Shown here: piece by piece, positions 1 to 64,000 of the stretch | Layout of the letters: the number at the start of each line of letters is the position of its first letter | Numbering within the stretch: position 1 is the stretch's first letter | Assembly: GCA_965215195.1 (NCBI GenBank) | Contig: CBDCDC010000002.1 | Location: forward strand, 544,001 to 608,000 | Direction: 5' to 3' | Length of the DNA: 64,000 nt | Source: Candidatus Latescibacterota bacterium | GTDB lineage: Bacteria > Latescibacterota > UBA2968 > UBA8231 | Notes under the pieces: model-generated | What the model was told of the DNA's origin: nothing | The model's database searches: none | Seen by the model: only the letters and a program-made list of their open reading frames with translations | Position numbers and translations under genes: made by a program

Positions 1-2
1 AA

Positions 3-551
3 GAAACCTTGGCCATCGCGGACTTTGCTGTAGCGCTAGAAGTAGATGCTGTCGGCATGCACTTGGGCTTTGTGCCGGAGGCGTCGGAGCTGGATTTTGC
101 CGCGGTCGTCGAAGTTGTGCGCACGGTGTGCGATCACTGCCGGAGGCACGGCCAGTATTTCCACCTAGAAACCGGTCAGGAGACCGCCGACGAACTTCTC
201 GCCTTTATCGAGGCCGTTGATCGAGAGAACCTCGCGGTCAATTTCGATCCGGCCAATATGATCCTCTACCAAGCCGGCCCGCCTCTAGAGGCCTTGGATC
301 GGGTGGGGTGCTTTGTTCGCAGCGTACACTGCAAGGATGCCGCGATTGAGCGCCGTCCGGGCCAGCCGTGGTACGAGGACGCGCCGCTTGGCCAAGGCGA
401 CGTCGACATCCGGGCATTTCTCTTGAAGTTGCGCGATTTGGGGTACGAGGGGCCGCTGACCATTGAGCGCGAGTACGCCCCGGACCAAGTCGGAGATATC
501 CGCGCGGCCCTGCAGCTACTCACCGACCTACGCCGAGAGATTTTGGGTTGA
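3..551 (+). CDS. Sugar phosphate isomerase/epimerase (xylose-isomerase-like TIM barrel), 5'-truncated by window edge
   Basis: LETGQE, NFDPAN, VHCKD, GQGDVD and TIERE metal-binding motifs typical of AP_endonuc_2 proteins; frame is open to the window start. Confidence 0.85.
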   Translation, partial: ETLAIADFAVALEVDAVGMHLGFVPEASELDFAAVVEVVRTVCDHCRRHGQYFHLETGQETADELLAFIEAVDRENLAVNFDPANMILYQAGPPLEALDRVGCFVRSVHCKDAAIERRPGQPWYEDAPLGQGDVDIRAFLLKLRDLGYEGPLTIEREYAPDQVGDIRAALQLLTDLRREILG

Positions 552-1336
552 GTGCGTCGCTGCGGAGTTGTTTGGATTTTGCAGTAGATGCGGCTTGGCA
601 AGCAGGCAAGCTCACCTTGCGCTACTTCCAGTCGGGCATCCGCGCCGAGCGGAAGGAAGACCTATCGCCGGTGACGGTCGCCGACCGCGAAGCCGAGGCC
701 AAGATACGGGACTTATTGACCAAGGCCTATCCCGACGACGGGATTGTCGGCGAGGAGTTTGGCCAAGTTGCGGGAAGCTCCGGGGTGCGCTGGATTATCG
801 ACCCCATCGACGGTACGAAATCCTTTGTCCAAGGGGTGCCGCTCTACGGAGTGCTCATCGCGCGGGAAGGGCCGGATGGGGTTGACGTAGGCTGTTGCTA
901 TATGCCGGCCCTCGACGAGATGGTGTGGGCTGCTAGGGGCGAGGGCTGTTGGTGGAATGGCAGGCGGGCTGCGGTGTCCGCTGTGGCCGACTTAGACCAG
1001 GCCTGTATCTGCTATACATCGTGGCCGAGCTTTGCCGAACAGGGCCGCGAGCAAGGGTGGCAGCAGCTAGTTGCTAGCACTCGGCTGCGCCGGGGGTGGG
1101 GCGATTGTTACGGCCACATACTTGTGGCCACTGGCCGAGCCGAGGCCAGCTTTGACCCCATTATGAATCCGTGGGATTGCGGGCCATTGCTGCCGATTTT
1201 ACAGGAAGCCGGAGGCACCTTTACCGATTGGCAGGGGGTGCCGACGATATACGGCCAAGACGCTTTCTCTTCCAACGGGCATCTCTTTGCGTCCATCATG
1301 GGGCATCTGGGTCGGCGCAGTGATAGACGCGCTTAG
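548..1336 (+). CDS. Inositol monophosphatase family, probable histidinol-phosphatase (HisN type)
   Basis: SPVTVAD, GEEFG, WIIDPIDGTKSF, RGWGDCYG, MNPWD motifs. Confidence 0.85.
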   Translation: MSASLRSCLDFAVDAAWQAGKLTLRYFQSGIRAERKEDLSPVTVADREAEAKIRDLLTKAYPDDGIVGEEFGQVAGSSGVRWIIDPIDGTKSFVQGVPLYGVLIAREGPDGVDVGCCYMPALDEMVWAARGEGCWWNGRRAAVSAVADLDQACICYTSWPSFAEQGREQGWQQLVASTRLRRGWGDCYGHILVATGRAEASFDPIMNPWDCGPLLPILQEAGGTFTDWQGVPTIYGQDAFSSNGHLFASIMGHLGRRSDRRA

Positions 1337-2180
1337 AAGCCGGATCGCCTTCTGTCTAGCGGTCGGTCGCGATGCCGTGGTGGCGACGTACCGCCACGAT
1401 TGCACGACTGCGGCCCCAGCCATGGCCTTTGACTTTGTATTTGCCATTTTCCCGGGCATTCTCGTTCTAACGGCTCTATTGGGCTTCCTAGGCATATCAT
1501 CTGAGGATTTCATCCAAGTCCTCGAAATTTTGGGCATTGTCATTCCCGTTCCGCTGCTGGAGGCTGTCGAAGACAATATCAACTTTCTTTCGTCGCAAAG
1601 TTTGTTCGTCATCGGGTTCTTGGGCGTCATCTGGCCGGCGTCGGCTAGCATGTCCACTACGATGATGGCACTCAACCGATCCTACGGCGTACAAGAGCAT
1701 CGGTCCTTCTACAAGCGGCGCATTCTCTCGCTCGCCCTAATCGTGGTCTTGGGGATTTCTTTTGTCTTTTTCTTTACCCTCATCGTATTTGGCGAACACG
1801 TCGAGAGTTGGCTGCGGGACTATTGGACTTCCCCACACTTTTCTCCGTTGGTGGCCTTGTTGCGGCGTGCGGTGGTCGTGATCGGCATGGTCGCCACGGC
1901 CGCTTGCATTTACTGCGTTATGCCCGCCGTGCGCCTGCGCTGGTTGGACGTGTTGCCTGGTAGTATAGTGTCTTCTGCGCTGGCCGGGGTCATTGCCTCG
2001 GGCTTGGATTACGTCGAGCGGTTCAGCTATTACAATATCATCTATGGCGTGCTCGGGACCGCCATCATCCTCTTGCTGTCCGCGTATTTGCTGGCTTTTA
2101 CTTTGTTGTTGGGCGGCGAGTTGAACGCGGTGCTCTATCGCCGCCGCCATCCATTTGACGCGCACCCGACAGATTATTAG
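1320..2180 (+). CDS. YihY/BrkB family membrane protein
   Basis: About 6 hydrophobic segments; FAIFP, ALNRSY, YGVLGTAIILLL and LLGGELNA motifs; likely GTG start at 1320. Confidence 0.85.
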   Translation: MIDALRSRIAFCLAVGRDAVVATYRHDCTTAAPAMAFDFVFAIFPGILVLTALLGFLGISSEDFIQVLEILGIVIPVPLLEAVEDNINFLSSQSLFVIGFLGVIWPASASMSTTMMALNRSYGVQEHRSFYKRRILSLALIVVLGISFVFFFTLIVFGEHVESWLRDYWTSPHFSPLVALLRRAVVVIGMVATAACIYCVMPAVRLRWLDVLPGSIVSSALAGVIASGLDYVERFSYYNIIYGVLGTAIILLLSAYLLAFTLLLGGELNAVLYRRRHPFDAHPTDY

Positions 2181-2224
2181 GTTGGAACTTGTAGCGGCAA
2201 TGTCTTTGAGAAATGGAGGAACCA

Positions 2225-2677
2225 ATGCACAAAAATTTAATTCTATTCGCGCTCGTCAGCGGGCTTTTGGCCTGTGGGGAAAAAAAAGATGAGTTAACTC
2301 CTTATATCCAGACTTTGCAGGGCTTGGAAAGCCATAGCCAACAGCTAATGCGCTATCAGGTGTACCTAACGACCGAGGGCATGACCTCTCAGGCCCACGA
2401 CGTCCAAGAAGTCATGCAGACCTTGCTCGACGAGTTGGAGAAGGTCGAACTCGAAGACAAGCGTCTCCGGGCCTTGCACAACGCCATGAAGCGAGCCTTA
2501 AAGGCGGCGATGCGCAAGCTGGTCGAGCCGGACTTCCCGACCTTTGTGCCCAATGCCCAAAAGAGCATTGGGCGCGTCGAAGACGAATTCACCAAGATAT
2601 ATGGCAACCTAGAGATAATGTGGCAGAGGGCCGGCAAGACCGAACCCTTTCCGCTCAAGTGGGAAGCCGTGGAATAG
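2225..2677 (+). CDS. Hypothetical helical lipoprotein
   Basis: GGAGGA RBS, ATG 2225, signal peptide ending in lipobox LLAC. Confidence 0.7.
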   Translation: MHKNLILFALVSGLLACGEKKDELTPYIQTLQGLESHSQQLMRYQVYLTTEGMTSQAHDVQEVMQTLLDELEKVELEDKRLRALHNAMKRALKAAMRKLVEPDFPTFVPNAQKSIGRVEDEFTKIYGNLEIMWQRAGKTEPFPLKWEAVE

Positions 2678-2705
2678 TCGAGTCCGCCGCCCGCTGCAAC
2701 CGCGT

Positions 2706-2736
2706 AGAGCTCCCCCGGTACCAGGGGGAGCTTTTT
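2706..2736 (+). terminator. Rho-independent terminator
   Basis: AGCTCCCCC-GGTACCA-GGGGGAGCT hairpin followed by a T tract. Confidence 0.8.
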
Positions 2737-2786
2737 GCGTTAAATTCTAGGGCAAGTCTAGGGCAAGAAGAAGGGACGAACAAACC

Positions 2787-2981
2787 ATGATGTTCGCGTT
2801 GCTCAAATTGCTGCTGGCGACGGCGATCGTGTTGCTGTGTTATGCAGTGTACCGGCAGCTAAGGGGCCGTCCCCGCAGCGGCGCGTCCACCAAGCGCGGT
2901 AGTATTGATCCGAGCCAAGTCGCCGAGGCCGAATACTGCATATTGGACGAAGAAGAGGTCAAAAGCCAAGATCGTGGCTAA
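2787..2981 (+). CDS. Small membrane-anchored hypothetical protein
   Basis: N-terminal TM helix; stop overlaps holA start. Confidence 0.55.
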   Translation: MMFALLKLLLATAIVLLCYAVYRQLRGRPRSGASTKRGSIDPSQVAEAEYCILDEEEVKSQDRG

Positions 2982-3993
2982 GAGAGCCAAAGGGCTGAGT
3001 CCCGAAGAACTGCTGGCCGAAATCGCCAAGGGGGATGTTCGGCCCTTTTATTTGCTACACGGAGACGAGGAATACGAGCGCGAAGCCTTGGTCGCGTCTA
3101 TGGTCGAAGCCTTGGTGCCAGCCCAGACGCGGGATTTCAATTTAGACGTACTGAGGGCCGAGCGCTTGGAGGTGCTGGATTTTTTTCAGATATATGAGAC
3201 CTATCCCATGATGGCCGAGAGTCGGCTGATTGTGCTGCGCGATGCCGAGGCCCTAGCGACCGACCAGTGTCGCGGCTTGGAGCGCGTATTTGCAACGCCG
3301 GTGGCGACTAGTCGGCTGCTGGTAGTGGGCCGAAAGGTCGATATGCGTCGGAAGTTCTTTCGCGAGCTTTCGCGTCGGGGCCGTGCGCTAGAATTTAGGC
3401 CGCCCTACGACAACCAAGTCCCGCAGTGGATACAGCGGTACGCCAAGCGCCAAGGGGTGCGGATCGAACCCGCAGCCATCCAGGTACTCAGCCAGTACGT
3501 GGGGGCCAAGCCGCGCGAGCTGGTCAGCGAAATAGAAAAGTTGGTCAGTTTTGTCGGGATGGGCCAGCCGATTGCCGCCTCGGCGGTCGAACAAGTCGCT
3601 GGCATTACGCGCGGGGCTAGCGTGTTCGACCTCGCCGATGCCCTCGGCAAAGGGCAGGGCAAGCTGGCCCAAAAATTGATGCAAAAGTTTCTCAGTGAGG
3701 GAGAAGAGCCGACCCGCGCGGTAGCCATGGTCACCCGCCACTTTCAGCTTTTGCTCAAGGCTAAGGGGCTAGTGGGCAAGTCGCTGCCGCGCGACAAAAT
3801 GGCCGCCGAATTGGGCGTTGCGCCGTTCTTTTTATCTGGGTATTTGGAGCAGGCGAGGCGCCGCCCGGCCTCTTGGCTGTGGGCGGGGTTGAGTGCCTTG
3901 AGAGAGGCCGATTGGTGCCTAAAGTCGCAGGGGCGCCGCCAAGAGCGCTTGGTTTTGGAGTTGCTGGTGGCCAAGTTGTGCAGGGGGTGTTGA
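2974..3993 (+). CDS. holA: DNA polymerase III delta subunit
   Basis: YLLHGDEEY, DFNLD, PMMAESRLIV, EIEKL, SVFDLADA, LGVAPFF motifs; GTG start 2974. Confidence 0.92.
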   Translation: MAKRAKGLSPEELLAEIAKGDVRPFYLLHGDEEYEREALVASMVEALVPAQTRDFNLDVLRAERLEVLDFFQIYETYPMMAESRLIVLRDAEALATDQCRGLERVFATPVATSRLLVVGRKVDMRRKFFRELSRRGRALEFRPPYDNQVPQWIQRYAKRQGVRIEPAAIQVLSQYVGAKPRELVSEIEKLVSFVGMGQPIAASAVEQVAGITRGASVFDLADALGKGQGKLAQKLMQKFLSEGEEPTRAVAMVTRHFQLLLKAKGLVGKSLPRDKMAAELGVAPFFLSGYLEQARRRPASWLWAGLSALREADWCLKSQGRRQERLVLELLVAKLCRGC

Positions 3994-3995
3994 TC

Positions 3996-4024
3996 TTGAC
4001 AATGGGTAGTGCCAAAGGTATTGT
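3996..4024 (+). promoter_or_regulatory. Sigma70-type promoter of trxA
   Basis: TTGACA-17 nt-TATTGT. Confidence 0.65.
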
Positions 4025-4071
4025 GTTTATAACATCTTAAAAAGTATAAACTAACAAGCAAAGGACCTATC

Positions 4072-4398
4072 GTGAGCGAGCCTATCGTCTTAACCGATGA
4101 CAATTTCAGTGCCGAAGTTCTCAACGCCGGTCTGCCCGTGCTCGTGGATTTTTGGGCGACGTGGTGCGGGCCGTGCCGAGTGATTGCGCCGATTGTCCAA
4201 GAATTGAGCAGTGAATACGAGGGCAAGGCCAAAGTGGGCAAATTGGACGTCGACGAGGCCCAGAAGACAGCGGCCGAATTCGGCATCCGCAGCATCCCCA
4301 CCTTGCTCATTTTTAAGGGGGGTAAGGTCGCCGACCAGATAATTGGTGCCGTCCCCAAACAGCAAATCACCGAAAAGCTAGAAGCCGCATTGGCCTAA
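4072..4398 (+). CDS. trxA: Thioredoxin
   Basis: DFWATWCGPC active site, SIPTL. Confidence 0.97.
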   Translation: MSEPIVLTDDNFSAEVLNAGLPVLVDFWATWCGPCRVIAPIVQELSSEYEGKAKVGKLDVDEAQKTAAEFGIRSIPTLLIFKGGKVADQIIGAVPKQQITEKLEAALA

Positions 4399-4442
4399 TT
4401 GTGCGGACGAGAGGGCTTGGGGTGCTGCCTGTCTGAGCGGGA

Positions 4443-5030
4443 GTGCTGAATATGCCGTCTAATCCTCTCTGGAGTCGCGTCTTGAGTCGCCTGCAAGAGC
4501 GCGTGGGAAGCGGCCGCAAGGAGGAAGAGACCGCCTCCTGCAAGCTCTTGAAGAAAGTGCCCATTTTTCAGGAACTGAGCAGGCGAGAGCTGCGCAAGAT
4601 AGAAGAGATGCTCTATGGGCCGCGGGATTGGCGAGCTGGCGATACGATTATCAACCAAGGGGATCCCGGGATGGGGATGTACATCATCGTCTCCGGCCAA
4701 GTGCGGCTCGCACAGATGGGCAACGATGGGGTTGAGAAGCAGCTCGCTACCTTGACCCGTGGGGATTTTTTTGGCGCACAAGCTCTTGTAGATGAATCGC
4801 CACGCCCTACCTCGGCTTACGCCATCCAGCCTTGTAGTCTCCTCGTGTTTTGCCGCCCGGACTTACTCGAACTCCTAGAGTACAACATCCCGCTTGCCTT
4901 GAAGATAGTTGAGGGCTTGGCGCAAGCGATTTCGACCGACGTACTCGAACTCCTAGAGAAACTCTCAGTGCAGTTGCGCGACCCCGAGTGCCTGTTAAAA
5001 GGAGCGCGGCGAGCAGGCAGTATTCAATGA
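4443..5030 (+). CDS. Cyclic-nucleotide-binding domain protein (no HTH)
   Basis: VPIFQELS, IINQGDPG, YIIVSGQV, GDFFG..AL, PRPTSA; the usual GE glutamate is replaced by Ala. Confidence 0.85.
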   Translation: MLNMPSNPLWSRVLSRLQERVGSGRKEEETASCKLLKKVPIFQELSRRELRKIEEMLYGPRDWRAGDTIINQGDPGMGMYIIVSGQVRLAQMGNDGVEKQLATLTRGDFFGAQALVDESPRPTSAYAIQPCSLLVFCRPDLLELLEYNIPLALKIVEGLAQAISTDVLELLEKLSVQLRDPECLLKGARRAGSIQ

Positions 5031-6418
5031 TGAATTGGCAAGTCAAAATCGCAATCGGCTTGGTGGTCGTAGCGGTCGTCGGGTGGTTCTTATACGAGAT
5101 TCGCGGCGTCCTCACTCCTTTTGTGTTCGCCTTCGTCTTGGCCTATGTCCTCTACCCAATCATCGATTGGATGGAGCGGAGGGGGTTGGGACGGGTTTGG
5201 AGTACCCTCCTCGTCTTTTCGCTCGTTTTTGCCGGGTTGGGGCTGGGCGCATTCAAGGTTGGAGACAAGCTGACCGGAGAAACGGTCGATAGGGTTTTTA
5301 CCATCGCCAACACCGGAGACAAACCCCTAATCATCCGCGAGATGGCTTGGGAAGACGATTCGCGGGAACAGCCGTTTGTCTTACGAGAGGAACACCGCTG
5401 GCCGCTAGAGATCGCTCCCATGGAGGAGTTGGCAGTTCGCCTTCGCTTTGTTCCTAAGGACCACGCACCGGCTGCCAACGCGCTTTTGGTCGCGTACTCG
5501 CAGGGAAAGGACGAGTACAGTCAGCGCATTAGCGTCCGCGGCAATGGCGGTGCGGCCGCAGGAGGCCAAGCGGCCGGCAATCCAAGTTCCGTTGTGTTTT
5601 CGCGCGCCGATATTGGCTTTGGCAAGGCCGAACCCAACGTCTTGGTGGAAATCGGCGATAGGATCTTGACGGAAGTCAGCGCTAGGGCTGCACAAATTCA
5701 ACCCATGCTACAGCCCTATTTGGGCAGCGATTTCCGCCTCGCCGAGTTGATCCAGGAGCACGGCGAGCGGCTGATGGAGACCATGTTGGGGGGCACTACG
5801 CTGTTTATCGAGGGCGTGATCTCGGGCCTTACTTTTGCGGTGATCGTGCCGTTTGTGGCGTTCTTCTTCCTCAAAGAGGGTCGGAGCTTGACGCGGTGCC
5901 TGATTGCACTCGTTCCCAACGCCTATTTTGAGTTGTGCTTGAGCCTGATATACCAAGCCAATAAACAGATTGGGAATTACATCCGCGGCCAGCTTTTGGC
6001 CGTCCTCGTCGTATCGGTGCTCGCGATGAGCGGCTTGTCCATTATCGGCGTCTATTATGCCCTGCCTCTGGGTTTGCTCGCTGGATTGGCCAACGTAATC
6101 CCGTTTCTCGGGCCATTGATCGGAACCGTCTGCGCTTCGATTGTAGCTTTGGCTACCGGCGGGGGCTTGGCGATGGTGGCCAAAGTGATCGCTATGTTCT
6201 TGGCCATTCAACTGATCGACAACGTACTCATTCAACCCACGATGGTGGCCAAAAGCGTTGAACTGCACCCTTTGGTCGTCCTCTTTGTCGTCATGGTGGG
6301 AAGCCAGTTGCTGGGCATCGTCGGGATGCTGATCGCCGTGCCGCTCACAGGCATCGCGAAAGTAAGCGGCCAAACCATCTACGAAGGGGTTAAGCAATAC
6401 CGGTTTAGAGTAAGTTGA
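5027..6418 (+). CDS. AI-2E family transporter with inserted Ig-like domain
   Basis: LTPFVFAFVLAYVLYP, YIRGQL, NVIPFLGP, QLIDNVLIQP, LHPLVV, GMLIAVP; about 120-aa beta-rich insert; ATGA overlap with upstream gene. Confidence 0.9.
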   Translation: MMNWQVKIAIGLVVVAVVGWFLYEIRGVLTPFVFAFVLAYVLYPIIDWMERRGLGRVWSTLLVFSLVFAGLGLGAFKVGDKLTGETVDRVFTIANTGDKPLIIREMAWEDDSREQPFVLREEHRWPLEIAPMEELAVRLRFVPKDHAPAANALLVAYSQGKDEYSQRISVRGNGGAAAGGQAAGNPSSVVFSRADIGFGKAEPNVLVEIGDRILTEVSARAAQIQPMLQPYLGSDFRLAELIQEHGERLMETMLGGTTLFIEGVISGLTFAVIVPFVAFFFLKEGRSLTRCLIALVPNAYFELCLSLIYQANKQIGNYIRGQLLAVLVVSVLAMSGLSIIGVYYALPLGLLAGLANVIPFLGPLIGTVCASIVALATGGGLAMVAKVIAMFLAIQLIDNVLIQPTMVAKSVELHPLVVLFVVMVGSQLLGIVGMLIAVPLTGIAKVSGQTIYEGVKQYRFRVS

Positions 6419-6509
6419 CAAACCTATGTATATTGCTTAACTACATCCCATATACCAAACTTTGCTAAGAGGCATTTAAGACCCCTTAGGGGTAGGAGGA
6501 ATAGATTAA

Positions 6510-7133
6510 TTGGGTAGCTCAATACACTTAGAAAGCACGGTGGTGAGCGAGTTAGCTCAACGCATAGGGGACGCCCGCAGGCTCTACGGCCACGATAGTC
6601 CTTACGTCATAGGTATGATGACGGCTGTCGAGTGGATAGCCCAAGGTGCCGAGGGCGGCCAAGGTCTCAAGCAAGACCTACTCGCCCGCGTTCTGGAGAG
6701 CGAGGGAAAAAAGAAGCCGTCTCGTCCGCTCCCCGGCAGTGCGGAGAGCAGCCCCCCAACGCAGGAGCGCCGCGCCTTGGCGGAAAACACCTGGACTCGA
6801 GGCATAGTCAAGTGGTTTAACAACGATAAGGGATATGGTTTTATTTCTACAGACAGCCATGTCGATGTCTTCGTCCACTGGCGCGATATTTCATCTTGGG
6901 ACCGCAGTTTGGTCCAAGATGACGAAGTTGAGTTCATGGTGACCCGCACCGCCAAAGGCTTCCAAGCCATCAACGTAATGAAGGCCGGCCAAGACAAGGC
7001 CGAAGGGGAGACGGCCTCGGCCGCCCCGACCGAGACCCACGACGAAACTGGGGAGGTCGAGAACACCGCCGGCGACCCCGCTGAGAGCGCAGACAGTGCC
7101 TCGGAGCCCCAAGACGACGAGCCCAGCCCGTAG
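6510..7133 (+). CDS. Cold-shock domain protein with N-terminal extension and acidic tail
   Basis: GIVKWFNNDKGYGFI...DVFVHW...VEF..KG.QAINV; AGGAGG RBS with TTG start. Confidence 0.85.
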   Translation: MGSSIHLESTVVSELAQRIGDARRLYGHDSPYVIGMMTAVEWIAQGAEGGQGLKQDLLARVLESEGKKKPSRPLPGSAESSPPTQERRALAENTWTRGIVKWFNNDKGYGFISTDSHVDVFVHWRDISSWDRSLVQDDEVEFMVTRTAKGFQAINVMKAGQDKAEGETASAAPTETHDETGEVENTAGDPAESADSASEPQDDEPSP

Positions 7134-7139
7134 GGGAAG

Positions 7140-8366
7140 ATGGGTAAAAAAACGTCCGATATAGCCTGTTCGTTCTGCGGCAAGGGGGGTGATCAAGTCG
7201 AGAAGGTTATTCAGGGGCCTTCGGTGTATATATGTAGTGAGTGCATCGGCTTGTGCAACGAGGTGCTGGAAGAGGACGACAAGCACGAGCTCAGCCTCAA
7301 TGGTCGTCCCCTGCCCAAGCCGGCCGAAATCAAGGGCCACCTCGACGCGCATATTATCGGCCAAGAACGCGCCAAAAAAGCGCTCTCGGTCGCCGTGTAC
7401 AATCACTACAAGCGGGTGCATTCCGGTGCTGCAGATGTCCAGCTCAGCAAGAGCAATATCCTGCTCATCGGCCCCACCGGAGTGGGTAAGACGCTTTTGG
7501 CGGAGACGCTGGCGCGCATATTACAAGTGCCCTTTGCCATCGTCGATGCCACCGTCCTCACCGAGGCCGGGTACGTAGGCGAGGACGTGGAAAATATCCT
7601 CGTGCGGCTCCTCCAAGCCGCGGATTACGAGGTCAAACAAGCCGAGCGCGGGATCTTGTTTATCGACGAGCTGGACAAAGTTGCCCGCAAATCCGGCAAT
7701 CCCTCCATAACGCGCGACGTTTCAGGCGAAGGCGTCCAACAGGAGCTCCTCAAGATCTTAGAGGGGACGGTGTCCGGGGTGCCGCCGAAGGGAGGGCGCA
7801 AGCACCCCGAACAGCCCTTGGTGCAAATAAACACCAAAAACATTCTCTTTATCTGTGGGGGGGCTTTCGATGGGCTGGACAAAATTATCCGCCAGCGCAT
7901 CGGAACCCAGTCCATGGGCTTTGGCAGCCCCCTCGACGACCGCGAGGAAGTGGACGAGGCCAATCTGTTGGTGCGCGTCGAACCCGAGGAGTTGATCCAG
8001 TACGGCCTAATTCCCGAGTTGATTGGCCGCTTGCCGGTGGTGGGTATCTTGCACCCCTTCAGCGATCAGGCGCTCATGGACATCCTGCTCAAACCGCGAA
8101 ACGCACTCGTCAAGCAGTACCAAAAGCTGTTTGAGATGGACGGCATTGCCCTGCGCTTTGAAGAAGAGGCTCTGAAGAAAGTCGTCGAATTGACCCAAGA
8201 AAAGGAGATGGGCGCGCGCGGTCTGCGGGCGGTCCTAGAGACCATCATGTTTGAGATCATGTTCGATCTCCCAGCCCGAGACGACATCGCCGAATGCGTC
8301 ATTACCAAGGAATTCATCGAAAACAAGGCACCGCCGACTTTCGTGTACAACAAAAAGCGAGCTTGA
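7140..8366 (+). CDS. clpX: ATP-dependent Clp protease ATP-binding subunit
   Basis: CSFCGK Zn finger, [29 protein letters not shown]. Confidence 0.98.
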
Positions 8367-8402
8367 TGTACTGCGAGCTAGTGGTAATTATCCATGCCGA
8401 CC

Positions 8403-8436
8403 GCCTCTTCTCCCACACCGGAGAAGGGGCTTTTTT
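8403..8436 (+). terminator. Rho-independent terminator after clpX
   Basis: GCCTCTTCTCC-loop-GGAGAAGGGGC followed by TTTTTT. Confidence 0.75.
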
Positions 8437-8450
8437 ATGGGAAACGCGCC

Positions 8451-9734
8451 ATGCAGCCTAGGCGCTATCCAGCGCGAGTGCTGTGGCGGCACCAGCCTGC
8501 GACCACAGCGGCCACCGCCACAGGGGAAGTGGCCGTGCGGGGGCGGCTCCTCCACCTCGCCGAAGGTCAAGGCAGGATCGCAGACGAGAGCGGAGAGGTT
8601 GATTTCGCGGTGCAGACGCAGGCAGAAGGGGTAACAGCCGGGGATATAGTCGAATTGTATGGGGTTGCGGCAGAAGGCATTATAGCCGTTACCCAAATCC
8701 GCTTGTTAGCTCCTAGCAATGCGGTGTGGTGCGAGGGGGATTGGGCGCGGTTCCACGCCAACAGGTTGTGGGCAAATATGCGGGTGCGGGCCGCCGTGTT
8801 AGACGCTGTGCGCGATTTTTTTCGCGACGCGAACTTCCTCGCTGTGGAGACGCCCACTTTGGTTCGCGCCTCGGCGCAAGAGGAGCACATCGAGCTATTC
8901 GCCACAGAGTACCAAGCGGAAAAGGCAAAGGAGAAATTTTATCTCGCCCCCTCTCCCGAGCTGTACATGAAGCGGTTGCTAGGGGTGGGCTTTGAGCGGA
9001 TTTACCAGATCAGCCGCTCGTACCGCAATGGGGAAATGGGGCCGCAACACAACCCCGAGTTTACCCTAATCGAATGGTATCGGGCGTACGCCAGTTACGA
9101 GGAAATCATGGCCGATGTCGAGAATTTGGTGGCCCATGTGGTGGAAAGGGTCTTGGGGCGGTTGAGCGTGGTGTGGGCAGGGCGCGAGATCGGCGTCCAG
9201 CCGCCGTGGGAGCGGCTCAGCGTCCGCGATGCCTTTGTGCGCTGGGCCGCGGTCGATTTGGCGGCCTGTGCAGACGCAGAATCGCTTTTTTGCCGCGCCC
9301 GTGCCTTGGGCTATGGCAGCGCTAGACGAGGGGATAGTTGGGAGGATCTATACCACAAAATTCTGTTGGAAAAAGTCGAGCCCGAATTGGCCAAACTAGG
9401 GGCGGTCCACCTTTTCGATTACCCTCGGCCGTTGGCCGCATTGGCCAAATTAAAAGAAGGCCAGTCGGCCGTAGCCGAGAGGACGGAGGCGTACTTGGGG
9501 GGGGTGGAGCTATCGAACGGCTATACCGAATTAAACGACCCAGCCCAACAGCGCGAGCGCTTTGCGCGGGGTGCGCGGCCGGGGGATGCACCGGCCGACG
9601 AGGCGTTTCTCGCGGCTATGGAGCGGGGCATTCCGCCGGCTGGTGGCGTGGCCTTGGGGTTGGATCGGTTGGTCATGGTCGTTGCCGGCGCGGCTTGCTT
9701 AGACGAGGTGATCGCCTTTCCGCTGGGGCATTAG
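8451..9734 (+). CDS. epmA: EF-P lysine aminoacylase (EpmA/GenX/PoxA) with N-terminal OB-like domain
   Basis: [45 protein letters not shown]; start placed after the terminator at ATG 8451. Confidence 0.85.
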
Positions 9735-10336
9735 TTGGCGAGGGCTGCCAGCTCTTTTTCGGACGCCAGCAGGCCGTCGATTAGGCCGAAGTCGATGGCC
9801 TCGGCGGGCGAAAGAAAGTAATCGCGCTCGGTGACCAGCTCGATGCGCTCAAGCGGCTGGCCGGTATCTTGGACCAATATCTGATTGAGCCGGTCGCGCC
9901 ACTCCACGATTTCGCGGGCGTGGATTTCGATGTCGGCGGCTTGGCCGCGGACCCCTCCCCAGGGCTGGTGGATCATGAGCCGAGAGTGCGCAAGGGCGTG
10001 GCGCTTGCCCTTGGTCCCGCCGGCGAGGAGAATCGCACTCATGCTGTACGCTTGGCCGATGCACAGGGTCGCCACGTCGCAGGGGACGTACTTCATGGTG
10101 TCGTAGATGGCCAAGCCAGCCGTGAGGCTGCCGCCGGGGCTGTTGATGTAGAGCGAGATGTCTTTCTTGGGATCTTCCGAGGTTAAAAAGAGTAGCTGGG
10201 CGATGATGAGGTTGGCTTCGTGGTCGTCGATCGGGGTGCTGATGAAGATGATCCGCTCCTTGAGGAGGCGCGAGAAAATGTCGTAGGCGCGCTCGCCGCG
10301 GCCGGTCTGTTCGATTACTATGGGTACGATGGCCAT
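9731..10336 (-). CDS. clpP: ATP-dependent Clp protease proteolytic subunit
   Basis: [20 protein letters not shown], Ser in AYSMS, IHQP, ERD. Confidence 0.97.
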
Positions 10337-10380
10337 GTGCTATTCTGTCGTGAAAAGAGAGCTTATTAACGGGTCAATGG

Positions 10381-10409
10381 ACTATAGGCGATACCCAATA
10401 TAGTGTCAA
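10381..10409 (-). promoter_or_regulatory. Sigma70-type promoter of clpP
   Basis: Minus strand TTGACA-17 nt-TATAGT. Confidence 0.8.
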
Positions 10410-10546
10410 TGGGTCACCGCTCAGGTCAATTGACCGCGCTGGGTCGGCGCGGTACATTTTGCCCTGTTCGCAGCGCGTCGTTGCCCCACCGAAGGTTAGT
10501 CCCTTAATCCATTGCAAGGCACAGTGATACGATTTTTTGAGTTCCG

Positions 10547-11197
10547 TTGCTTGGCCCTAGCGGGTCGCGGGTGCGCGTGCTCGTAGGCATTACCGGCGGC
10601 ATGGGTGCGGGCAAATCCGCCCTGGCGCAAATGCTCGCCGGATTGGGTGCGCTGCGGGTCGATGCCGACGAAGTGGCCCGCGAAGTGGCAGAAATCCCAG
10701 CGGTAATAAAGAATCTACAAGCGGCATTTGGCCGCGATTTGCTCGGCCCAGACGGGTGCTTGAACCGCCGGGAGTTGGGGCGTCGCGCCCTGCGGTCAGA
10801 CGAGGCGAGCCAGCGGTTAGAGGCCATTGTGCGGCCGCCCCTAGCAGCGGCCATCAAGCACCGGCTGGCGCGGGCGGTGGAGGAGGCCGGCGGGGGGGTC
10901 GTGGTGTTTGACGCGCCCCTGATATACGAGTGGGGGAACGAGGGGCACTTCGACCGGATCGCGGTGGTTGATGCCGAGGAGGAACGATGCGTGTCGCGGG
11001 TGCAGCAGCGCAGCGGCTTGCCGGTGTGCGAGATTAGGCAGCGGATGGCCCGCCAGATGGATCCGCGAAAAAAAAAGGCCCGCGCCGATTTTGTCATCGA
11101 CAACAACGGCAGTTTGGCCGCGCTCGCCGCGCAGGCGGAAGCACTGTGGGCCGAGTTGGTCGGCACCGCGCAGGGAAGAGGCGACCATGGCGAATGA
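10547..11197 (+). CDS. coaE: Dephospho-CoA kinase
   Basis: VGITGGMGAGKS, VDAD, DAPLIYE, ADFVIDNNG; start may be GTG 10571. Confidence 0.93.
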   Translation: MLGPSGSRVRVLVGITGGMGAGKSALAQMLAGLGALRVDADEVAREVAEIPAVIKNLQAAFGRDLLGPDGCLNRRELGRRALRSDEASQRLEAIVRPPLAAAIKHRLARAVEEAGGGVVVFDAPLIYEWGNEGHFDRIAVVDAEEERCVSRVQQRSGLPVCEIRQRMARQMDPRKKKARADFVIDNNGSLAALAAQAEALWAELVGTAQGRGDHGE

Positions 11198-12296
11198 GCG
11201 CTTGCGGCGGACGCCCCTCTACGAGGTCGCCGTTGCCGAAGGCGGGCGCATGGTGCCCTTTGGCGGGTGGGAAATGCCGGTCCAGTTCGAGGGCATCCGC
11301 CGCGAGCACTGGGCAGTGCGCCGAGCGGTCGGCCTGTTCGACATATCGCACATGGGCCGGATCGCCATTTCCGGGGAGCGCGGGTTGGCCTTTCTCGACA
11401 GCCTCTTGCCAGCGCGGGTGCGCGAATTGACCAGCGGCCAGATGCGCTACGCGCCGCTGTGCAATGAGCGGGGGGGATGCGTGGACGATCTGGTGGTCTA
11501 TCGGCTCGCACAACGGGAGTACCTCTTGGTGGTCAACGCGAGCCGGAAGGCTGCTGACTGGCAGTGGATTACCGCGTACGCAGTGGGGTGGTCGGGTGTG
11601 CAAATCGAGGACTTGAGCGATGAACAGGGCATGGTAGCTGTCCAAGGGCCGCGGGCCGCCGCCCTAGTTGAAGCACTCGCCGGACCGGCTAGCGCGGCGC
11701 TAGGGTACTATCGCTGCACAACGATGGAGATCGCCGGGATACGAGCGCTGCTCAGCCGCAATGGCTACACCGGCGAAGACGGGTTTGAGATCATGTGTCC
11801 GGCCGATCAAGTCGCCGCGCTGTGGGCCAAGCTCCGCGCGGCCGGTGCCCAACCCTGTGGGCTAGGTGCGCGCGACACCTTGCGCCTCGAGATGGGGTTT
11901 TGTCTCTATGGCCGCGAATTGAACGATCAGACGACCCCCCTAGAGGCGGGTTTGGCTTGGACCTTGGACTTAGAAAAAGAGGCGTATTTTATCGGAGCTG
12001 AGGCGCTGCGGGCGCAGCGCACGGCCGGAGGCTATCGCCGTTTGCGCGGCTTCCGCATGCTGGAAAGGGGCATTCCCCGGCCGGATTATCCGGTTTTCGA
12101 CCAGCGCGGCAAGCAGGTGGGGACCGTTACGAGTGGGACGCACTCGCCGGTGCTCGGCGCGGGGATCGGGCTGGCCTATTTACAGCGCGGTGCGCAAAAA
12201 ATAGGCACCGAGGTGTACATCGGCATGAAGGGCAAGCGGCAACCCGCCACAGTGGTCGAGCGGCCCTTTGTGCCTTCGGCTCTTAAAAAGGACTAA
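11187..12296 (+). CDS. gcvT: Glycine cleavage system T protein
   Basis: [43 protein letters not shown]. Confidence 0.97.
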
Positions 12297-12307
12297 GCGG
12301 AGGCTGC

Positions 12308-15190
12308 ATGGGCGACGAATTTGGACCTAGCGATGCTTTTGTCCGCCGGCACATCGGCCCTACGGCCGCAGATGTAGCCGCCATGCTGGCGGCCGTGGGG
12401 GCCGACAGCTTGGACGACCTCATGGCCGAGGCCCTGCCGGCGGCGATTCGGATGCAAGGCCCCTTGGCGCTAGGCGAAGGCATCAGCGAGTACGAGCTGA
12501 TGGGGAGGTTGCGCGAATTGGCCGGCCAGAATCGCATACACCGCAGTTTTATCGGCATGGGCTACTCAGGCTGCATAACTCCTCCGGTGATCCAGCGCAA
12601 CATCTTGGAGAATCCAGGCTGGTACACCCAGTACACGCCCTACCAGTCCGAAATCGCCCAAGGGCGGCTAGAGGCCCTGCTCAACTTCCAGACCATGGTC
12701 GGCGACCTGACGGGTTTTGCCCTAGCCAATGCCTCCTTGTTGGACGAAGCCACGGCCGCGGCCGAAGCCATTGCCATGCTGCGGGCAGTGCAAAAGAAAA
12801 ACGCGAGCCAGCGCGTCTTTGTCTCGTCGGCCTGCCACCCGCAAACCATAGCGGTGGTCGAGGTCCGGGCCGAGTCGCGGGGGTGGGAGGTTGTAGTAGG
12901 CGATCACCGAGCATGGGATTTTGCGTCCGGGGCCTTCGCCGCCCTGCTCCAGTACCCGGCCTCGGACGGCGCTCTATACGACTACGCCGCCTTCTGCGCT
13001 CAGGCTCACGCCGAGCAGACGCTCGTGTGCGTGGCGGTCGATTTGCTCGCCCTGTGTTTGCTGCGGCCCCCCGGGGAGTTTGGGGCCGATGCGGCCGTCG
13101 GGAGCGCACAGCGCTTTGGCATGCCGATGGGATACGGCGGCCCGCACGCGGCCTTTTTGGCGACGCGACCCGAGTTCCAGCGGCAGGTGCCCGGGCGCAT
13201 CATTGGCGTCTCCACGGATGTCCGCGGCCAGCCCGCCCTGCGCATGGCCCTGCAAACCCGCGAACAGCACATCAAACGAGAACGGGCGACGAGCAATATA
13301 TGCACGGCCGAGGTCTTGCCAGCCGTGGTGGCGAGCATGTACGCGGTCTATCACGGGCCGGCCGGACTGCGGCGCATGGCCCGTCGCATACACCGCCAAG
13401 CGCGGGCGCTCGCTCGCGGGCTGGAGGAAGCCGGCTACCGCGTCGTCCACGACCAGTACTTTGACGCGCTGCGCGTTGAAGTGGGAGCGCGGGGGGACGC
13501 GCTGTTGGCGCAGGCGCGGGCCGCGGGGATGAACTTCCGCAATCTAGGGGACGGGCACTGGGGCATTGCCCTCGACGAAACGACCCACAAGGCCGATTTG
13601 CAAGCCATCCTCGCCTTGCTGGGCGGCAAGTTGCCTGCCCAAGTCCATGCAGAGCCTGCTTGGACGCCGGTCCACGGCCGCCACTCGCGCTTCATGGAGC
13701 ATCCAGTCTTTGCGGCGCATCACTCCGAGACCGCAATGATGCGCTACATGCGCCGGCTCGAAGCCAAGGATATGTCCTTGGTCCACGCGATGATTCCCCT
13801 CGGCTCGTGTACCATGAAGCTCAATGCGACCGCGGAAATGATGGCGATTACTTGGCCCGAATTCGCTGGGCTGCATCCGTTTGCACCCGTAGAGCAAGCC
13901 CGGGGGTACGCGGCGATTTTCGCCGAAATGGAGGATATGCTGCGCCAAATCACCGGCCTCAAGGGCATTTCCCTGCAACCCAACGCGGGTTCGCAGGGCG
14001 AATACGCCGGCCTACTCATCGTGCGCAAATACCACCGGACGCGCGGGGAGGCCCAGCGCAACGTCTGCCTCATTCCGGCCTCGGCCCATGGGACGAACCC
14101 AGCTAGCGCGGTTATGGCCGGGTTGGACGTGGTAGTCATCGCCTGTGACGAGGAAGGTAATATCGACTTGGCAGACCTGCGGGCGAAGGCCGCCGCACAC
14201 CGCGAACAGCTAGCGGCCCTGATGGTGACGTACCCATCGACCCACGGGGTGTTTGAAGAAGCCATCGGCGAAATCTGCGCGATCGTCCACCAAGCGGGCG
14301 GTCAGGTCTATATGGACGGCGCCAATATGAATGCCTTGGTGGGATTGTGCCGGCCCGGAGAAATCGGCATTGACGTGTGCCACTTGAATTTGCACAAGAC
14401 CTTTTGCATCCCCCACGGCGGGGGCGGCCCGGGGATGGGTCCCATTGCCGTGGCCGAGCACTTGGTGGAGTTCCTGCCCGCGCACCCCCTCGTCCACACC
14501 GGCGGGGCCGCAACGCCTCACCCGCCGCCTTCAGGCGGTGCCTCGATTGGCCCCATTGCGGCCGCGCCGTGGGGCAGTGCCTCGATTCTGCTCATATCGT
14601 GGGCCTACTTGCGCCTGATGGGCGGCTCGGGCCTCACCGAGGCGACGCAGGTGGCGATCCTCAATGCCAATTACCTGAGCCGCCGCCTCGCGGATTCCTT
14701 TCCCGTGTTATACAAAGGGCGCAACGGGCGCGTGGCCCACGAGTGCATCCTCGACCTGCGCTGGGCGCGGAAGTACGGCATTGGCGTAGAAGACGTGGCT
14801 AAACGGTTGATGGACTACGGGTTCCACGCGCCTACGGTATCCTTCCCGGTCGCTGGGACCCTGATGGTCGAACCTACTGAGAGCGAGTCCAAGGCCGAAT
14901 TGGACCGGTTTTGCGCGGCCATGATCGCCATTGGCGGCGAAATCCGGCAAGTAGCTGCCGGAGAGATGGACCGCGCCAACAACCCCCTCGTCCACGCGCC
15001 GCACCCCGTGGATGTCGTGCTGGCCGCCGAGTGGGATCGGCCCTATTCTAGAACCATTGCCGCCCTGCCGGCGCCTTGGCTGTTGGAGCGCAAGTTCTGG
15101 CCGGCCGTAGGGAGGCTGAACGACGCGCAGGGCGATCGCAACCTGATCTGTTCCTGTCCGCCCATAGAAACGTATTCACAAGAGGAATGA
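12308..15190 (+). CDS. gcvP: Glycine dehydrogenase (decarboxylating), single-chain P protein
   Basis: [40 protein letters not shown]. Confidence 0.98.
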
Positions 15191-15191
15191 G

Positions 15192-16181
15192 ATGAGCCAA
15201 AAGCGCGCCCTAATCACTGGCATTACCGGCCAAGACGGTTCGTACTTGGCCGAATTGCTGCTAAAACAGGGCTATGAGGTTTTCGGGCTAGTCCGCCGCA
15301 GTAGCACGGTCAACTTCGAGCGGATCGGCCATTTGCAGGACCAAATCGAGCTGATCTCCGGCGATCTGTTGGACCAGAAGTCGCTGGTTTCAGCGCTGCA
15401 GACCGCGCGGCCGCAGGAAGTGTACAATCTGGGTGCCCAGTCCTTTATACCGGTCTCTTGGGAACAGCCCATGTTGACTGGCGAGATCACCGGCTTGGGC
15501 GTGACGCGGCTTTTGGAAGCCATCCGCGCCTGCGACGAGAACATTCGCTTTTACCAAGCCAGTACCAGCGAACTATTTGGCAAGGTACAGGAGACGCCGC
15601 AGAACGAGCAGACGGCCTTTTATCCGCGCTCGCCCTACGGGGTGTCCAAGCTCTACGCGCATTGGATCACCATCAACTACCGCGAGAGCTACGGCCTGTT
15701 CGCCTGTGCGGGCATTCTCTTCAATCACGAGTCGCCGCGCCGCGGGCGCGAATTCGTCACCCGCAAAATCACGCACGGCGTGGCCCGCATCAAATGCGGG
15801 CTGGACCAAGAGCTGCGCCTCGGCGACCTAACTCCTCGCCGCGATTGGGGCTATGCCGGCGACTATGTCCGCGCGATGTGGATGATGCTGCAGCAGGACG
15901 AACCCGACGATTACGTCATCGCCACGGGCACCTCCCGCACCATTGGCGAATTCTGCGAGATCGCCTTTGCCCACGCCGGCTTGGACTGGCGGCAATACGT
16001 GGTCGTGGATGAGCGCTTTTTGCGCCCGGCCGAGGTATATACCCTGTTGGGCGATGCGACTAAGGCGCGGGAAAAACTCGGTTGGGTACCCGAGGTTGGC
16101 TTTGAGGAAATGGTGCGGCAGATGGTTGACTCGGACTTGGACCAGGTGGCCCATCAGTCGGCCCTAGGACTGCGGCGATAG
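15192..16181 (+). CDS. gmd: GDP-mannose 4,6-dehydratase
   Basis: [37 protein letters not shown]. Confidence 0.95.
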
Positions 16182-16897
16182 CGGCGGCTGAACTTGCGGA
16201 TCTGGCCGCAGATCGTCTGAATCGCCCGCACATCGCGAACTTCCAAATCGACCTTGTTGAAGAAGCGGCGCAACACGCGGCCGAAGTGATCTGGCCTGTT
16301 GTTGTACGGGGTAAACTCTATCTGGGCAAGGGCTTGCAAAATCTGAGTGAACATGCGTTCGCGCTCGCCGGCCGTAGCCAGTTGCGCGGGCGGCTCCGGT
16401 GGCTTTTCGCTCACGGCCGCATACAGGCCATAGGCGAGCAGCAGCACGGCGTGAGAGAGGTTGAGGGAGGGATAGGCCACGGCCGTGGGGAACCTCAGCA
16501 CTTGGTGGCAGAGCGCGAGTTCCTCGTGCCACAACCCGTCCCGTTCGCGCCCAAACACGAGGGCGATGCGGCGGTGATGGGCTTGGGCGGCTAGTTGGGT
16601 AATCAGGGCCCCCGGCGCGGAAGTAACCGCGCGGAAGCGGCCCTGCCGATGGGTCGTGCCGACGACGATGTGGCAATCGGCGACGGCCGCTGCGAGGCTG
16701 GGAAATACTTGGCTGCCGTCGAGAATATCGCCGGCACCGTGGGCAAAGGTGTGCGCTTCCGGCGTATCCCACGCCCCGGGATTGACCAAGGCCAACTGGC
16801 TTATGCCCGTGGTCTTGAGCACGCGGGCCGTAGCACCGATGTTGCCGGGCGTGGCCGGCTCGACGAGCACGACGCGAATGTGGTCGAGAGGATTCAT
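16154..16897 (-). CDS. SPOUT RNA methyltransferase, TrmJ/LasT family
   Basis: [34 protein letters not shown]. Confidence 0.9.
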
Positions 16898-16937
16898 GCG
16901 GCGGACCAAACTAAACCAAGAAAGACACTGCGCGCCA

Positions 16938-18200
16938 ATGCACTCAGCAGGTGAATTCATCCGCATCCAACTCGCGCCCGGCGTCTATTTGCACTTGCAC
17001 AGCATTGGGTTGTACAAGACGGTCCGGGTGGATGTGTGTCTGAGTACGCCGCTGTGTGCGCCGCGGCATTCGCTCGTGGCCCTGAGCAGCCGACTGCTGG
17101 CGCGGGGCACGCACGAGCTGCCCGATGTGCAGAGCCTCAACCGCTTTATCGACGACCTCTACGGGGCGTATTACTCGGTGCAAGTCAATAGCTTGGGCGA
17201 GCATCAGTTCATTCATTTGTGCCTAGAGCTTATCGACGAGAACTTCCTCGGGGAGAAAGGGATACTGGTGCGCGGCCTCGCTTTCCTCCGCGACGTCCTG
17301 CGCGATGGCAGTGGGTTCCAGCGCGATTATCTAGAGCGCGAAAAGCACCGCCTCACGCGGCAAATCGCCGATGGCTTCAACGACAAACTCGGCTACGCAC
17401 AAAGGCGGTGCAGCGAAGAGATGTGCCGGGGCGAACCCATGGGCCTGTCGCCGCTGGGCAACCCTGCGGACTTTGCCGCTGTGCAGGCCGACGAGCTGTG
17501 GGCTTTTCACCGCGAGCGGACAGCTGCCGACCGCCTGGACCTCTTCGTAAGCGGCGATTTGCGCTTGGAGCAGATTCGGCCCTTGATAGAGTCGATTTTT
17601 ACTTGGGAACGCGCCGCGAGTCAGCCCCGGCCCCAACCTCCGCGCCCGCGCCTTGCTGGGCGGCCGCGCGAGGTTTTTGAATGCCAAGCGGTGCGCGAGG
17701 CAAAAATGGTGTTGGGCTATCGCACTCAAGTTGCTTATGGCGCAGACGACTATCCGGCTTTGGTACTCCTAAACCTGATCCTCGGCGGCGATGGCCCATC
17801 GCGGCTGTTTAAGCACCTCCGCGAAGAGGAAGGCTTGTGCTATTACATCGCATCGCATATCGAGACCTTGAGCGGACTGCTCTTTGTGGCCGCGGGCATT
17901 GAGGCCGCCGCGTACCCCGAGGTGCGGCACAAGGTGGAGAAAGAGCTGCAATCGCTGCGCGCAGGGGTCTTTGACCCCCGGGAAATCGAAGCAGCGCGGC
18001 GCTTACTTAGGGCGCGGCTGTTGGGACTAACCGAAGATCGCGAGGGCTTTTTTCGCTATCAGTTGCGCGAGGGGCTGATGGGGGGCAGTCAGTCCCCGGA
18101 AGCGCTGTGGCAGCGCATTGAGCAAGTCGGCGTTGAGGAGCTAACCCGCGTGGCCGGTGGCATTGCCGCGGATACGGCCTTTCTATTGCACGGGACGTGA
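16938..18200 (+). CDS. M16 peptidase-like protein, non-catalytic (YmfF-like)
   Basis: LDDLYGA-like motif, ILGGDGPSRLF..LRE..GLCYY; lacks HxxEH. Confidence 0.8.
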   Translation: MHSAGEFIRIQLAPGVYLHLHSIGLYKTVRVDVCLSTPLCAPRHSLVALSSRLLARGTHELPDVQSLNRFIDDLYGAYYSVQVNSLGEHQFIHLCLELIDENFLGEKGILVRGLAFLRDVLRDGSGFQRDYLEREKHRLTRQIADGFNDKLGYAQRRCSEEMCRGEPMGLSPLGNPADFAAVQADELWAFHRERTAADRLDLFVSGDLRLEQIRPLIESIFTWERAASQPRPQPPRPRLAGRPREVFECQAVREAKMVLGYRTQVAYGADDYPALVLLNLILGGDGPSRLFKHLREEEGLCYYIASHIETLSGLLFVAAGIEAAAYPEVRHKVEKELQSLRAGVFDPREIEAARRLLRARLLGLTEDREGFFRYQLREGLMGGSQSPEALWQRIEQVGVEELTRVAGGIAADTAFLLHGT

Positions 18201-18204
18201 GAAC

Positions 18205-19464
18205 GTGATACTGGGAGAAGCCGTGTACCGCAGCCGCTTAGGCGGCCTCGAGGTGTGGGCGGTGCCGCGCTTAGGCAGTCGGCAAAAAGCGGCCGTGCTG
18301 TACATAGACTATGGTTCGGTCGATCTGCATTTGCGCGCCCGCAGCTCCGGGCAGGTACAGACCACGCCCGCTGGAACCGCGCACTTTCTCGAACACCGCC
18401 TTTTTGCCAAACCCTACGGCGACATCACCGAGCAAATCAACCGCCTCGGCGGCGTCGTAAACGCCAGCACCAGTTTTACTTCAACCGTTTTCTCTCTGAC
18501 GTGCATTGAGCACTTTGCCGCCCACCTAGCGTTGCTCTTTGAGCTGGCGTTGGACCTGCACGTCCGGCCGGCCGGCGTTGCTCAGGAGCGCGAAATCATC
18601 GGCCACGAGCTACAGATAAGCTGCGACGACCCGGAATGGATCGGGTTTCTGCGCGGCCTCAAGGCGCTGTACCGGGATGGCCCCTTGGCGTGGGACATGG
18701 CCGGTACGCGGGAGAGCATTGGGCAGACCGACGCGGCTATGCTAACCCGCTGCCACGAGGTCTTTTACCGGCCCGAATACATGGGGCTGTACTTGTGCGG
18801 GGATTTCGACGTAGAGGCCACTTGCGCGGTCGTCGAGTCCAACTTGCTAAAGTACAGCCGGCCGCGCCCGGCATGGGACCGCGTGGAGCGGCCGGTAGTT
18901 TTACCATCCCCGCAGCCGCTCGGGGCCTTGGCCCTGCCGGTCAGTCGGCCCTATACCTTGCTGTTTTTCGGCGATGACAAGGCGGGCCGCTCGGGCCGCG
19001 ACTTGCTCTTGCGGGAACTGGCCTTGGAGTTGGCCTTGGACATTGCCTTGGGGCCGGCGAGCGATTTCTTTGCCGCGCACTACGAAGATGGCCTGATCGA
19101 CGGCGATGCCTTTGGGGCCGAGGTCTATGCCGAGCCCACGTTCTGCTTTTGCACGGTGGGCGGATACAGCGAGCAGAGCGAGCGATTGTGCGAAGAAGTA
19201 AGCGCCGCATTGGCCGGCCTCGACGAGCGCGTTGTGGCCGCGGATTTGGGCCGCGCCAAGCGCAAAGCCTACGGCCTGCTGCTGCGCGCGTGGGAGCAAG
19301 CCGAGGACGTGGCCGATCTGCTCTGCGCGGCCGCGGCAAGCGGAGCCGCGCCCAGCACTTACTTTGACGTACACGAGCAAATCGCGGTCGCCGATGTCCT
19401 CGAGGTGCTGGAAAGCTGCTTGTCGCCAGCGCATTTGAGCGCAATGCAGATTGTGCCCGCGTAA
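18205..19464 (+). CDS. M16 zinc peptidase (YmfH-like)
   Basis: YGSVD, PAGTAHFLEHRLF, NASTSF, E..IIG.E, DMAGT. Confidence 0.85.
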   Translation: MILGEAVYRSRLGGLEVWAVPRLGSRQKAAVLYIDYGSVDLHLRARSSGQVQTTPAGTAHFLEHRLFAKPYGDITEQINRLGGVVNASTSFTSTVFSLTCIEHFAAHLALLFELALDLHVRPAGVAQEREIIGHELQISCDDPEWIGFLRGLKALYRDGPLAWDMAGTRESIGQTDAAMLTRCHEVFYRPEYMGLYLCGDFDVEATCAVVESNLLKYSRPRPAWDRVERPVVLPSPQPLGALALPVSRPYTLLFFGDDKAGRSGRDLLLRELALELALDIALGPASDFFAAHYEDGLIDGDAFGAEVYAEPTFCFCTVGGYSEQSERLCEEVSAALAGLDERVVAADLGRAKRKAYGLLLRAWEQAEDVADLLCAAAASGAAPSTYFDVHEQIAVADVLEVLESCLSPAHLSAMQIVPA

Positions 19465-20432
19465 TGGCTGCCAAGATCTATCGCTATTGGATTGCGGTGC
19501 CGAGCGGGTTGGAGGCGGTGGCACTCGACGAGTTGCGAGAGTACGCGCCCGAGGCACAGCAGGTCAAAGTCGAACCGGGCGGGCGCATGGGCCAGATTTT
19601 CTTTGCGTACAAGCGCAGCCCGAAGCGGCTGCTGCGGCTGCGCTCGGCCGTGCAGTGCGCCGGTTTAATCGTTGAGATGCATGGTGTTACGGTGGGCCGC
19701 CCGGGCCTTGAGTACATCTGCAAACGCATCGCCCGCTGCGATCTGACGCCGGTCAAAAGCCTCGCGCAGGCCCAATCGGCTGCGGTTGACACCCGTGCTT
19801 TTGCCCTGAGCGCGACGCTGCGGGGCCGCTATCGGTTTAGCGCGGCCGAGCTGACCGCGGCCGTGGCAGCGGTTTTGCGCGACGAGCACGGGTTGCGCCG
19901 CGGCAAAGGGCCGCATCTGCTACGGCTTCACTTGCAGCTAACCGGGCGGCGTGCCCTGTTGGGGCTGCGGCTGGGGACGGGCGCAACTCCGAGTGCGGCC
20001 GTGGCGTATTGCTTGGCCCGCTTGGTGGCCGTGCAGCCGGGGGCCTGCGTCCTGTGGGCGCGCCGCGATCTTGGCGAGTTGGCCGCGCTACAAGAGGCGT
20101 TTGCGCCGCGCCTGCTAGTAGGTATCCGAGCGCACCTAATCGCCGCGCTGGAGCGCCTGCCCTTCGCGGCGGGAGTTATGGATTATGCGCTCGGCTTGGT
20201 CGGCGGGAACCCCGGCGCTGAACTGGCCGAACTGGCGCGGGTGTTGCGGCCGGGGGGGATCGCCCTCGTCCAAGTTGCCGAATTCGAGCACTTCATCGCC
20301 CTTTTGGAAGCCGGGGACTATCCTCTCGCAGTCTTGGCCGACTTGGAGATGCGCGAGCGCGGGCGGGCGTATCGGCTGGTCGTTCTCGAACGTTTGGAAG
20401 GGGAAGAGGCTGGGCTTTTGCAGGTGCTGTGA
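19464..20432 (+). CDS. THUMP-like/degenerate SAM-methyltransferase protein
   Basis: N-terminal PSGLEAVALDEL (THUMP/RlmL-like); C-terminal LPF..G.MD and ELARVLRPGG; SAM motif I not evident. Confidence 0.55.
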   Translation: MAAKIYRYWIAVPSGLEAVALDELREYAPEAQQVKVEPGGRMGQIFFAYKRSPKRLLRLRSAVQCAGLIVEMHGVTVGRPGLEYICKRIARCDLTPVKSLAQAQSAAVDTRAFALSATLRGRYRFSAAELTAAVAAVLRDEHGLRRGKGPHLLRLHLQLTGRRALLGLRLGTGATPSAAVAYCLARLVAVQPGACVLWARRDLGELAALQEAFAPRLLVGIRAHLIAALERLPFAAGVMDYALGLVGGNPGAELAELARVLRPGGIALVQVAEFEHFIALLEAGDYPLAVLADLEMRERGRAYRLVVLERLEGEEAGLLQVL

Positions 20433-20516
20433 AGGTGCTGAGAATTTGATCCTTAATTCCAAAAAGTATTACCTTAAAAAGGCCTAATTACATCCCTCTC
20501 TACAGGAGACAACCCA

Positions 20517-20984
20517 ATGAAAACGATCATTTTATCGGCCAGCTTATTAGTCTTGGCGAGCTTGTGGTCTTGCGGCGAGGCCCCGCTGACTACCGCGCCC
20601 GAGAAAGTGGACGCGGCTTGGGAAACCGTAGAGGTCAACGGAGTTGGCTATCAGCGGGTCGCCAGCAAGACGGCCGCCACCGCAAGCTCGGAGCTCCAGA
20701 TAACGATACCGATCCGCTACACGATTGAAGCAGCAGGCCAGATAACGCTATCCGATACTGTGGTAATTGCCGGTCGTACCTATGTTTATGACGATGGTCG
20801 GCATGACGACGATTGCGACGAAGATGGTCGGCATGACGATGATTGCGACGAAGATGGTCGGCACGACGACGATTGCGACGATTATGACGACGATGATTAT
20901 GACGACGATGACGATCATGACGACGACGATTATGACGACGATGACGATGACGATGACGATGACGACGACGATGACGACGACTAA
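20517..20984 (+). CDS. Lipoprotein with Asp-rich repeat tail
   Basis: AGGAG RBS, lipobox LWSC, C-terminal 64 aa dominated by Asp. Confidence 0.75.
   Translation: MKTIILSASLLVLASLWSCGEAPLTTAPEKVDAAWETVEVNGVGYQRVASKTAATASSELQITIPIRYTIEAAGQITLSDTVVIAGRTYVYDDGRHDDDCDEDGRHDDDCDEDGRHDDDCDDYDDDDYDDDDDHDDDDYDDDDDDDDDDDDDDDD
20793..20981 (+). repeat. 3 x 30-bp repeat (DGRHDDDCDE) followed by GAY trinucleotide tract
   Basis: GATGGTCGGCAYGACGAYGATTGCGACGAW x3, then Asp runs ending in 16 consecutive Asp codons. Confidence 0.95.
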
Positions 20985-21018
20985 TTCGTCTGTCCGCCGC
21001 TCGGGCGTCGCGTATTAA

Positions 21019-22320
21019 ATGGATATAGACATGTCGCTACCTAACTCCGCAACGGCCTTCGCCCGAGCGCAGAACGTCATCCCCGGGGGCGTGAACAGTC
21101 CGGCGCGGGCTTTCGGTGCGGTGGGCGGTGGCCCTCGCTTTATCGACCGGGGGGCTGGTTCGCGCCTGTTCGATATTGATGGCCGCGAATACATCGACTA
21201 CGTATGCTCTTGGGGGCCACTCATTTTCGGCCATGCCCATCCCCGCGTCGTAAGGGCCGTACAGGAAGCCTGCGCAAAGGGGACCAGTTTCGGTGCCCCG
21301 ACCGAGCTGGAAACCGCATTGGCCGAGCGCATTGTGGCCATGGTGCCCTCCATCGAAATGGTGCGGATGGTGAGTTCGGGGACCGAGGCCACGATGGCCG
21401 CGGTGCGCTTGGCGCGCGGCCATACCGGCAGGGACAAAATCGCCAAATTCGAAGGCTGCTGGCACGGGCACGGGGACGCCTTCTTGAGCGAGGCCGGGTC
21501 TTCGGCCCTGACCTTGGGGGTCCCCACCAGCCCGGGCGTACCGCAAAGCGTGGTTGATTCGACCCTGACGCTGCCGTACAACGACGCGGCCGCCGTGCGT
21601 GTGGCCGTGCGGGAAAACAGCGGCCAGCTCGCCGCCATCATCGTCGAGCCGGTGGCCGGCAATATGGGGACCGTGCCCCCGTGCGAGGGCTTTCTCCCGG
21701 CCCTGCGCCAACTAGCCGACGAAGAGGGAATCGTCCTCATCTTCGACGAGGTCATCACTGGGTTCCGCGTCGGCCCGGGCGGGGCGCAAGAGCGCTATGG
21801 CGTGATGCCCGACCTGACGTGCTTGGGCAAAATAGTCGGGGGGGGCTTGCCGGCCGCCGCGTATGGCGGCAAGCGGGAGATCATGGAAAACGCGTCGCCG
21901 CTGGGCATAAAGGTCTCGCAGGCTGGCACCTTATCGGGCAACCCCCTCGCCATGGCCGCTGGCTTGGAACAATTGAACATGCTGTCCGAACCCGGAGTCT
22001 ATGAAACGCTGGAGAGTCGCTGCGCCGATTTGGCGGCCGGCATGGCCGACAACCTGCAAAAACTGGGCTTGGACTACGCGCTCAACCGGGTCGGTGCCAT
22101 GCTCTGCATGTTTTTTACCTCGCGTCCGGTGGTGGATTTTGCCAGCGTCGGCACGGTCGATCTAGTGCGCTTTAAGCACTATTTCTGGGCTTGCCTAGAG
22201 CGGGGCCTCTATCTGGCCCCCTCCCAATACGAATGTATGTTTCCCTCGCTCGCCCACGGGGAAGGGGATATCGAAGAAACCCTCCGCATTCACTTTGACG
22301 CGCTCAAGGCCGTGCATTGA
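21019..22320 (+). CDS. hemL: Glutamate-1-semialdehyde 2,1-aminomutase
   Basis: IPGGVNSPARAF, SWGPL, SGTEATM, FDEVITGFR, LGKIVGGGLP, GTLSGNP; start may be 21031. Confidence 0.97.
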   Translation: MDIDMSLPNSATAFARAQNVIPGGVNSPARAFGAVGGGPRFIDRGAGSRLFDIDGREYIDYVCSWGPLIFGHAHPRVVRAVQEACAKGTSFGAPTELETALAERIVAMVPSIEMVRMVSSGTEATMAAVRLARGHTGRDKIAKFEGCWHGHGDAFLSEAGSSALTLGVPTSPGVPQSVVDSTLTLPYNDAAAVRVAVRENSGQLAAIIVEPVAGNMGTVPPCEGFLPALRQLADEEGIVLIFDEVITGFRVGPGGAQERYGVMPDLTCLGKIVGGGLPAAAYGGKREIMENASPLGIKVSQAGTLSGNPLAMAAGLEQLNMLSEPGVYETLESRCADLAAGMADNLQKLGLDYALNRVGAMLCMFFTSRPVVDFASVGTVDLVRFKHYFWACLERGLYLAPSQYECMFPSLAHGEGDIEETLRIHFDALKAVH

Positions 22321-22748
22321 GCGCGGGGAATCCCAATAGGCTGTGGATGCTCGCGTGGACCGTCCTGTGGGCCGGGGGATGCGCCGACGGCGAGGTTCGC
22401 GAAGATGAACGGGTGCCCGAACCTGCCAGTCGCCGCGAAGTAGTTGTCTTAACGCCGACTGACTCTGTGGTCGCCCCAGCTAATGCTATTGATACCAGCC
22501 CGGTATTTTTCGATCCCGACGGCCAATTCACCGTCCAAGTCGGCGTCTATCGGGATGCAAAACGCGCCGATCAGAAGGTGCGCGAATTAAAGGACGAGGG
22601 CTATCCGGCTTATAGCGTGCAGAGCGATGCTGGCGTACGGGTGCGAATCGGCTATTTCACCGAGCACACCGACGCCGACCGCTTTGGTCGCATTTTTGCC
22701 AAGGATCGCGGTGTGGAGTATTGGATAGCTTGGCGCGCCAATGAATAA
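22317..22748 (+). CDS. SPOR-domain lipoprotein
   Basis: Lipobox-like AGGC; FTVQVGVY...A...L...GY.AY...RVRIGYF. Confidence 0.8.
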   Translation: MSAGNPNRLWMLAWTVLWAGGCADGEVREDERVPEPASRREVVVLTPTDSVVAPANAIDTSPVFFDPDGQFTVQVGVYRDAKRADQKVRELKDEGYPAYSVQSDAGVRVRIGYFTEHTDADRFGRIFAKDRGVEYWIAWRANE

Positions 22749-23151
22749 AACTCGCGTACTGTGCTGCGGCACTTTTGATTACCTGCACCCGGGCCACCGC
22801 TCCTTCATTGAGCAGGCGGCTGCGCTGGGCGACGAACTGTTCGTGGTGGTCGCCCGCGACGAGAACGTTCGGCGCATCAAGGGGCACTATCCCGACCAAT
22901 CCCAAGAAGAGCGCCAAGCCGCGCTGGAGAAGCTGCCCGAGGTCACCGAAGTCCGCCTCGGCCACGAGGGGTGTAACTTTTTGCGCATCGTCGGCGAGAT
23001 CGCCCCCCACATTATTGCCCTCGGCTACGACCAAAGGAGGCCAGCGGGCTTGGCCGAAGCCTTTCCCCAGTGCGAAATCGTCGTTCTCCAGCCCCATCGC
23101 CCCGAGCAGTTTAAGTCGTCCCTTTTTCGGCGTCAGGCAGGCCGCACGTGA
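22741..23151 (+). CDS. Cytidylyltransferase-family nucleotidyltransferase, RibL-like FAD synthase
   Basis: GTFDYLHPGH, LGDELFVVVARD, P..I.LGYDQ, KSS. Confidence 0.8.
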   Translation: MNKTRVLCCGTFDYLHPGHRSFIEQAAALGDELFVVVARDENVRRIKGHYPDQSQEERQAALEKLPEVTEVRLGHEGCNFLRIVGEIAPHIIALGYDQRRPAGLAEAFPQCEIVVLQPHRPEQFKSSLFRRQAGRT

Positions 23152-23699
23152 AGCCTTCGCCCCAACTCATCCTCTGGTACGGGCGCGACAAGGCTCCGGC
23201 CTTGCCGGAAATGGCCGGCTATCAACTGCGGACGTACCAGCCGGGCGACGAGGCGGGCTGGTTGGCCCTATTGCAGGCCAACGGCGAATTGGGCCGTTGG
23301 GACCGGCAGCGGCTAGAGGCCGTACTGGAAGGAACTCGGGTCCAGCTCTTTGTCGAGTGCGCGGGGCAGATCGTCGCCTGTACGGGTTGCAACGACCGCG
23401 ACCGCGAGTTGCGGCCGTGTTGGGAAATCGGCTGGGTTGCGGTCCACCCGGCCTTTCAGGGGCGCGGCCTAGGCAAGTTCATCGTAGCGGCGGCCGTGGT
23501 CCAAGCCAAGGCTTTAGGGCCGCGACCCATATACCTGCTGACCGATGACTTCCGCATCCCGGCCCTGCGCTGCTATCTCAAGCTGGGCTTCGCGCCCAAT
23601 AGCAGCCATCCATCCTACCCGCGCCGCTGGGCCGACATCTTTGCCCGTTTGGGCGCGGATTATCAAGCCCTAAAACCCGAGTTTGTCTCCTCAGCCTAG
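23148..23699 (+). CDS. GNAT family N-acetyltransferase
   Basis: WVAVHPAFQGRGLG, ALRCYLKLGF. Confidence 0.9.
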   Translation: MKPSPQLILWYGRDKAPALPEMAGYQLRTYQPGDEAGWLALLQANGELGRWDRQRLEAVLEGTRVQLFVECAGQIVACTGCNDRDRELRPCWEIGWVAVHPAFQGRGLGKFIVAAAVVQAKALGPRPIYLLTDDFRIPALRCYLKLGFAPNSSHPSYPRRWADIFARLGADYQALKPEFVSSA

Positions 23700-23759
23700 T
23701 GGAGTTTTTCTTCTAGGTCTTCTACCTGCCCCGGCCAACGTTGACGCCGGCAGACTGTT

Positions 23760-25337
23760 ATGATACAGATGGAACCCAGAGCGGGACGGACGGCCAAGCG
23801 CAAACTGCCCATCGGCATTCAGACCTTCCGCGAAATCCGCGAGGACCACTGCTACTATGTCGATAAGACCGCCTACATGGAGCGGTTGGTTGACGAGGGC
23901 AAGCACTACTTCCTGTCGCGTCCCCGTCGGTTTGGCAAGAGCCTGTTTCTCGACACACTGAAGGAGTTGTTTGAGGGAAACGAGCCGTTGTTTGAGGGGC
24001 TGGCCATCCACGAGCGGTGGGACTGGTCGGTTCGCCATCCGGTGCTGCGGCTCGACTTTAGCCGGGGCTACTTCAAGGAGCCGGGCCAGCTACAAGAGGA
24101 CGTGATGGCACAACTGGACGCCATGGAAAGGCGAGGGGGCGTCGGTTCGGACTACACGGGTGCAGCGGTACGCTTCAGCTATCTCATTGAAGCGTTGCAC
24201 GAGCGCACTGGCCAGCGGGTGGCGGTGCTGATTGACGAGTACGACAAGCCCATTCTCGACGCACTAGAGGTGCCGGAGGTGGCTCGGGCTAACCGCGACT
24301 ACTTGCGCGGGTTGTACGCGACGATCAAGGACAGCGACGCGCACATCGCGTTCAGCTTCCTCACCGGGGTGAGCAAGTTCTCCAAGGTCAGCTTGTTCTC
24401 CGGCCTCAACAATCTCAAGGACATTACCTTAGACCCGCGCTACTCGGCCATTTGCGGCTATACTGAGGCCGACTTGGACACGCTGTTCGCCCCGGAACTG
24501 CCCGGCTTGGACCGAGCGGAAATCCGACGCTGGTACAATGGCTACAACTGGCTAGGTGAAGAACAGGTGTACAACCCCTTTGATGTCCTCCTGCTGTTCG
24601 ACCGCCGCCGGTTCGGGGCCTACTGGTTCGAGACGGGTACGCCGACGTTTCTGCTTGAGACGTTGTTGGCGCGTGAGGTCAGTGCCCTCGCCTTGGACGA
24701 TATGCTCGGCAGCGAGGAATTACTGTCGGCGTTTGATGTGGATCACATTGCGACCGAGGCCCTGCTGTTCCAGACCGGCTACCTGACCATTCGCCGCACC
24801 GAGCCGCGCGGCGGGCAGATGTACTACCGGCTGGGCTACCCCAACCAGGAGGTGCGGCAGAGCCTGAACGAGAGCCTGCTGAACCACTTGACGGGGAACC
24901 CGGTGCGCCGGGCCGAGCACGGTGCCCGGCTGTACGACCTGCTACTGGTCAATGACTTCGATGGCTTGGAGCGGCTGTTGGAGGCGTTTTTTGCCAGCAT
25001 TCCCTATCAGTGGCACGCAAATAATGAGATTGCGAGCTACGAGGGCTATTACGCCAGTGTGTTTTATTCGTACTTCGCGTCGCTGGGGCTGTCGATTACC
25101 GTGGAGGACAGCAGTCAGGCGGGTCGCTTGGACATGGCGGTGGAGTTCAATGGGAACGTGTACCTGTTTGAGTTCAAGGTGGTGGAACGGGCGTCGGCAG
25201 GGGCGGCACTGCGGCAGTTACACGAGCGGGACTACGCGGCCAAGTATCGCGGTCGAGGCGCGGCGATTTACCTCGTTGGGGTGGAGTTCAGCCGGGAGAC
25301 GCGCAACCTGACCGCTTTCGAGGTGGAACGGGCGTGA
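23760..25337 (+). CDS. AAA-ATPase-like protein with C-terminal PD-(D/E)XK nuclease domain
   Basis: KLPIGIQTF, YYVDKT, RPRRFGKS, IDEYDKP, YNPF, GR.D...FEFK. Confidence 0.93.
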   Translation: MIQMEPRAGRTAKRKLPIGIQTFREIREDHCYYVDKTAYMERLVDEGKHYFLSRPRRFGKSLFLDTLKELFEGNEPLFEGLAIHERWDWSVRHPVLRLDFSRGYFKEPGQLQEDVMAQLDAMERRGGVGSDYTGAAVRFSYLIEALHERTGQRVAVLIDEYDKPILDALEVPEVARANRDYLRGLYATIKDSDAHIAFSFLTGVSKFSKVSLFSGLNNLKDITLDPRYSAICGYTEADLDTLFAPELPGLDRAEIRRWYNGYNWLGEEQVYNPFDVLLLFDRRRFGAYWFETGTPTFLLETLLAREVSALALDDMLGSEELLSAFDVDHIATEALLFQTGYLTIRRTEPRGGQMYYRLGYPNQEVRQSLNESLLNHLTGNPVRRAEHGARLYDLLLVNDFDGLERLLEAFFASIPYQWHANNEIASYEGYYASVFYSYFASLGLSITVEDSSQAGRLDMAVEFNGNVYLFEFKVVERASAGAALRQLHERDYAAKYRGRGAAIYLVGVEFSRETRNLTAFEVERA

Positions 25338-25352
25338 ATCTCTGACTTCTCA

Positions 25353-25688
25353 TTATCCCCCTAATTCTTCCATCACCGCTTTTGTTATCCGCTTAGCCAG
25401 TCTGATCTCCGCCAACTCTTTCGTCGCCAGATACACGAGAAATTCTTGCAGCTCTCTGCCTTTTTCCGTCTGCGTTTCCCCTTCATATCTCATCAAGTCC
25501 ACTAACTGTATCCGCAACGCTTTTGAAATTTTGTAAAGCGTTTCTAAGCTCGGCGTTGCTCTCCGGCCCTCGATCTTCCTAATCCCGTCCACGCTAAGTC
25601 CTGCCAGCTCAGCCAGCTTCTCTTGGGTTATCCCTGCCTGCCGGCGCAACTGCTGCACCCTGTAGCAAGCTACATTTCTGATATCCAT
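25353..25688 (-). CDS. XRE-family HTH transcriptional regulator
   Basis: LRRQAGITQEKLAELAGLS..I..IE....PSLETL.KI..AL; lower-GC context. Confidence 0.85.
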   Translation of the reverse strand: MDIRNVACYRVQQLRRQAGITQEKLAELAGLSVDGIRKIEGRRATPSLETLYKISKALRIQLVDLMRYEGETQTEKGRELQEFLVYLATKELAEIRLAKRITKAVMEELGG

Positions 25689-25882
25689 ACCTGTATCCCT
25701 GTCGATCTCCGCCTCCCCCAAGCAACCCGTTATTTTTTTAAGCTGTTGTATTTATTGGGGTAAATACAGGTATTTTAAGGCATGTTATTAATTTATAATT
25801 GACTTCAATACATATTTTCTTAAGATTAATTACCGTACGTGAGGAAACGTGCGATTTCACAAATAGGAAGGTAGGAAGGATT

Positions 25883-26110
25883 ATGCAGCGCAGGCTTTTG
25901 ACTTTTGCGGCTCGGATCGCAGTGGCGTGTGCCGTTATAGCGGCGTTCAGTGTCATCTCAAGTGGCTGTGCCGCAGCCTTGGGGGGCGCGATCTCGGCAT
26001 CACAGGCAAGCCGTGATAGAGCCAGAGAAGAAGCTAAAAAGGGGCCTGAGATGACTCAGCTACAAATACGCGAGCTACAAACGCGCGAATGGGACACAAC
26101 CGATAAAGAA
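25883..26110 (+). pseudogene. Truncated lipoprotein fragment
   Basis: AGGAAGGA RBS, signal peptide with SSGC, TQLQIRELQTREWDTTDK; frame then runs into unrelated sequence and the MITE. Confidence 0.5.
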
Positions 26111-26164
26111 AATCGATGCAAACCACCTTGTTTCCAGCGTAAAATCTCAAAGCAGTTCCTTTTA

Positions 26165-26284
26165 GAAGCTGTCTTAAAACTCGCGTCGGGTCGCAGGGAT
26201 CCTTGGGCTGGAGGGCGTCTCGCCCTCGCACCCAAGCCATCAGTGGGCCGCAGAGGACAGTACGAGGGGTTTTGAGACAGCTTC
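26165..26284. mobile_element. MITE (120 bp) with 16-bp terminal inverted repeats and TTA target duplication
   Basis: GAAGCTGTCTTAAAAC...GTTTTGAGACAGCTTC (15/16 inverted match); TTA on both flanks; internal hairpin. Confidence 0.75.
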
Positions 26285-26356
26285 TTAAGGATCACAGCCA
26301 AGCCCTATGAGGCGGTCCTTTCTTCTATACCATATCATTTGCTTAGGAGCAATCTT

Positions 26357-26929
26357 ATGAAAAAGAAAATACCTTTGTTAATACTAGCCTTTTTTCTTTG
26401 GTATAGCCCTGTGGCAGGCAATGAACTGGAGAGTTGGTACACCTATTGGGGAGGGGGCTGGAGCAATGTTACTTACCATGATGAAGACCTCAATGACGCG
26501 CTGGGTGATGTCGACTGGGATTTCCATATTCCCCTTAACCTTGATCTATTGGGATTCTACTGGCCACGCGGCGAGCATCTTCTGATGGGGTTTGTTGTTA
26601 ATGCTTTCGGAGACCGCTATGAGTTAGGCGGCGATTGGATTCAGATCAACGGTTATACATATTCCCTCAGTGTTATAAATTTCCTACAGAATCGTATCGG
26701 CCAAGGGCCTTTTATGCGCTTGGACGTCGGGCCGGCTCTCTTATTAGCAGACACCAATTTCTTTGGTAGTGAGACGAGCGACTGGGGCTGGGGATTTTTA
26801 GGAGGTGTTGGCTACGGCTTGCCCATAACTAGCGGCACACGGTTGCTCTTCCAGCTCAATTACGGCTTGCGCCGCGTCGAAGGCGATAATACAGGAGCAC
26901 TCAACTTGAGCTTGGGGGGAATGTGGTAA
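26357..26929 (+). CDS. Outer-membrane beta-barrel protein
   Basis: AGGAG RBS, signal peptide, alternating beta-strand pattern, C-terminal Trp. Confidence 0.75.
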   Translation: MKKKIPLLILAFFLWYSPVAGNELESWYTYWGGGWSNVTYHDEDLNDALGDVDWDFHIPLNLDLLGFYWPRGEHLLMGFVVNAFGDRYELGGDWIQINGYTYSLSVINFLQNRIGQGPFMRLDVGPALLLADTNFFGSETSDWGWGFLGGVGYGLPITSGTRLLFQLNYGLRRVEGDNTGALNLSLGGMW

Positions 26930-27077
26930 CTTGCGTTGGCAGTGGATGTCATTTGAACGCTTATGACCGAAATTAGCCCAGTTGCCGCAGCCGCTGCTCC
27001 AACACCGTGTGGTCGGCGGCCGGCCCCCAATCCCCATGCCCGTAGTTAGACGCTGCTTTGGCATGAAGGTTAGCGGC

Positions 27078-27428
27078 TCAAGGCACGATCTCGTCCACAG
27101 CGACGGTAATATTAGCCACCGCCTCCACTTTAGGCTGGATCACAATATGATGTACATCCTGATCCAGCGCGTTTAGGAAGGCCAAGAGCTTTGCAACGGA
27201 AAATTTATCGAACTGCCCTCTTTTCAGATCGGAGACCCGTCCTTGGGCAATGCCGAGCAAGGGGCCGGCGTCTTTCTGGGTTAGGCCGTTCTCCTCGATA
27301 ATATCTAAAATTCTTGTGGCGATGCTTGCTTTTAATGCCCATTCCTCTGGCTTGGCATATCCTAAGTCAGCGTAAACATTCGTCGATCCCTCATAGTATT
27401 CAGTATCGCCTACTTTTCTCTTCTTCAC
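27078..27428 (-). CDS. HTH antitoxin (HigA-like XRE)
   Basis: GSTNVYADLG, LTQKDAG.LLGI.Q.RVS.L..G...FS...L; GAGGAG RBS with GTG 27428. Confidence 0.85.
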   Translation of the reverse strand: MKKRKVGDTEYYEGSTNVYADLGYAKPEEWALKASIATRILDIIEENGLTQKDAGPLLGIAQGRVSDLKRGQFDKFSVAKLLAFLNALDQDVHHIVIQPKVEAVANITVAVDEIVP

Positions 27429-27505
27429 GATTTTCTCTCCTCTGCTATTATTTTCGCTTGTTGAAGCCGCCGTGCAATGGTGGCCAATTGGGCTTGTCGT
27501 TTTTG
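27425..27505 (-). pseudogene. 3' remnant of RelE/HigB-type toxin
   Basis: Frame QAQLATIARRLQQAKIIAEERKS* whose TGA overlaps the antitoxin GTG. Confidence 0.45.
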
Positions 27506-27539
27506 CCATGACTGGCCCTGTCGGCGGCCCGGACGAAAA

Positions 27540-28652
27540 TCACTCCAAATAGCCTAGCTTCCGCAGCCGCTGTTCCAATATCGCACGGTCCGTAGCCGGT
27601 CCCCAATCTGCATGCCCATAGCGAGACGCGGCCTTGAGCGCAGCGTATGCCGCGTGGTACTGGTGGGTGCGGCCCAAGGCCGGGCGCGGCGTTTCGCTGA
27701 AGGTGGCGACTAAGGTTTCGCGCTGAGTCACTTCGTCGTAGCTGAACTTGGCATCTGCGTCAAATAGAGACCACTGGCGACCGTATTGCGCCGCCGGGCC
27801 GGGGTCGATTTCGGCGAGGTAATACTGGGGCGTAAGCGGGGAGCGAATGTCGCGGGCAAAGCCGCGGTAGGAATGATCTAACCCCAAGAGCGACAAGAGG
27901 GTAGGGAAAATATCGACGAGGGAAATTAACCCGCGCCCGGGGGCGGGGTTATCCGCGCCGGGCAGGTGGTAGTACAGGGGGACGCGGAGCACATCGTTGC
28001 GCAAGGTGTGGCCGTGATAGGGTTCGTCGGCCCGCCAGCTCTCGCCGTGATCGCTGAGGATAAACACGGCCCAGGTCTCGCGGTCCAAAGCGGCCAACAG
28101 CGGCGCGATGCGCTGCTCAAAGAGCCGCTCGATGGCGGCGCGATAATGCGCCTGCACCACCTCAATGCGCCCAGCCGCTAGCAATTGTCCCATTTCTCCA
28201 AAGGCCAAGCCGTCGGCCGCGCCGTAAGGGGCGTGAACGCTCCAATAGTGAATAAAGAGAACGGTTGGCTCGCGGCGTTGTGCCCAGCCGACGAGCTGCT
28301 CGTCTGCGGGCAAAGGGGCAAGGTGGCTGGCGTAGCTCAGGCCGGTGAAAATGTCCGGGGCCTCTGAAAATGCGCCGACCGCATAACCGGCTCGACGGCA
28401 AAGGGCAAAGAGGTCGGCAACGCCCTGCCGCATAGCGGGCGACTGCTGGCCTTCGATGCCGTGTTCAAACGGGTACAGCCCGGTAAAAAGCGAGGTGTGG
28501 ACCGGGCGAGTGGCCGAGGAAACCGAAAAGCAGTGCTGGCAGAGGTGAAAATCGCACGTCAAGTCGGAAAACCGGGGCGTGCGCACGGCCGCACTGACCC
28601 CGGGGGCAAAATCCAAGCGCAGGCTATCGACCGAAATCAACAGCAGGTTCAT
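27540..28652 (-). CDS. Sulfatase-like hydrolase
   Basis: NLLLISVDSLR.D, TRPVHTSLFTGLYP.EHG, H.PY, SDHGE, RVPL. Confidence 0.85.
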   Translation of the reverse strand: MNLLLISVDSLRLDFAPGVSAAVRTPRFSDLTCDFHLCQHCFSVSSATRPVHTSLFTGLYPFEHGIEGQQSPAMRQGVADLFALCRRAGYAVGAFSEAPDIFTGLSYASHLAPLPADEQLVGWAQRREPTVLFIHYWSVHAPYGAADGLAFGEMGQLLAAGRIEVVQAHYRAAIERLFEQRIAPLLAALDRETWAVFILSDHGESWRADEPYHGHTLRNDVLRVPLYYHLPGADNPAPGRGLISLVDIFPTLLSLLGLDHSYRGFARDIRSPLTPQYYLAEIDPGPAAQYGRQWSLFDADAKFSYDEVTQRETLVATFSETPRPALGRTHQYHAAYAALKAASRYGHADWGPATDRAILEQRLRKLGYLE

Positions 28653-28933
28653 GATTGGCGCTGGACGATCCGGCTCTTTACGGCACTGGAGGGTTTGAAG
28701 GTCGGGGTCTTGCGCTTAGGGATTGCGACGGTCGCGCCGGCTTTGGGATTGCGGCCGGTGCGCGGTGCGCGCTCCACGACCTTGAAAGTGCCAAAGCCGC
28801 GGATTTCGACGTGATCGCCCGCTTCGAGTGCTTGGGCGATGGATTCGATGAACCCTTCGATAACGGCCGCGGTATCTACTTGGGAAAGGCCAGTACTCCG
28901 GGCTAGCTGCTGGGCGATCTCGGCTTTGGTCAT
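28649..28933 (-). CDS. HU/IHF family DNA-binding protein
   Basis: MTKAEI, VEIRGFGTF, RTGRNPK, P.FKP. Confidence 0.95.
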   Translation of the reverse strand: MTKAEIAQQLARSTGLSQVDTAAVIEGFIESIAQALEAGDHVEIRGFGTFKVVERAPRTGRNPKAGATVAIPKRKTPTFKPSSAVKSRIVQRQS

Positions 28934-28961
28934 TGGCTTTCTCCGTTGCTAGCACTCGGCG

Positions 28962-30059
28962 TCAGCGCAAGAGGCCCCGCGCCGAAATGTCCCATATTTT
29001 CTCCACCCGCCCCTTGCGGATGGCGACAAAGTAATCGTGCAGGAAGGTCGTCGAATCCGAATAGCCGACGAGCAATTCGATCCGCTCGCCCAAGGCCGGC
29101 CCGGCTTGGCCCTCTACGATGTCGAAGACGCCGTGTTCAGCAGACAGGTAGCGCAAGCGCAGATCGCTGCGGCCCAGTACCTCCGGCGGCTGATGGCCGG
29201 AAGACAGCGTCTTAAAGCCGGCATCGACGACGACCCGGTCGGCCGCGCGGCTGGTGACCGCGGTGAGCACCGTTAGGGCGGGGGTGAGGGCTTCGACGTG
29301 ACAGGTGTGGCGATACATGGCGTCCATAAATACGCCGCCGCCGGCTTGGATTTCGGTGATCCCGCCGTGGAGGGCGCTGATCTCGTATGAACCCGTGCCA
29401 CCGGCGCTGACGATCTCCACTGGTATGCCGTTGTCTTTGAGTAAGTTGCGCGATTCTACTAACAAATCCAGTGCTTGGTAACAGGCCCTTTGCTTGGCCG
29501 AATGTGGCCAGCAGTCGAGTGCGTGGCCCTCGTAGCCCATCAGGCCCTTGAACGCCAGGCCCGCTTGGTCGCCAATGGCCTTGGACAAGGCCAGAACAGG
29601 AGGGCCAGGTTCCACGCCGACCCGCTTCATGCCAATGTCGATCTCCACGACCACGGGAATGCGGACGCCCTCGGCGGCGGCCGCGGCAGCCATCGGTTCG
29701 ACGACGGCGATATTATCCACTGCGGCAATGACTTCGGCTTGATGTTGCAGGCGGGCTAGAGCGGCGAATTTCGCCGGACTGACGATCTGGTTGGCCAGCA
29801 GGATGGAGGATACGCCATGCGCGACCATCCACTCGGCTTCGCTCAATTTGGCGCAGGTGATGCCACAGGCCCCGTTGGCCAGCTCAATGTGGGCTATGGC
29901 CGGGGATTTGTGCGCCTTGCTGTGGGGCCGCCATGCCTTGCCGTTGGTGCGGCAATACGCAGCCAAGTGCCGCACATTGGATTCAAAGTGTTCGAGATTG
30001 AGCAGTAGTACCGGGGTTTCTAAATCGCCAACTGCTTGGCCGGGTGCGGGTATATTCAC
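28962..30059 (-). CDS. DSD1/D-threonine aldolase family PLP enzyme
   Basis: TPVLL, WRPHSKAHK, GLMGYEGH, SAGGTG, DAGFK, SAEHG. Confidence 0.9.
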   Translation of the reverse strand: MNIPAPGQAVGDLETPVLLLNLEHFESNVRHLAAYCRTNGKAWRPHSKAHKSPAIAHIELANGACGITCAKLSEAEWMVAHGVSSILLANQIVSPAKFAALARLQHQAEVIAAVDNIAVVEPMAAAAAAEGVRIPVVVEIDIGMKRVGVEPGPPVLALSKAIGDQAGLAFKGLMGYEGHALDCWPHSAKQRACYQALDLLVESRNLLKDNGIPVEIVSAGGTGSYEISALHGGITEIQAGGGVFMDAMYRHTCHVEALTPALTVLTAVTSRAADRVVVDAGFKTLSSGHQPPEVLGRSDLRLRYLSAEHGVFDIVEGQAGPALGERIELLVGYSDSTTFLHDYFVAIRKGRVEKIWDISARGLLR

Positions 30060-31000
30060 GGCTTAGACAACCTCCAGTTGCCGGGATTGAGCAGGGTTGA
30101 ATCCGCGACCGCGATTGCGCGCACGGCTGCTACTAGATCGGGCAGCAGGGGGCCGGCCTCGACTGCGCGGATATTGGCTTCGAGTTCGGAGACGCTCGTG
30201 GTGCCGAAAATAGTTGAATGAGCACCGGGAGCAAAGGCGGCAAAGCGCAAAGCCAGTTCGGCCAGCTCCATGCCGGCGTCTCGTGCCAGCCGCAGCAGGG
30301 GAGCGGCTAAAGGGGACAGAGCGGCCAACGAGGCCGGGAGCGAGTCGAGCCGATGCGAGAGGACGCCTTGGAGGAAAACGGAGCGCAGGACGACGCCCAT
30401 GCCCTGTGCTCGGGCGCGGGGGAACACCTTGCGTTCCATCTGGCGGTCGAGTGCGCTATAAGGTATTTGCAGTGCGGAAATCAGCTCGGGATGATTTAAG
30501 GCGTTGAGCGGGGCCTCTTCGCCGTATGTCGTAACGCCCCAATAGCGCACCCAGCCGCGTTGGCAGTAGTGCGCTAGCAGGTCCAGCAGTTCTGGGGTTG
30601 CAAAGCGCGCGTTGAGGCTGTGCAACTGCACGAGGTCGAGCCCATCAACGCCGAGCGTCTGCAAGCTCTGGTGCAGCGCCTGCTCGACGGACTGGCGCAG
30701 TGCCTGCCCGGTCAACAGCCGTGTGCTGCTGGGATCCCGGATGGAGAGCTTGGTGGCAATCACCGGCCGACGCGTCCGCCCGGCACACGCGCGGCCCACG
30801 AGGCTTTCGCTGCGGCCGTACGCTGCGGCCGTGTCGATGTAGTTGACGCCGAGGTCCAAGGCGCGGCGGATCAAGCCAATCGCGCGGTGATCCGGTGGCG
30901 GCGGCTGTTGGTCCCAGCCATAGGCCATGCCCAATTGCACGGTGCCGAGGCCCAAGGCCGACAGGCGCAAGTTCGTGCGGCCTAGGTTTGCGTATTGCAA
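30056..31000 (-). CDS. Aldo/keto reductase
   Basis: LGLGTVQLG, IDTAAAYG.SE, IATK, RSVFLQG. Confidence 0.9.
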   Translation of the reverse strand: MQYANLGRTNLRLSALGLGTVQLGMAYGWDQQPPPPDHRAIGLIRRALDLGVNYIDTAAAYGRSESLVGRACAGRTRRPVIATKLSIRDPSSTRLLTGQALRQSVEQALHQSLQTLGVDGLDLVQLHSLNARFATPELLDLLAHYCQRGWVRYWGVTTYGEEAPLNALNHPELISALQIPYSALDRQMERKVFPRARAQGMGVVLRSVFLQGVLSHRLDSLPASLAALSPLAAPLLRLARDAGMELAELALRFAAFAPGAHSTIFGTTSVSELEANIRAVEAGPLLPDLVAAVRAIAVADSTLLNPGNWRLSKP

Positions 31001-31911
31001 GGGGTTGCTCCGGTGGCGCGAAGGGTGGCGGCCTTGACGCTCCCGCCGCAGGCGTCAAGGAGGTGCTGCGCTCGGGTGCGATTGAGTTGGCATAGCTCCA
31101 TGACCAGCGCCAGCTTCAAGCCGCCTTCGGCCGCTTGCAGCCGGGCGGCGGCCACTTGCGGCGCGGCCCCGGTCAGGGCCGCAAAGATGCGCTCGGCGCG
31201 GTCGCGCAGCTTGGCATTGGTGGGTTGCAGGTCGACCATGAGGTTGCCGTATGTCTTGCCCAATTTCACCATGGTGCCGGTGCTGATCATGTTGAGCACC
31301 AGCTTGGTCGCTGTTCCGGCCTTCATCCGCGTCGATCCGGTGATGACTTCCGGGCCGACCTCGGGGACGATCTTGATTGAGGCTGCAACGGACTCGGCGG
31401 CCGTGGGGCTACACGTAAAAAAGATCGTCGGACAACCTCGCTCGGCGGCGTACTCCATGCCGCTGATAACGAAAGGGGTTACGCCGCTGGCGGCAATGCC
31501 CATGACCACGTCGGCCGGCCCCAAGCCGCGCCGGGCCAATTCGCTGGGCGCAACCGTGCGGTCGTCCTCTGCGCCTTCTACGGCTTGGCATAGAGCCGCT
31601 GGCCCACCGGCGATCAGGCCCTGCACCAACTGGGGGTTGGTGCCAAAGGTGGGGGGACATTCAGCCGCATCCAGTACGCCGAGCCGACCGCTGGTGCCCG
31701 CGCCGAGGTAGAACAGGCGGCCTCCGCGGCCGAGCTGGCTGGCCACCAAGTCAACCGCCTCGGCGATGGCCCCCAATTGCGCGGCGACCGCGGCCGGCAC
31801 GAGGGCGTCTTCTCGATTGATCATCGCCAGCATCTCTAGGGTCGAGACCTCGTCGATGTGTTCCGTGGCTGGATTGCGCTGCTCGGTTTGCAGCTTGGAC
31901 CAGTTGCCCAT
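30982..31911 (-). CDS. murQ: N-acetylmuramic acid 6-phosphate etherase
   Basis: TEQRNP, GAGTSGRLGVLDAAECPPTFG, GSTRMKAGTA, YGNLMVD. Confidence 0.96.
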   Translation of the reverse strand: MGNWSKLQTEQRNPATEHIDEVSTLEMLAMINREDALVPAAVAAQLGAIAEAVDLVASQLGRGGRLFYLGAGTSGRLGVLDAAECPPTFGTNPQLVQGLIAGGPAALCQAVEGAEDDRTVAPSELARRGLGPADVVMGIAASGVTPFVISGMEYAAERGCPTIFFTCSPTAAESVAASIKIVPEVGPEVITGSTRMKAGTATKLVLNMISTGTMVKLGKTYGNLMVDLQPTNAKLRDRAERIFAALTGAAPQVAAARLQAAEGGLKLALVMELCQLNRTRAQHLLDACGGSVKAATLRATGATPCNTQT

Positions 31912-32041
31912 ATTGAATCGCCTAGCATCGGTGAAATGAGTTAGACACAAGATAGACAGCCGAGTGCGCCGAGCAAAATTGTCAGAGTAGGGGAAAGGGT
32001 TATATTTCTGAACCCCATTAAACAAAGGATGAGGACGCGGC

Positions 32042-34801
32042 ATGACGGAAGAATTGGCCAAGACGTACGATCCGGTGGCGATTGAAAAAAAGTGGTGCGA
32101 TTTCTGGGAGGAAAACGGCCTTTTTAACGCGGAGATCAACCCGGACAAGCCCCCTTACTGCATAGTAATTCCCCCGCCCAACGTGACGGGCGAACTGCAC
32201 ATGGGCCACGCGATTCAACACGCTATCCACGACTTAGTGGTGCGATGGAAGCGGATGCAGGGCTTTGAGACGCTCTGCCTGCCGGGCACCGATCACGCGG
32301 GCATTGCCACCCAGATGAAGGTCGAACAGGAACTTTTGCAGGCCGAGGGCAAGAATCGCTACGACTTGGGGCGCACCGCCATGCTCGAGCGGATTTGGCA
32401 GTGGAAGGAAAAATACGGGGACGCCATCTACCGCCAATTGCGCCAACTCGGGGCCAGCTACGATTGGCGGTGGGAGCGGTTCACGCTCGACGAGGAGTAC
32501 GTTGAGGCCGTATTGCAGGCCTTCGCCCGCTTTGCCGAGAAAGGGTGGATTTACCGCGGCACCCGCATGATCAACTGGTGTCCGCAGTGCCGCACGGTCA
32601 TTTCCGACCTAGAGACCGAAGAGCGCGCGGTGGCCGGCCACTTGTGGCACATTCGCTACCCGGCCCCAGAGGACGCGCTGCAAGTCGTGGTCGCCACCAC
32701 GCGGCCGGAAACCATGCTCGGGGACACGGCCGTGGCTGTCCACCCCAACGACGGCCGCTGGCGCGAGGCCATTGGCCGGCAAGTCGAGCTGCCGCTGACG
32801 GATAGAGCCATCCCCATCGTCGCCGATGAATACGCCGACCCCGAGCTGGGCAGCGGGGCAGTCAAAGTAACGCCGGCCCACGATCCCAACGACTACGAGC
32901 TAGGCCTGCGCCACGACTTGGCGCAAATCCAAGTCATTGGCTTTGACGGAGTCATGACCGAGGCGGCCGGCCGCTTTGCCGGGTTGGATCGCTACGCGGC
33001 TCGCGAGGCGGTCGTGGCCGCGCTGGAAGCCGAGGGGCTGCTGGCAAAAGTAGAGGATCACCAACACGCCGTACCCCACCACGACAAGTGCGGCACCACC
33101 GTCGAACCCCTGCCGATGGAGCAGTGGTTTATGAACATGCAGGAGCTGGCGGCCAAGGCGCGGCCCGTGCTCGTGCGGCAGGAGATCCAATACGCGCCCG
33201 ACCGCTTCCGCCACTATGCCATTGAGTGGTTGGACCAAATACGCGATTGGGCCTTGTCGCGGCAGATTTGGTGGGGGCATCGCATCCCGGCTTGGTATTG
33301 CACCCATTGCAGCGCCGATGGGCTGATCGCCATGGGCGACTTGGACTGGGAGCAGGCCCTGCGCGAGGGCAACTTCAGGGTGTCGGTGGTGGCCGGGGCC
33401 AAGCCCGTAGTCAGCGCGGCTAAACCGGCCGCCTGTGCCGAATGCGGTGGCCGGGATTGGGTGCAAGACCCCGACGTGCTCGACACGTGGTTTTCTTCCG
33501 CCCTGTGGCCCTTTGCCACGCTCGGCTGGCCCCAACGCCGCGACGCGCTGGAGTACTTTTATCCCACGGATTTGATGATCACAGCCCGCGACATTCTCTA
33601 TTTGTGGGTTTTGCGGATGGCCATGACCTCGCTAGAGTGCGTGGAGCAAATTCCCTTTAAGACGGTGCTGGTTCACCCGACGATTCTGACCCAAGACGGC
33701 CGCCGCATGAGCAAGAGCTTGGGCACGGGCCTCAACCCGCTCGACTTGGTCGTGCGCTACGGCGCGGATGCGACGCGCTACTGTCTATTGGCGCAGGCCG
33801 GGGCCGTCCAAGACGTGCGCTTCGATGCCGCGGTCGCCAACAACCAAGTGCAGGCTTCGGCCAGCGCAGAGGCCGGCCGCAACTTTGGCAACAAGCTGTG
33901 GAATGCGACCCGCTTCGTGCTGATGAACATCGACGGATACGAGCGAGGCCCGGGCGAGCGGAGCGAATTGGCCGACCGCTGGATCTGGAGCCGGTTGCAG
34001 GTGGCCGTGCGCGAGATGACCGAGGCCCTGCAATCCCATCGCTTCAGCGACCTGACGCGGGCGATTTACGACTTTGTCTGGCGCGACTATTGCGATTGGT
34101 ACCTCGAATTGGCCAAGGTGCGCTTGCAGGGAGGCGATCCCGAGGCACGATGCGCGGCCCAAGAGCATCTCGTGCGGGTGCTCGAAACCGCCCTGCGGCT
34201 GTTGCACCCCATAATGCCCTTTATCACCGAGACCTTGTGGCAGGCCGTGCCCCACGGCTCGGCGGCTACCAGTATCATGGTCGCGGCGTGGCCGGAATGC
34301 GATGCCGCCCTGATAGACCCAGAGGCCGAAGCGCAAATGCAGTGCCTGCAAGAGGTGGTGACTGGGGTGCGGGTTATTCGCGGCGAGATGAATGTCCCGC
34401 CGGCGCGCAAAGTCGAGGTTTTGATTTCGGCCGCCTCGGACGAGGTGGAACAGACCCTGCGCCAAGCCATCCCTTACATCGCGCTGTTGAGCCGGGCCGC
34501 ATCCGTGCAAGTCGGCCAAGGGCTCGTCCGGCCGCCAGCTTCGGGGAGCGCGATGACGGCCGCGGCCGAGATTTTCGTGCCCTTAGAGGGGTTGATCGAC
34601 CTAGCCGCAGAGCGGCAGCGGCTCAAACGAGAAATCCAAAAGATGGACGGCCTGCTCAAGGGCTTAGACGCCAAGCTCGCCAATGAGCGCTTCCTCACCA
34701 AAGCCCCGCCCGCAATCGTCGCGCAGGAGCGCCAGCGCCAGGCCGAATACCGCGCCACCCAAGAAAAGCTGAACGCCAGCCTCAAGCTCGTCGAAGCCTA
34801 G
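32042..34801 (+). CDS. valS: Valine--tRNA ligase
   Basis: PPPNVTGELHMGH, TTRPETMLGD, DVLDTWFSS, RMSKS, C-terminal coiled coil. Confidence 0.98.
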   Translation: MTEELAKTYDPVAIEKKWCDFWEENGLFNAEINPDKPPYCIVIPPPNVTGELHMGHAIQHAIHDLVVRWKRMQGFETLCLPGTDHAGIATQMKVEQELLQAEGKNRYDLGRTAMLERIWQWKEKYGDAIYRQLRQLGASYDWRWERFTLDEEYVEAVLQAFARFAEKGWIYRGTRMINWCPQCRTVISDLETEERAVAGHLWHIRYPAPEDALQVVVATTRPETMLGDTAVAVHPNDGRWREAIGRQVELPLTDRAIPIVADEYADPELGSGAVKVTPAHDPNDYELGLRHDLAQIQVIGFDGVMTEAAGRFAGLDRYAAREAVVAALEAEGLLAKVEDHQHAVPHHDKCGTTVEPLPMEQWFMNMQELAAKARPVLVRQEIQYAPDRFRHYAIEWLDQIRDWALSRQIWWGHRIPAWYCTHCSADGLIAMGDLDWEQALREGNFRVSVVAGAKPVVSAAKPAACAECGGRDWVQDPDVLDTWFSSALWPFATLGWPQRRDALEYFYPTDLMITARDILYLWVLRMAMTSLECVEQIPFKTVLVHPTILTQDGRRMSKSLGTGLNPLDLVVRYGADATRYCLLAQAGAVQDVRFDAAVANNQVQASASAEAGRNFGNKLWNATRFVLMNIDGYERGPGERSELADRWIWSRLQVAVREMTEALQSHRFSDLTRAIYDFVWRDYCDWYLELAKVRLQGGDPEARCAAQEHLVRVLETALRLLHPIMPFITETLWQAVPHGSAATSIMVAAWPECDAALIDPEAEAQMQCLQEVVTGVRVIRGEMNVPPARKVEVLISAASDEVEQTLRQAIPYIALLSRAASVQVGQGLVRPPASGSAMTAAAEIFVPLEGLIDLAAERQRLKREIQKMDGLLKGLDAKLANERFLTKAPPAIVAQERQRQAEYRATQEKLNASLKLVEA

Positions 34802-36481
34802 ATGGCGTTTGATTACTTCACCATTCAGGCCCTCGCGCAGGAGCTGCGGTCGCACCTGCAAGGGGCGGTCATCGAGCATGCCTATGCCCAGCCTACGGAA
34901 CTCGCCTTGGCGGTTGCCGAGGGCGAGTGGCTGTACGGCGCGAGCGGTCGGGAGGGCTTGCTCTGCCTGCGGCAAGAGGCGTGGCCGCGGCCTTGGCGGG
35001 CGGGCGATGGCCCGGAAAAGTATTTGGTGCGAGCGCGGATCGCGGCCGTCGAAGCCGAGCGTCGCGAGCGCATCTTGCGCTTGCGCCTAGAGCGCCGAGA
35101 CCGCAGCGGTCGCACGAGCTTTGGCGTCTTGGTGTGCGAACTCATTCCCAACAAGGTGCGGTTTGTTCTCCACCGCCAAGCCGATGGCGCGATTTTGGGC
35201 TACTGGGGCGCGGCCAAGGACAAGGCGCCTGTGGGTGCGCCGTACCAGCCGCCCGAGCCATCGGGCCGCCTGCTGCCCGGCGCGGACGCACCCAGCGCGT
35301 GGCGCGACCGGCTGGCGAGCGCGAATGCGCCCTTGGAAAAGGCAGCGCGGCGCTGGTTGGCCGGCGCGGACGCCGCGGTGGTGCGCGAGCTGATTTTCCG
35401 CAGCCAGCAGGGCGACACAGGCGAGCCGCCCGCAGCCTTGTGGAGCGCGGCCGCGGCCGCGTACACCAGCGCGGTGGCCAACCGCAGCTACGTGTGGCAA
35501 GAGGCGGGCCGATTCCATTTTTCCGCCCTTGAACCGCGCCGTTTGCAAGGGGCCTACGAGCCGTTTGACGCGGCCAGTGCCGGGATATGGGCGGCGTGCC
35601 AAAAGGAGCGGGCCCAGCGCCGGGCCCAGCGGACTCAGCAACAGATTCGCAAGCGACTGAGCCAAGCCCTGAAAAATGCCCGGCGGCGTTTGGCTGCCAT
35701 GCAGATTGAGCTCGACGAGGCCGCACGTGCCGAGGAGTACAAGCGAAAGGGCCACGCGCTATGGGCCAACATGGGGCAGCTATCTGGTCGGCCCGCGCAA
35801 GTAGAGTTGGCCGATCTCTTTGATTTAGAGGGGCACGCGACCCTGCGGATTGATTTGGATGCAAACCGCAGCTTGGCGGAAAACGCCGCGTCCTATCTAA
35901 AGACCGCGCAAAAATACGAGCGCCGCCAACAAGTCCTGCCGCAGCGCCTAGCCGCGCTCGGCCGCCAGTGCGCCCAATACGAGCATTGGATCGACGCGGT
36001 GGCGGCCGGTACTTGGGAAGCCAACGCCGCGCTGCAAAACTGGTTGGAGAGCAAGGTGACAAGCACCGACAAAACGGCAAGCAAGCAGCCCCAGGCCCAT
36101 CCCCGGCGCTACCGGACGTCCACCGGGTGGTCGGTGTGGGCCGGGCGCAACAACAAGGAAAACGACGTGCTGACGCACAAAATGGCCGCCCAAAACGATC
36201 TGTGGTTTCACGCTCGGGGGTACTCGGGCTCGCACGTCGTCCTGCGGAGCGAAGGCCGCAAGGAAGCCCCCAGCAAGCAGACGATTGAAGAGGCTGCGGC
36301 TTTAGCTGCGTATTGGAGCAAGGGCAAAACAGCGAAAAAGGTCTCTGTGGCGTACACCATGGTAAAGCACGTCACCAAGCCGCGTGGAAGTGCGCCCGGG
36401 CAGGCACTGCTGCGCCGCGAGAAAACGATCGTGGTGGAGCCAGCTTTATTAAAAAAAGAGGAAGGAGGTAGAATTGTATGA
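34802..36481 (+). CDS. NFACT family (RqcH/FbpA-like) protein
   Basis: MAFD, ER...L, ENA..Y, GRNNKEND.LT, WFHARG..GSHV, AA.LAAYWSK. Confidence 0.88.
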   Translation: MAFDYFTIQALAQELRSHLQGAVIEHAYAQPTELALAVAEGEWLYGASGREGLLCLRQEAWPRPWRAGDGPEKYLVRARIAAVEAERRERILRLRLERRDRSGRTSFGVLVCELIPNKVRFVLHRQADGAILGYWGAAKDKAPVGAPYQPPEPSGRLLPGADAPSAWRDRLASANAPLEKAARRWLAGADAAVVRELIFRSQQGDTGEPPAALWSAAAAAYTSAVANRSYVWQEAGRFHFSALEPRRLQGAYEPFDAASAGIWAACQKERAQRRAQRTQQQIRKRLSQALKNARRRLAAMQIELDEAARAEEYKRKGHALWANMGQLSGRPAQVELADLFDLEGHATLRIDLDANRSLAENAASYLKTAQKYERRQQVLPQRLAALGRQCAQYEHWIDAVAAGTWEANAALQNWLESKVTSTDKTASKQPQAHPRRYRTSTGWSVWAGRNNKENDVLTHKMAAQNDLWFHARGYSGSHVVLRSEGRKEAPSKQTIEEAAALAAYWSKGKTAKKVSVAYTMVKHVTKPRGSAPGQALLRREKTIVVEPALLKKEEGGRIV

Positions 36482-36584
36482 TGTTATCAAAATTAACCCT
36501 GTTAGAGAGGCCGGCCGCGGTTTGACGCTAGGGGCAAATCGCCCATTCTTGTACCCCTTCACCACCCCGAAAGGATGGTTTTTT

Positions 36585-38006
36585 ATGCGTTTTTCTTTGC
36601 TGTTCTCGTTTTTGTTGTTGGCTTGTAGCAATCCAGACAATCCGGTTGATTCGGGTGTCCCTGCGGCTAAGGTCGCGGTCAGCGATTGTAATGGAGACGG
36701 TCAAGTTGACTTGACGGACGCGCTGTTAGGCTGTTCGGACGGCGTGGAGTCGCCGCCTGCGGAAGAGGTGCCGCCGACGGAAGAGGTGCCGCCGACGGAA
36801 GAGGTGCCGCCGACGGAAGAGGTGCCGCCGACGGAAGAGACCCCGCCTGCGGAAGAGACCCCGCCTGCGGAAGAGTCGCCGCCTACGGAAGAGTCGCCGC
36901 CTACGGAAGAGCCGGACGGCACGGCTCAGGCTATGGAGGGCGATTGTAACGGAGACGGTCAAGTTGACTTGACAGATGTGCTGATAGGCTGTTCGGATGG
37001 GCCATCCGTGACCGCACCAGATTCGCTGACGGAAGAAAGTGCCCCGACGGAGACTCTGGGGACCCCTGAGGGAGACCGTGCCGTGCTTGAGATACTTTTC
37101 TCGACCACCGGCGGCAACCAGTGGCGTGTTCGAGATGGTTGGTTAAGCGACGAGCCATTGTATGCTTGGGCGGAAGTACGAACCGATCACAACGGGCGCG
37201 TTACCGGCCTCTACCTTAGTGCTAACGGCTTGAGAGGTCCTATCCCGCCTGAGTTAGGCCAACTGACCGAGCTAAGGGACCTACGGCTCAGCAATAATTG
37301 GTTGAGTGGTTCCATCCCGCCTGAATTAGGCCAACTAACCAACCTAGAATTGCTATATCTCAGCGGTAATCAGTTGAGAGGTCCTATCCCGCCTGAATTA
37401 GGCCAACTGACTAGGCTAAGAGAGTTCCTTTTCTACCGTAATTCGTTTAGTGGGTGCCTGCCCCCGGCGTTGTTAAACGTACCTCGTCTTGAGCCCAAGG
37501 ACTTGCCCGTTTGTACGGAAGATCCATCCGGGACGCCCCCCGATAATTCGACTGAGGGAGACCGTGCCGTGCTTGAGGCTCTTTTCTTGGCCACAGGCGG
37601 CAACCAGTGGCGTATTCGAGACGGTTGGTTAAGCGACGCGCCGTTGTCTGCTTGGGAGGGAGTATCAACCGATGCAAACGGGCGCGTTATCGGCCTCTAC
37701 CTTCATGGTAACGGCTTGAGTGGTTTTATCCCGCCTGCGTTAGGCCAACTGACCAACCTAAGGGATCTATGGCTCCACGATAATCAGTTGAGTGGTTCCA
37801 TTCCGCCTGAATTAGGCCAACTGACCAACCTAAGACGCCTATATCTCAGCGGTAATCAGTTGAGTGGTTTTATCCCGCCTGCGTTAGGCCAACTGAGTAT
37901 TCTAAAAGAGTTCCTTTTCTATGGTAATTGGTTGAGTGGGTGCATACCCCGGGCGTTGTTAAACGTACCTCGTCTTGAGCCCAAGGACTTGCCCGTTTGC
38001 CGATAG
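36585..38006 (+). CDS. LRR lipoprotein 1 (two dockerin-like motifs, Pro/Glu repeats, two capped 4-LRR modules)
   Basis: Lipobox LLAC; DCNGDGQVDLTD x2; plant-type LRR (L.L.L..N.L.G.IPPELGQL) with DRAVL...W cap. Confidence 0.9.
   Translation: MRFSLLFSFLLLACSNPDNPVDSGVPAAKVAVSDCNGDGQVDLTDALLGCSDGVESPPAEEVPPTEEVPPTEEVPPTEEVPPTEETPPAEETPPAEESPPTEESPPTEEPDGTAQAMEGDCNGDGQVDLTDVLIGCSDGPSVTAPDSLTEESAPTETLGTPEGDRAVLEILFSTTGGNQWRVRDGWLSDEPLYAWAEVRTDHNGRVTGLYLSANGLRGPIPPELGQLTELRDLRLSNNWLSGSIPPELGQLTNLELLYLSGNQLRGPIPPELGQLTRLREFLFYRNSFSGCLPPALLNVPRLEPKDLPVCTEDPSGTPPDNSTEGDRAVLEALFLATGGNQWRIRDGWLSDAPLSAWEGVSTDANGRVIGLYLHGNGLSGFIPPALGQLTNLRDLWLHDNQLSGSIPPELGQLTNLRRLYLSGNQLSGFIPPALGQLSILKEFLFYGNWLSGCIPRALLNVPRLEPKDLPVCR
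36747..36908 (+). repeat. 9 x 18-bp tandem repeat (E-x-P-P-T/A-E)
   Basis: GAG NNN CCG CCK RCG GAA units. Confidence 0.92.
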
Positions 38007-38118
38007 CGCGGTCGGTGTGCGGTAAGAAAGCGGTGTCCGTGTCGGTGCATGGACGTCGTTCAGTTTTGAGTTGGGCTCGTTATGTCAAACTCTTCACCAC
38101 CACGTAAGGAGGTTTTTT

Positions 38119-39948
38119 ATGCGTTTTTTTCTGCTGTTCTCGTTTTTGTTGTTGGCTTGTAGCAATCCAGACAATCCGGTTGATTCGGGTGTCCCTGCGG
38201 CTAAGGTCGCGCTTGACGATTGTAACGGAGACGGTCGGGTTGACTTGACGGACGCGCTGTTAGGCTGTTCGGACGGCGTGGAGTCGCCGCCGACGGAAGA
38301 GACCCCGCCTGCGGAAGAGACCCCGCCTGCGGAAGAGGTGTCCCCGACGGAAGAGGCACCGCCGACGGAAGAGGCACCGCCGACGGAAGAGGCACCGCCT
38401 GCGGAAGAGACCCCGCCGACAGAAGAGACCCCGCCGACAGAAGAGACCCCGCCTGCGGAAGAGCCGGACGGCACGGCTCAGGCTGTGGAGGGCGATTGTA
38501 ACGGAGACGGTCAAGTTGACTTGACGGACGCGCTGTTAGGCTGTTCGGACGGCGTGGAGTCGCCGACGGAAGAGACCCCGCCTGCGGAAGAGGCGCCGCC
38601 TGCGGAAGAGGCGCCGCTCGCTGGGACCCCTGAGGGAGACCGTGCCGTGCTTGAGGCTTTTTTCTCGGCCACAAGCGGCCACAAGTGGGGTAGTCGAGGC
38701 GGTTGGTTAAGCGACGAGCCGTTGTCTGCTTGGGAGGGAGTAACAACCGATGCAAACGGGCGCGTTACCCGCCTTGATCTCAGCGAGAATTTTTTGAGAG
38801 GTTCCATCCCGCCTGCCTTAGGCCAACTGACCAGCTTAGAAGAGCTATATCTCAACAGTAATCAGTTGAGTGGTTCCATCCCGTCTGCCTTAGGCCAACT
38901 GACCAACCTAAGCACCCTATCTCTCAGCGAGAATTTTTTGAGTGGTTCTATCCCGTCTTTCTTAGGCCAACTGACCAACTTAGAAGAGCTATCTCTCTAC
39001 AATAATCAGTTGAGTGGTTCTATCCCGCCTGAATTAGGCCAACTGACCAACCTAAGCACTCTACGGCTCAGCGGTAATCGTCGGTTGAGTGGTTCTATCC
39101 CGCCTGCGTTAGGCCAACTGACCAACTTAGAACATCTATCTCTCAGCGGTAATCGGTTGAGTGGTTCTATCCCGCCTGAATTAGGCCAACTGACCAGCTT
39201 AGAAGGGCTATATCTCAGCGGTAATCAGTTGATTGGTTCTATCCCGCCTGCGTTAGGCCAACTGACCAACTTAGAATATCTATCTCTCCGCGATAATCTT
39301 TTGAGTGGTTCTATCCCGCCTGCGTTAGGCCAACTAACCAACTTAGAAGGGCTATATCTCCGCGATAATCGGTTGAGTGGTTCCATCCCGTCTGCGTTAG
39401 GCCAACTGACCAACCTAAGCACCCTATCTCTCCGCGATAATCTTTTGAGTGGTTCCATCCCGTCTGCGTTAGGCCAACTGACCAACTTAGAAGAGCTATC
39501 TCTCAGCGGTAATCAGTTGATTGGTTCTATCCCGCCTGCGTTAGGCCAACTGACCAACTTAGAAGAGCTATCTCTCAGCGGTAATCGGTTGATTGGTTCT
39601 ATCCCGCCTGAATTAGGCCAACTGACCAACCTAAGACTCCTATCTCTCGTCAATAATCAGTTGAGTGGTTCTATCCCGCCTGAATTAGGCCAACTGACCA
39701 GCTTAGAAAGGCTATCTCTCGGCGGTAATTGGTTGAGTGGTTCTATCCCGCCTGCGTTAGGCCAACTGACCAACTTAGAATATCTATCTCTCCGCTATAA
39801 TCAGTTGAGTGGTTCCATCCCGCCTGAATTAGGCCAACTGACCCACTTAGAATATCTATCTCTCCGCGATAATCAGTTTGGGTGCATACCCCCGGAGTTG
39901 TTAAACGTGCCTCGTCTCGAGTGGGGGAACTTGCCCGTTTGCCCATAG
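38119..39948 (+). CDS. LRR lipoprotein 2 (paralog with one 16-LRR module)
   Basis: AAGGAGG RBS; N-terminus nearly identical to gene 1; 15 LGQLT junctions. Confidence 0.92.
   Translation: MRFFLLFSFLLLACSNPDNPVDSGVPAAKVALDDCNGDGRVDLTDALLGCSDGVESPPTEETPPAEETPPAEEVSPTEEAPPTEEAPPTEEAPPAEETPPTEETPPTEETPPAEEPDGTAQAVEGDCNGDGQVDLTDALLGCSDGVESPTEETPPAEEAPPAEEAPLAGTPEGDRAVLEAFFSATSGHKWGSRGGWLSDEPLSAWEGVTTDANGRVTRLDLSENFLRGSIPPALGQLTSLEELYLNSNQLSGSIPSALGQLTNLSTLSLSENFLSGSIPSFLGQLTNLEELSLYNNQLSGSIPPELGQLTNLSTLRLSGNRRLSGSIPPALGQLTNLEHLSLSGNRLSGSIPPELGQLTSLEGLYLSGNQLIGSIPPALGQLTNLEYLSLRDNLLSGSIPPALGQLTNLEGLYLRDNRLSGSIPSALGQLTNLSTLSLRDNLLSGSIPSALGQLTNLEELSLSGNQLIGSIPPALGQLTNLEELSLSGNRLIGSIPPELGQLTNLRLLSLVNNQLSGSIPPELGQLTSLERLSLGGNWLSGSIPPALGQLTNLEYLSLRYNQLSGSIPPELGQLTHLEYLSLRDNQFGCIPPELLNVPRLEWGNLPVCP
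38281..38460 (+). repeat. 10 x 18-bp tandem repeat (E-x-P-P-T/A-E)
   Basis: Same unit family as 36747-36908. Confidence 0.92.
38770..39890 (+). repeat. About 72-bp LRR-coding tandem array
   Basis: Near-invariant TTAGGCCAACTGACC and GGTTCYATCCCG every 72 bp (one 75-bp unit). Confidence 0.95.
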
Positions 39949-40041
39949 TGCGGTCGGTGTGCGGTAAGAAAGCGGTGTCCGTGTCGGTGCATGGACGCCG
40001 CTTTCGCATGTACCCTTTTCAGTTTTGATTTTTGGCTCGTT

Positions 40042-40992
40042 ATGGCAAACAAACCCCTCATCCTAATCACCGGCCCCACCGCCACCGGCAAAACGGAAAT
40101 AGCCCTCGAAGTCGCCCAGCACTTGCCCAACGTGGAAATCGTCTCGGCCGACTCGCGGCAAATCTACCGCTACATGGACATCGGCACGGCCAAGCCAACC
40201 GCTGAGCAGCAAAACCAATGCCCCCATCACTTGCTTGATGTGCTCTCCCCCGAGGAAAGCTACAGCGCAGGAGCGTATGCGCGAGCCGCCCGGCGCATCA
40301 TTGGGCAGATCTGGAACAGAGGCGGCCTGCCCATCGTGGTGGGAGGGACGGGCCTGTACTGGCAGAGTGCGTTAGACGGCTGCTTTGAGGACGAAGCTGA
40401 ATACGCGCCGATCCGCGCTGAATTGCAAAATCGCCTGCATTGCGAGGGGCTTGCCTCCCTATACGAGGAGTTGGGCCGTCGGGATCCGGTGGCGCAGGCG
40501 CGGTTGCAGCCGAGCGACGCGCAGCGGATCCTGCGGGCGTTGGAGGTAGCGCTGGCCGGGAAGGGTACGCTCAGTGCGCTATGGCGACAGCGCAAGGAGC
40601 AGCCCCTTGTGCGGCAGCTGCAGATGATCAGCCTGACCATGGCGCGCAGCCAGCTCTACGAGCGAATCGACCAGCGGGTTGAGCAGATGGTCGAGCGGGG
40701 GTGGGTCGAGGAAGTCCGCGCCTTGCGCGCAATGGGATACGATCCAAGCGACAGTGCCTTGGGGACCTTGGGCTATCTCGAAATGTGCAGCGCACTGACA
40801 GGGCATTGCCCGTGGCAGGAAGCTGTTGAGCGCACCAAACAGCGCACCCGCCACTTGGCCAAACGACAAATGACGTGGTGCCGCCGCGACCGTCGCTTGC
40901 GCGAATTAGACCTCGACGTATGGGGAAAGGCCGGCGTGGTCCAGCGCATCGTCGGCGAGTGGGAGCATAGATGGGGGAGCGGGTCGGGTTGA
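40042..40992 (+). CDS. miaA: tRNA dimethylallyltransferase
   Basis: GPTATGKT, SADSRQIYRYMDIGTAKP, VGGTGLY, RALEV, AKRQMTW. Confidence 0.97.
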   Translation: MANKPLILITGPTATGKTEIALEVAQHLPNVEIVSADSRQIYRYMDIGTAKPTAEQQNQCPHHLLDVLSPEESYSAGAYARAARRIIGQIWNRGGLPIVVGGTGLYWQSALDGCFEDEAEYAPIRAELQNRLHCEGLASLYEELGRRDPVAQARLQPSDAQRILRALEVALAGKGTLSALWRQRKEQPLVRQLQMISLTMARSQLYERIDQRVEQMVERGWVEEVRALRAMGYDPSDSALGTLGYLEMCSALTGHCPWQEAVERTKQRTRHLAKRQMTWCRRDRRLRELDLDVWGKAGVVQRIVGEWEHRWGSGSG

Positions 40993-41017
40993 CAGCGGTT
41001 GGAGCCTCTCCTACCTT
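40989..41017 (+). promoter_or_regulatory. Sigma70-type promoter of tRNA-Gly
   Basis: TTGACA-17 nt-TACCTT. Confidence 0.7.
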
Positions 41018-41033
41018 AATGACCACAAAATTA

Positions 41034-41108
41034 GCGGGAGTAGTTCAGGGGTAGAACGCAAGCTTCCCAAGCTTGATGTCGCGGGTTCGATTCCCGTCTC
41101 CCGCTCCA
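41034..41108 (+). tRNA. tRNA-Gly (CCC)
   Basis: Acceptor GCGGGAG/CTCCCGC, anticodon stem CAAGC/GCTTG with TT-CCC-AA loop, TTCGATT T loop, encoded CCA. Confidence 0.97.
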
Positions 41109-41110
41109 TT

Positions 41111-41148
41111 ATCCGCCTGGCCAACTTGGTCGGGCGGATTTTTTATTT
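41111..41148 (+). terminator. Rho-independent terminator after tRNA
   Basis: ATCCGCCTGGCC-AACTT-GGTCGGGCGGAT followed by a T tract. Confidence 0.8.
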
Positions 41149-41246
41149 AGTCCCAAAGTATTGCTGTCGGCATCATATCCATATACCTTTACCGATAGAA
41201 CATCTTGCCCCACACTATGATACGTAGATTAATTGCTTGATTCACT

Positions 41247-42605
41247 ATGGTTGTCGTAAAACAAATTGAGCCCAACAGCCTCGGGGCCCGCGCGGGATTT
41301 TGCATTGGCGATCGCATTTTGCGCATCAATGGCGAAGAAGTGCGCGATTTGATCGACGTTCAAGTCAGCAGTGCCGAGGAAGTGCTCTGCGTAGAAATCG
41401 AGCGCGGCAAAGACCTATACGAGGCCGAGATTGAGCGCCGGAGCGGCGAGTCCCTAGGGCTGGTCTTCGAGGATATGCGCTTGCGCACCTGCAACAACAA
41501 ATGCGTGTTCTGCTTTATCCACCAAATGCCCAAGGGCATGCGGCGCAGCCTGTATTTTGAGGACGACGATTTTCGGCTCTCCTTTCTCCACGGCTCGTAC
41601 GTGACCTTGACCAATGTCCGCGAAAGCGATATCGACCGCATCATTGAACAAGGGCTAACGCCGCAATACATCTCAGTTCATGCGACCGACCCCGAGCTGA
41701 GGCAAGTCATGCTCGGGCGCACCAAAGCGACCGTCGATATCAACGAGCGCTTGCGCAAATTAGCCGCCAATGGCATTGAAATGCACACTCAGGTCGTGCT
41801 CTGCCCGGGCTGGAACGACGGGCCGCATCTAGAGCGCACGGTGGCCGATCTGTCCGCGTACTATCCCGCAGTGCGCTCGGTGGCACTGGTGCCGGTGGGG
41901 CTGACGGATCATCGGCACAAGCTCGTCCAGCTCAGTCCAGTGACCCCGGCCAAGGCCGCTGAGTACGCGGCCGCAGCCCAAGCGTGGGGCTTGCAATTCA
42001 AAGAGTGCTTTGGCGAGCGCTTCGTCTATGCGGCAGATGAGATCTTTCTGCTGACGGGTCGGCCCCTGCCAGAGGCGTCGTATTACGATGCGTTTCCCCA
42101 GCTAGAAAACGGCATCGGCATGGTCCGTTCTTTCCTCGACACTTGGGACGAGGCCAGCAAGAGGCTGCCAGTGCGCATTCCCAAGGCTGGGCGGATCGGC
42201 CTGCTGACCGGGCGATTGGCCGAACAAATCCTCGTGCCCCTAGTGGCTAGGCTGAATGCCATCGAGAACGTACAGGTCGATCTCCTGCCGGTAGATAATG
42301 ACTTTTTCGGCCGCGGCATCACCGTGTCGGGCCTGCTGACCGGCCGCGATATGGCGGCGAGAGTGCGCGACGGAATCCAGCGGGATTTGGTCTTGCTGCC
42401 GCCCAATTGCATCAATGGCGAGGGCTTGACGCTGGACGACATGACCGTGCCGCAACTGGCGGAAAAGGTCGGCGTGCCCCTCGCGGTAGGGGGGTACGAC
42501 TTGGTCGAATCCCTCGAGCGCTTTTGGACCGATCAGGGCGTGAAGGTACAAGGGGCGGGGCGGCAGCTAACCGAACTGGGTTATTACATAGGGCGCGAAA
42601 AATGA
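41247..42605 (+). CDS. PDZ + DUF512 Fe-S (radical SAM-like) protein
   Basis: CNNKCVFCFIHQMP, DDDFRLSFLHG, QLENGIG, ITVSGLLTG.D; usual neighbour of der. Confidence 0.92.
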   Translation: MVVVKQIEPNSLGARAGFCIGDRILRINGEEVRDLIDVQVSSAEEVLCVEIERGKDLYEAEIERRSGESLGLVFEDMRLRTCNNKCVFCFIHQMPKGMRRSLYFEDDDFRLSFLHGSYVTLTNVRESDIDRIIEQGLTPQYISVHATDPELRQVMLGRTKATVDINERLRKLAANGIEMHTQVVLCPGWNDGPHLERTVADLSAYYPAVRSVALVPVGLTDHRHKLVQLSPVTPAKAAEYAAAAQAWGLQFKECFGERFVYAADEIFLLTGRPLPEASYYDAFPQLENGIGMVRSFLDTWDEASKRLPVRIPKAGRIGLLTGRLAEQILVPLVARLNAIENVQVDLLPVDNDFFGRGITVSGLLTGRDMAARVRDGIQRDLVLLPPNCINGEGLTLDDMTVPQLAEKVGVPLAVGGYDLVESLERFWTDQGVKVQGAGRQLTELGYYIGREK

Positions 42606-43951
42606 GCACCCAAACCAGCCATCGCCGGCCCATCGTGGCGATTGTCGGGCGTCCCAACGTGGGCAAATCGACCCTGTTTAACCGCATCTTGGGGACTCGG
42701 TGGGCCATAACCGACGGCCAGCCCGGGGTCACGCGCGATCAGATATTCGCCGCGGCCGAATGGGCAGGCCGGTCCTTCACCTTGGTCGATACCGGGGGCT
42801 ATATGCCCAGTGCCAAAGACGCGCTAGCCGCGGCCGTGCGCTCCCAAGCGACAAAAGCCCTCGCAGAAGCGGATATAGCGATTTTTCTCTGCGATGGGAC
42901 CACGGGTGTGACCGATCTCGACCAAGAGATGGGGGCCATGCTGCGCAGCCGAGGCGGGAAGTGCTTGCTGGTCGTCAACAAGGTCGATGGGGTGGGGCCG
43001 GTCGCGCCGCTCGACGAATTCTACCGGCTCGGCTTGGGGGAGCCCCTGCCGGTTTCAGCCGTTACCGGGCGGCGTTCCGGTGCCTTGCTCGACGCGCTCA
43101 TTGCGCTCTTCGACGAGGCCGGGGCTTATGAGTCGGAAGGGGACGAGGCGGCGATTCGGGTCGCTTTAGTCGGGCGTCCCAACGTGGGCAAATCCACGCT
43201 GATCAACCGCCTTGCCGGCTATCAGGTTTCCATCGTCCACGACCAGCCCGGTACGACCCGCGACCCAACCCACCTGCGCTTGGCTTGGCAGGATAACCAC
43301 CTGCTGTTCGCGGATACGGCCGGTTTGCGGAGGCGATCTAAGGTCGATGATCCAGTAGAATTCTACAGTACGCGCCGAGCGGCCAACAGCATCGCTCAAG
43401 CCGATGTGGCGGTCGTGCTCCTAGACGGCGCCGAGGGATGGGTCATGCAGGACGCCCGCATCATGGAGCAGGTGATAAAGTCTGGATGCGGCTTGGTGGT
43501 GGCGATCAATAAATGGGATGTAGTCGCCGAGAAAACCGCAGTCGAGTACCGCCGCGAGTTGCGCGACCGCTACCCCTTTTTGCGCGACTATCCGGTGCTG
43601 TGCATATCGGGCTTGACCGGACGGCGGGTCCACAAGTGCCTCGAAGTGGTGACCGCAGTGGGCAACAAGCGCCGGACGCGGATTCCCACTGCGCGCTTGA
43701 ACAAGATCATTCAGCAGATCTCCGGCGAGTACTTGGCGACTCAAGCAGGCCGAGATATCCGCCTACTTTACGCCACCCAACACGCGGTCAACCCGCCGGC
43801 GTTTACGATCTTTACGAATCTGCCCCGCTCCGTGCCGGGGAATTATCGACGCCACATCGAAAATCGACTGAGGTCGGAGTTTGATTTCGAGGGAACGCCT
43901 TTGCGCATCGTCTGGCGTCGTCGCAAAGGACACAGGGAAGTGCGATCGTGA
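42602..43951 (+). CDS. der: Ribosome biogenesis GTPase Der
   Basis: Two GRPNVGKS G-domains, DTGG/DTAG, NKVD/NKWD, FEGTP. Confidence 0.97.
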   Translation: MSTQTSHRRPIVAIVGRPNVGKSTLFNRILGTRWAITDGQPGVTRDQIFAAAEWAGRSFTLVDTGGYMPSAKDALAAAVRSQATKALAEADIAIFLCDGTTGVTDLDQEMGAMLRSRGGKCLLVVNKVDGVGPVAPLDEFYRLGLGEPLPVSAVTGRRSGALLDALIALFDEAGAYESEGDEAAIRVALVGRPNVGKSTLINRLAGYQVSIVHDQPGTTRDPTHLRLAWQDNHLLFADTAGLRRRSKVDDPVEFYSTRRAANSIAQADVAVVLLDGAEGWVMQDARIMEQVIKSGCGLVVAINKWDVVAEKTAVEYRRELRDRYPFLRDYPVLCISGLTGRRVHKCLEVVTAVGNKRRTRIPTARLNKIIQQISGEYLATQAGRDIRLLYATQHAVNPPAFTIFTNLPRSVPGNYRRHIENRLRSEFDFEGTPLRIVWRRRKGHREVRS

Positions 43952-44358
43952 AGAATCCATTGCAAAACAAACTGTATTACAGCATCAGCGAAGTCGCCGA
44001 ACTCACACAGCTACAACCCTATACGCTCAGGGCGTGGGAGAAGGAGTTCGCCTGTTTGCGGCCGCGGCGCGCGCGCGGTGGTAAAAACAGAGCCTACAGG
44101 GAGCGCGATATAGGGATCATCTTGTTGCTCAAACGCCTCCTGTACGAGGAGCGCTACACCACGCAGGGCGTAAAGAAGAAGCTCAAAGACGAGCCCGAGC
44201 TCCTGCGCCAGGTTGGGGAACAAGTCCCCGTTTGGTGTGCGAAACAGCAGGGCCGTCCCGCTTCAGTAGTGGAGCGACCCGCACCGGACCGGGAGGCCGC
44301 ATTCAGGGTGATCGAAGAGGCCAAAAAGGAGCTGCGCGAGATTTTGCGCTTCCTCTAG
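43948..44358 (+). CDS. MerR-family regulator
   Basis: KLYYSISEVA, LRAWEKEF, R.Y...DI, LLYEERYT. Confidence 0.88.
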   Translation: MKNPLQNKLYYSISEVAELTQLQPYTLRAWEKEFACLRPRRARGGKNRAYRERDIGIILLLKRLLYEERYTTQGVKKKLKDEPELLRQVGEQVPVWCAKQQGRPASVVERPAPDREAAFRVIEEAKKELREILRFL

Positions 44359-44427
44359 CGTGGGCATTTGGCGAGGGCTGTTAAGTCGTCTTGCCTAAAT
44401 CAATACAATCCTATATGTTATACTCTC

Positions 44428-44453
44428 AAGTGGGCTATGATGCCCACTTTTTT
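44428..44453 (+). promoter_or_regulatory. rimP leader hairpin (attenuator-like)
   Basis: AAGTGGGC-TATGAT-GCCCACTT followed by T tract, just downstream of TGnTATACT (44416-44424); matches the GGG...CCC-U-rich leader described for rimP operons. Confidence 0.75.
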
Positions 44454-44473
44454 CTTACAGGAGAAAAGCGCGT

Positions 44474-44926
44474 ATTTCCGCGGTAGATAAATTCGCATTA
44501 AAGGCCGATTTAGTAGCTCTTGTCGAACCCATTATCCGCGAGCACGAGGCCGAACTCGTCGATATTGAACTCAGTGGTACCCGAGGCAATCAACTAGTCA
44601 GATTGTTGGTTCACAAAAATTGCGGTATAACACTGGCCACCTGCGAGTCAATCAGCCGCGAAGTGGCCGATCTTTTCGACGTAGAAGATCCCATTGCTGG
44701 ACGGTATCGGCTCGAAGTTACCTCGCCGGGGTTGGACCGGCCCCTAGAGACCGATGGCGATTTTGCCCGCGCCCGTGGCCGCTTGCTCAAAGTCGTGCTC
44801 GCGTCCGGCCGGGTGGTCAAAGGCCGGCTGATCGCTTGGGAAGCCAACCGGATCCAGCTCGACGGTCCAGCCGAGTTCGTGGCGCGGGCCGATATCGCTA
44901 GAGCCAACATCGAACCTGAATTGTAA
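44474..44926 (+). CDS. rimP: Ribosome maturation factor RimP, probable ATT start
   Basis: LVEPII..HEAELVDIEL...C..ISREV...DPI.GRY.LEVTSPGLDRPL; the conserved N-terminus lies upstream of the first TTG. Confidence 0.9.
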   Translation: MSAVDKFALKADLVALVEPIIREHEAELVDIELSGTRGNQLVRLLVHKNCGITLATCESISREVADLFDVEDPIAGRYRLEVTSPGLDRPLETDGDFARARGRLLKVVLASGRVVKGRLIAWEANRIQLDGPAEFVARADIARANIEPEL

Positions 44927-44929
44927 GCA

Positions 44930-46312
44930 GTGAAGGTCGAGCAAAAAATCATGAACAACGCAAACATTGTCGAAGCCTTGGGGCAGATTGCCCGCGAAAA
45001 GAACGTCGACCGGGAACTGGTGGTGCAAACCCTCGCCGACGCCCTGATTTCAGCCGCCAAAAGACACTACGGCAATACCGAAAATTACGAAGTTGACATT
45101 GACGCGGCCCAAGGCAAGATGGCCGTGTACGCCCGCAAGACCGTCGTCGAAGAGGTGGTCGAGCCGTCCATGGAGATTCTCCTCGCCGACGCCCGCGACA
45201 TTGACCCCCATGCCCAACTGGGATCCGTGCTGGTGCAGCAGCTCAATTTCGCCGATTTTGGCCGCAATGCCATACAGACCGCCAAGCAAATTCTCATTCA
45301 GCGGGTGCGCGAAGCCGAGCGCGAGCGGATATACGACGAATTTATCGGCCGAGTCGGCCTCGTCGAATCCGGGACCGTACAGCAGATTAGCCACGGCGAC
45401 ATCATCCTCAACCTCGGCCGGGCCGAGGCGGCCGTTCCATACAAAGAGCAAATCCGCCGCGAGCGCTACCGCCAAGGCGATGTCGTGCGGGGCTATATAT
45501 ACGAGGTCCTCAAGTCGAGCCGAGGGCCTCAGGTCTTGCTCTCCCGCGCTCGGCCCGAATTCCTCAGGAAGCTCTTTGCCACGGAAGTGCCGGAGATAGC
45601 CGAGGGTATCGTCGAGATCCACGGCGTGGTCCGCGAGCCGGGCGAGCGGGCCAAGATCGCGGTCAGCAGCAGCGATGAACGAGTCGATCCGGTGGGGGCC
45701 TGTGTCGGGGTGAAGGGGTCGCGGGTCCAAGCTATCGTCCGAGAGTTGAGCGGCGAGCGCATAGATATCGTCCCTTGGATCGACGAGCCGGATATATTCA
45801 TAAGCCGGGCGCTAAGCCCGGGCACGGTGGTGCGCTGCATCACGGATTCGCGTCGCCGGCACGCCGTCGCGATCGTCGAAGACGAGGAGAAGCGCTCGAA
45901 GGCCATTGGCAAGGGCGGCCAAAATGCCAAACTAGCCAGCCAACTCACCAGTTGGGGTCTCGATATCATCACCGACGAGGAATACCAAAAGCGCCGCGCC
46001 AAGCAGGAGAAGTACCAGCAAGTATTCCGCCAGATCGATGGCATTAGCGAGCTGATTGCCCTGAGTTTGACCACATCCGGTTTCGACTCCATTGCCTCGG
46101 TCGCCGAGGCCGATTTGGAGCTATTGCAGACTGTGCCGGGCCTAGAGCTGGCCGAAACCGCCCACGGGGTAAAGGCAGCAGCAACAGCGTATCTCGCCGA
46201 ACACGGCGAGGTCGAGATCGAGGCATTGGTCGCTGCTGAGAAGGAAGAAGTACTCGCCGCGCCCGCTGCGGGCACGAGTGGAGAAGATGAGGCAGACCAG
46301 AAGGCCGAGTAG
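44930..46312 (+). CDS. nusA: Transcription termination factor NusA
   Basis: FGRNAIQTAKQ, EVPEI, REPGERAK, DPVGACVG, AIGKGGQN; start GTG 44930 or ATG 44951. Confidence 0.97.
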   Translation: MKVEQKIMNNANIVEALGQIAREKNVDRELVVQTLADALISAAKRHYGNTENYEVDIDAAQGKMAVYARKTVVEEVVEPSMEILLADARDIDPHAQLGSVLVQQLNFADFGRNAIQTAKQILIQRVREAERERIYDEFIGRVGLVESGTVQQISHGDIILNLGRAEAAVPYKEQIRRERYRQGDVVRGYIYEVLKSSRGPQVLLSRARPEFLRKLFATEVPEIAEGIVEIHGVVREPGERAKIAVSSSDERVDPVGACVGVKGSRVQAIVRELSGERIDIVPWIDEPDIFISRALSPGTVVRCITDSRRRHAVAIVEDEEKRSKAIGKGGQNAKLASQLTSWGLDIITDEEYQKRRAKQEKYQQVFRQIDGISELIALSLTTSGFDSIASVAEADLELLQTVPGLELAETAHGVKAAATAYLAEHGEVEIEALVAAEKEEVLAAPAAGTSGEDEADQKAE

Positions 46313-46326
46313 CTGAGGGAATAGTT

Positions 46327-48678
46327 TTGGAAAAGCGCCGGGTTTATCAAGTAGCCAAAGAGCAGAAGCTGTCCAGCGATGCGCTCAGATCCATGCTTAA
46401 AGGCATGGGTATGGAAGTCAAAAGCCACATGAGCGTAGTTACGCCCGAGATGCTGGAGGCCATCAACCGCAAGCTAGCTGAAGAGAAGAAGAGCTCGATA
46501 GAGGAAGTAAAGCGGCAGAAGGCCAAAGAGGCCAGCCGCAAACAGGCCGATGGCTCCCGGCCCGAGCGCCGCCGCGAAAAGGGGCCGGGGATCCGCAAGA
46601 AGAGCACCGGGGAACGCGTCGCGCCGCTGCCCGACAAGGCCGAGGGAGGTCGTCGTCGCGGCCGCCGCCGCGGCAAAGGCCAGGAAGGCTTGGAAAGCAT
46701 CCGCGAGGAATTGGGCGAAAAACGGGAAGTAACTGCTCAGGCCAATTTGTCTGGAGCGCCTACAAAGCGCCGGCGGGGGAGGGGGAAGCGGCGCAAAGGG
46801 ACACCAGACGCCAAGGCAGTCCAAGAAAGCGTGCGGCGGACCTTGAGTCAGCTCAACGAAGGTCGGGTGCGCCGCCGCTATGAGCGCGGGCCGCGCGAAG
46901 ACGGTGCCGGGGAAGATGGCGAGATCCGCCAGATCAAGATCAGCGAGTTTATCACGCTCGGCGAATTTGCCGAACAACTCGGCGTCAAGGTCAGCGAAGT
47001 AATCGCCCTGTGTTTGCAGATGGGTGCCATGGCGACCATTAACCAGCGCCTCGATATGGACACCATGCAGACGCTGGCCGACGAGTTGGGCTTTGAAGTG
47101 GTCCCGCTGGAGGCCGAAGAAGTCGAGCTGGATGAGATCGTCGAGGAGGAAGAAATCGGCGAGCCCGAGCCGCGTCCGCCGGTCATCACCGTCATGGGCC
47201 ACGTCGATCACGGCAAAACCTCTTTGCTCGACTACTTGCGCGAAAGCAAGGTGGCCGAGGGCGAGTCTGGAGGCATTACTCAGCACATCGGGGCGTACGT
47301 GATCAACATGGAAGACGGTCGCGGCGTGACATTCCTCGACACCCCAGGGCACGCGGCCTTTACGGCGATGCGGGCTCGCGGTTCAAGGGTAACTGACGTC
47401 GTGATCTTGGTCGTAGCAGCCGACGACAGCGTCATGCCGCAAACCATTGAAGCGATTGACCACGCCAAGGCAGCGCAGGTTCCCTTAGTCGTCGCGATTA
47501 ATAAAATAGACTTACCTACGGCCGACCCAGATAAGATCAAGCGAGAGTTGGCAGAAAGGGGGGTCTTAGTCGAAGAGTGGGGAGGCCAAGTTCCCTGTGC
47601 TGAAATTTCCGCCAAGAACGGACAGGGCATAGACCACTTGCTGGAAGTTCTCCTCATCGAGGCCGAGTTGCTCGAATTGCAGGCCAATCCCTACAAGAAA
47701 GCCCGCGGGACGATCGTTGAGGCCCACCTCGACAAGGGGCGGGGCCCTGTGGCTACGGTCTTGGTGCAAGAGGGGACGCTGTGCGTCGGTGAGCCTTTTA
47801 TCACCGGAGTCTATAGCGGCAGGATTCGCGCCCTGCTTGACGAGCACGGCCAGCGCGTCCAAGAAGCGAAACCCTCGGTGCCCGTCCAAGTGCTCGGGTT
47901 GCCCGGGGTCCCGCAAGCTGGGGATGTTTTCGCGGTTGCCAATTCCGAGCGCGAAGCCAAGGACCTGAGCCAGCGGCGGCAGCTCATCAAGCGCGAGCAG
48001 GATCACCGCAAGCTGCGCACGGTCACGCTCAGCGATTTACACGATCAGATCCAGCAGGGCCACATCCAAGAATTGCGGTTGGTGGTCAAAGGCGATGTCG
48101 ATGGATCGGTCGAGGCCATAGCCGAAGAGTTGGGCCGCATAACCCACGAAGAAGTGCGGGTCAACGTCATTCACAGCGCGGTGGGGGCCATCTCGGAATC
48201 AGACGTGCTGTTGGCGGCGGCCTCTAACGCCATTTTGCTCGGTTTCCACGTAAGCACCCAACCCTCTGCCCGCGACCTCGCCGCACAGGAAGGCGTGGAA
48301 ATTCGCAACTACCGGATCATCTACGAGGTCATCGAGGATGTGCGGGCCGCCTTGGCTGGCCTCTTGGCCCCAACGACCGAAGAACAGGTGGTCGGCCGGG
48401 CCGAAATCCGCCAAATTTTTACTTCGTCCCGCATGGGGACGATCGGCGGTTGCTTGGTGCAAGACGGCACCATTGCCCGCAGCAATCAGGTGCGGATTGT
48501 GCGCGGAGACCAAGTCGTCTTTACCGGGGAGCTTACCTCGTTGCGGCGATTCAAGGACGACGTGCGGGAGGTCGCCGAGGGATTCGAGTGCGGCATGGGG
48601 TTTGCGGGGTTCGACGACATCGCAGAAGGCGACATCGTCGAGTCTCTGGTTATGGTCGAGACCGAGCGGACGCTCTAG
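46327..48678 (+). CDS. infB: Translation initiation factor IF-2
   Basis: MGHVDHGKT, GGITQHIG, DTPGH, NKID, SLRRFKDDV. Confidence 0.98.
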   Translation: MEKRRVYQVAKEQKLSSDALRSMLKGMGMEVKSHMSVVTPEMLEAINRKLAEEKKSSIEEVKRQKAKEASRKQADGSRPERRREKGPGIRKKSTGERVAPLPDKAEGGRRRGRRRGKGQEGLESIREELGEKREVTAQANLSGAPTKRRRGRGKRRKGTPDAKAVQESVRRTLSQLNEGRVRRRYERGPREDGAGEDGEIRQIKISEFITLGEFAEQLGVKVSEVIALCLQMGAMATINQRLDMDTMQTLADELGFEVVPLEAEEVELDEIVEEEEIGEPEPRPPVITVMGHVDHGKTSLLDYLRESKVAEGESGGITQHIGAYVINMEDGRGVTFLDTPGHAAFTAMRARGSRVTDVVILVVAADDSVMPQTIEAIDHAKAAQVPLVVAINKIDLPTADPDKIKRELAERGVLVEEWGGQVPCAEISAKNGQGIDHLLEVLLIEAELLELQANPYKKARGTIVEAHLDKGRGPVATVLVQEGTLCVGEPFITGVYSGRIRALLDEHGQRVQEAKPSVPVQVLGLPGVPQAGDVFAVANSEREAKDLSQRRQLIKREQDHRKLRTVTLSDLHDQIQQGHIQELRLVVKGDVDGSVEAIAEELGRITHEEVRVNVIHSAVGAISESDVLLAAASNAILLGFHVSTQPSARDLAAQEGVEIRNYRIIYEVIEDVRAALAGLLAPTTEEQVVGRAEIRQIFTSSRMGTIGGCLVQDGTIARSNQVRIVRGDQVVFTGELTSLRRFKDDVREVAEGFECGMGFAGFDDIAEGDIVESLVMVETERTL

Positions 48679-48694
48679 GGGCGGTTGACCTGTT

Positions 48695-48976
48695 TTGATC
48701 GTTATGAGTTGTGCGGTGCAAATCTATATCGGCGATAGCCATTCGCTCAAAGACAAGCGGCAAGTTCTCAACAGCCTCAAGGGGCGCATCCGCAACCGCT
48801 TTAACGCGGCCGTAGCCGAAGTAGATGACCACGCGCTTTGGCAGCGGGCGGTGTTGGGGGTTGCCGTGGTGAGTTCGGCCGTTGAACACTGCGACGAGAT
48901 GCTGACCAAAATCGTCAACTTCGTCGAAGGCGATCCCCGAGTGCATATCCTCGACTACCAAATGGAAGTACACTGA
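48695..48976 (+). CDS. DUF503 (YlxP-like) protein
   Basis: SLKDKR.V..SL..RIRNRFN..VAE; position between infB and rbfA. Confidence 0.88.
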   Translation: MIVMSCAVQIYIGDSHSLKDKRQVLNSLKGRIRNRFNAAVAEVDDHALWQRAVLGVAVVSSAVEHCDEMLTKIVNFVEGDPRVHILDYQMEVH

Positions 48977-48981
48977 GGCAA

Positions 48982-49335
48982 GTGGCCTCCCCGCAACGAA
49001 TTAGCCGAGTGCGCGGGCAGTTGCTGCGCGAGCTGACCGACATCGTAGGGCGGATGAAGGATCCGCGGCTGCGGCTGGTCCAAATCGTCGATGTGGAACT
49101 CTCCGCCGACATGAGCTATGCCACGATCTTTGTCAGTACGCTCGGCAACGCAGCCGACAAAAAGCAGGTACTCCAAGGAATGCACCGAGGCTTGGGTTTT
49201 ATGCGCCGAGAAATCGCCCAGCGCATGCGCTTGCGCTACGCACCCTATCTGCGGGTTGCATACGACGATACCACCGAGCGCGCCGTGCGCGTTACGGCCC
49301 TGATCGATAGCCTCGGTGGATCGCAGCATGGCTGA
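48982..49335 (+). CDS. rbfA: Ribosome-binding factor A
   Basis: KDPR, V.LS.DMSYA, LRYAP.L...D. Confidence 0.93.
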   Translation: MASPQRISRVRGQLLRELTDIVGRMKDPRLRLVQIVDVELSADMSYATIFVSTLGNAADKKQVLQGMHRGLGFMRREIAQRMRLRYAPYLRVAYDDTTERAVRVTALIDSLGGSQHG

Positions 49336-50224
49336 TACGGCCTTGACCGGGGTTTTGGTCATCGACAAAGCCAAAGGCCCCACTTCCCACGACGTAATCG
49401 CCTCGCTCAGACGCCTATTGCAGTTGCGGCGCATTGGTCACTGCGGTACGCTCGACCCCTTGGCCAGCGGCGTTTTGGTCGTTTGCTTGGGTCGCTATAC
49501 CCGGCTCAACCGGTGGCTCAGCGGCGCAGACAAGGAATACGAGGCCGAGATTTGTCTGGGGGCTGTAAGTGCTACGGGCGATGCCGAGGGGCCGATTCGC
49601 CCCCAAGCGGACTGCACACCTCCCGACGACCACAGCGTGGCCCAAGCCCTGCGCGACGTTACGGGTGTCATAGACCAAGTGCCGCCGGCGCATTCAGCGG
49701 TAAAAGTAGCCGGGGAGCGCTCGTACAAGCGGGCGCGTCGCGGGGACGAGATCGTCCTCAAATCCCGCCGAGTGCACATCCACGCACTGGAAGTGCTCGG
49801 CTACGATTTCCCCAGACTAGGCTTGAGAGTCCATTGCTCGGCGGGAACGTACATTCGCTCGTTGGCTGCCGATCTGGGGCGCACCTTGGGGACCGGTGCC
49901 TATTTGGCGGAATTGCGCCGGCGGCGCGCCGGTGGTCTCGGGCTAGACCAAGCCCTGACGTTGGACCAACTAGCAAGCCTCAGTAGAGCGGGCCAAATTG
50001 AAAAAGCCCTCGTCCATCCGCGCTTGGCGCTGAGCGAGCTGGCAGCCGTTGAGTTGAACGAGGTCAAGCTGGTCGATTTCGCCCATGGGAGGGCGATCGA
50101 GCATCCGGTTGGCGTAGGGCCGCGCGAAGTTTGCGCGGTTTTTGACGCTGCGGAAACCTTGTTTGGCCTCGCGCGGTGGGAGCAGGGAGCGCTGCGGCCC
50201 CTTTGCGTTTTGCGCCAACCTTAG
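49328..50224 (+). CDS. truB: tRNA pseudouridine(55) synthase
   Basis: DK..GPTSHD, GHCGTLDPLA, CSAGTYIRSL. Confidence 0.96.
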   Translation: MADTALTGVLVIDKAKGPTSHDVIASLRRLLQLRRIGHCGTLDPLASGVLVVCLGRYTRLNRWLSGADKEYEAEICLGAVSATGDAEGPIRPQADCTPPDDHSVAQALRDVTGVIDQVPPAHSAVKVAGERSYKRARRGDEIVLKSRRVHIHALEVLGYDFPRLGLRVHCSAGTYIRSLAADLGRTLGTGAYLAELRRRRAGGLGLDQALTLDQLASLSRAGQIEKALVHPRLALSELAAVELNEVKLVDFAHGRAIEHPVGVGPREVCAVFDAAETLFGLARWEQGALRPLCVLRQP

Positions 50225-50611
50225 ATGGCAGGCACTGGCGTTCATTTTTCCGGCCGCGTCACAAGGGGCCAAGGACGCGGTAGAACACTGGGGTTTCCCA
50301 CGGCGAACTTGTTGCCCCCAAGCGATAAGCCCTTGCCGCAAGGGGTCTTTGCCGCCGAGGTGCAATACCCTCGCAGTCGGATTTTGCCGGCCGTGGCCCA
50401 CATCGGCCCCCGGCCTACATTCGCCGAAGCAGCGCTAGTTGTCGAGTTGCACCTACTCGATTTTGCTGGCGACCTCTACGGACAAACCCTGCAGGTCGTC
50501 CTCGTAAAGAAGCTGCGCGACCAACGCGCATTTGCCTGTCCAGACGAGCTGGTAGCGCAAATCCGCAGAGATATTCACCAAGTACGCGCCCTGTTCGCCT
50601 CCAAGTGCTGA
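50225..50611 (+). CDS. Stand-alone riboflavin kinase (RibF C-terminal domain only)
   Basis: G.GRGRTLGFPTAN, GVF, IG.RPTF, E.HLLDF.GDLYG; no FMN adenylyltransferase domain. Confidence 0.9.
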   Translation: MAGTGVHFSGRVTRGQGRGRTLGFPTANLLPPSDKPLPQGVFAAEVQYPRSRILPAVAHIGPRPTFAEAALVVELHLLDFAGDLYGQTLQVVLVKKLRDQRAFACPDELVAQIRRDIHQVRALFASKC

Positions 50612-50647
50612 AGGCGGAAAGTGTGGCGCGAAATACGGAGGTTGAAG

Positions 50648-50914
50648 GTGTCCATAACAACTGAGCGCAAGAAGGAACTGATCGAAAAATTCGGCCAAGA
50701 GGGGGGGGCTGGATCCGCTCCGGTGCAGATTGCCATTTTCACCGAGCGCATCCGGAACCTGACCGAACACCTCAAAGACCAGCAAAAAGACTTTGCCACG
50801 CGGCGGGGGCTACTCATACTGATAGGCAAAAGGAGGCGATTGCAGAGTTATTACCAAAAGAAAAACCCGCAGGCGTACGCGGCGTTGATCCGCGAGCTTG
50901 GATTGCGCCGTTAG
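50648..50914 (+). CDS. rpsO: 30S ribosomal protein S15
   Basis: GS..VQIAIFTERI, HLK...KD...RRGL, LGLRR; GGAGG RBS with GTG 50648. Confidence 0.96.
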   Translation: MSITTERKKELIEKFGQEGGAGSAPVQIAIFTERIRNLTEHLKDQQKDFATRRGLLILIGKRRRLQSYYQKKNPQAYAALIRELGLRR

Positions 50915-51003
50915 TGCGCACTGAGCGACTCACCGCAGTGCTCGTTGGCACGGGTGCCGCACAGATTTCAAAACCCTAAAGGAAAGAGCAAAAGATATAT
51001 CTA

Positions 51004-53073
51004 ATGACTAAACTCGAACGCGAAATAGGCGGGCGGGGTCTGTCGCTTGAAACGGGCAGAATCGCCAAGCAAGCCAACGGGGCCGTGTGGGTGCAATACG
51101 GGGAGACCGTAGTGCTCGTAACGGCCTGCCGGACCAACACTCCGGAGGACCGGGGCTTTTTGCCCTTGATCGTAGATTACCGGGAAAAGGCCTACGCTGG
51201 CGGCAAGATACCGGGCAACATCTTCAAGCGCGAAGGGCGTCCCTCCGAAAAGGAGACCCTGAGTGCCCGCTTAATAGATCACCCCATTCGGCCGATGTTT
51301 CCCAAGAAGTTCCCCTATGAGATCCAAGTCTATGTTTCGGTGCTTTCGTACGACGGAGAAAACGACGCTGATGTCTTGGGTTTAATCGGGGCCTCGGCCG
51401 CCCTGAGCATCTCCGACATTCCCTTCGCCGGCCCCATGGGAGCCGTGCGGGTCGGGCGAATCAACGGCCAGTTCGTGGCCAATCCGACCTCGGCCGAGCT
51501 AGATGATTCCGATCTCGAAATCACAGTCTGCGGCACGGCCGATTCCATCGTCAGCGTCGAAGGGGGTGCCCGCGAAATTGCCGAGCAAGATCTGGTGGAT
51601 GCGCTGGCCTTTGGCCACGAGTGCATCGCCGAACTGGTCGAGCTGCAAGAGCAACTCGTCGCCGAAGTTGGCAAGGAGAAAATTGCCATCGAGACTGAGG
51701 AAGCCGATCCCGAACTGGTCCGTGCCGTGGCCGAGCTGGCGCAAGAGCGGATCGCCGAGGCCAACAGAAGCCCGCGCAAAGAAGAGCGGCAAGAGCGCAT
51801 CGACGCGATTAATGCCGATGTCTTGGAGTGCTTGGCCGAGCGCTTCCCAGACGCGGAAAAGCTCATCCGAGCCGAGCTGGAGGCGCTGCTCAAAGCCGAC
51901 ATGCGCACCATGATCCTCGAGGAGAAGCGGCGCATTGACGGCCGTGCGCTCAACGCGGTGCGCGATGTCACCTGCGAGAGCACCGTACTGCCGCGGGTCC
52001 ACGGCTCGGCGCTGTTTACTCGTGGGCAGACGCAAGCGCTGTGCGTGGCAACGCTGGGCATCAAGATCGACGAGCGCATGGCCGACGACCTGCAGGGCAA
52101 GCGGTTTAAGTCCTATTACTTGGATTACAACTTCCCCCCGTATTCGGTCGGCGAAGTGCGCTTTGAGCGCGGTCCGGGACGGCGGGATATCGGCCATGGC
52201 CATCTGGCCGAGCGCGCCCTAGAGCCGGTCATCCCATCGGTCGAGTGCTTTCCCTATACGATTCGGTTGGTGTCCGATATTACCGAGTCGAGCAGCTCCA
52301 GTTCTATGGCTACGGTGTGTGGCTGCTCCTTAGCCTTGATGGACGCCGGCATTCCCGTCAAAACTGCGGTGTGCGGCACGGGCGTGGGCCTAGTCAAGGA
52401 AGGGGACCAGTACGAGCTGTTGACCGACATCCGCGACGCCGAAGATTTTCTCGGCGACATGGACCTCAAGGTCGCCGGCACCAAGGACGGGATTACCGCG
52501 ATCCAGATGGACATCAAGATCCAGGGCTTGCAGCTAGACATTTTCAAGGAAGCCCTCGACCGCGCCAAAGAGGGCCGCGACAAGGTGTTGGCCCTTATGA
52601 ACGAATGCCTGAGCGCGGCGCGGCCCGATCTTTCGCGCTGGGCACCGCGCATTGAGTTTGTCAAGATCGCCCAGAGCAAAATCGGCGCGGTCATCGGCCC
52701 GGGTGGCAAAACCATCCGCGAGATCGAAAAGACCGGTGCTGCGGTCAATGTCGATGAAGACGGCACGATTACCATTTCCTCGGTTGAAGCTGGCCCGGCC
52801 GCAGAGGCGCGGCGCATGATTGAGGGGATCACGGCCGACGCCGAGGTCGGCAAGGAATACGACGGGGTGGTCAAGCGGGTCATGCCCTTTGGGGCCTTCG
52901 TCGAGATTCTACCCGGCAAGGAGGGCCTGTTGCACATCTCCGAGCTGGCGCATCGGCGCGTGGACAAGGTCGAGGACATCGTCGGGCAAGGGGACACTAT
53001 CGCCGTCAAGGTCCTCGAAATCGACACCGGCGGCAAGATGCGGCTCAGCCACAAGGCCCTGCTAAAGAAGTAG
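51004..53073 (+). CDS. pnp: Polyribonucleotide nucleotidyltransferase
   Basis: FKREGRP, HGSALFTRGQTQ, GDMD.KVAG, KH and S1 domains. Confidence 0.97.
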   Translation: MTKLEREIGGRGLSLETGRIAKQANGAVWVQYGETVVLVTACRTNTPEDRGFLPLIVDYREKAYAGGKIPGNIFKREGRPSEKETLSARLIDHPIRPMFPKKFPYEIQVYVSVLSYDGENDADVLGLIGASAALSISDIPFAGPMGAVRVGRINGQFVANPTSAELDDSDLEITVCGTADSIVSVEGGAREIAEQDLVDALAFGHECIAELVELQEQLVAEVGKEKIAIETEEADPELVRAVAELAQERIAEANRSPRKEERQERIDAINADVLECLAERFPDAEKLIRAELEALLKADMRTMILEEKRRIDGRALNAVRDVTCESTVLPRVHGSALFTRGQTQALCVATLGIKIDERMADDLQGKRFKSYYLDYNFPPYSVGEVRFERGPGRRDIGHGHLAERALEPVIPSVECFPYTIRLVSDITESSSSSSMATVCGCSLALMDAGIPVKTAVCGTGVGLVKEGDQYELLTDIRDAEDFLGDMDLKVAGTKDGITAIQMDIKIQGLQLDIFKEALDRAKEGRDKVLALMNECLSAARPDLSRWAPRIEFVKIAQSKIGAVIGPGGKTIREIEKTGAAVNVDEDGTITISSVEAGPAAEARRMIEGITADAEVGKEYDGVVKRVMPFGAFVEILPGKEGLLHISELAHRRVDKVEDIVGQGDTIAVKVLEIDTGGKMRLSHKALLKK

Positions 53074-53099
53074 GTGCCGGTCTTGAGTCAGGGTATGAG

Positions 53100-53130
53100 A
53101 AGGCTATCGAGTCTATCTCGATAGCCTTTT
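53100..53130 (+). terminator. Rho-independent terminator after pnp
   Basis: AAGGCTATCGAG-TCTAT-CTCGATAGCCTT followed by TT. Confidence 0.85.
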
Positions 53131-53225
53131 CTTATGTATGGATAAAGCCGACAGCATTTTAAGGGTACAATGCGAGATTCGACATCAAACCAATTTCTTC
53201 TTGGACTTGCATAGGGATTTTTGCT

Positions 53226-54518
53226 ATGGAGTCGATTCAGGTAGCTGATATCGGCCGCTATGAGGGCCGAGAAGTGGTGCTGCGCGGTTGGCTGTACAAC
53301 AAGCGCTCGAGCGGCAAGCTGCATTTTCTGCAACTGCGCGACGGCAGCGGCGTGGTGCAATGCGTTGTTTTTAAGGGGGATGTCGAGGCCGAGCTATTCG
53401 AGCGCTGCGATCGCTTGCCCCAAGAATCTTCGCTGGTAGTCCGCGGCCAAGTGCGGCGGGAGGCGCGTGCGCCCATCGGCTATGAGGTGGGGGTCCGCCA
53501 CCTCGACGTCGTGCAGGAGGCCGAGCTATATCCCATCGCGCCCAAGGAACACGGGGTGTCCTTTCTCCTCGACCACCGCCACTTGTGGCTGCGGTCTATG
53601 CGGCCTGGGGCCATTCTCAAGGTCCGCAGCGAAATTTGCAAGGCCTGCCGCGACTTCATGGAAGCGCGGGACTTTGTGCTCGTGGATGCGCCGATTTTTA
53701 CGCCCGCGGCCTGCGAGGGGACCTCGACCCTGTTCGAGACCGCGTATTTCGACGACACGGCTTACTTGACCCAGAGCGGCCAGCTCTATATGGAAGCGGC
53801 CGCCATGGCCTTGGGCAAGGTCTATTGTTTTGGCCCGACGTTTCGCGCTGAAAAATCCAAGACCCGCCGGCACCTGACCGAGTTCTGGATGATTGAGCCG
53901 GAGATGGCGTATTGCGATTTGGAGGGGGCCATGGCCTTGGCCGAGGACATGGTCCTGTACGTGCTCGACCGCGTGCTCGACCGCCGCCGCGAAGAGCTAA
54001 AGCACCTCGACCGCGATACCGCCAAGCTGGAACGGGTCGGGCGGCCCTTTCCGCGCCTGACCTACGATGAGGCTGTCGAGCGCTTGGCAGCCCTAGGGAG
54101 CGACATTGCATGGGGGAGCGATTTGGGTGGGGACGACGAAACCGTCCTCGCCTCCGAGTTCGAGTCGCCAGTTTTCGTCCACCGCTATCCCAGCGCGGTC
54201 AAAGCGTTTTACATGAAGGAAGATGCCCAAGACCGCCGCTTAGCCCTGTGCATGGACCTTTTGGCACCCGAAGGGTACGGGGAAATCATCGGGGGCGGGC
54301 AACGCGAAGACGACCTCGCTGTCTTGCAGCACAAAATTGCTGTGCATCAGTTGCCCCAAGAGGCCTTTAGCTGGTATCTCGACTTGCGGCGCTACGGCTC
54401 GGTTGAGCACGCCGGTTTTGGCATGGGAATCGAGCGAGTGGTCGCTTGGTTGTGCGGCGTCAAGCATGTGCGCGAGACCATTCCATTTCCGCGCATGATG
54501 CAGCGTCTCTATCCATAA
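53226..54518 (+). CDS. asnS: Asparagine--tRNA ligase
   Basis: [49 protein letters not shown]. Confidence 0.96.
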
Positions 54519-54546
54519 ATGTCTTATAAGGATGATTATGTCAATC
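54519..54546 (+). other. dif-like Xer site 1
   Basis: ATGTCTTATAA-GGATGA-TTATGTCAATC (11-6-11), overlapping the leuS RBS and start. Confidence 0.65.
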
Positions 54547-57420
54547 AAAAAAAAAGGCCAATACAATTTCCAAGCCATCGAAACCAAATGGCGATCTCAC
54601 TGGGCGCAGGAGAAGACCTATCAAACGCTGGGACCGGGGGATCCCGGCTTCGATAACAGCAAACCCAAGTGCTACATCCTCGATATGTTTCCCTATTCAA
54701 GCGGCGCCGGGTTGCACATCGGCCATCCCAAAGGGTATATCGCCAGCGACATTTACAGCCGCTACAAAAGGATGTGGGGGTTTAACGTCCTGCACCCGAT
54801 GGGGTTCGACAGTTTTGGATTGCCGGCCGAGCAATACGCCATCGAACACAATGTCCATCCAGCGACCTTTACCGAGCAGAATATCGCTGCGATGCGCAGC
54901 CAATTGCAGTTTCTCGGGCTGTCGTTTGACTGGGCTCGCGAAGTGGTCACGTCGCGGCCGTCGTATTACCGCTGGACGCAGTGGATTTTCGCCCAACTCT
55001 TCGATAGCTATTTCGACGCAGACGAAATCTGGGAAGACGGCAATGGACGCCAAATAAAGGGGCGGACCAAGCCCATCGCCGACTTAGAGGCGCAATTTGC
55101 GGCCGGCCGGGCCTTGTCGGCCACAGATCGCCAAGTTCTTGGCAGCGACGCGGTTTGGTCTGCACTAACCGAGGCCGAGCACCAAACGGTGCTGAATAAC
55201 TACCGGCTGGCGTACCAGCAAGAGGCTGTCGTCAACTGGTGCCCTCGCTTGGGCACTGTGTTGGCCAACGAGGAGGTGACCAGCGAGGGCCGCAGCGAGC
55301 GGGGCAATTTTCCCGTGTATCGCAAACCGTTGCGGCAATGGACGATGCGCATAACAGCCTACGCCGAGCGGCTCTTAGAGGACTTGGACCTTGAACTGGA
55401 AGACCGCGCTGGCGAGCCCTTCCGGATCGATTGGCCAGAACCCATCAAGCGGATGCAGCGCAACTGGATCGGCCGCAGCGAAGGGGCTGAAGTGCGCTTC
55501 GATGTCCTCGATCCGCAAAGCGACGTGGTCGCCGCGCAGTTGCCCGTGTTCACCACCCGGCCCGACACGCTCTTTGGGGCGACTTTTATGGCCATTGCCC
55601 CTCAGCATCCGCTGGTAGATCCTGCCAAAGAATCCTACTTGGTCCCCAAGGCTTGGCCCGACGGGACGCCCGAACAGTGGAAGGGGGGAGGGGACCTCAT
55701 CCGGGAAGCCGTAGCCCAGTACGTAGCTCAAACGGCCGTCTCCACCGCGGATGAAACCAAGGAAAAAACGGGCATTTTCTCCGGCATCTACGCCCGCAAT
55801 CCGGTCAATGGACAAAAAATCCCCATTTTCGTCGCCGACTACGTCAGCATGGACTACGGCGCGGGAGCCATTATGGCGGTGCCGGCCCACGACGAGCGCG
55901 ACTTTGCCTTCGCCATCACGTATAACTTGGATATTGTGCGGGTGGTTGATGGGGGGGAAGGGGAGGCCGCAGGGTGGTATGCCGGGGAGGGAATCGCCAT
56001 CAATTCGCCTTCAGTACTCGCCAGCGATAGTCCATACACCATTAACGGATTGGCGACGGCCGCGGCCAAAGACCAGATCGTCGCTGCACTCGCTGCCCAA
56101 GGGCGAGGCCAAGCTGCGGTAAACTACAAACTGCGCGACTGGACCTTTGCTCGGCAGCGCTATTGGGGAGAACCCTTTCCACTGGCCACGCATCCCGATG
56201 GATATTCCGTCAAAGTCACGCCTCCGGTGGCGCTACCGGCACTAGAGGACTTCAGGCCGGAGACCTCGGATGACCCCGCCCAACCCGTTTCTCCGCCGCT
56301 GCACCGGGCCGGAGCGGAGTGGACGACGGTGGAAATTGACGGGGTGGCCTGCCAACGCGATCTCAACGTCATGCCCCAATGGGCCGGTTCTTGCTGGTAC
56401 TATCTCCGCTTTATCGATCCGCACAACGAAGAAGCCTTCTGCGACCCGGCCAAGGAGGGCTACTTCATGCCCGTTGATCTCTACATCGGCGGTGCGGAAC
56501 ACGCGGTGTTGCACTTGCTCTACGCCCGGTTTTGGCACAAGGCCCTCTACGACTTAGGCCACGTATCCACGCCCGAGCCGTTTAAGAAGCTGTTCAATCA
56601 AGGCATGATGACCGCGGATGCCTTTCAGGACGAGCGCGGCGTGTATATCGACATTCGGGAGGTTGAGTTCCGCGACGGGGAGCCTGTTGAGAAGGGGACG
56701 GGCAAGACGCTGCATCGGTCTTCTGGCAAGATGGGCAAACGCTACAAAAACGGATTGCCGCCCGAAGAAGTCGGCGAGGAATTTGGCGTGGATACCCTGC
56801 GGCTGTACGAAATGTACATGGGGCCGCTCGAAGCGAGTGCGCCGTGGAGCATGGAAGGCATTCGCGGGATGCAGCGCTTTTTGCAGCGCATTTGGCGCAA
56901 CTTTGTCGATTCGGATCGACAGGTGAAAATAGGGGAGAGTGCTGCGTTAGTGCCGGAGTTGGAACGCAAGCTGCACCAAACCATCCAAAAGGTAACTGAG
57001 GACATAGAAGGGCTGCGGTTTAATACGGCTATTGCCACCTTGATCGAGCTAAACAACCTGTTGGTCCCCTTGGACGAGGTGCCGCAGGCCGTCGCCAAGC
57101 CCTTCTTGCTCTTGCTCGCGCCCTTTGCTCCGCATATTGCCGAGGAGCTATGGGAGTTGGCGAATTTTGGGAAGGGAGACCTCAATCGTCAGAGCTGGCC
57201 TGACTGGGATGCCGCAAAAGCCGCCGAGGACATGATCGTAGTGCCCATTCAGGTCAACGGCAAAATGCGCGGACAAGTCGAAGTGCCGGTCCACACCGGA
57301 GAGGACGAGATAAAGTCCTTGGTGCTCGCCATGGCGAGCATCCGCAAATACGTGGCCGATGAAACGGCGATAAAGCGGTTTATATGGGTGCCGGATAGAA
57401 TCGTCAATATCGTGGTGTAG
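54538..57420 (+). CDS. leuS: Leucine--tRNA ligase
   Basis: MFPY.SG.GLHIGH, FTTRPDT, YIGGAEHAVLHLLY, KMGKR (KMSKS variant). Confidence 0.98.
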   Translation: MSIKKKGQYNFQAIETKWRSHWAQEKTYQTLGPGDPGFDNSKPKCYILDMFPYSSGAGLHIGHPKGYIASDIYSRYKRMWGFNVLHPMGFDSFGLPAEQYAIEHNVHPATFTEQNIAAMRSQLQFLGLSFDWAREVVTSRPSYYRWTQWIFAQLFDSYFDADEIWEDGNGRQIKGRTKPIADLEAQFAAGRALSATDRQVLGSDAVWSALTEAEHQTVLNNYRLAYQQEAVVNWCPRLGTVLANEEVTSEGRSERGNFPVYRKPLRQWTMRITAYAERLLEDLDLELEDRAGEPFRIDWPEPIKRMQRNWIGRSEGAEVRFDVLDPQSDVVAAQLPVFTTRPDTLFGATFMAIAPQHPLVDPAKESYLVPKAWPDGTPEQWKGGGDLIREAVAQYVAQTAVSTADETKEKTGIFSGIYARNPVNGQKIPIFVADYVSMDYGAGAIMAVPAHDERDFAFAITYNLDIVRVVDGGEGEAAGWYAGEGIAINSPSVLASDSPYTINGLATAAAKDQIVAALAAQGRGQAAVNYKLRDWTFARQRYWGEPFPLATHPDGYSVKVTPPVALPALEDFRPETSDDPAQPVSPPLHRAGAEWTTVEIDGVACQRDLNVMPQWAGSCWYYLRFIDPHNEEAFCDPAKEGYFMPVDLYIGGAEHAVLHLLYARFWHKALYDLGHVSTPEPFKKLFNQGMMTADAFQDERGVYIDIREVEFRDGEPVEKGTGKTLHRSSGKMGKRYKNGLPPEEVGEEFGVDTLRLYEMYMGPLEASAPWSMEGIRGMQRFLQRIWRNFVDSDRQVKIGESAALVPELERKLHQTIQKVTEDIEGLRFNTAIATLIELNNLLVPLDEVPQAVAKPFLLLLAPFAPHIAEELWELANFGKGDLNRQSWPDWDAAKAAEDMIVVPIQVNGKMRGQVEVPVHTGEDEIKSLVLAMASIRKYVADETAIKRFIWVPDRIVNIVV

Positions 57421-57442
57421 GAGGTAAGTGTGCGGCGATAAT

Positions 57443-57470
57443 AAGTCTTATAAAATTTTTTATGTAAATA
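57443..57470 (+). other. dif-like Xer site 2
   Basis: AAGTCTTATAA-AATTTT-TTATGTAAATA. Confidence 0.75.
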
Positions 57471-57492
57471 AAAAACAAAGACAAAAAACCCC

Positions 57493-58473
57493 TCAGCTAC
57501 CAATACCAATCCTAATATAATCCGACGCATTATCGAGCAGTTTATCGCGGTTCTCGTAGTAGCGCATGGTCGTCTTTAGATCCTTGTGGCGCAAATGGGC
57601 TTGCACCTGCTGGGGCTTGGCCCCGCCTTCAATCGCCAAGGTGCAGCAGGTGTGGCGGAACATGTGCGCGGTGACGTTTTGGGGGAGGCCGGCGCGCAGG
57701 GCGTACTTCTTGACGATGTGATTTACCGACTGATCGGTTAGTGGCTGGCCGCGAGACTGGTTGCGCGACAGGCTGATGAAAACCTTGCCCGTCGTCGGCA
57801 AGCCCGCTGCTCGTAGTTGTTGTTTGTATAGTTCGAGATGATGCAGGACGACGCTTTGCAGTTTGATTTCCTGCGCCATGCCCGATTTAGTCTGGGGCAG
57901 GTGCAAAATGTAAAAGACGCCCTCCAAAGATATATCCTCCCAAGCGACGCCCGCCACTTCGGAGCGGCGCAGCCCACCGAAAGTGAGCAACTGAAACATA
58001 GCCGCATCGCGCGTACGGACCAAGTCGTCTTTTTCCTCGGCAATGGCTTGCTGGATCTTGTTCAGCACCTGATTGGAAAGTGCTTTGCCGGCCAGCGTTT
58101 CATCTACCTTGTAACCGCGCACCAAGGTGGAGTCGGCGGGATTTTTCTCGATGTGGCCCAAGGCGACCAACATCTTGAAGAACGACTTTAGGCTGGATAA
58201 TTTTCTGTTGATGCTGCTGCGCTTGTAACCTTCGCTGGCGAGTTGGTTTCTAAAGGCGACCACGTGCTCAAAGGTGATTGACTGCAAGACAGCGAGGGAC
58301 ACTTTATCCAGTTCCAAGCCGATAGATAAAAAGAAATGCTGGAGATCGGCGTAATAGGCACGCCGGGTGCGCTCGCTGAGCTGGCCGCTGAGAAATTGTT
58401 CCAAAGGATCGTCTGACGCCACCGCGGGTGTTGGCGTCAGACTGCGGACGACCGGAGTGAGTGTGCGGCTCAT
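57493..58473 (-). CDS. Tyrosine recombinase (Xer-like, not canonical XerC/XerD)
   Basis: SAM-like N-domain (TRRAY..DL; SINRKLSSLKSFF), GLRRSEV, TKSG, HMFRH, HLRH, TTMRY catalytic set. Confidence 0.95.
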   Translation of the reverse strand: MSRTLTPVVRSLTPTPAVASDDPLEQFLSGQLSERTRRAYYADLQHFFLSIGLELDKVSLAVLQSITFEHVVAFRNQLASEGYKRSSINRKLSSLKSFFKMLVALGHIEKNPADSTLVRGYKVDETLAGKALSNQVLNKIQQAIAEEKDDLVRTRDAAMFQLLTFGGLRRSEVAGVAWEDISLEGVFYILHLPQTKSGMAQEIKLQSVVLHHLELYKQQLRAAGLPTTGKVFISLSRNQSRGQPLTDQSVNHIVKKYALRAGLPQNVTAHMFRHTCCTLAIEGGAKPQQVQAHLRHKDLKTTMRYYENRDKLLDNASDYIRIGIGS

Positions 58474-58596
58474 TGAATATGCTTACAGGGGCTAAAGGTC
58501 TGAGGCATTAAATATCCGGGATGTTCTTAACAGTGGCTAAAGAATAGAGTAAATATAGCGAACATCGCGGCATTTTGCTGTCGATTCGCCTAGACA

Positions 58597-58632
58597 TTAT
58601 ACTACCGATAACAGGCATTATCGGTAGTATAA
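58597..58632. other. Perfect palindromic recombinase crossover-type site
   Basis: TTATACTACCGATAA-CAGGCA-TTATCGGTAGTATAA; 15-bp perfect arms and an asymmetric 6-bp spacer. Confidence 0.85.
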
Positions 58633-58654
58633 ATCGTAAAAAAATAAAAGTCAA
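58626..58654 (-). promoter_or_regulatory. Sigma70-type promoter of the recombinase, overlapping the palindrome
   Basis: Minus strand TTGACT-17 nt-TATACT. Confidence 0.75.
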
Positions 58655-58893
58655 TGAGAGCGAGACAAAGACATGTAACGTCGGCTGGATTGGTCTGTTG
58701 GTGTTGGCCTTGGTTTCGGTGTGGCGTGGTTTCCTTGGCGGCGCGTCAGCTTCTCGCTGCGTCAAGGCATCGAACTGTCATACAAATATGCCTCCAACGT
58801 TCCGCCGAAGCCCGAACTTGACCATTCACATAGGTTTTCCTTGGGCGTTCCGTCTATGCGCCTACTTGCGCTCGTCCATTTTTAGTTGCAGCC

Positions 58894-60666
58894 CTATAAC
58901 TTCTGCAACAAACGCTCCATATCGCGCAACTTCATCCGCGCCATGATCGGCTTGTCCGTCGGGCTTATGTGCGGCCGGTCAACCTTGAGCAATTCGTCGA
59001 TCAAATGCGCCATTGCCTCGGCGTTCAGTTTCTGCCCCTTCTTGATACTCGCTTTGCGCGCATAAGCCAAGACGAGTGCTTCGCGCCAAGATCGGCCCGA
59101 ATGCTGGCCATCGCGCACGTCGTTCAATAGCTGATAAAAAGCATCGCCTTCGCCAAAGCGATCCAATTCGGCGGGCATTGCCTCCACCAACACCGTCCGC
59201 GTACCAAAATCCCGCACGCCAAAGCCCAGCTTGGCAATGTCGGCCCGCACTTGCTCGAAGACCGCAAAATCCGCTGCGCCCATTTCTAGCTGGATGGGAA
59301 AGAGCAACTGCTGACTCTCGCCAGCCACGCCGTCCATTTGCGCCATGGCCCGATCGTAGTTGATGCGCTCGTGCGCGGCCTGCTGATCGACGAAGAGCAA
59401 GCCGTCGGCAACCTCGACGAGGATGTACTGGTTGTGGACCTGCCACATCGCGGCGTTTTCGACCAAGGCGACTTTGGCCGCGGCCGGGGCGACGAAGGTC
59501 AAGGCGAGTTCGTCGTCTGCACCGTGGGTTGCTGCTACCGCGGACTCGCCAGGTGCGGCCGGGCTGTGCAACACCGGCGACGCTGGTTCGCCCACGCGGG
59601 CCGTAGCACTGGGAGGTGTGCTGTCCGGCCGCATTGGGGCCGCAGCATAGACAAAGGATTGCACATCGGGCAGCCTGAGCTTCTGCCGGACGCTGTCTTC
59701 AATGGCCGCGATGACCTGCCCTTCGTTGGCCAAGCGAATCTCCCGCTTTGTCGGATGGACATTGACATCGATCTTCTTGGGATCCATATCGATCCAGAGC
59801 ATGAATACCGGATGGTGTCCTTCGGGCAGCAGCCCCTCAAAACACCGCTGTACAGCACTGGCCATCAGTCGCGAAGAAATGGGCCGCCCCTGTACGATGA
59901 GGTACTGCTTGCCCTTGCTCCGGCCGCAGTGCTCAGGACCAGCCAAGACGCCTTCGATTTTGAGGCCCTCTTCCTCATAAGCGAGATCCAACAGTTCGGC
60001 GGCTGGATCAGCCCGGCCTCGCATGCCCAACAACTCGGCCGCCCGCTCCCGACGAGGTGCCGGGGCGTAGCTCAATACTTGGTGCGCTTGGTGCGCTAGT
60101 TCAAAGCCAAGGGCCGGGTAACCGGCGGCTAAATGAATGATGGTCTGGGCCACGTGCCGGGCTTCCGCCTCGACGGAGCGGAGGAATTTGCGCCGCGCCG
60201 GCGTATTAAAAAACAAGTTCTTTACCGCGATAGTCGTGCCGCGTACGCGGCCCATGCTGTGCATCTCTCGCTCTATGCCCCCTTCCACGACCAAGCGCGT
60301 CCCGACTTCGTCTTGCTGGGTGCGCGATTCTATCGCCAAGTGAGCCACCGCCCCAATGCTGGCTAGCGCCTCGCCGCGAAATCCCAGCGTCTGAATGCGA
60401 AATAGGTCGGCCACCGAGGCCATCTTGCTCGTGGCATGACGGCGCACACACAAAGCGATATCCTCCCTGTTCATGCCCGATCCATCGTCGGTCACCACAA
60501 TCGACTGCTTGCCACCGGCCTTAATTTCCACGCGGATTTTAGCAGCGCCCGCATCGATCGAGTTTTCGACCAATTCCTTCACGACCGAGGCCGGCCGTTC
60601 CACCACCTCGCCAGCGGCAATTTTGCCAATGAGACTTTCGTCGAGAACGCGAATGGTACTCGCCAT
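58894..60666 (-). CDS. mutL: DNA mismatch repair endonuclease MutL
   Basis: IAAGEVVERPASVVKELVENSIDA, TLGFRGEAL, DVNVHPTK, DQQAAHER; C-terminal Zn-ligand motifs diverged (ASIK, HISP). Confidence 0.97.
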   Translation of the reverse strand: MASTIRVLDESLIGKIAAGEVVERPASVVKELVENSIDAGAAKIRVEIKAGGKQSIVVTDDGSGMNREDIALCVRRHATSKMASVADLFRIQTLGFRGEALASIGAVAHLAIESRTQQDEVGTRLVVEGGIEREMHSMGRVRGTTIAVKNLFFNTPARRKFLRSVEAEARHVAQTIIHLAAGYPALGFELAHQAHQVLSYAPAPRRERAAELLGMRGRADPAAELLDLAYEEEGLKIEGVLAGPEHCGRSKGKQYLIVQGRPISSRLMASAVQRCFEGLLPEGHHPVFMLWIDMDPKKIDVNVHPTKREIRLANEGQVIAAIEDSVRQKLRLPDVQSFVYAAAPMRPDSTPPSATARVGEPASPVLHSPAAPGESAVAATHGADDELALTFVAPAAAKVALVENAAMWQVHNQYILVEVADGLLFVDQQAAHERINYDRAMAQMDGVAGESQQLLFPIQLEMGAADFAVFEQVRADIAKLGFGVRDFGTRTVLVEAMPAELDRFGEGDAFYQLLNDVRDGQHSGRSWREALVLAYARKASIKKGQKLNAEAMAHLIDELLKVDRPHISPTDKPIMARMKLRDMERLLQKL

Positions 60667-60672
60667 ATATCC

Positions 60673-61197
60673 TCACAACTCGGCCCAGAGCCGCTCGGCC
60701 TGCTGCCGGAATTCGGCTTGGGTAATTTTGCCTTGTTTGAGCGCGGTTTCCAAGTCGCGCAAGCGGCGGCGCGGCCCCCCGCCCCCTTTGAGATCCAGCC
60801 GTATTTGGGACCAGATGTGCCACCCCCCCACGCCGAGCAACAAGGCCATGAAGACCGCCCCTACCCACCACGAGGTATCTTGCTCGTGGCGCACCGCTCC
60901 CCCCTTTTGTCGCCAATCTTCGGCCACGGCTGGGTCAGGCTCGGCCAGCGCGATCCGCTTGGCCAGTGCCGCGCCGTTGGTCCCTTGGACGCGCACGGCC
61001 CTTTTGAGCTGCCAAGTAAATCCCCGGGGTTGCACGATTAGATACTCGATGAGATCGGCCTTTCTTATCTGATCGAACTGCTCCCTAGTAACCGGCACGA
61101 TCATTGGGCTGAGCATATTGAACAGCAACACGATTGCTAACAAGAAGCTCGCTAAGCCGAGAGCGAAGTATGTGGGCGGTGTGGATGACTTTTTCAT
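60673..61197 (-). CDS. Two-TM membrane protein with SHOCT-like C-terminus
   Basis: TM helices at both ends of a soluble loop; LRDLETALKQGKITQAEF. Confidence 0.7.
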   Translation of the reverse strand: MKKSSTPPTYFALGLASFLLAIVLLFNMLSPMIVPVTREQFDQIRKADLIEYLIVQPRGFTWQLKRAVRVQGTNGAALAKRIALAEPDPAVAEDWRQKGGAVRHEQDTSWWVGAVFMALLLGVGGWHIWSQIRLDLKGGGGPRRRLRDLETALKQGKITQAEFRQQAERLWAEL

Positions 61198-61201
61198 TCT
61201 T

Positions 61202-61229
61202 TGTTTACATAAAAAATTTTATTGGACAT
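61202..61229 (-). other. dif-like Xer site 3 (inverted relative to site 2)
   Basis: Minus strand ATGTCCAATAA-AATTTT-TTATGTAAACA; 24/28 identical to site 2. Confidence 0.75.
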
Positions 61230-62017
61230 TATTTTACTTGCTTGCGATTTAAGACCGCGTCTTGTCTCGCCGACGTGCGCATCCATTCCAAGAGGCGATA
61301 GCTTTCGCCCACCTGCCCCAAACCCAATAACGGCTGGGCGTGCCCTTGGATACAGGCGACGAAATTGCGATAGTACGCCGCCAGATCGTCCGCTTCCCAC
61401 GCCCAAGGCCAAGACGCATCGACTATTTCGTCCTGTGCATATGAGCGGATCCGCAAAGCCGGGGCCACAGCCGGAAAGTCGAAGAGCGCAACCGAGCCTT
61501 CGACGCCGTTGCGCATCCTCAGCAGCGCGAGCGACACATCCTCCATGCGCCCGGGATGAAAGAAGTTGCGCATCCTGCTGTACAGCACATCTACCGGCCC
61601 CCAAGTGCTCACCAGCAGGTCGCATACGTCCAAGATCGCTTGGTTGCAGATCGTCTCGCGGTCGATGGGATCGAAGGAAGCCGAATCAAAAGAAAGCTCT
61701 AAGGAGTAATGCGCTACGCCTCGTCGGGCGGCCAGAGCCGCGCAAAAGCGCGTATGCCGCCCCAAGGACAGCACACCTACATTCGGATGGCTACCCTGTA
61801 CGGGATGGGTCGCCATAACGTGCAGACCGACCGCTGTGGCCACGCCGATCCAGTGCGATTTATCGTCCACGTGTAACAGCACTAGCCCATCTATTTCTTG
61901 CTCCAAAACCGCGGCGCAGTCGGCTTGGTGTACGAGCTGGATATCGCAGCAACCCCGCAAGGCACCCCGATGGGCGGCTACCTCGCGGGCATGGCCTACC
62001 ACGCCGAGCGTCATCAT
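61229..62017 (-). CDS. Degenerate Gfo/Idh/MocA-like oxidoreductase-fold protein
   Basis: LGVVG start, GLHV...P, DLL...GPV, ED.....L....G..G, F..CI.G...P. Confidence 0.55.
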   Translation of the reverse strand: MMTLGVVGHAREVAAHRGALRGCCDIQLVHQADCAAVLEQEIDGLVLLHVDDKSHWIGVATAVGLHVMATHPVQGSHPNVGVLSLGRHTRFCAALAARRGVAHYSLELSFDSASFDPIDRETICNQAILDVCDLLVSTWGPVDVLYSRMRNFFHPGRMEDVSLALLRMRNGVEGSVALFDFPAVAPALRIRSYAQDEIVDASWPWAWEADDLAAYYRNFVACIQGHAQPLLGLGQVGESYRLLEWMRTSARQDAVLNRKQVK

Positions 62018-62952
62018 GTCTTACCCGCCTTAATCCGCTCGCGGAGCCGCTCGCTAAACGCCTGCGCTGCGTGCGCTCCCTCCAAGCGCAAGAGGTAATC
62101 CATCGCTATAGTCTCGGCGAGTACCGTGATATTTTTGCCGGGAAACAGCGGTATGAAGACCTCGGGCACCTCAACGCCGAGGATTACCACCTTATTGTCT
62201 TCGAGGCCAAGGCGTTCGTATGCGTATTTTTCGTCCCAATCAACTAGGTTGACCAATACCTCCACCCGCTTCTGTCGGCGAGTCCCCCACACGCCAAACA
62301 TCTTTTTTACGTCTAGGATGCCAATGCCGCGAATTTCGATGTGGTCTTGGAGCATCTCCGAGCTGCGCCCCACCAAAATGCCTTGGGGCTTGCGGTTGAT
62401 GATGACCATATCGTCGGCCACCAACCGATGTCCGCGCTCAACCAAATCCAAGGCGACCTCGCTTTTGCCAATGCCGCTGCGGCCGCGAAAGAGCAGCCCT
62501 ACCCCAGAGACATCGAGCAGCGTCCCATGCACGGACACTTGGGGCGCGAACACCTCGTCGAGGTAAAAGCGGATGAGATGGGTAAACTCGGCTGTGTTGA
62601 ATTCGGACTTCAGCAGTGGCACCGTGCATTCGTCGGCTAGCTGCCGCAACTCGGAGTACACGCGCCCCCGACCGGTCCAGACCACGCAGGGAATATCGAA
62701 TTGATATATGATTTTGAGGGCCTGTCGCCGTCGCTCTGAGGATAAGCTGCACAGGTACTCCGCTTCGGTATTGCCCAAGAGCTGCACTTGATCTAAGGTG
62801 AACAACTCAACGAAGCCGGTCAGGGCCAAGCCGGGGCGATGGATGTCGCTGTTGTTGATGGTCCGCTGTACCCCCTTGGCACCGGCGATGAGCTTCAGCC
62901 GCAGTTGCTGCCCGTAGGTAGCTAGCAGATCTTTGATGGCCAGTTCACTCAT
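62014..62952 (-). CDS. hprK: HPr kinase/phosphorylase
   Basis: HRPGLALTG, VHG.LLDV.GVG, G.SGIGKSE.AL.LV.RGHRLVADD, EIRGIGI. Confidence 0.97.
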   Translation of the reverse strand: MSELAIKDLLATYGQQLRLKLIAGAKGVQRTINNSDIHRPGLALTGFVELFTLDQVQLLGNTEAEYLCSLSSERRRQALKIIYQFDIPCVVWTGRGRVYSELRQLADECTVPLLKSEFNTAEFTHLIRFYLDEVFAPQVSVHGTLLDVSGVGLLFRGRSGIGKSEVALDLVERGHRLVADDMVIINRKPQGILVGRSSEMLQDHIEIRGIGILDVKKMFGVWGTRRQKRVEVLVNLVDWDEKYAYERLGLEDNKVVILGVEVPEVFIPLFPGKNITVLAETIAMDYLLRLEGAHAAQAFSERLRERIKAGKT

Positions 62953-63850
62953 CGCTGCGCAAGCTTTCGAAGATGCGCCGGTATCCTTCGTAGCGCACCG
63001 ACGCTACCCGGCCGGCCGCCACAGCCGTGCGAACCGCGCAACCGGGTTCGTGCAAGTGGCTGCAATCGCCGAATTGACACTGGCCGAGCAGAGGTTCTAG
63101 CTCGGGATAATACGTCTCTAGCTCAGCGGATTTTACTCCCCATAAGCGGAGCTCTTTAACCCCTGGCGTATCGGCCACATAGCCGCCTTGTTGCAACTTG
63201 AACAAATGCACGGCCGCGGTCGTGTGCCGGCCGCGGTCATGGCGCTTCATTATTTCCTTTGTCTTTAGTCCCAACCCCGGTTCGATGCCGTTGAGCAAGG
63301 TCGATTTGCCGACCCCAGACTGGCCGATCACGGCCGTGCTGCGATTGAGCAGGGCCTCTTTGAACGCGCCCATGCCATCGCCCCGCACGGCACTGGTGCG
63401 ATAGATTGGATAACCGAGGGCCTCGTAGGGCGCACTTAGGGTGTTCACGGCCGCTGCGGACGCTAAATCGACCTTGTTGATGCAGAGCACGGGCTGGAGA
63501 TTTCCCTTGGCGGCCATGACAATCGCTCGCTCGATAAAGCCGCGGCGGGGCCTCGGTTGGCGAGCGGCCACGACGACGACCACTTGTTCCATATTGACAA
63601 CGAGGATCTGCTCAAACGGGCGCGTCCCACTGGCCCCGCGCGAAAACTTGGAAGATCGGGGATGCACTGCTTCGATGACGCCCGTCCGTTCGGCCGTAGG
63701 CGCGACATCGACCCAGTCGCCGGCCGCGACCGGGGAACTAGTCTTGCGACATCCTGCCTTGAGGCGGCCCCTAATCTCGCATTGCCAGTGGCTTTGCTCA
63801 ACCTCGACGAGGCACTGTAGCCCAGAGACTCTGATGATGCGGCCCTGCAT
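62945..63850 (-). CDS. rsgA: Small ribosomal subunit biogenesis GTPase
   Basis: NKVD, GQSGVGKS, GRHTT, DTPG, CQFGDCSHLHEPGC. Confidence 0.96.
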   Translation of the reverse strand: MQGRIIRVSGLQCLVEVEQSHWQCEIRGRLKAGCRKTSSPVAAGDWVDVAPTAERTGVIEAVHPRSSKFSRGASGTRPFEQILVVNMEQVVVVVAARQPRPRRGFIERAIVMAAKGNLQPVLCINKVDLASAAAVNTLSAPYEALGYPIYRTSAVRGDGMGAFKEALLNRSTAVIGQSGVGKSTLLNGIEPGLGLKTKEIMKRHDRGRHTTAAVHLFKLQQGGYVADTPGVKELRLWGVKSAELETYYPELEPLLGQCQFGDCSHLHEPGCAVRTAVAAGRVASVRYEGYRRIFESLRSDE

Positions 63851-63866
63851 GTGCGCCCGCCCCGGC

Positions 63867-64000
63867 CTATTCCCCTTTGGCCAAGCGCTCGGCTAGGTAG
63901 TTGGGGTAGCCGAGGTTGTCGATCTTCTGTTGGGTCAGCTTGACTGGGTATTCGACGCGCTGGAGTTCGACCCATTGTTCGTCCGCGTCCCACAAGGTGT
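63867..64000 (-). CDS. 3' end of probable metallophosphoesterase family protein (truncated by window edge)
   Basis: ...LWDADEQWVELQRVEYPVKLTQQKIDNLGYPNYLAERLAKGE*. Confidence 0.6.
   Translation of the reverse strand, partial: TLWDADEQWVELQRVEYPVKLTQQKIDNLGYPNYLAERLAKGE

Follow-up and report, generated by a model that had tools for sequence, protein, structure and literature searches.

The region of interest lies towards the end of the window (the whole 64,000-nucleotide stretch of Latescibacterota DNA that was analyzed) and begins on the forward strand with asnS, encoding a class II aminoacyl-tRNA synthetase (53226..54518; Pfam PF00152/PF01336), and leuS (54538..57420; assigned by Pfam). The genes that follow are all on the reverse strand. 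They encode a Xer-like tyrosine recombinase of 326 aa, here called Xer3 (57493..58473; PF00589/PF02899), MutL (58894..60666; Pfam PF08676, PF01119, and PF13589) and a 174-aa protein with two hydrophobic stretches (60673..61197), and they end in a right flank of an unnamed 262-aa gene, hprK and rsgA (61229..63850; Pfam) that continues in the genome beyond the window. Pfam and NCBIfam gave nothing usable for the 262-aa or the 174-aa protein, the latter having only a sub-threshold match to GvpG. Upstream of Xer3 is a palindromic element, the P site (58601..58628), which corresponds to no known RNA since Rfam returned no family match in 53000-64000. Of the sigma-70-like promoter matches in the region, the best (TTGACT-17-TATACT, 10/12 matches, reverse strand, 58626..58654) overlaps the edge of the P site with its -10 hexamer, the total of such matches being not above that in shuffles.

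Three 28-bp dif-like sites are set between these genes: S1 (ATGTCTTATAA-GGATGA-TTATGTCAATC, 54519-54546) and S2 (AAGTCTTATAA-AATTTT-TTATGTAAATA, 57443-57470) on the forward strand, and S3 (ATGTCCAATAA-AATTTT-TTATGTAAACA, 61202-61229) on the reverse strand. The sequence-only reading had placed all three at gene boundaries and likened them to XerC/XerD dif sites, and both observations hold. Each has an 11-6-11 layout with inner ATAA/TTAT and a conserved XerD-type arm, and in S1-S3 the other arm is well preserved too. S1 directly follows the stop codon of asnS; its spacer includes the GGA of the leuS ribosome-binding site, and its right arm supplies the conserved start codon of leuS, the ATG at 54538, an upstream ATG being missing in 6/6 relatives shown. 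A comparison of N-termini indicated that the MS-I-KKK start of LeuS is encoded by the S1 right arm together with an A-tract common to S1 and S2, which share a 41-nt direct repeat (D4) including this tract. S2 sits at the convergent junction of leuS and the Xer3 gene. S3 fills the 31-nt gap between the 262-aa and 174-aa genes: the upstream stop codon ends on the first base of S3, and the ATG of the 174-aa gene, the first gene of the cassette described below, follows 4 nt past the site. S3 is inverted relative to S2, has the same AATTTT spacer, and forms with it a 31-nt inverted repeat (I1) that is 87% complementary. When sites of relatives were compared, the arms were conserved and the spacer differed between species, a pattern described for dif in the accessible part of an earlier survey (PMC2731167). 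We class the sites as Xer-type because the layout, conserved arms, and variable spacer match that description.

We scanned the whole genome (6,134,125 bases, or 6.13 Mb; 60% G+C) for further copies. With an arms-only weight matrix, S1, S2, and S3 rank first to third (42.6, 42.6, and 35.4 bits), followed by matches of 22.9, 20.5, and 20.1 bits. The pattern GTCNNATAA-N6-TTATGTNAA occurs three times in the genome, at S1, S2, and S3, and ATAA-N6-TTATGT five times. All five matches to ATAA-N6-WTATGTMAA (about 0.075 are expected from base composition, and the backwards pattern gives one) fall inside 29 kb, at S1-S3 and at two reverse-strand sites past the end of the window, S4 (G000:C2:610776-610803) and S5 (C2:627678-627705). 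S1-S3 are far above chance expectation. The sites are confined to one array, not scattered, and they are retained in relatives: S1 scores at least 14 bits in 25 of the 28 loci covering the asnS-leuS junction, and S2, likely the ancestral dif, is the sole site kept in the distant relatives L026 and L032. The pattern GTCYTATAA-N6-WTATGTMAA was also present in 111 viral contigs, a number that has no chance expectation beside it and to which AT-rich phage DNA may contribute randomly.

The dif site is taught as one per chromosome, its orientation and copy number being regarded as under tight constraint. The cumulative GC-skew maximum of contig C2 lies at 602,741 (window position 58,741), between S2 and S3, and the minimum at 3,523,388, adjoining dnaA (C2:3,523,847). 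Because the skew maximum is found here, opposite dnaA, the locus is the replication terminus; the genome consists of two contigs, so that a single chromosome is itself deduced from skew. Array and dnaA are separated by 0.47-0.52 of the circle in 5/5 related complete chromosomes. Our genome has five sites in the array and the five related complete genomes have 5-6 each, with 28 of the 29 pattern matches in these relatives inside the array and backwards controls of 0, 0, 0, 1, and 0. Polarity is strictly convergent in 6/6 genomes, with plus-strand sites on one side and minus-strand sites on the other (S1> S2> [cassette] <S3 <S4 <S5 in our genome; some relatives have an extra S0). The outer sites are at syntenic places, S5 lying 16.9-17.5 kb past S4 in all six. 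S4 and S5, the P site, and the terminus position were not part of the sequence-only reading, and the terminus placement shifts the interpretation from an odd chromosomal array to an elaborated dif locus.

XerD (347.2 bits, above the cut-off of 329.6) and an XerC-like protein (318.4 bits, just under the equivalog cut-off of 335.15) are encoded elsewhere in the genome, in agreement with the XerC/XerD assignment, as is an FtsK with a gamma domain (FtsK_gamma, 104.6 bits); XerD and the XerC-like protein were present in 5/5 relatives searched. Xer3 had been taken for a second recombinase. It is indeed Xer-like, with catalytic-type motifs visible in its sequence and 335 relatives at E<=1e-10, but it is a divergent third one, scoring 136.9 bits with the XerC model (cut-off 335) and 79.7 bits with the XerS model (cut-off 267). 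Among solved structures, E. coli XerD comes nearest to it (1a0p, E 8.7e-18; XerH structure, E 8.4e-6). We rejected its assignment to the Fim-type tyrosine DNA invertases, whose family models gave scores far below their cut-offs (NF007370, 39.8 bits vs. 221; NF007371, 36.7 vs. 222). The single-recombinase systems XerS/difSL, XerH/difH, and archaeal XerA/dif likewise link a recombinase gene to the presumed terminus site, but Xer3 does not reach the scores of those families and XerC/XerD are also encoded here, so this candidate was set aside as well.

Xer3 adjoins S2 and the P site in nearly all relatives. Read on the minus strand, the P site is ACTACCGATAA-TGCCTG-TTATCGGTAGT, a near-perfect palindrome with 13-bp arms that is found in 31/32 loci; its 6-bp spacer occurs in both orientations among relatives, with three flips on the tree. 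Base-pair covariation of the arms is weak (88.5% paired vs. 85.9% in shuffles, with one truly co-varying position) and compatible with a hairpin as well as with a protein site. Conservation of the P site points to a different DNA specificity for Xer3, so that the link between Xer3 and the inversions described below is positional only. Contigs from the sequencing runs X1 and X4 begin at 58618 with 15 loose letters that include the P spacer in the reverse of its window orientation, and another X4 contig aligns through the spacer to 58626. This hints that both spacer forms coexist in sequenced runs.

The sole change among loci is in the S2-S3 block, a 3.7-kb cassette with the gene for the small 174-aa membrane protein, mutL, the P site, and Xer3, and the change is by inversion only. 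Among 31 informative orthologous Latescibacterota loci, the cassette is oriented as in the window in 21 and flipped in 10, and for three sister pairs the breakpoints coincide precisely with the 28-bp sites. The flanking-gene tree requires at least six orientation changes, five of them forced by starred branches, and the tree of the cassette's own genes at least seven, of which six are forced. Orientation shows no clustering beyond that of shuffled labels, and sister pairs that differ in orientation are about 5% diverged. A search for longer inverted repeats as an explanation of the flips found none, S2/S3 being the longest pair. We also rejected the idea that transfer of cassette alleles produced the orientation pattern, since the cassette's own tree has the same mixed sister pairs. 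By comparison, the flanks are fixed: the orders asnS-leuS and unk262-hprK-rsgA are constant in every covering locus (the exception being that asnS is absent in L024/L025), and leuS, flanked by direct repeats with unlike spacers, never moves, adjoining S1 and following asnS wherever asnS is present in 28/28 loci covering the junction. The earlier proposal of dif modules carrying core genes is thus only partly right, because leuS and the flanks stay in place; gene order across asnS-leuS-mutL-hprK changes by the one inversion, with no sign of mobility. The locus is better described as a fixed polar array that encloses a single invertible cassette.

No strand-switch joints were listed among contigs from four sequencing runs (X1, X2, X4, and X5), but such contigs cannot show absence or rare forms; the window orientation is seen in an X5 contig that spans 56558-62500 and in an X4 contig that bridges S2. 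Some contigs end in or beside the sites (X1 at 57468, X4 at 61200), which may reflect a branch or just strain variation. The literature that we searched does not describe an invertible cassette on a chromosome with dif sites as its boundaries; the supplementary tables of dif surveys (PMC2731167, PMC3025954), which lay outside this search, might list multi-dif genomes. Nothing on Xer/dif in Latescibacterota was found in the literature searched, where the matches, judged from titles and the openings of abstracts, were unrelated soil and plant-microbiome work.

The inner spacers, of S2/S3 type, are identical within 6/20 genomes compared with 36/380 pairs (9.5%) between genomes, a within-genome value reached in 65 of 10,000 permutations. 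Sequence has been exchanged between the two inner sites. In the other 14 of the 20 genomes the inner spacers are unlike, and a complete Xer exchange in two steps should be impeded by this. The cassette carries the spacer and right arm along with it in the three sister pairs. Left-arm variants (TCC, TTG) are likewise found on the side of its 174-aa gene in both orientations; the exchange point would therefore lie in the left arm or at its outer edge. Textbook Xer recombination predicts exchange in the central hexamer, and the position deduced from these alignments would count against it.

We think it probable that this is a terminus and dimer-resolution locus in which an ancestral dif was multiplied into a polar array and site-specific recombination between the inner pair flips the cassette. 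As in the E. coli-type XerC/XerD-dif system with FtsK, the sites are 28 bp long and 11-6-11 in layout with an ATAA/TTAT inner palindrome and a TTATGTxAA arm, the skew switches opposite dnaA, and XerD, an XerC-like protein, and FtsK-gamma are encoded; the differences are the 5-6 convergent sites instead of one, the inverted inner pair around genes, and the extra Xer-like recombinase. We infer the bound proteins, the exchange chemistry, and the role of the outer sites as follows. A single dif beside the lineage-specific Xer3 would have given rise to an array of XerC/XerD-type sites, with the XerD-type arms of all sites facing the center and the innermost two forming inverted repeats. Site-specific recombination between S2 and S3 would then flip the 3.7-kb cassette, presumably beginning on the XerC-arm side, and where the spacers are unlike the junction might be finished via branch migration or replication. 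Outer sites with unlike spacers or weaker left arms would not recombine with the inner pair, so that essential genes between direct repeats would not be deleted; these are probably Xer-binding terminus sites, acting as back-up dif or in XDS-like condensin unloading. The first two genes of the cassette lack the space for their own promoter. Every flip would therefore transfer them from the rsgA-hprK operon to the asnS-leuS operon or in the reverse direction. Reversible XerC/D inversions between opposed sites with identical spacers are reported in the available excerpts on Acinetobacter plasmids (PMC9947245).

The same exchange data bear on an account that we regard as unlikely, namely that the Xer-binding sites are real and the flips occur by short-homology recombination or template switching between the 28-31-bp repeats, with fork collisions helping. 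Exchange within the identical left arm or at the outer border of that arm, the apparent movement of whole sites with the cassette, and the unlike spacers in most genomes all fit it, and the three P-spacer flips resemble hairpin-type template switching; however, at least 5-6 independent flips among close species are many for 28-bp repeats 3.7 kb apart, the repeats have the form of recombinase core sites in a genome with three Xer-type recombinases, and spacer identity is enriched within genomes. The convergent polarity and synteny of the outer sites could instead mean that the array serves chiefly as a polar barrier of DNA and protein at the terminus and that recombination is secondary, which we consider decidedly improbable. 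Such a barrier might unload Smc-ScpAB or be an Xer-family fork trap in the role of Tus/RTP. Karaboja et al. (2021) are reported to have found that, in the B. subtilis terminus, XerD bound at the sites called XDS unloads Smc-ScpAB. Available portions of two papers give the same precedent of XerD acting at XDS in B. subtilis (PMC11840125, PMC11894783), where, as here, several dif-like terminus sites lie beside the real dif, and our genome also encodes an SMC protein (found as an SMC hinge protein). Against a barrier as the main role, both arms are preserved in S1-S3 and not the XerD arm alone, and polarity could merely follow gene direction because S0, S1, S3, and S4 are at start codons of co-oriented genes. 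The two opposed polar groups around the terminus also recall the Tus-Ter/RTP fork trap, but the genome (95.2% complete) gave no match to Tus (PF05472).

Those start codons, abutted or contained by S0, S1, S3, and S4, would also suit a motif unrelated to Xer that regulates a few genes near the terminus in cis, as an operator or translation leader. We find this very hard to credit, given that S2 (on its recombinase side) and S5 are at gene ends, that the motif has a dif layout with a free spacer and is terminus-confined in six genomes, and that the inversion breakpoints coincide with it. It is equally hard to see the locus as a chromosomal array of mobile dif modules, Acinetobacter pdif- or IMEX-like, with leuS and mutL as cargo. 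The sites do fill gaps at gene boundaries, the inverted sites bound the inner block as in pdif modules, and S1 resembles a copy of S2 including the A-tract, but leuS keeps its place beside S1, no module was found in another context, mobile-element genes are absent, and the genes between the sites are housekeeping genes that are syntenic over 61-94% protein identity. To judge from the excerpted account of Acinetobacter pXerC/D (pdif) sites (PMC9947245), shared features are several Xer-type sites in both orientations per replicon, inversion between opposed pairs, and the importance of spacer identity; in contrast, the present array is chromosomal, at the terminus, among housekeeping genes, and in a context that does not change, it shows neither fusion nor resolution nor shuffling of modules, and many inner pairs flipped despite unlike spacers. 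IMEX such as the gonococcal genetic island, in the portion of the source available (PMC5357621), also have direct dif-type repeats that coexist stably around DNA, but the intervening DNA here comprises core genes conserved across species and no mobile island.

A bolder proposal, for which we see only a small chance, is that the locus is a stochastic terminus switch, with mutL rewired as a phase-variable mutator, and at the same time a polar organizer that stops or unloads translocating machines. FtsK could then tie the Xer flip to dimer resolution or cell division, and the promoterless mutL pair would be shifted between operons of the two replichores, altering mismatch-repair dosage; as an organizer, the convergent full dif sites might act jointly with a third Xer devoted to this locus and with the palindromic site of that recombinase.

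Returning to the dimer-resolution locus that we favor, the whole clade keeps 5-6 full dif-type sites, convergent, at the terminus, tolerates direct repeats around essential genes, and repeatedly flips a mutL cassette. If Xer proteins flip this cassette, Xer inversion would extend from resistance plasmids to the chromosome core, and the locus would offer a natural system for the influence of spacer identity, FtsK direction, and site polarity on Xer outcomes. The array is also a candidate for terminus organization, by condensin unloading or fork arrest, in a phylum without a cultured model.

The three 28-bp dif-like sites claimed by the sequence-only reading were recovered at the same positions when we re-read the sequence: S1 (54519-54546, + strand), S2 (57443-57470, +) and S3 (61202-61229, -), each laid out as a left arm (XerC side), a 6-bp spacer and a right arm of XerD type (11-6-11). 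The window spans C2:544001-608000 of the host genome. In this genome (6,134,125 bases in two contigs, 60% G+C), the pattern GTCNNATAA-N6-TTATGTNAA matches at these three sites only, and the shorter ATAA-N6-TTATGT at five places. The expectation that such sites would not be scattered genome-wide like an ordinary motif was borne out by a weight matrix trained on the arms of 52 sites of this kind from relatives, whose three best matches in the genome are S1-S3 (42.6, 42.6 and 35.4 bits). Two weaker sites, on the strand of S3, have syntenic counterparts in five relatives: S4 (contig C2:610776-610803, -; 22.9 bits) lies 5.5 kb past S3 and 2.8 kb past the window end, and S5 (C2:627678-627705, -; 20.5 bits) 22 kb and 19.7 kb past them, respectively. 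The other contig holds one 20.1-bit match that is without the right arm, and the remaining matches genome-wide score 14 bits or less. All five genomic matches to ATAA-N6-WTATGTMAA fall inside a 29-kb stretch, ordered as two on the + strand followed by three on the - strand; base composition predicts about 0.075 matches, and the backwards control had a single match. The exact site pattern was also matched in 111 IMG/VR viral contigs (L039 onward), many of them 4-8 kb in length, which could reflect chance in AT-rich DNA or phages that exploit Xer.

A search for related loci returned 35. Three unrelated spirochaete matches (26%) were excluded; the other 32 are orthologous (61-94% identity) and derive from MAGs, many of them complete chromosomes, that carry the label Latescibacterota or, for some, Gemmatimonadota. 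The sites recur at the same gene junctions in nearly all close relatives, with conserved arms and a 6-bp spacer that varies between species, a combination also reported in a survey of dif sites (PMC2731167). Of the 28 loci covering the asnS/leuS junction, 25 have S1 there with a score of at least 14 bits; it was not found in the distant loci L026, L027 and L032. Two sites flank the block made up of the 174-aa gene, mutL and Xer3 (the third Xer-like tyrosine recombinase; 57493-58473, -) in nearly all close relatives. S4 follows rsgA in 20/32 loci, and some loci stop short of that place. Five related whole genomes each contain 5-7 pattern matches (backwards controls 0, 0, 0, 1 and 0); 28 of these 29 matches fall in a single array that spans about 44 kb and has every + match on one side and every - match on the other. 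A sixth site, S0 (L037:2398-2425, equivalent to G002:C1:874397-874424), fills a gene junction 14.5 kb before S1; it was found in three of five relatives searched and was not found in the host genome. Because the distant L026 and L032 retain just one site, located at the Xer3/leuS junction, a lone dif adjoining Xer3 looks ancestral. Two loci (L024 and L025, around 13953-14083) have no asnS between pnp and leuS and retain S1, and their third site stands before the 262-aa gene, not after it.

The locus is the replication terminus. Cumulative GC skew of contig C2 reaches its maximum at 602,741 (window 58,741), between S2 and S3, and its minimum at 3,523,388, next to dnaA (C2:3,523,847-3,525,187). 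Skew is positive over the whole length of the second contig, which fits our inference that the two contigs are one chromosome cut in two. Gene strand changes at S2, from pnp, asnS and leuS on the + strand to Xer3, mutL, the 174-aa gene, the 262-aa gene, hprK and rsgA on the - strand. In five relatives the distance from array to dnaA is 0.47, 0.51, 0.52, 0.50 and 0.52 of the circle.

The host genome encodes four PF00589 proteins. The presence of xerC and xerD, which the sequence-only reading had listed as a check, was confirmed with a slight reservation: XerD scores 347.2 bits against an equivalog cut-off of 329.6, and a XerC-like protein 318.4 bits, slightly under the XerC cut-off of 335.15. 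Xer3 scores 136.9 bits with the XerC model and 125.8 with the XerD model, and falls below every family cut-off tried, including those of XerS and Fim-type invertases. Its nearest solved structure is E. coli XerD (E = 8.7e-18), and among the best 120 of 335 relatives detected at E <= 1e-10, all at least 61% identical, the source names are XerC, XerD or tyrosine recombinase only. The fourth gene (C2:323003-324121) encodes a tyrosine recombinase that is likewise under all cut-offs (122.7 bits, XerC model). The genome also encodes an SMC protein and an FtsK that has a gamma domain; Tus was looked for in it and not found. XerD, the XerC-like protein and Xer3 occur together in all five related whole genomes. 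In form, in location and in the genes that accompany them, the sites belong to the XerC/XerD dif kind.

The cassette between S2 and S3 has inverted repeatedly. Twenty-one loci share the window orientation, in which leuS and Xer3 are convergent, and ten are flipped, so that leuS precedes the 174-aa gene, mutL and Xer3, which then converge on the 262-aa gene; the remaining locus is uninformative. In three sister pairs of opposite orientation, the flanking sequence is the same as far as the 28-bp sites, whose outer edge marks the change. On a flank tree (pnp, leuS, hprK and rsgA; 28 rows, quick IQ-TREE), six orientation changes are required, five of them forced by starred branches, and the orientation labels cluster no more than after shuffling (101-127 of 500 shuffles gave a value as low); all five outgroup species of this tree (L024, L025, L027, L030 and L032) have the window orientation. 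Transfer of cassette alleles does not account for the pattern, as a tree of the cassette itself (mutL and Xer3) recovers the same mixed sister pairs and seven changes (six forced). Misassembly is an unlikely source of the differences because assembly k-mers exceed the inverted repeats in length and many genomes are chromosomes assembled from long reads. The flips are real, repeated and site-bounded events. No inverted repeat in the region, the flanks of the block included, is longer than the S2/S3 pair (31 nt, 87% complementary).

The spacers of the two inner sites are identical in six of 20 genomes, including the host genome (AATTTT), compared with 36/380 between genomes, and the observed value was reached in 65 of 10,000 permutations; from this enrichment within genomes it follows that the inner sites exchange sequence with each other. 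The inner spacers are unlike in the other 14 genomes. In the sister pairs, spacer and right arm move with the cassette, and the left-arm variants TCC and TTG stay on the side of the 174-aa gene in both orientations, so the exchange point seems to be the left arm or its outer edge, not the central hexamer. A junction formed on the XerC-arm side could migrate into the identical left arms and be resolved by replication or another enzyme. Exchange without a recombinase, through short homology, fits these observations, as does the XerC-side junction.

Spacers also differ among site positions: the S1 spacer begins with GG throughout the close clade, where it provides the ribosome-binding site of leuS, inner-site spacers are mostly A/T-only, and S4 mostly has the spacer CATATA and a weaker left arm. 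On Acinetobacter plasmids, reversible Xer events were observed only for pairs of sites whose spacers are identical (PMC9947245). By analogy, unlike spacers would keep leuS and the hprK group from being deleted, though the rule has an exception in L022, where S4 and the adjacent inner site have a common spacer.

Several sites are embedded in genes. The leuS start codon lies inside the right arm of S1, and the upstream ATG of the window is absent in all six relatives compared. An A-tract behind S1, common to S1 and S2 (direct repeat D4), encodes lysines of a LeuS N-terminal extension (MS-I/T-K..KK; 54538-54560) that derives from the right arm and the A-tract; relatives without S1 have no extension and start at MSEGSY or similar. 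In one relative, S0 provides the start codon of the downstream gene, and the last two bases of S4 begin that of a phosphoribosyltransferase gene, which is flanked by two ribose-phosphate pyrophosphokinase paralogues. The first base of S3 completes the upstream stop codon, and only 4 nt separate the other end of the site from the 174-aa gene. Judging from this spacing, the 174-aa gene and mutL would have no promoter room in either orientation, and would be transcribed from the upstream operon, on the hprK side here and on the leuS side if flipped.

Between mutL and Xer3 lies the P site, ACTACCGATAA-TGCCTG-TTATCGGTAGT (58601-58628, read on the - strand), a near-perfect palindrome of 11-6-11 layout with 13-bp arms. 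It overlaps the -10 hexamer of the region's best promoter-like match, is found upstream of Xer3 in 31/32 loci, the most distant included, and its only look-alikes in the rest of the genome are weak. P is probably the binding site, or operator, of Xer3, in which case the specificity of Xer3 would differ from that for the dif-like sites. Covariation of the arms is weak. The spacer is TGCCTG or its exact reverse complement, with three changes on the tree; contigs from sequencing runs X1 and X4 carry the opposite spacer, and another X4 contig matches the window through it. One idea is that it flips by a hairpin-type template switch. The mutL-P gap (58629-58893) exceeds that of most relatives by about 240 bp; L016, L018, L019 and L031 have different insertions in it, and sequencing-run contigs break there. 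A second palindrome built like P, ACTCCCGATAA-GGGATA-TTATCGGGAAT (C2:1669663-1669690), is distant from any recombinase gene.

The proposal that these sites form a dif-module array was upheld only in part: the locus is not an array of mobile modules. It also departs from XerC/XerD dif in that the usual single site per chromosome is not seen here. Inversion of the cassette follows the pattern of Xer-mediated inversion on Acinetobacter plasmids. The outer sites are similar to the XerD binding sites of the Bacillus subtilis terminus, as the latter are described in papers citing the original study. No description of such a chromosomal arrangement was found in the literature searched.

Follow-up and report, generated by a model that had tools for sequence, protein, structure and literature searches.

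A block of about 3.7–3.8 kb at positions 57443–61229 of the window (the whole 64,000-nucleotide stretch of DNA that was analysed) raises the question of whether a chromosomal segment holding the mismatch-repair gene mutL can be turned around by site-specific recombination, and whether such turning serves as a mutator switch. The window belongs to a sponge-type Latescibacterota genome. The ends of the block are formed by two inverted dif-type sites (sites 2 and 3), and the block, which lies at the replication terminus, is a genuine invertible cassette of the chromosome, very probably turned by Xer-type inversion between duplicated inverted dif sites. The cassette and its flanks hold the following features.

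54519–54546, plus strand: site 1, dif-like, ATGTCTTATAA-GGATGA-TTATGTCAATC, overlapping the start of leuS
54532–57420, plus strand: leuS, the left flank, with Pfam leucyl-tRNA synthetase domains, converging on the cassette
57443–57470, plus strand: site 2, left cassette boundary, dif-type, AAGTCTTATAA-AATTTT-TTATGTAAATA, adjoining the 3' end of the recombinase gene
57493–58473, minus strand: Xer-like tyrosine recombinase of 326 aa, here called XerX (Pfam PF00589, 1e-27, and PF02899)
58597–58632: palindrome (15+6+15), a perfect inverted repeat upstream of the recombinase gene
58894–60666, minus strand: mutL, 590 aa (Pfam MutL_C, DNA_mis_repair and HATPase_c_3)
60673–61197, minus strand: membrane-type protein of 174 aa with no assigned function and a sub-threshold GvpG match only
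61202–61229, minus strand: site 3, right cassette boundary, dif-type, ATGTCCAATAA-AATTTT-TTATGTAAACA
61229–63850, minus strand: right flank, with a 262-aa ORF of no assigned function, hprK (62014–62952) and rsgA (62945–63850)

Sites 2 and 3 had been noted as inverted and 24/28 identical, with a common AATTTT spacer and inward-facing D-like arms, and the alignment bears this out (4 of the 28 positions differ, the spacers are identical and the TTATGTAAA arms face inward), while the gene and domain content confirms that they enclose the tyrosine recombinase, the palindrome, mutL and the membrane gene. Each site consists of an 11-bp outer arm, a 6-bp spacer and the 11-bp inner arm TTATGTAAA, which we take to resemble the arms of E. 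coli and B. subtilis dif, and the consensus ATGTCTTATAA-N6-TTATGTAAATA has the arms and dyad of a dif-type Xer site. A repeat search of the window returned the pair as a 31-nt inverted repeat with 87% complementarity (57445–57475 and 61197–61227). The 19-mer ATAAAATTTTTTATGTAAA lies at 57450–57468 on the plus strand and 61204–61222 on the minus strand, with no further copy in the window at up to three mismatches, and two matches to it were obtained in 0 of 100 shuffles. Both sites are conserved across the genus. Among 46 junctions from 25 genomes, arm positions 4–5, 9–10 and 19–25 were invariant and spacer positions 12–15 and 17 variable. The spacers of sites 2 and 3 were unequal in 15 of 21 genomes and equal in 6, where 2.1 were expected, an excess that favors exchange between the two sites (P 0.008, which overstates the case because the genomes are related). 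Site 1, the GGATGA spacer of which is unlike that of the other two, lies outside the invertible unit and is kept at the start of leuS in ingroup and outgroup loci.

The two sites are located at the replication terminus. The cumulative GC skew of the 6.13-Mb genome has its maximum at C2 0.58–0.60 Mb, corresponding to window position ~59000, and its minimum at 3.5 Mb, and gene direction turns from plus to minus at site 2. A search for ATAA-N6-TTATGTAAA with at most one mismatch gave five matches genome-wide, all within C2:598526–627698 (29 kb), two of them near-consensus and three weaker, and dif is thus not a single-copy site in this genome. Since the usual view is of one dif per chromosome, the extra copies make the locus unusual.

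Orientation in related genomes had been proposed as a check of invertibility, and both orientations were found. Among same-genus genomes the window orientation occurs in 15 of 26 and the inverse in 11 (8 and 4, respectively, of the 12 complete genomes), with sites at both junctions in either orientation and breakpoints inside the sites; where the cassette is inverted, leuS directly precedes the membrane gene and mutL, the placement predicted after a flip. The outgroup loci with a readable orientation all have that of the window (18/18). A site is present at the site-2 position in outgroups too, but none was found directly upstream of the membrane gene in the 13 outgroup loci covering that stretch, 3 of which possess a more distant second site, inverted and upstream of the 262-aa ORF. 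The surroundings are stable: wherever a locus shows both leuS and aspS, the two are neighbors with the same orientation (three outgroup loci have pnp beside leuS and no aspS match), all genomes compared agree in the order of the right flank and in how it is oriented with respect to leuS, and no other neighbourhood rearrangement was seen in 44 related loci, each of which has the block between these chromosomal flanks.

Inversion of the cassette has occurred repeatedly. On the flank-gene tree at least six flips are needed, and the cassette-gene tree requires seven changes over all rows and six within the genus. Forcing the inverted genomes together on the cassette genes cost 1400 lnL units, and a single origin of the inverted orientation was rejected (p-AU 0.0005). 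Label shuffles gave a mean of 8.0 changes, with P(≤6) ~0.10, and the distribution of orientation over the tree is thus nearly random. The starred sister groups L053/L056, L050/L051 and L047 versus L049+L069 are unlike in orientation, and the cassette and flank trees agree on sister pairs. Within sister pairs the spacer and inner arm travel with the cassette end, joined in L050/L051 by a variant at outer-arm position 6, from which it follows that crossovers took place in or at the outer arm and not across the spacer. A full two-step exchange explains such crossovers no better, and perhaps less well, than does a one-sided (outer-arm) exchange or recombination at short homology. Flips have occurred even in lineages whose present spacers differ.

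With regard to the enzyme, the catalytic residues R169, H270, R273, H296 and Y305 of XerX were all present in the alignment. Against NCBIfam, XerX scored 136.9 bits with the XerC model and 125.8 bits with XerD, both far under the cut-offs, and it matched the Fim-type invertase models weakly (39.8 bits, cut-off 221). Assignment to the XerS family, whose members work in the absence of XerC and XerD, does not hold, as the XerS model gave a weak match (79.7 bits, cut-off 267) and the genome also encodes XerD (346.7 bits, cut-off 329.6) and a XerC-like protein (318.3 bits, cut-off 335.15). Since these two could act on dif-type sites, the control by a recombinase in the original prediction need not rest with XerX. 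Homologs of XerX numbered 303 at E≤1e-20, with identities of 61–90% among the 120 matches listed. The gene abuts a site, with at most five arm mismatches, in 22 of 25 same-genus genomes, and a dif-like site in 14 of the 17 outgroup loci covering the stretch. Site 2 starts 23 bp past the recombinase ORF in the window; among same-genus relatives the site lies ~14–90 bp from the end of the recombinase tblastn match. It counts against Xer-type inversion that this recombinase-proximal site is degenerate in three genomes, being absent in G008, having a 7-nt spacer in G001 and carrying six arm mismatches in G018. Five genomes of another family, in which no XerX match was obtained at E≤1e-20, have one site each, of the form nnnnGGTATAA-GNTNCA-TTATGT(A/C)AACT.

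From these results, a history and a mechanism can be proposed. Judging from the relatives, the XerX gene would ancestrally have had a single dif next to it; this genus would then have gained a second dif copy, in inverted orientation and immediately upstream of the membrane gene, after which flipping began. A Xer-family tyrosine recombinase, for which XerX, the canonical XerC/XerD or both are candidates, would pair sites 2 and 3 and exchange strands, with the outer arm presumably of XerC type and the inner arm TTATGTAAA of XerD type. As the sites are inverted, exchange would flip the block of recombinase, mutL and membrane gene. Because the flanks converge, one housekeeping operon always lies upstream of the cassette and runs in its direction, namely rsgA–hprK–262-aa ORF in the window orientation and aspS–leuS in the inverse. 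A flip would therefore swap upstream transcription and replichore membership and break no gene. In our judgment flipping is for the most part a side effect of dif duplication that the cell tolerates, and it would alter the expression of mutL and the recombinase by degrees at most.

The original prediction went further and saw in the locus a possible mutator switch; if programmed, this would be selected and frequent phase variation toggling the transcriptional context of mutL and the recombinase and so modulating the mutation rate of the population. The mutL in the cassette is indeed the sole copy (one PF01119 match in the 6.13-Mb genome), and mutS is encoded elsewhere in the genome. The ends of the right-flank genes overlap or abut in an operon that converges on the cassette, and mutL and the membrane gene had been described as apparently promoterless at its tail, with site 3 as the only separator. 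The latter part stands: the 262-aa ORF stop (61229–61231) and the membrane-gene start (61197) are 31 bp apart, a gap that is nearly all site 3, which ends 4 nt upstream of the membrane-gene ATG and overlaps the stop codon with its outermost base. The former part is held less firmly and is suggested by there being no sigma-70-like match on the minus strand within this gap. The position of both genes behind leuS in inverted genomes, the conservation of both sites across the genus, the near-random distribution of orientation on the tree and the identical spacers of the window would also suit a switch. It has, however, no off state. A housekeeping operon lies upstream and co-directional in both orientations, which makes an on/off mutator switch unlikely; the mutL reading frame is intact in the window, where the full frame was checked, and mutL was matched over approximately its full length in both orientations in all genomes compared. 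The unequal spacers of most genomes are not suggestive of selection for frequent switching, and the recombinase has a conserved promoter-like region of its own. No strand-changing joint was reported in the contigs of four Logan runs, one of which (run X5) gave a contig spanning the whole stretch in the window orientation, although this is a weak test of mixed populations because contigs drop minority forms. Taken with the symmetric geometry, these points leave the regulated switch unsupported. It is also improbable that the locus serves bet-hedging, with Xer recombination between the terminal inverted dif sites toggling the transcriptional and replicative context of the sole mutL and the recombinase in step with chromosome-dimer resolution at division; if it did, symbiont populations would hold subpopulations unlike in mismatch-repair capacity.

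Inversion might alternatively have come about independently of any recombinase, by rare RecA-dependent or template-switch events between short AT-rich inverted repeats, favored at the terminus, with the dif-like sites only supplying homology. The crossovers map to the outer arm and flank, the longest identical run common to both junctions, and one L050 junction carries a 4-bp duplication (TAGA); both features, as well as the frequently unequal spacers, would be expected of such events. Yet unbroken identity between the sites of flipped pairs extends over only ~12–20 nt, and at least six flips took place at exactly this pair with no other rearrangement in the 44 loci. Conserved arms with a free spacer are moreover the pattern of a recombinase site, and a recombinase gene abuts the site in most outgroup and same-genus loci, so that we regard this explanation as very unlikely. 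That a Xer-exploiting element or transposon carrying mutL inserted at dif in either orientation is hardly credible, despite the bounding inverted repeats, the tyrosine recombinase of its own and the location at dif, as even relatives with only 61% recombinase identity have this block between these flanks, cassette and flank trees concur on sister pairs, mutL is single-copy and excision is impossible from inverted sites; the cassette belongs to the ancestral chromosome and is no mobile island.

Xer-type inversion at this locus can be compared with several known systems. In fimS with FimB/FimE, and reportedly in the hsdS shuffling of pneumococcus, a tyrosine recombinase and short inverted repeats bring about reversible inversion; these systems flip a promoter or swap coding segments, giving on/off states or alleles, whereas here whole intact genes flip between convergent operons. 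SpyCI of Streptococcus pyogenes, a phage-like island, bears on mismatch-repair gene expression by integrating and excising at mutL. The analogy drawn with it earlier holds only thematically, in that site-specific recombination bears on the context of a mismatch-repair gene, but nothing at the present locus is mobile or interrupts an operon. Chromosomal dif with XerC/XerD in E. coli and B. subtilis is alike in site layout, in its position at the GC-skew switch and in the canonical XerD and XerC-like genes, and differs from the arrangement here, where two near-consensus inverted copies are separated by 3.7 kb, other dif-like sites occur in the vicinity and one site is abutted by a third gene for a Xer-like recombinase. 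When E. coli carries extra dif copies, directly repeated dif sites delete the intervening DNA.

Streptococci and lactococci have xerS immediately beside difSL, with the pair working as one module (PMC5357621). The abutment of the XerX gene and a dif-like site is similar, but difSL measures 31 bp, of which 11 bp form the centre, and XerS works without a partner, whereas the present sites are 11-6-11 and XerC/XerD homologs coexist. In B. subtilis, XerD-bound dif-like sites (XDS) scattered in the terminus region are described as unloading SMC (PMC11840125, PMC10945525); the five dif-like sites within 29 kb of the terminus are reminiscent of these, a likeness that concerns sites 1, 4 and 5 and not the inversion. 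Closest are the pdif modules of Acinetobacter plasmids, for which experiments demonstrated inversion between inversely oriented pdif sites by PCR and reads, with an 8% minority form, and recombination with identical spacers or one spacer mismatch (PMC13141974). They too have 28-bp 11-6-11 sites, whose inner arm TTATGTTAA is very like the TTATGTAAA of the present locus, and their gene modules are bracketed by inversely oriented XerC/D-type pairs, as the cassette is by sites 2 and 3 with their inner XerD-type arms. The Acinetobacter modules move between plasmids, whereas the present one is chromosomal, exactly at the terminus and fixed between its flanks in 44 of 44 related loci, and is a single module of housekeeping genes (the sole mutL) with its own recombinase gene; its flips were deduced by comparing species and not seen within a culture, and its spacers are often unequal, which counts against the Xer reading.

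No description of such an arrangement was found in the literature searched, though one may exist in print. Here a natural lineage keeps two conserved inverted dif copies at the terminus, and a block with an essential-class repair gene has flipped repeatedly between them; the locus is to a chromosome what dif modules are to plasmids. Which Xer enzymes invert DNA, and how closely the spacers must match for them to do so, could be studied here in a natural setting. The sole mutL also sits at a point where recombination linked to cell division could alter its context.

The palindrome consists of TTATACTACCGATAA CAGGCA TTATCGGTAGTATAA, in which two 15-bp arms match perfectly around 6 bp, and has the form ATAA-N6-TTAT, with a DNA fold of -17.8 kcal/mol (z -5.56). 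It overlaps a sigma-70-like promoter match for the recombinase gene (58654–58626, minus strand, match 10/12) and is single-copy in the genome, and a related palindrome is kept upstream of the recombinase gene across the genus. It is probably an operator and possibly a binding site of the recombinase. The 174-aa membrane-type protein had no NCBIfam match; its gene adjoins mutL in all relatives with the stretch covered and a match (there was none in L067 and L073), and its nearest Atlas cluster is annotated as "hypothetical protein," with Gemmatimonadota as the commonest phylum.

The mutL cassette (57443–61229) was found to be bounded by two inverted dif-like sites, here called site 2 (recombinase-proximal) and site 3 (membrane-gene-proximal). 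Comparison of the two 28-mers bore out the original observation on this point, with 24 of 28 positions identical, equal AATTTT spacers and TTATGTAAA arms facing inward. The 19-mer ATAAAATTTTTTATGTAAA occurs at 57450–57468 (+) and 61204–61222 (−), with no other match in the window even when three mismatches are allowed, and none of 100 shuffled sequences reached two matches. No inverted pair in the region is longer than the site 2/site 3 repeat, whose 31-nt copies are 87% complementary and separated by 3721 nt. The features concerned are as follows.

54519–54546, + strand: site 1, dif core with at most one mismatch
57443–57470, + strand: site 2, AAGTCTTATAA-AATTTT-TTATGTAAATA
57493–58473, − strand: tyrosine recombinase gene (PF00589, 1e-27), product here called XerX
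58597–58632: palindrome
58894–60666, − strand: mutL
60673–61197, − strand: membrane-type ORF, 174 aa
61202–61229, − strand: site 3, ATGTCCAATAA-AATTTT-TTATGTAAACA
C2:610776–610803 (L080:2776–2803), − strand: site 4, beyond the window, dif core with at most one mismatch
C2:627678–627705 (L080:19678–19705), − strand: site 5, beyond the window, dif core with at most one mismatch

Both flanks, leuS (+) from the left and rsgA-hprK-262-aa ORF (−) from the right, are transcribed toward the cassette, and the 31-bp gap between the 262-aa ORF and the membrane gene is nearly all site 3. The membrane protein gave no informative family match. The intergenic region between mutL and the recombinase gene (58474–58893) measures 420 bp, whereas in most relatives of the same genus it is only ~150 bp long, and the window genome therefore has roughly 270 bp of extra sequence here.

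The window corresponds to C2:544001–608000 in a genome of 6.13 Mb and two contigs, and the cassette sits at the replication terminus. Genome-wide cumulative GC skew reaches its maximum at C2 0.58–0.60 Mb and its minimum at 3.5 Mb, and at 1-kb resolution the peak falls at window position ~59000, inside the cassette; the profile was computed for the window genome, to which this placement applies. The sites have the layout of dif, a 6-bp spacer flanked by two 11-bp arms that end in ATAA and TTAT. An ATAA-N6-TTATGTAAA core with at most one mismatch has five matches in the 6.13-Mb genome, all within C2:598526–627698, that is within 29 kb at the terminus, and their orientation (+ + / − − −) is such that each faces the cassette. 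Five complete genomes from another family of the same class have one site each, nnnnGGTATAA-GNTNCA-TTATGT(A/C)AACT, and gave no match to XerX at E ≤ 1e-20; these single sites with such an inner arm identify it as the ordinary dif arm of the class. In 46 junctions drawn from 25 genomes of the genus, arm positions 4–5, 9–10 and 19–25 are invariant and spacer positions 12–15 and 17 vary freely, a pattern characteristic of recombinase sites.

In 12 complete same-genus genomes compared by tblastn synteny, the recombinase-mutL-membrane block was present in the window orientation in eight and inverted in four, with the flanks unchanged. Adding public genome contigs gave 15 in window orientation and 10 inverted among 25 species-level genomes (a count that omits one further locus, too short to read), and one more same-genus metagenome contig, also inverted, brought this to 15 versus 11 (n = 26). 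A dif-type site occurs at each junction wherever sequence is available. The cassette had been proposed to be invertible at sites 2 and 3, with orientation in related genomes as a check, and the proposal held, relatives having both orientations and sites at both junctions. No count includes loci L074–L076 (three loci, 26% identity) or L107, whose recombinases were judged unrelated; L062, L103 and L104 were too short for orientation. A reading of the cassette as a mobile element was rejected because of the synteny.

Orientation has to change at least six times on a maximum-likelihood tree built from the flanking leuS, hprK and rsgA genes, and the cassette-gene tree requires seven changes over all rows and six within the genus. 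Forcing the inverted genomes into one clade cost 1400 log-likelihood units (p-AU 0.0005), and three starred sister groups are of opposite orientation (L053/L056, L050/L051, and L047 versus L049+L069). Shuffling of labels gave a mean of 8.0 changes, with P(≤6) ~0.10. Orientation thus shows little phylogenetic signal on the tree, so that flipping is fast relative to species divergence; all trees come from a ‘quick’ method, and the genomes are related rather than independent samples.

Sequencing runs were available as Logan contigs for 22 runs, four of which (X2, X4, X5, X7) were compared with the window. These contigs, as distinct from reads, contained no strand-changing joint, and one X5 contig spans the whole stretch in window orientation. 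Contigs of X2 and X4 break at or near both sites and the palindrome, as a repeat, a strain variant or mixed orientation would each cause. The sole RNA run among the 22 had 0.05 of words present.

All 18 of the more distant loci with readable orientation (61–81% recombinase identity) have the window orientation. A dif-like site lies between the recombinase 3′ end and leuS in 14 of the 17 distant loci covering that stretch, and none of the 13 that cover the membrane-gene side has a site immediately upstream of that gene. Inversions are therefore seen only in the clade with site 3 at the membrane gene. Three of those 13 loci, also unflipped, have an inverted dif-like second site farther out, upstream of the 262-aa ORF (L071:2442–2469; L097:1463–1490; L106:1159–1186); they form one outgroup clade, in which the second site brackets a larger block and all three members are in window orientation. 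Within the genus, three genomes deviate at the recombinase-proximal site. It is absent in L054 (genome G008), whose leuS and recombinase genes are only ~30 bp apart; L044 (G001) has a 7-nt spacer there, and L064 (G018) a degenerate outer arm. In these three genomes the membrane-gene-proximal site alone has the dif consensus, so either copy can apparently serve.

Across all junctions, positions −14, −13 and −4 track the flank and positions 17–18 track the cassette end, which places the exchange within the outer arm (XerC-type) or the spacer. Spacer and inner arm (XerD-type) remain with the cassette end in three sister pairs, and in L050/L051 a variant at outer-arm position 6 does so too, putting that event within ~6–7 nt at the outer edge. 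The sister-pair pattern is different from what complete exchange across identical spacers would leave. It fits short-homology recombination or a known Xer pathway, in which exchange is one-sided and takes place at the outer arm. From junction to junction, identity in the sister pairs is unbroken over only ~12–20 nt, which speaks against a general role of RecA-type recombination. Of 21 genomes, 6 have the same spacer at both sites, where between-genome shuffling predicts 2.1 (P = 0.008, the genomes being related), an excess that hints at exchange between both sites within one genome; species with matching spacers include that of the window and those of L042, L043, L050, L055 and L058. A second overlapping core at the outer edge of the site (ATAA-AATGTC-TTAT) was considered for the L050/L051 crossover and rejected, the outer ATAA not being conserved on the leuS side. 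Inverted L050 also differs from its sister L051 by a 4-bp TAGA duplication just outside the site at the 262-aa ORF-side junction, which could be a rearrangement footprint or simple slippage.

XerX has the catalytic residues R169, H270, R273, H296 and Y305 in alignment and scores 136.9 bits with the XerC model and 125.8 bits with the XerD model, far under either cut-off. The protein is well conserved, with 303 homologs at E ≤ 1e-20, and among the matches listed (120) identity is 61–90%. A dif-like site is nearly always found next to the gene, the arrangement described for xerS and difSL (PMC5357621). Three further tyrosine recombinases are encoded in the genome, namely a canonical XerD, which at 346.7 bits passes its cut-off, a XerC-like protein, which at 318.3 bits narrowly misses its own, and a fourth enzyme of 355 aa with weak XerC/XerD similarity (G000:C2:323003–324070, ~280 kb from the terminus). 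Any of these recombinases may be the one that acts at the sites, and both the mechanism and any effect of flipping on expression are inferences. Upstream of the recombinase gene, a perfect 15-6-15 palindrome with an ATAA-N6-TTAT centre overlaps a match to a sigma-70-like recombinase promoter, TTGACT-17-TATACT (58597–58654). Other members of the genus keep a related palindrome upstream of the recombinase gene, followed downstream by a CTATATTTGG motif that is present in outgroups too, and the palindrome may be an operator.

We favor a reading in which inversion follows from dif duplication as a by-product that is tolerated and possibly has a weak modulating effect. Since the flanks converge, one upstream housekeeping operon and one replichore always run in the same direction as the cassette, and a flip changes which of each. 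Flipping could on that ground be taken for a regulated mutator switch, mutL being present in one copy with an open reading frame in the window and mutS being present. However, the layout gives mutL no off state in either orientation, and such a switch is therefore rated improbable. The C-terminal motif of MutL (58894–60666), near DQQAAHERINYD, reads DQQAAHER. Endonuclease-type MutL has DQHA(X)2E(X)4E, and we take the third motif residue here to be Q in place of H.

Among known systems, the plasmid dif modules of Acinetobacter (PMC13141974) come closest to the cassette. Unlike those modules, the cassette has a chromosomal terminus location, housekeeping content, a resident recombinase and often unequal spacers. 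Literature searches turned up no account of a chromosome with dif sites paired in inverted orientation or of a mutL cassette that can invert.

Ten of the 12 complete relatives have site 4 conserved at ~5.5 kb past site 3. The extra dif-like sites are reminiscent of the XerD-bound XDS sites of B. subtilis (PMC11840125, PMC10945525), and the five terminus sites may together form an XDS-like array bound by XerD. A reading of the sites as ordinary promoters of leaderless mRNAs was not taken as the main one, because site 2 is flanked by two gene ends, the 8 nt of the TATGTAAA core never vary and all matches cluster at the terminus. The sites may nonetheless double as promoter or leader sequences. 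Sites 1, 3 and 4 are placed at gene starts, in gene direction. The leuS ATG falls within the inner arm of site 1, which is kept even in outgroups with 71% leuS identity, and the membrane-gene ATG begins 4 nt past site 3. Site 4 contains a perfect TATAAT, and its end is overlapped by the ATG of a 170-aa ORF.

Follow-up and report, generated by a model that had tools for sequence, protein, structure and literature searches.

Why should a chromosome that is already equipped with XerC, XerD and dif-like sites keep a further tyrosine recombinase beside a site of its own? Known dimer-resolution systems use either XerC and XerD or one replacement recombinase. At the locus described here, a full XerCD/dif set and a strongly conserved recombinase/site pair lie within a few kilobases of each other at the replication terminus, and some relatives have exchanged the pair for a Cre-like one. 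The locus comes from an uncultured bacterium of the Latescibacterota and is contained in a stretch of 64,000 nucleotides, referred to below as the window, which corresponds to C2:544,001-608,000 of a two-contig assembly; positions without a contig prefix are those of the window. We found no earlier description of the pair in PMC open-access full texts or bioRxiv.

The recombinase gene, P0001 (57493..58473, minus strand), was defined by its open reading frame and translation and encodes a Xer-family tyrosine recombinase of 326 amino acids. Its convergent downstream neighbour is leuS (54532..57420, plus strand; Pfam tRNA-synt_1_2, tRNA-synt_1 and Anticodon_1), and mutL (58894..60666, minus strand; Pfam MutL_C, DNA_mis_repair and HATPase_c_3) lies upstream, which agrees with a preliminary description of this DNA that saw no phage or ICE genes adjacent to the recombinase. 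Two Pfam domains were found in the protein, Phage_integrase (1e-27) and SAM_1. Against PF00589 it scored 97.5 bits (cut-off 27.1), and an alignment with its relatives and with the XerC and XerD of the same genome showed conservation of the catalytic residues R169, K196, H270, R273, H296 and Y305. With a Phage_integrase domain and the residues R-K-H-R-H/W-Y, P0001 belongs to the tyrosine recombinase superfamily; the motifs HMFRHTCCT and QAHLRH, to which attention had been drawn before, can be read in its translation. The more specific models all scored it below their cut-offs: 137 bits against 335.15 for XerC (TIGR02224) and 126 against 329.6 for XerD (TIGR02225), so that it is an equivalog of neither, 80 against 267 for XerS (NF003462), 114 against 220 for XerA (NF040815) and 43 against 265 for integron integrase (TIGR02249). 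The best PDB match was E. coli XerD (8.7e-18), and no XerH structure was among the PDB matches at E ≤ 1e-8. Judged by model scores and PDB matches, on which its placement relative to XerS, XerH and XerA is based, P0001 is Xer-like and lies outside the XerC, XerD, XerS and XerA models. The 5' coding part of the gene also contains an 11-nt perfect inverted repeat (58411-58421 and 58432-58442) with a 10-nt spacer.

P0001 had been taken for a solo recombinase and for the enzyme of a single-Xer system, and the rest of the genome speaks against both. PF00589 has four matches in it, and P0001 is the third Xer-like gene. The genome codes for a genuine XerD, which scores 347 bits where the cut-off is 329.6, for an XerC that is near threshold (318 bits against 335.15) and passes the subfamily model NF001399, and for an FtsK with a gamma domain, and it contains canonical dif-like 28-mers. 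P0001 is therefore not the only Xer system of a genome without a classical dif, as the recombinase of a single-recombinase system would be. The fourth tyrosine recombinase gene (C2:323,003-324,121, minus strand) has 372 codons, and its best NCBIfam score, 122 bits for XerC, falls well short of the cut-off.

Upstream of P0001 lies its putative recombination site, a 15-6-15 palindrome (58597..58632, no strand) that forms an inverted repeat without mismatch. Its two 15-nt arms (58597-58611 and 58618-58632) have 100% complementarity and carry ATAA and TTAT at their inner ends; between them is an asymmetric 6-nt core, CAGGCA (58612-58617). These coordinates reproduce the palindrome as it was first reported, including its inner ends and the 123 bp that separate it from the recombinase ATG, and support the dif-like geometry ascribed to it. 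The whole palindrome has one copy in the 6,134,125-bp genome, and the looser pattern CGATAA-N6-TTATCG has two matches. Within the window, the 15-mer arm occurs without mismatch solely in the two arms themselves, and one extra match with three mismatches is at chance level. Among genus loci the outer ATACT and inner GATAA blocks of the arms are fixed and the three bases between them vary. Several genomes have perfectly symmetric variants of these middle bases (ACC/GGT, AAC/GTT and CCC/GGG), and many have a stem with two mismatches in which the outer and inner blocks are unchanged. On neither strand is there a T-run after the hairpin, a terminator scan of the locus did not return the palindrome among its predictions, an Rfam search of the locus found no family, and no tRNA gene was found there.

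A second site of the same arm type, here called site 2, is present at C2:1,669,661-1,669,692 (L111:7662-7693) with the core GGGATA; of 30 other genus genomes searched, 10 have it too. Site 2 falls between genes, upstream of a 334-aa ORF without a Pfam family from which it is separated by about 180 bp, and lies away from any skew switch.

Cumulative G-C reaches its genome-wide maximum at 58740 (C2:602,740, no strand), a point that marks the replication terminus; the palindrome (C2:602,597-602,632) is some 110 bp away, and this places the module at the terminus. The cumulative minimum is at C2:3,523,387, 1 kb from the only DnaA match, and dnaA is at C2:3,524,363. Skew over the 20 kb on either side of the palindrome is +0.045 and -0.059, as the earlier dif-like reading would have it; GC skew is too coarse in resolution to separate the palindrome from dif-like sites 1.2-2.6 kb away. 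A site at the GC-skew switch is also what single-recombinase Xer/dif systems have. The change from plus to minus was found at the site in 6/6 genus genomes (our own and five others sampled) and at site 2, which served as a control, in 0/6. In other genera the sign of the skew changes at the P0001 orthologue in 6/8 genomes; in G096 and G119 there is no sign change at the orthologue, the skew being weakly positive on either side. A related palindrome in three genomes of another family of the class (G073, G120 and G078) was considered as an outgroup dif; it lies away from the skew switch, and so no outgroup dif was obtained.

Canonical sites lie on both sides of the pair. A dif-like 28-mer of the XerCD type, AAGTCTTATAA-AATTTT-TTATGTAAATA, is located at 57443..57470 (plus strand) between the stops of leuS and the recombinase, 23 bp past the recombinase stop codon, and is found just 3' of the gene in most genus loci. 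Its layout is the classical one of dif as tabulated for proteobacteria (PMC2731167, in excerpt). A second perfect 28-mer (61202..61229, minus strand) also has the core AATTTT and is inverted with respect to the one at 57443-57470. A third, with one mismatch (54519..54546, plus strand), extends over the start codon of leuS, with ATGs at 54532 and 54538 in its core and right arm, and the overlap is kept in the genus. Across the genome, ATAA-N6-TTATGTAAA with at most one mismatch occurs at five places, all of them within the 29 kb of C2:598,526-627,680. The plus strand has two of them to the left of the skew maximum and the minus strand three to its right, the latter including two beyond the window (C2:610,778 and C2:627,680). 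Matches with two mismatches number 23 and are scattered over the genome.

A convergent array of 28-mers was likewise present within 20 kb of the site in five other genus genomes, where 23/25 matches fit the polarity; the two exceptions are two-mismatch matches 20 nt from a match that follows the rule, and eight 40-kb control regions together gave three weak matches. One search of three outgroup genomes from two other families returned apparently a single canonical site in each. The inverted 28-mers at 57443-57470 and 61202-61229 enclose, in our genome, mutL and one further ORF as well as the pair. In five genomes (G127, G130, G049, G058 and G082) two inverted 28-mers immediately flank P0001 and its site, and in G096 the two flanking 28-mers are direct, not inverted. 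The XerD-type arms of the bracketing sites point toward the module. No strand-changing joint between inverted dif-like sites was listed in the contigs of four sequencing runs. Apart from what it says about P0001, the convergent array is a separate and testable lead on terminus organisation in a little-studied phylum.

P0001 is conserved within its family. Orthologues with 80-93% identity were present in 22/24 of the genus genomes first sampled, and at E ≤ 1e-60 we found a match, in single copy each time, in 59/75 other family genomes. The 16/75 in which it was not found include some complete genomes, and six matches have one internal stop codon in the matched stretch. Searched at E ≤ 1e-35, 92 genomes representing 13 other families of the phylum gave no match. 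A large protein collection yielded 303 relatives at E ≤ 1e-20, of which the best 120 have 61-90% identity; at the same threshold no relatives were found on 72,556 plasmids or among 50,697 phage records. Compared between our genome and nine genomes of other genera, P0001 is 61-66% identical, LeuRS 62-68% and MutL 32-45%, and XerD is 59-62% identical in 4/5 other-genus genomes and 45% in G058. P0001, conserved like LeuRS and XerD, thus appears from these comparisons to be under purifying selection.

The nearest clade outside the family has 47% identity to P0001 and comes from marine metagenome contigs (L149-L161). Its members are preceded by a small ORF that looks XRE-type HTH-like by eye, a mobile-element-like context. 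Upstream 13-6-13 "palindromes" in this clade were set aside as candidate sites because, by eye, they fall inside the small HTH-like ORF. Neither leuS nor mutL was close to the relatives in any of 80 metagenome loci.

The site travels with the gene. Searching for ATACT-nnn-GATAA, six bases and TTATC-nnn-AGTAT, we found a palindrome-type site within 600 nt upstream of the orthologue at 29/32 loci from public genomes, the loci that failed this filter being L081, L085 and L087. In other genera a symmetry filter recovered an upstream site at 8/9 loci, and the ninth, in G127, has a degenerate copy recognizable by eye. A check for palindromes upstream of homologues, which the preliminary description had proposed, thus found the link between recombinase and site kept across the genus and in other genera. 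Gene and site are joined as a module, as in systems of the XerS and XerH types, and in the genus alignment the intergenic DNA around the site has diverged and the site itself is kept.

A different occupant was found where P0001 is missing. In all four genomes without P0001 that we examined (G052, G059, G080 and G068), a recombinase of 308-319 amino acids of a Cre-like type occupies the terminus locus between leuS and mutL (L141:420-1379, L144:412-1341, L143:3454-4383 on the minus strand and L142:3421-4347 on the minus strand). The copy from G059, the only one searched against PDB, had Cre as its best match (1.7e-19). Ahead of the ATG of each of these recombinases, at a distance of 10-35 nt, is a different 13-6-13 palindrome, the arms of which again end in ATAA and TTAT and have outer parts that differ. 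Site type and enzyme type thus switch together at one locus, and this is the best evidence that each palindrome belongs to the recombinase next to it. In G049 and in genus g14 the module is turned around with respect to mutL and leuS.

The palindrome had also been described as overlapping the promoter of P0001, with autoregulation as the consequence. A sigma-70-like TTGACT-17-TATACT (58626..58654, minus strand; 10/12 positions) is indeed present with its -10 in the outer end of a palindrome arm, but it is one match in 1.7 kb compared with 1.6 expected from shuffles, and the overlap is not conserved because the TTGACT -35 box sits in a strain-specific insertion. This insertion of 261 bp (58633..58893, no strand) lies between the palindrome and the mutL stop and is absent in 11/11 other genus loci aligned, in which the palindrome is about 20 nt past the mutL stop. 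By blastn it had no match at any other fetched locus; its bases 59-140 (82 nt) are 83% like C2:3266455-3266536. A better promoter candidate is probably a conserved upstream block beginning GATGTTCGCTATATTT (58546..58580, minus strand), the columns of which are near-invariant in the genus alignment, and TATATTTGG-like blocks are found upstream of the ATG in G127 and G130. Autoregulation of P0001 is possible, without a conserved structural basis. Different insertions adjoin the palindrome in our genome, G005, G004 and G018; in G018 (L007) the final ~130 nt of mutL are repeated in degenerate form between the mutL stop and the palindrome.

In the sense orientation of the gene, 23 loci have a CAGGCA-like core, four have TGCCTG, our own genome among them, and two have another sequence. 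Contigs of three runs from one study, which are assembled contigs and not reads, have the core opposite to that of the window within flanks that are about 99.6% alike; to the left of 58681, the contigs of runs X1, X2 and X4 depart from the window sequence. Single-site recombination would be expected to leave the orientation of the core as it is and so would not explain the flipped cores. Template switching in a perfect palindrome could flip the core and make the arms identical.

Most likely, the pair embedded in the dif region is a second chromosome-resolution module of mobile-element origin. The anatomy of the site, its terminus position, its conservation, its linkage to the gene and the intact catalytic residues of the enzyme were all observed. 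That P0001 and the palindrome are a cognate pair and make up, next to XerCD/dif at the terminus, a resolution module complete in itself is a reading to which we give an about even chance. Binding of the palindrome by P0001, recombination there and a role in dimer resolution are what we infer by analogy with other tyrosine recombinases: each of the two symmetric arms (13-15 bp) would be occupied by one P0001 protomer, a pair of such sites from the two halves of a chromosome dimer would come together in a tetrameric synapse, and strand exchange would take place across the 6-bp core. Dimers would then be resolved as they are by XerS/difSL, XerH/difH or plasmid multimer-resolution modules, and the module would act alongside XerC/XerD-dif, not in its place. 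It was most likely acquired once, by insertion into the dif region of the family ancestor, and retained afterwards.

Known systems share some of these features and differ in others. XerS/difSL of streptococci and lactococci is, according to excerpts of PMC5357621, a terminus module in which the gene of a single recombinase adjoins its site, and the present locus resembles it in having one Xer-family recombinase gene beside its own site at the terminus. XerS replaces XerC/XerD, going by the same excerpts, whereas P0001 occurs together with XerD, XerC and canonical dif-like sites; difSL is given there as having an 11-bp central region and unequal arms, in contrast to the 6-bp core and symmetric arms of the palindrome. 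For XerH/difH of Helicobacter and Campylobacter, excerpts of PMC5357621 describe how one recombinase resolves dimers at a site in the terminus whose arms are inverted repeats, and for XerL/dif of Legionellales an excerpt of PMC9765430 describes dimer resolution by one recombinase at a terminus site. As these excerpts present them, the XerH and XerL organisms are without XerC/XerD, unlike the genome of P0001.

The symmetric-arm site just upstream of a recombinase gene is also a feature of plasmid multimer-resolution modules of the Cre/loxP type, and the Cre-like protein at the P0001 locus in four family genomes adds a link to them. The P0001 module differs in being chromosomal, at the terminus and vertically inherited, and P0001 is Xer-like, not Cre-like. 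In Acinetobacter, dif modules on plasmids and chromosomes are short gene modules bounded by inverted XerC/XerD-type sites (PMC13141974 and PMC12907356, both in excerpt). By these excerpts the P0001 module shares the inverted bounds, but here the cargo is a recombinase with its own site, and the further dif-like sites are polar and convergent where those of the Acinetobacter modules alternate. Nor does it show the mobility of dif modules, having one fixed, single-copy chromosomal locus family-wide and no plasmid match. IMEX, which integrate at dif through XerCD, have direct dif repeats and no recombinase of their own, whereas the P0001 module encodes a recombinase and its flanking sites are inverted except in G096.

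Several observations count against a resolution module. Because a complete canonical set is present, with XerD, a near-cut-off XerC, FtsK gamma and dif-like sites, a second resolution system is on its face unneeded. The module is confined to one family, it sits in either orientation between flanking dif-like sites, as a passenger would, its core is flipped in several lineages, and the nearest outside clade has a mobile-element-like context. It is possible, if doubtful, that the module is a vertically inherited mobile-element remnant in the dif region, dif-module-like or IMEX-like, and a long-retained passenger without a host role; the pair would then serve, or once have served, the element, and host dimers would be resolved by XerCD at the flanking 28-mers. 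The five genomes with direct inverted brackets would fit such a history, as would the different orientation in G049 and genus g14, the Cre-like replacement in G052, G059, G080 and G068, the restriction to one family, outgroup genomes with apparently one canonical site only, the HTH-like ORF upstream in the nearest outside clade and the different insertions beside the palindrome in our genome, G005, G004 and G018. A passenger would be less expected to be single-copy, syntenic and conserved like LeuRS and XerD with its catalytic residues intact; the module is without other element genes and has no plasmid or phage relatives, and inverted flanking sites permit inversion, not excision. The resolution-module and passenger readings grade into one another, as domestication. 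A more elaborate arrangement, which we think unlikely, would make the terminus a three-recombinase organising centre, with the P0001-type site as the crossover, the 28-mers re-used as oriented binding sites and the cassette exchangeable. In it the 28-mers, in an array convergent on both replichores, may for example stop or unload FtsK or SMC, and an Xer-like or Cre-like cassette may be exchanged via the flanking inverted dif-like sites.

P0001 could also serve mainly to bind DNA at a specific site of the terminus, without acting as a recombinase in vivo, and be an autorepressor or an architectural factor at whose site, for instance, FtsK or SMC might be stopped or unloaded. For B. subtilis, a review mentions a dedicated XerD/XDS system that unloads Smc-ScpAB (PMC11894783, in excerpt). 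In every lineage the site is found ahead of its own gene, it is central in the convergent dif-like array, and in our genome a sigma-70-like -10 is inside an arm, all of which a binding role would accommodate; the conservation of all catalytic residues family-wide, which pure binding does not require, and a core that is conserved within the genus where the promoter overlap is not, make it distinctly unlikely. That the palindrome is unrelated to P0001 is, to our minds, very unlikely. It would then be a site of XerC/XerD or of a regulator, or a hairpin such as a mutL terminator, and its arm ends ATAA/TTAT do resemble dif, it lies about 20 nt past the mutL stop in most genus genomes, and its arms co-vary in a hairpin-like manner. 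A terminator is at odds with the missing T-run, terminator prediction and Rfam match and with the two stem mismatches of many genomes in which the outer and inner blocks are fixed, and a palindrome independent of P0001 with the change of site type along with recombinase type and with the mere two CGATAA-N6-TTATCG sites in the genome.

If the pair is active, the dif region would be able to host and retain extra resolution cassettes, and the locus would offer a natural case for why two systems coexist. Compact recombinase/site pairs of this kind, with symmetric 13-6-13 sites and natural core variants, would then also have value as tools. Extra palindrome-type copies with other cores were found in G058 (12 matches) and G046 (nine matches). 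In G042, extra copies at C1:1,960,158/1,960,316 and 2,709,038/2,709,196 form two inverted pairs, each with its members 158 bp apart, which may be segments capable of inversion or small mobile elements.
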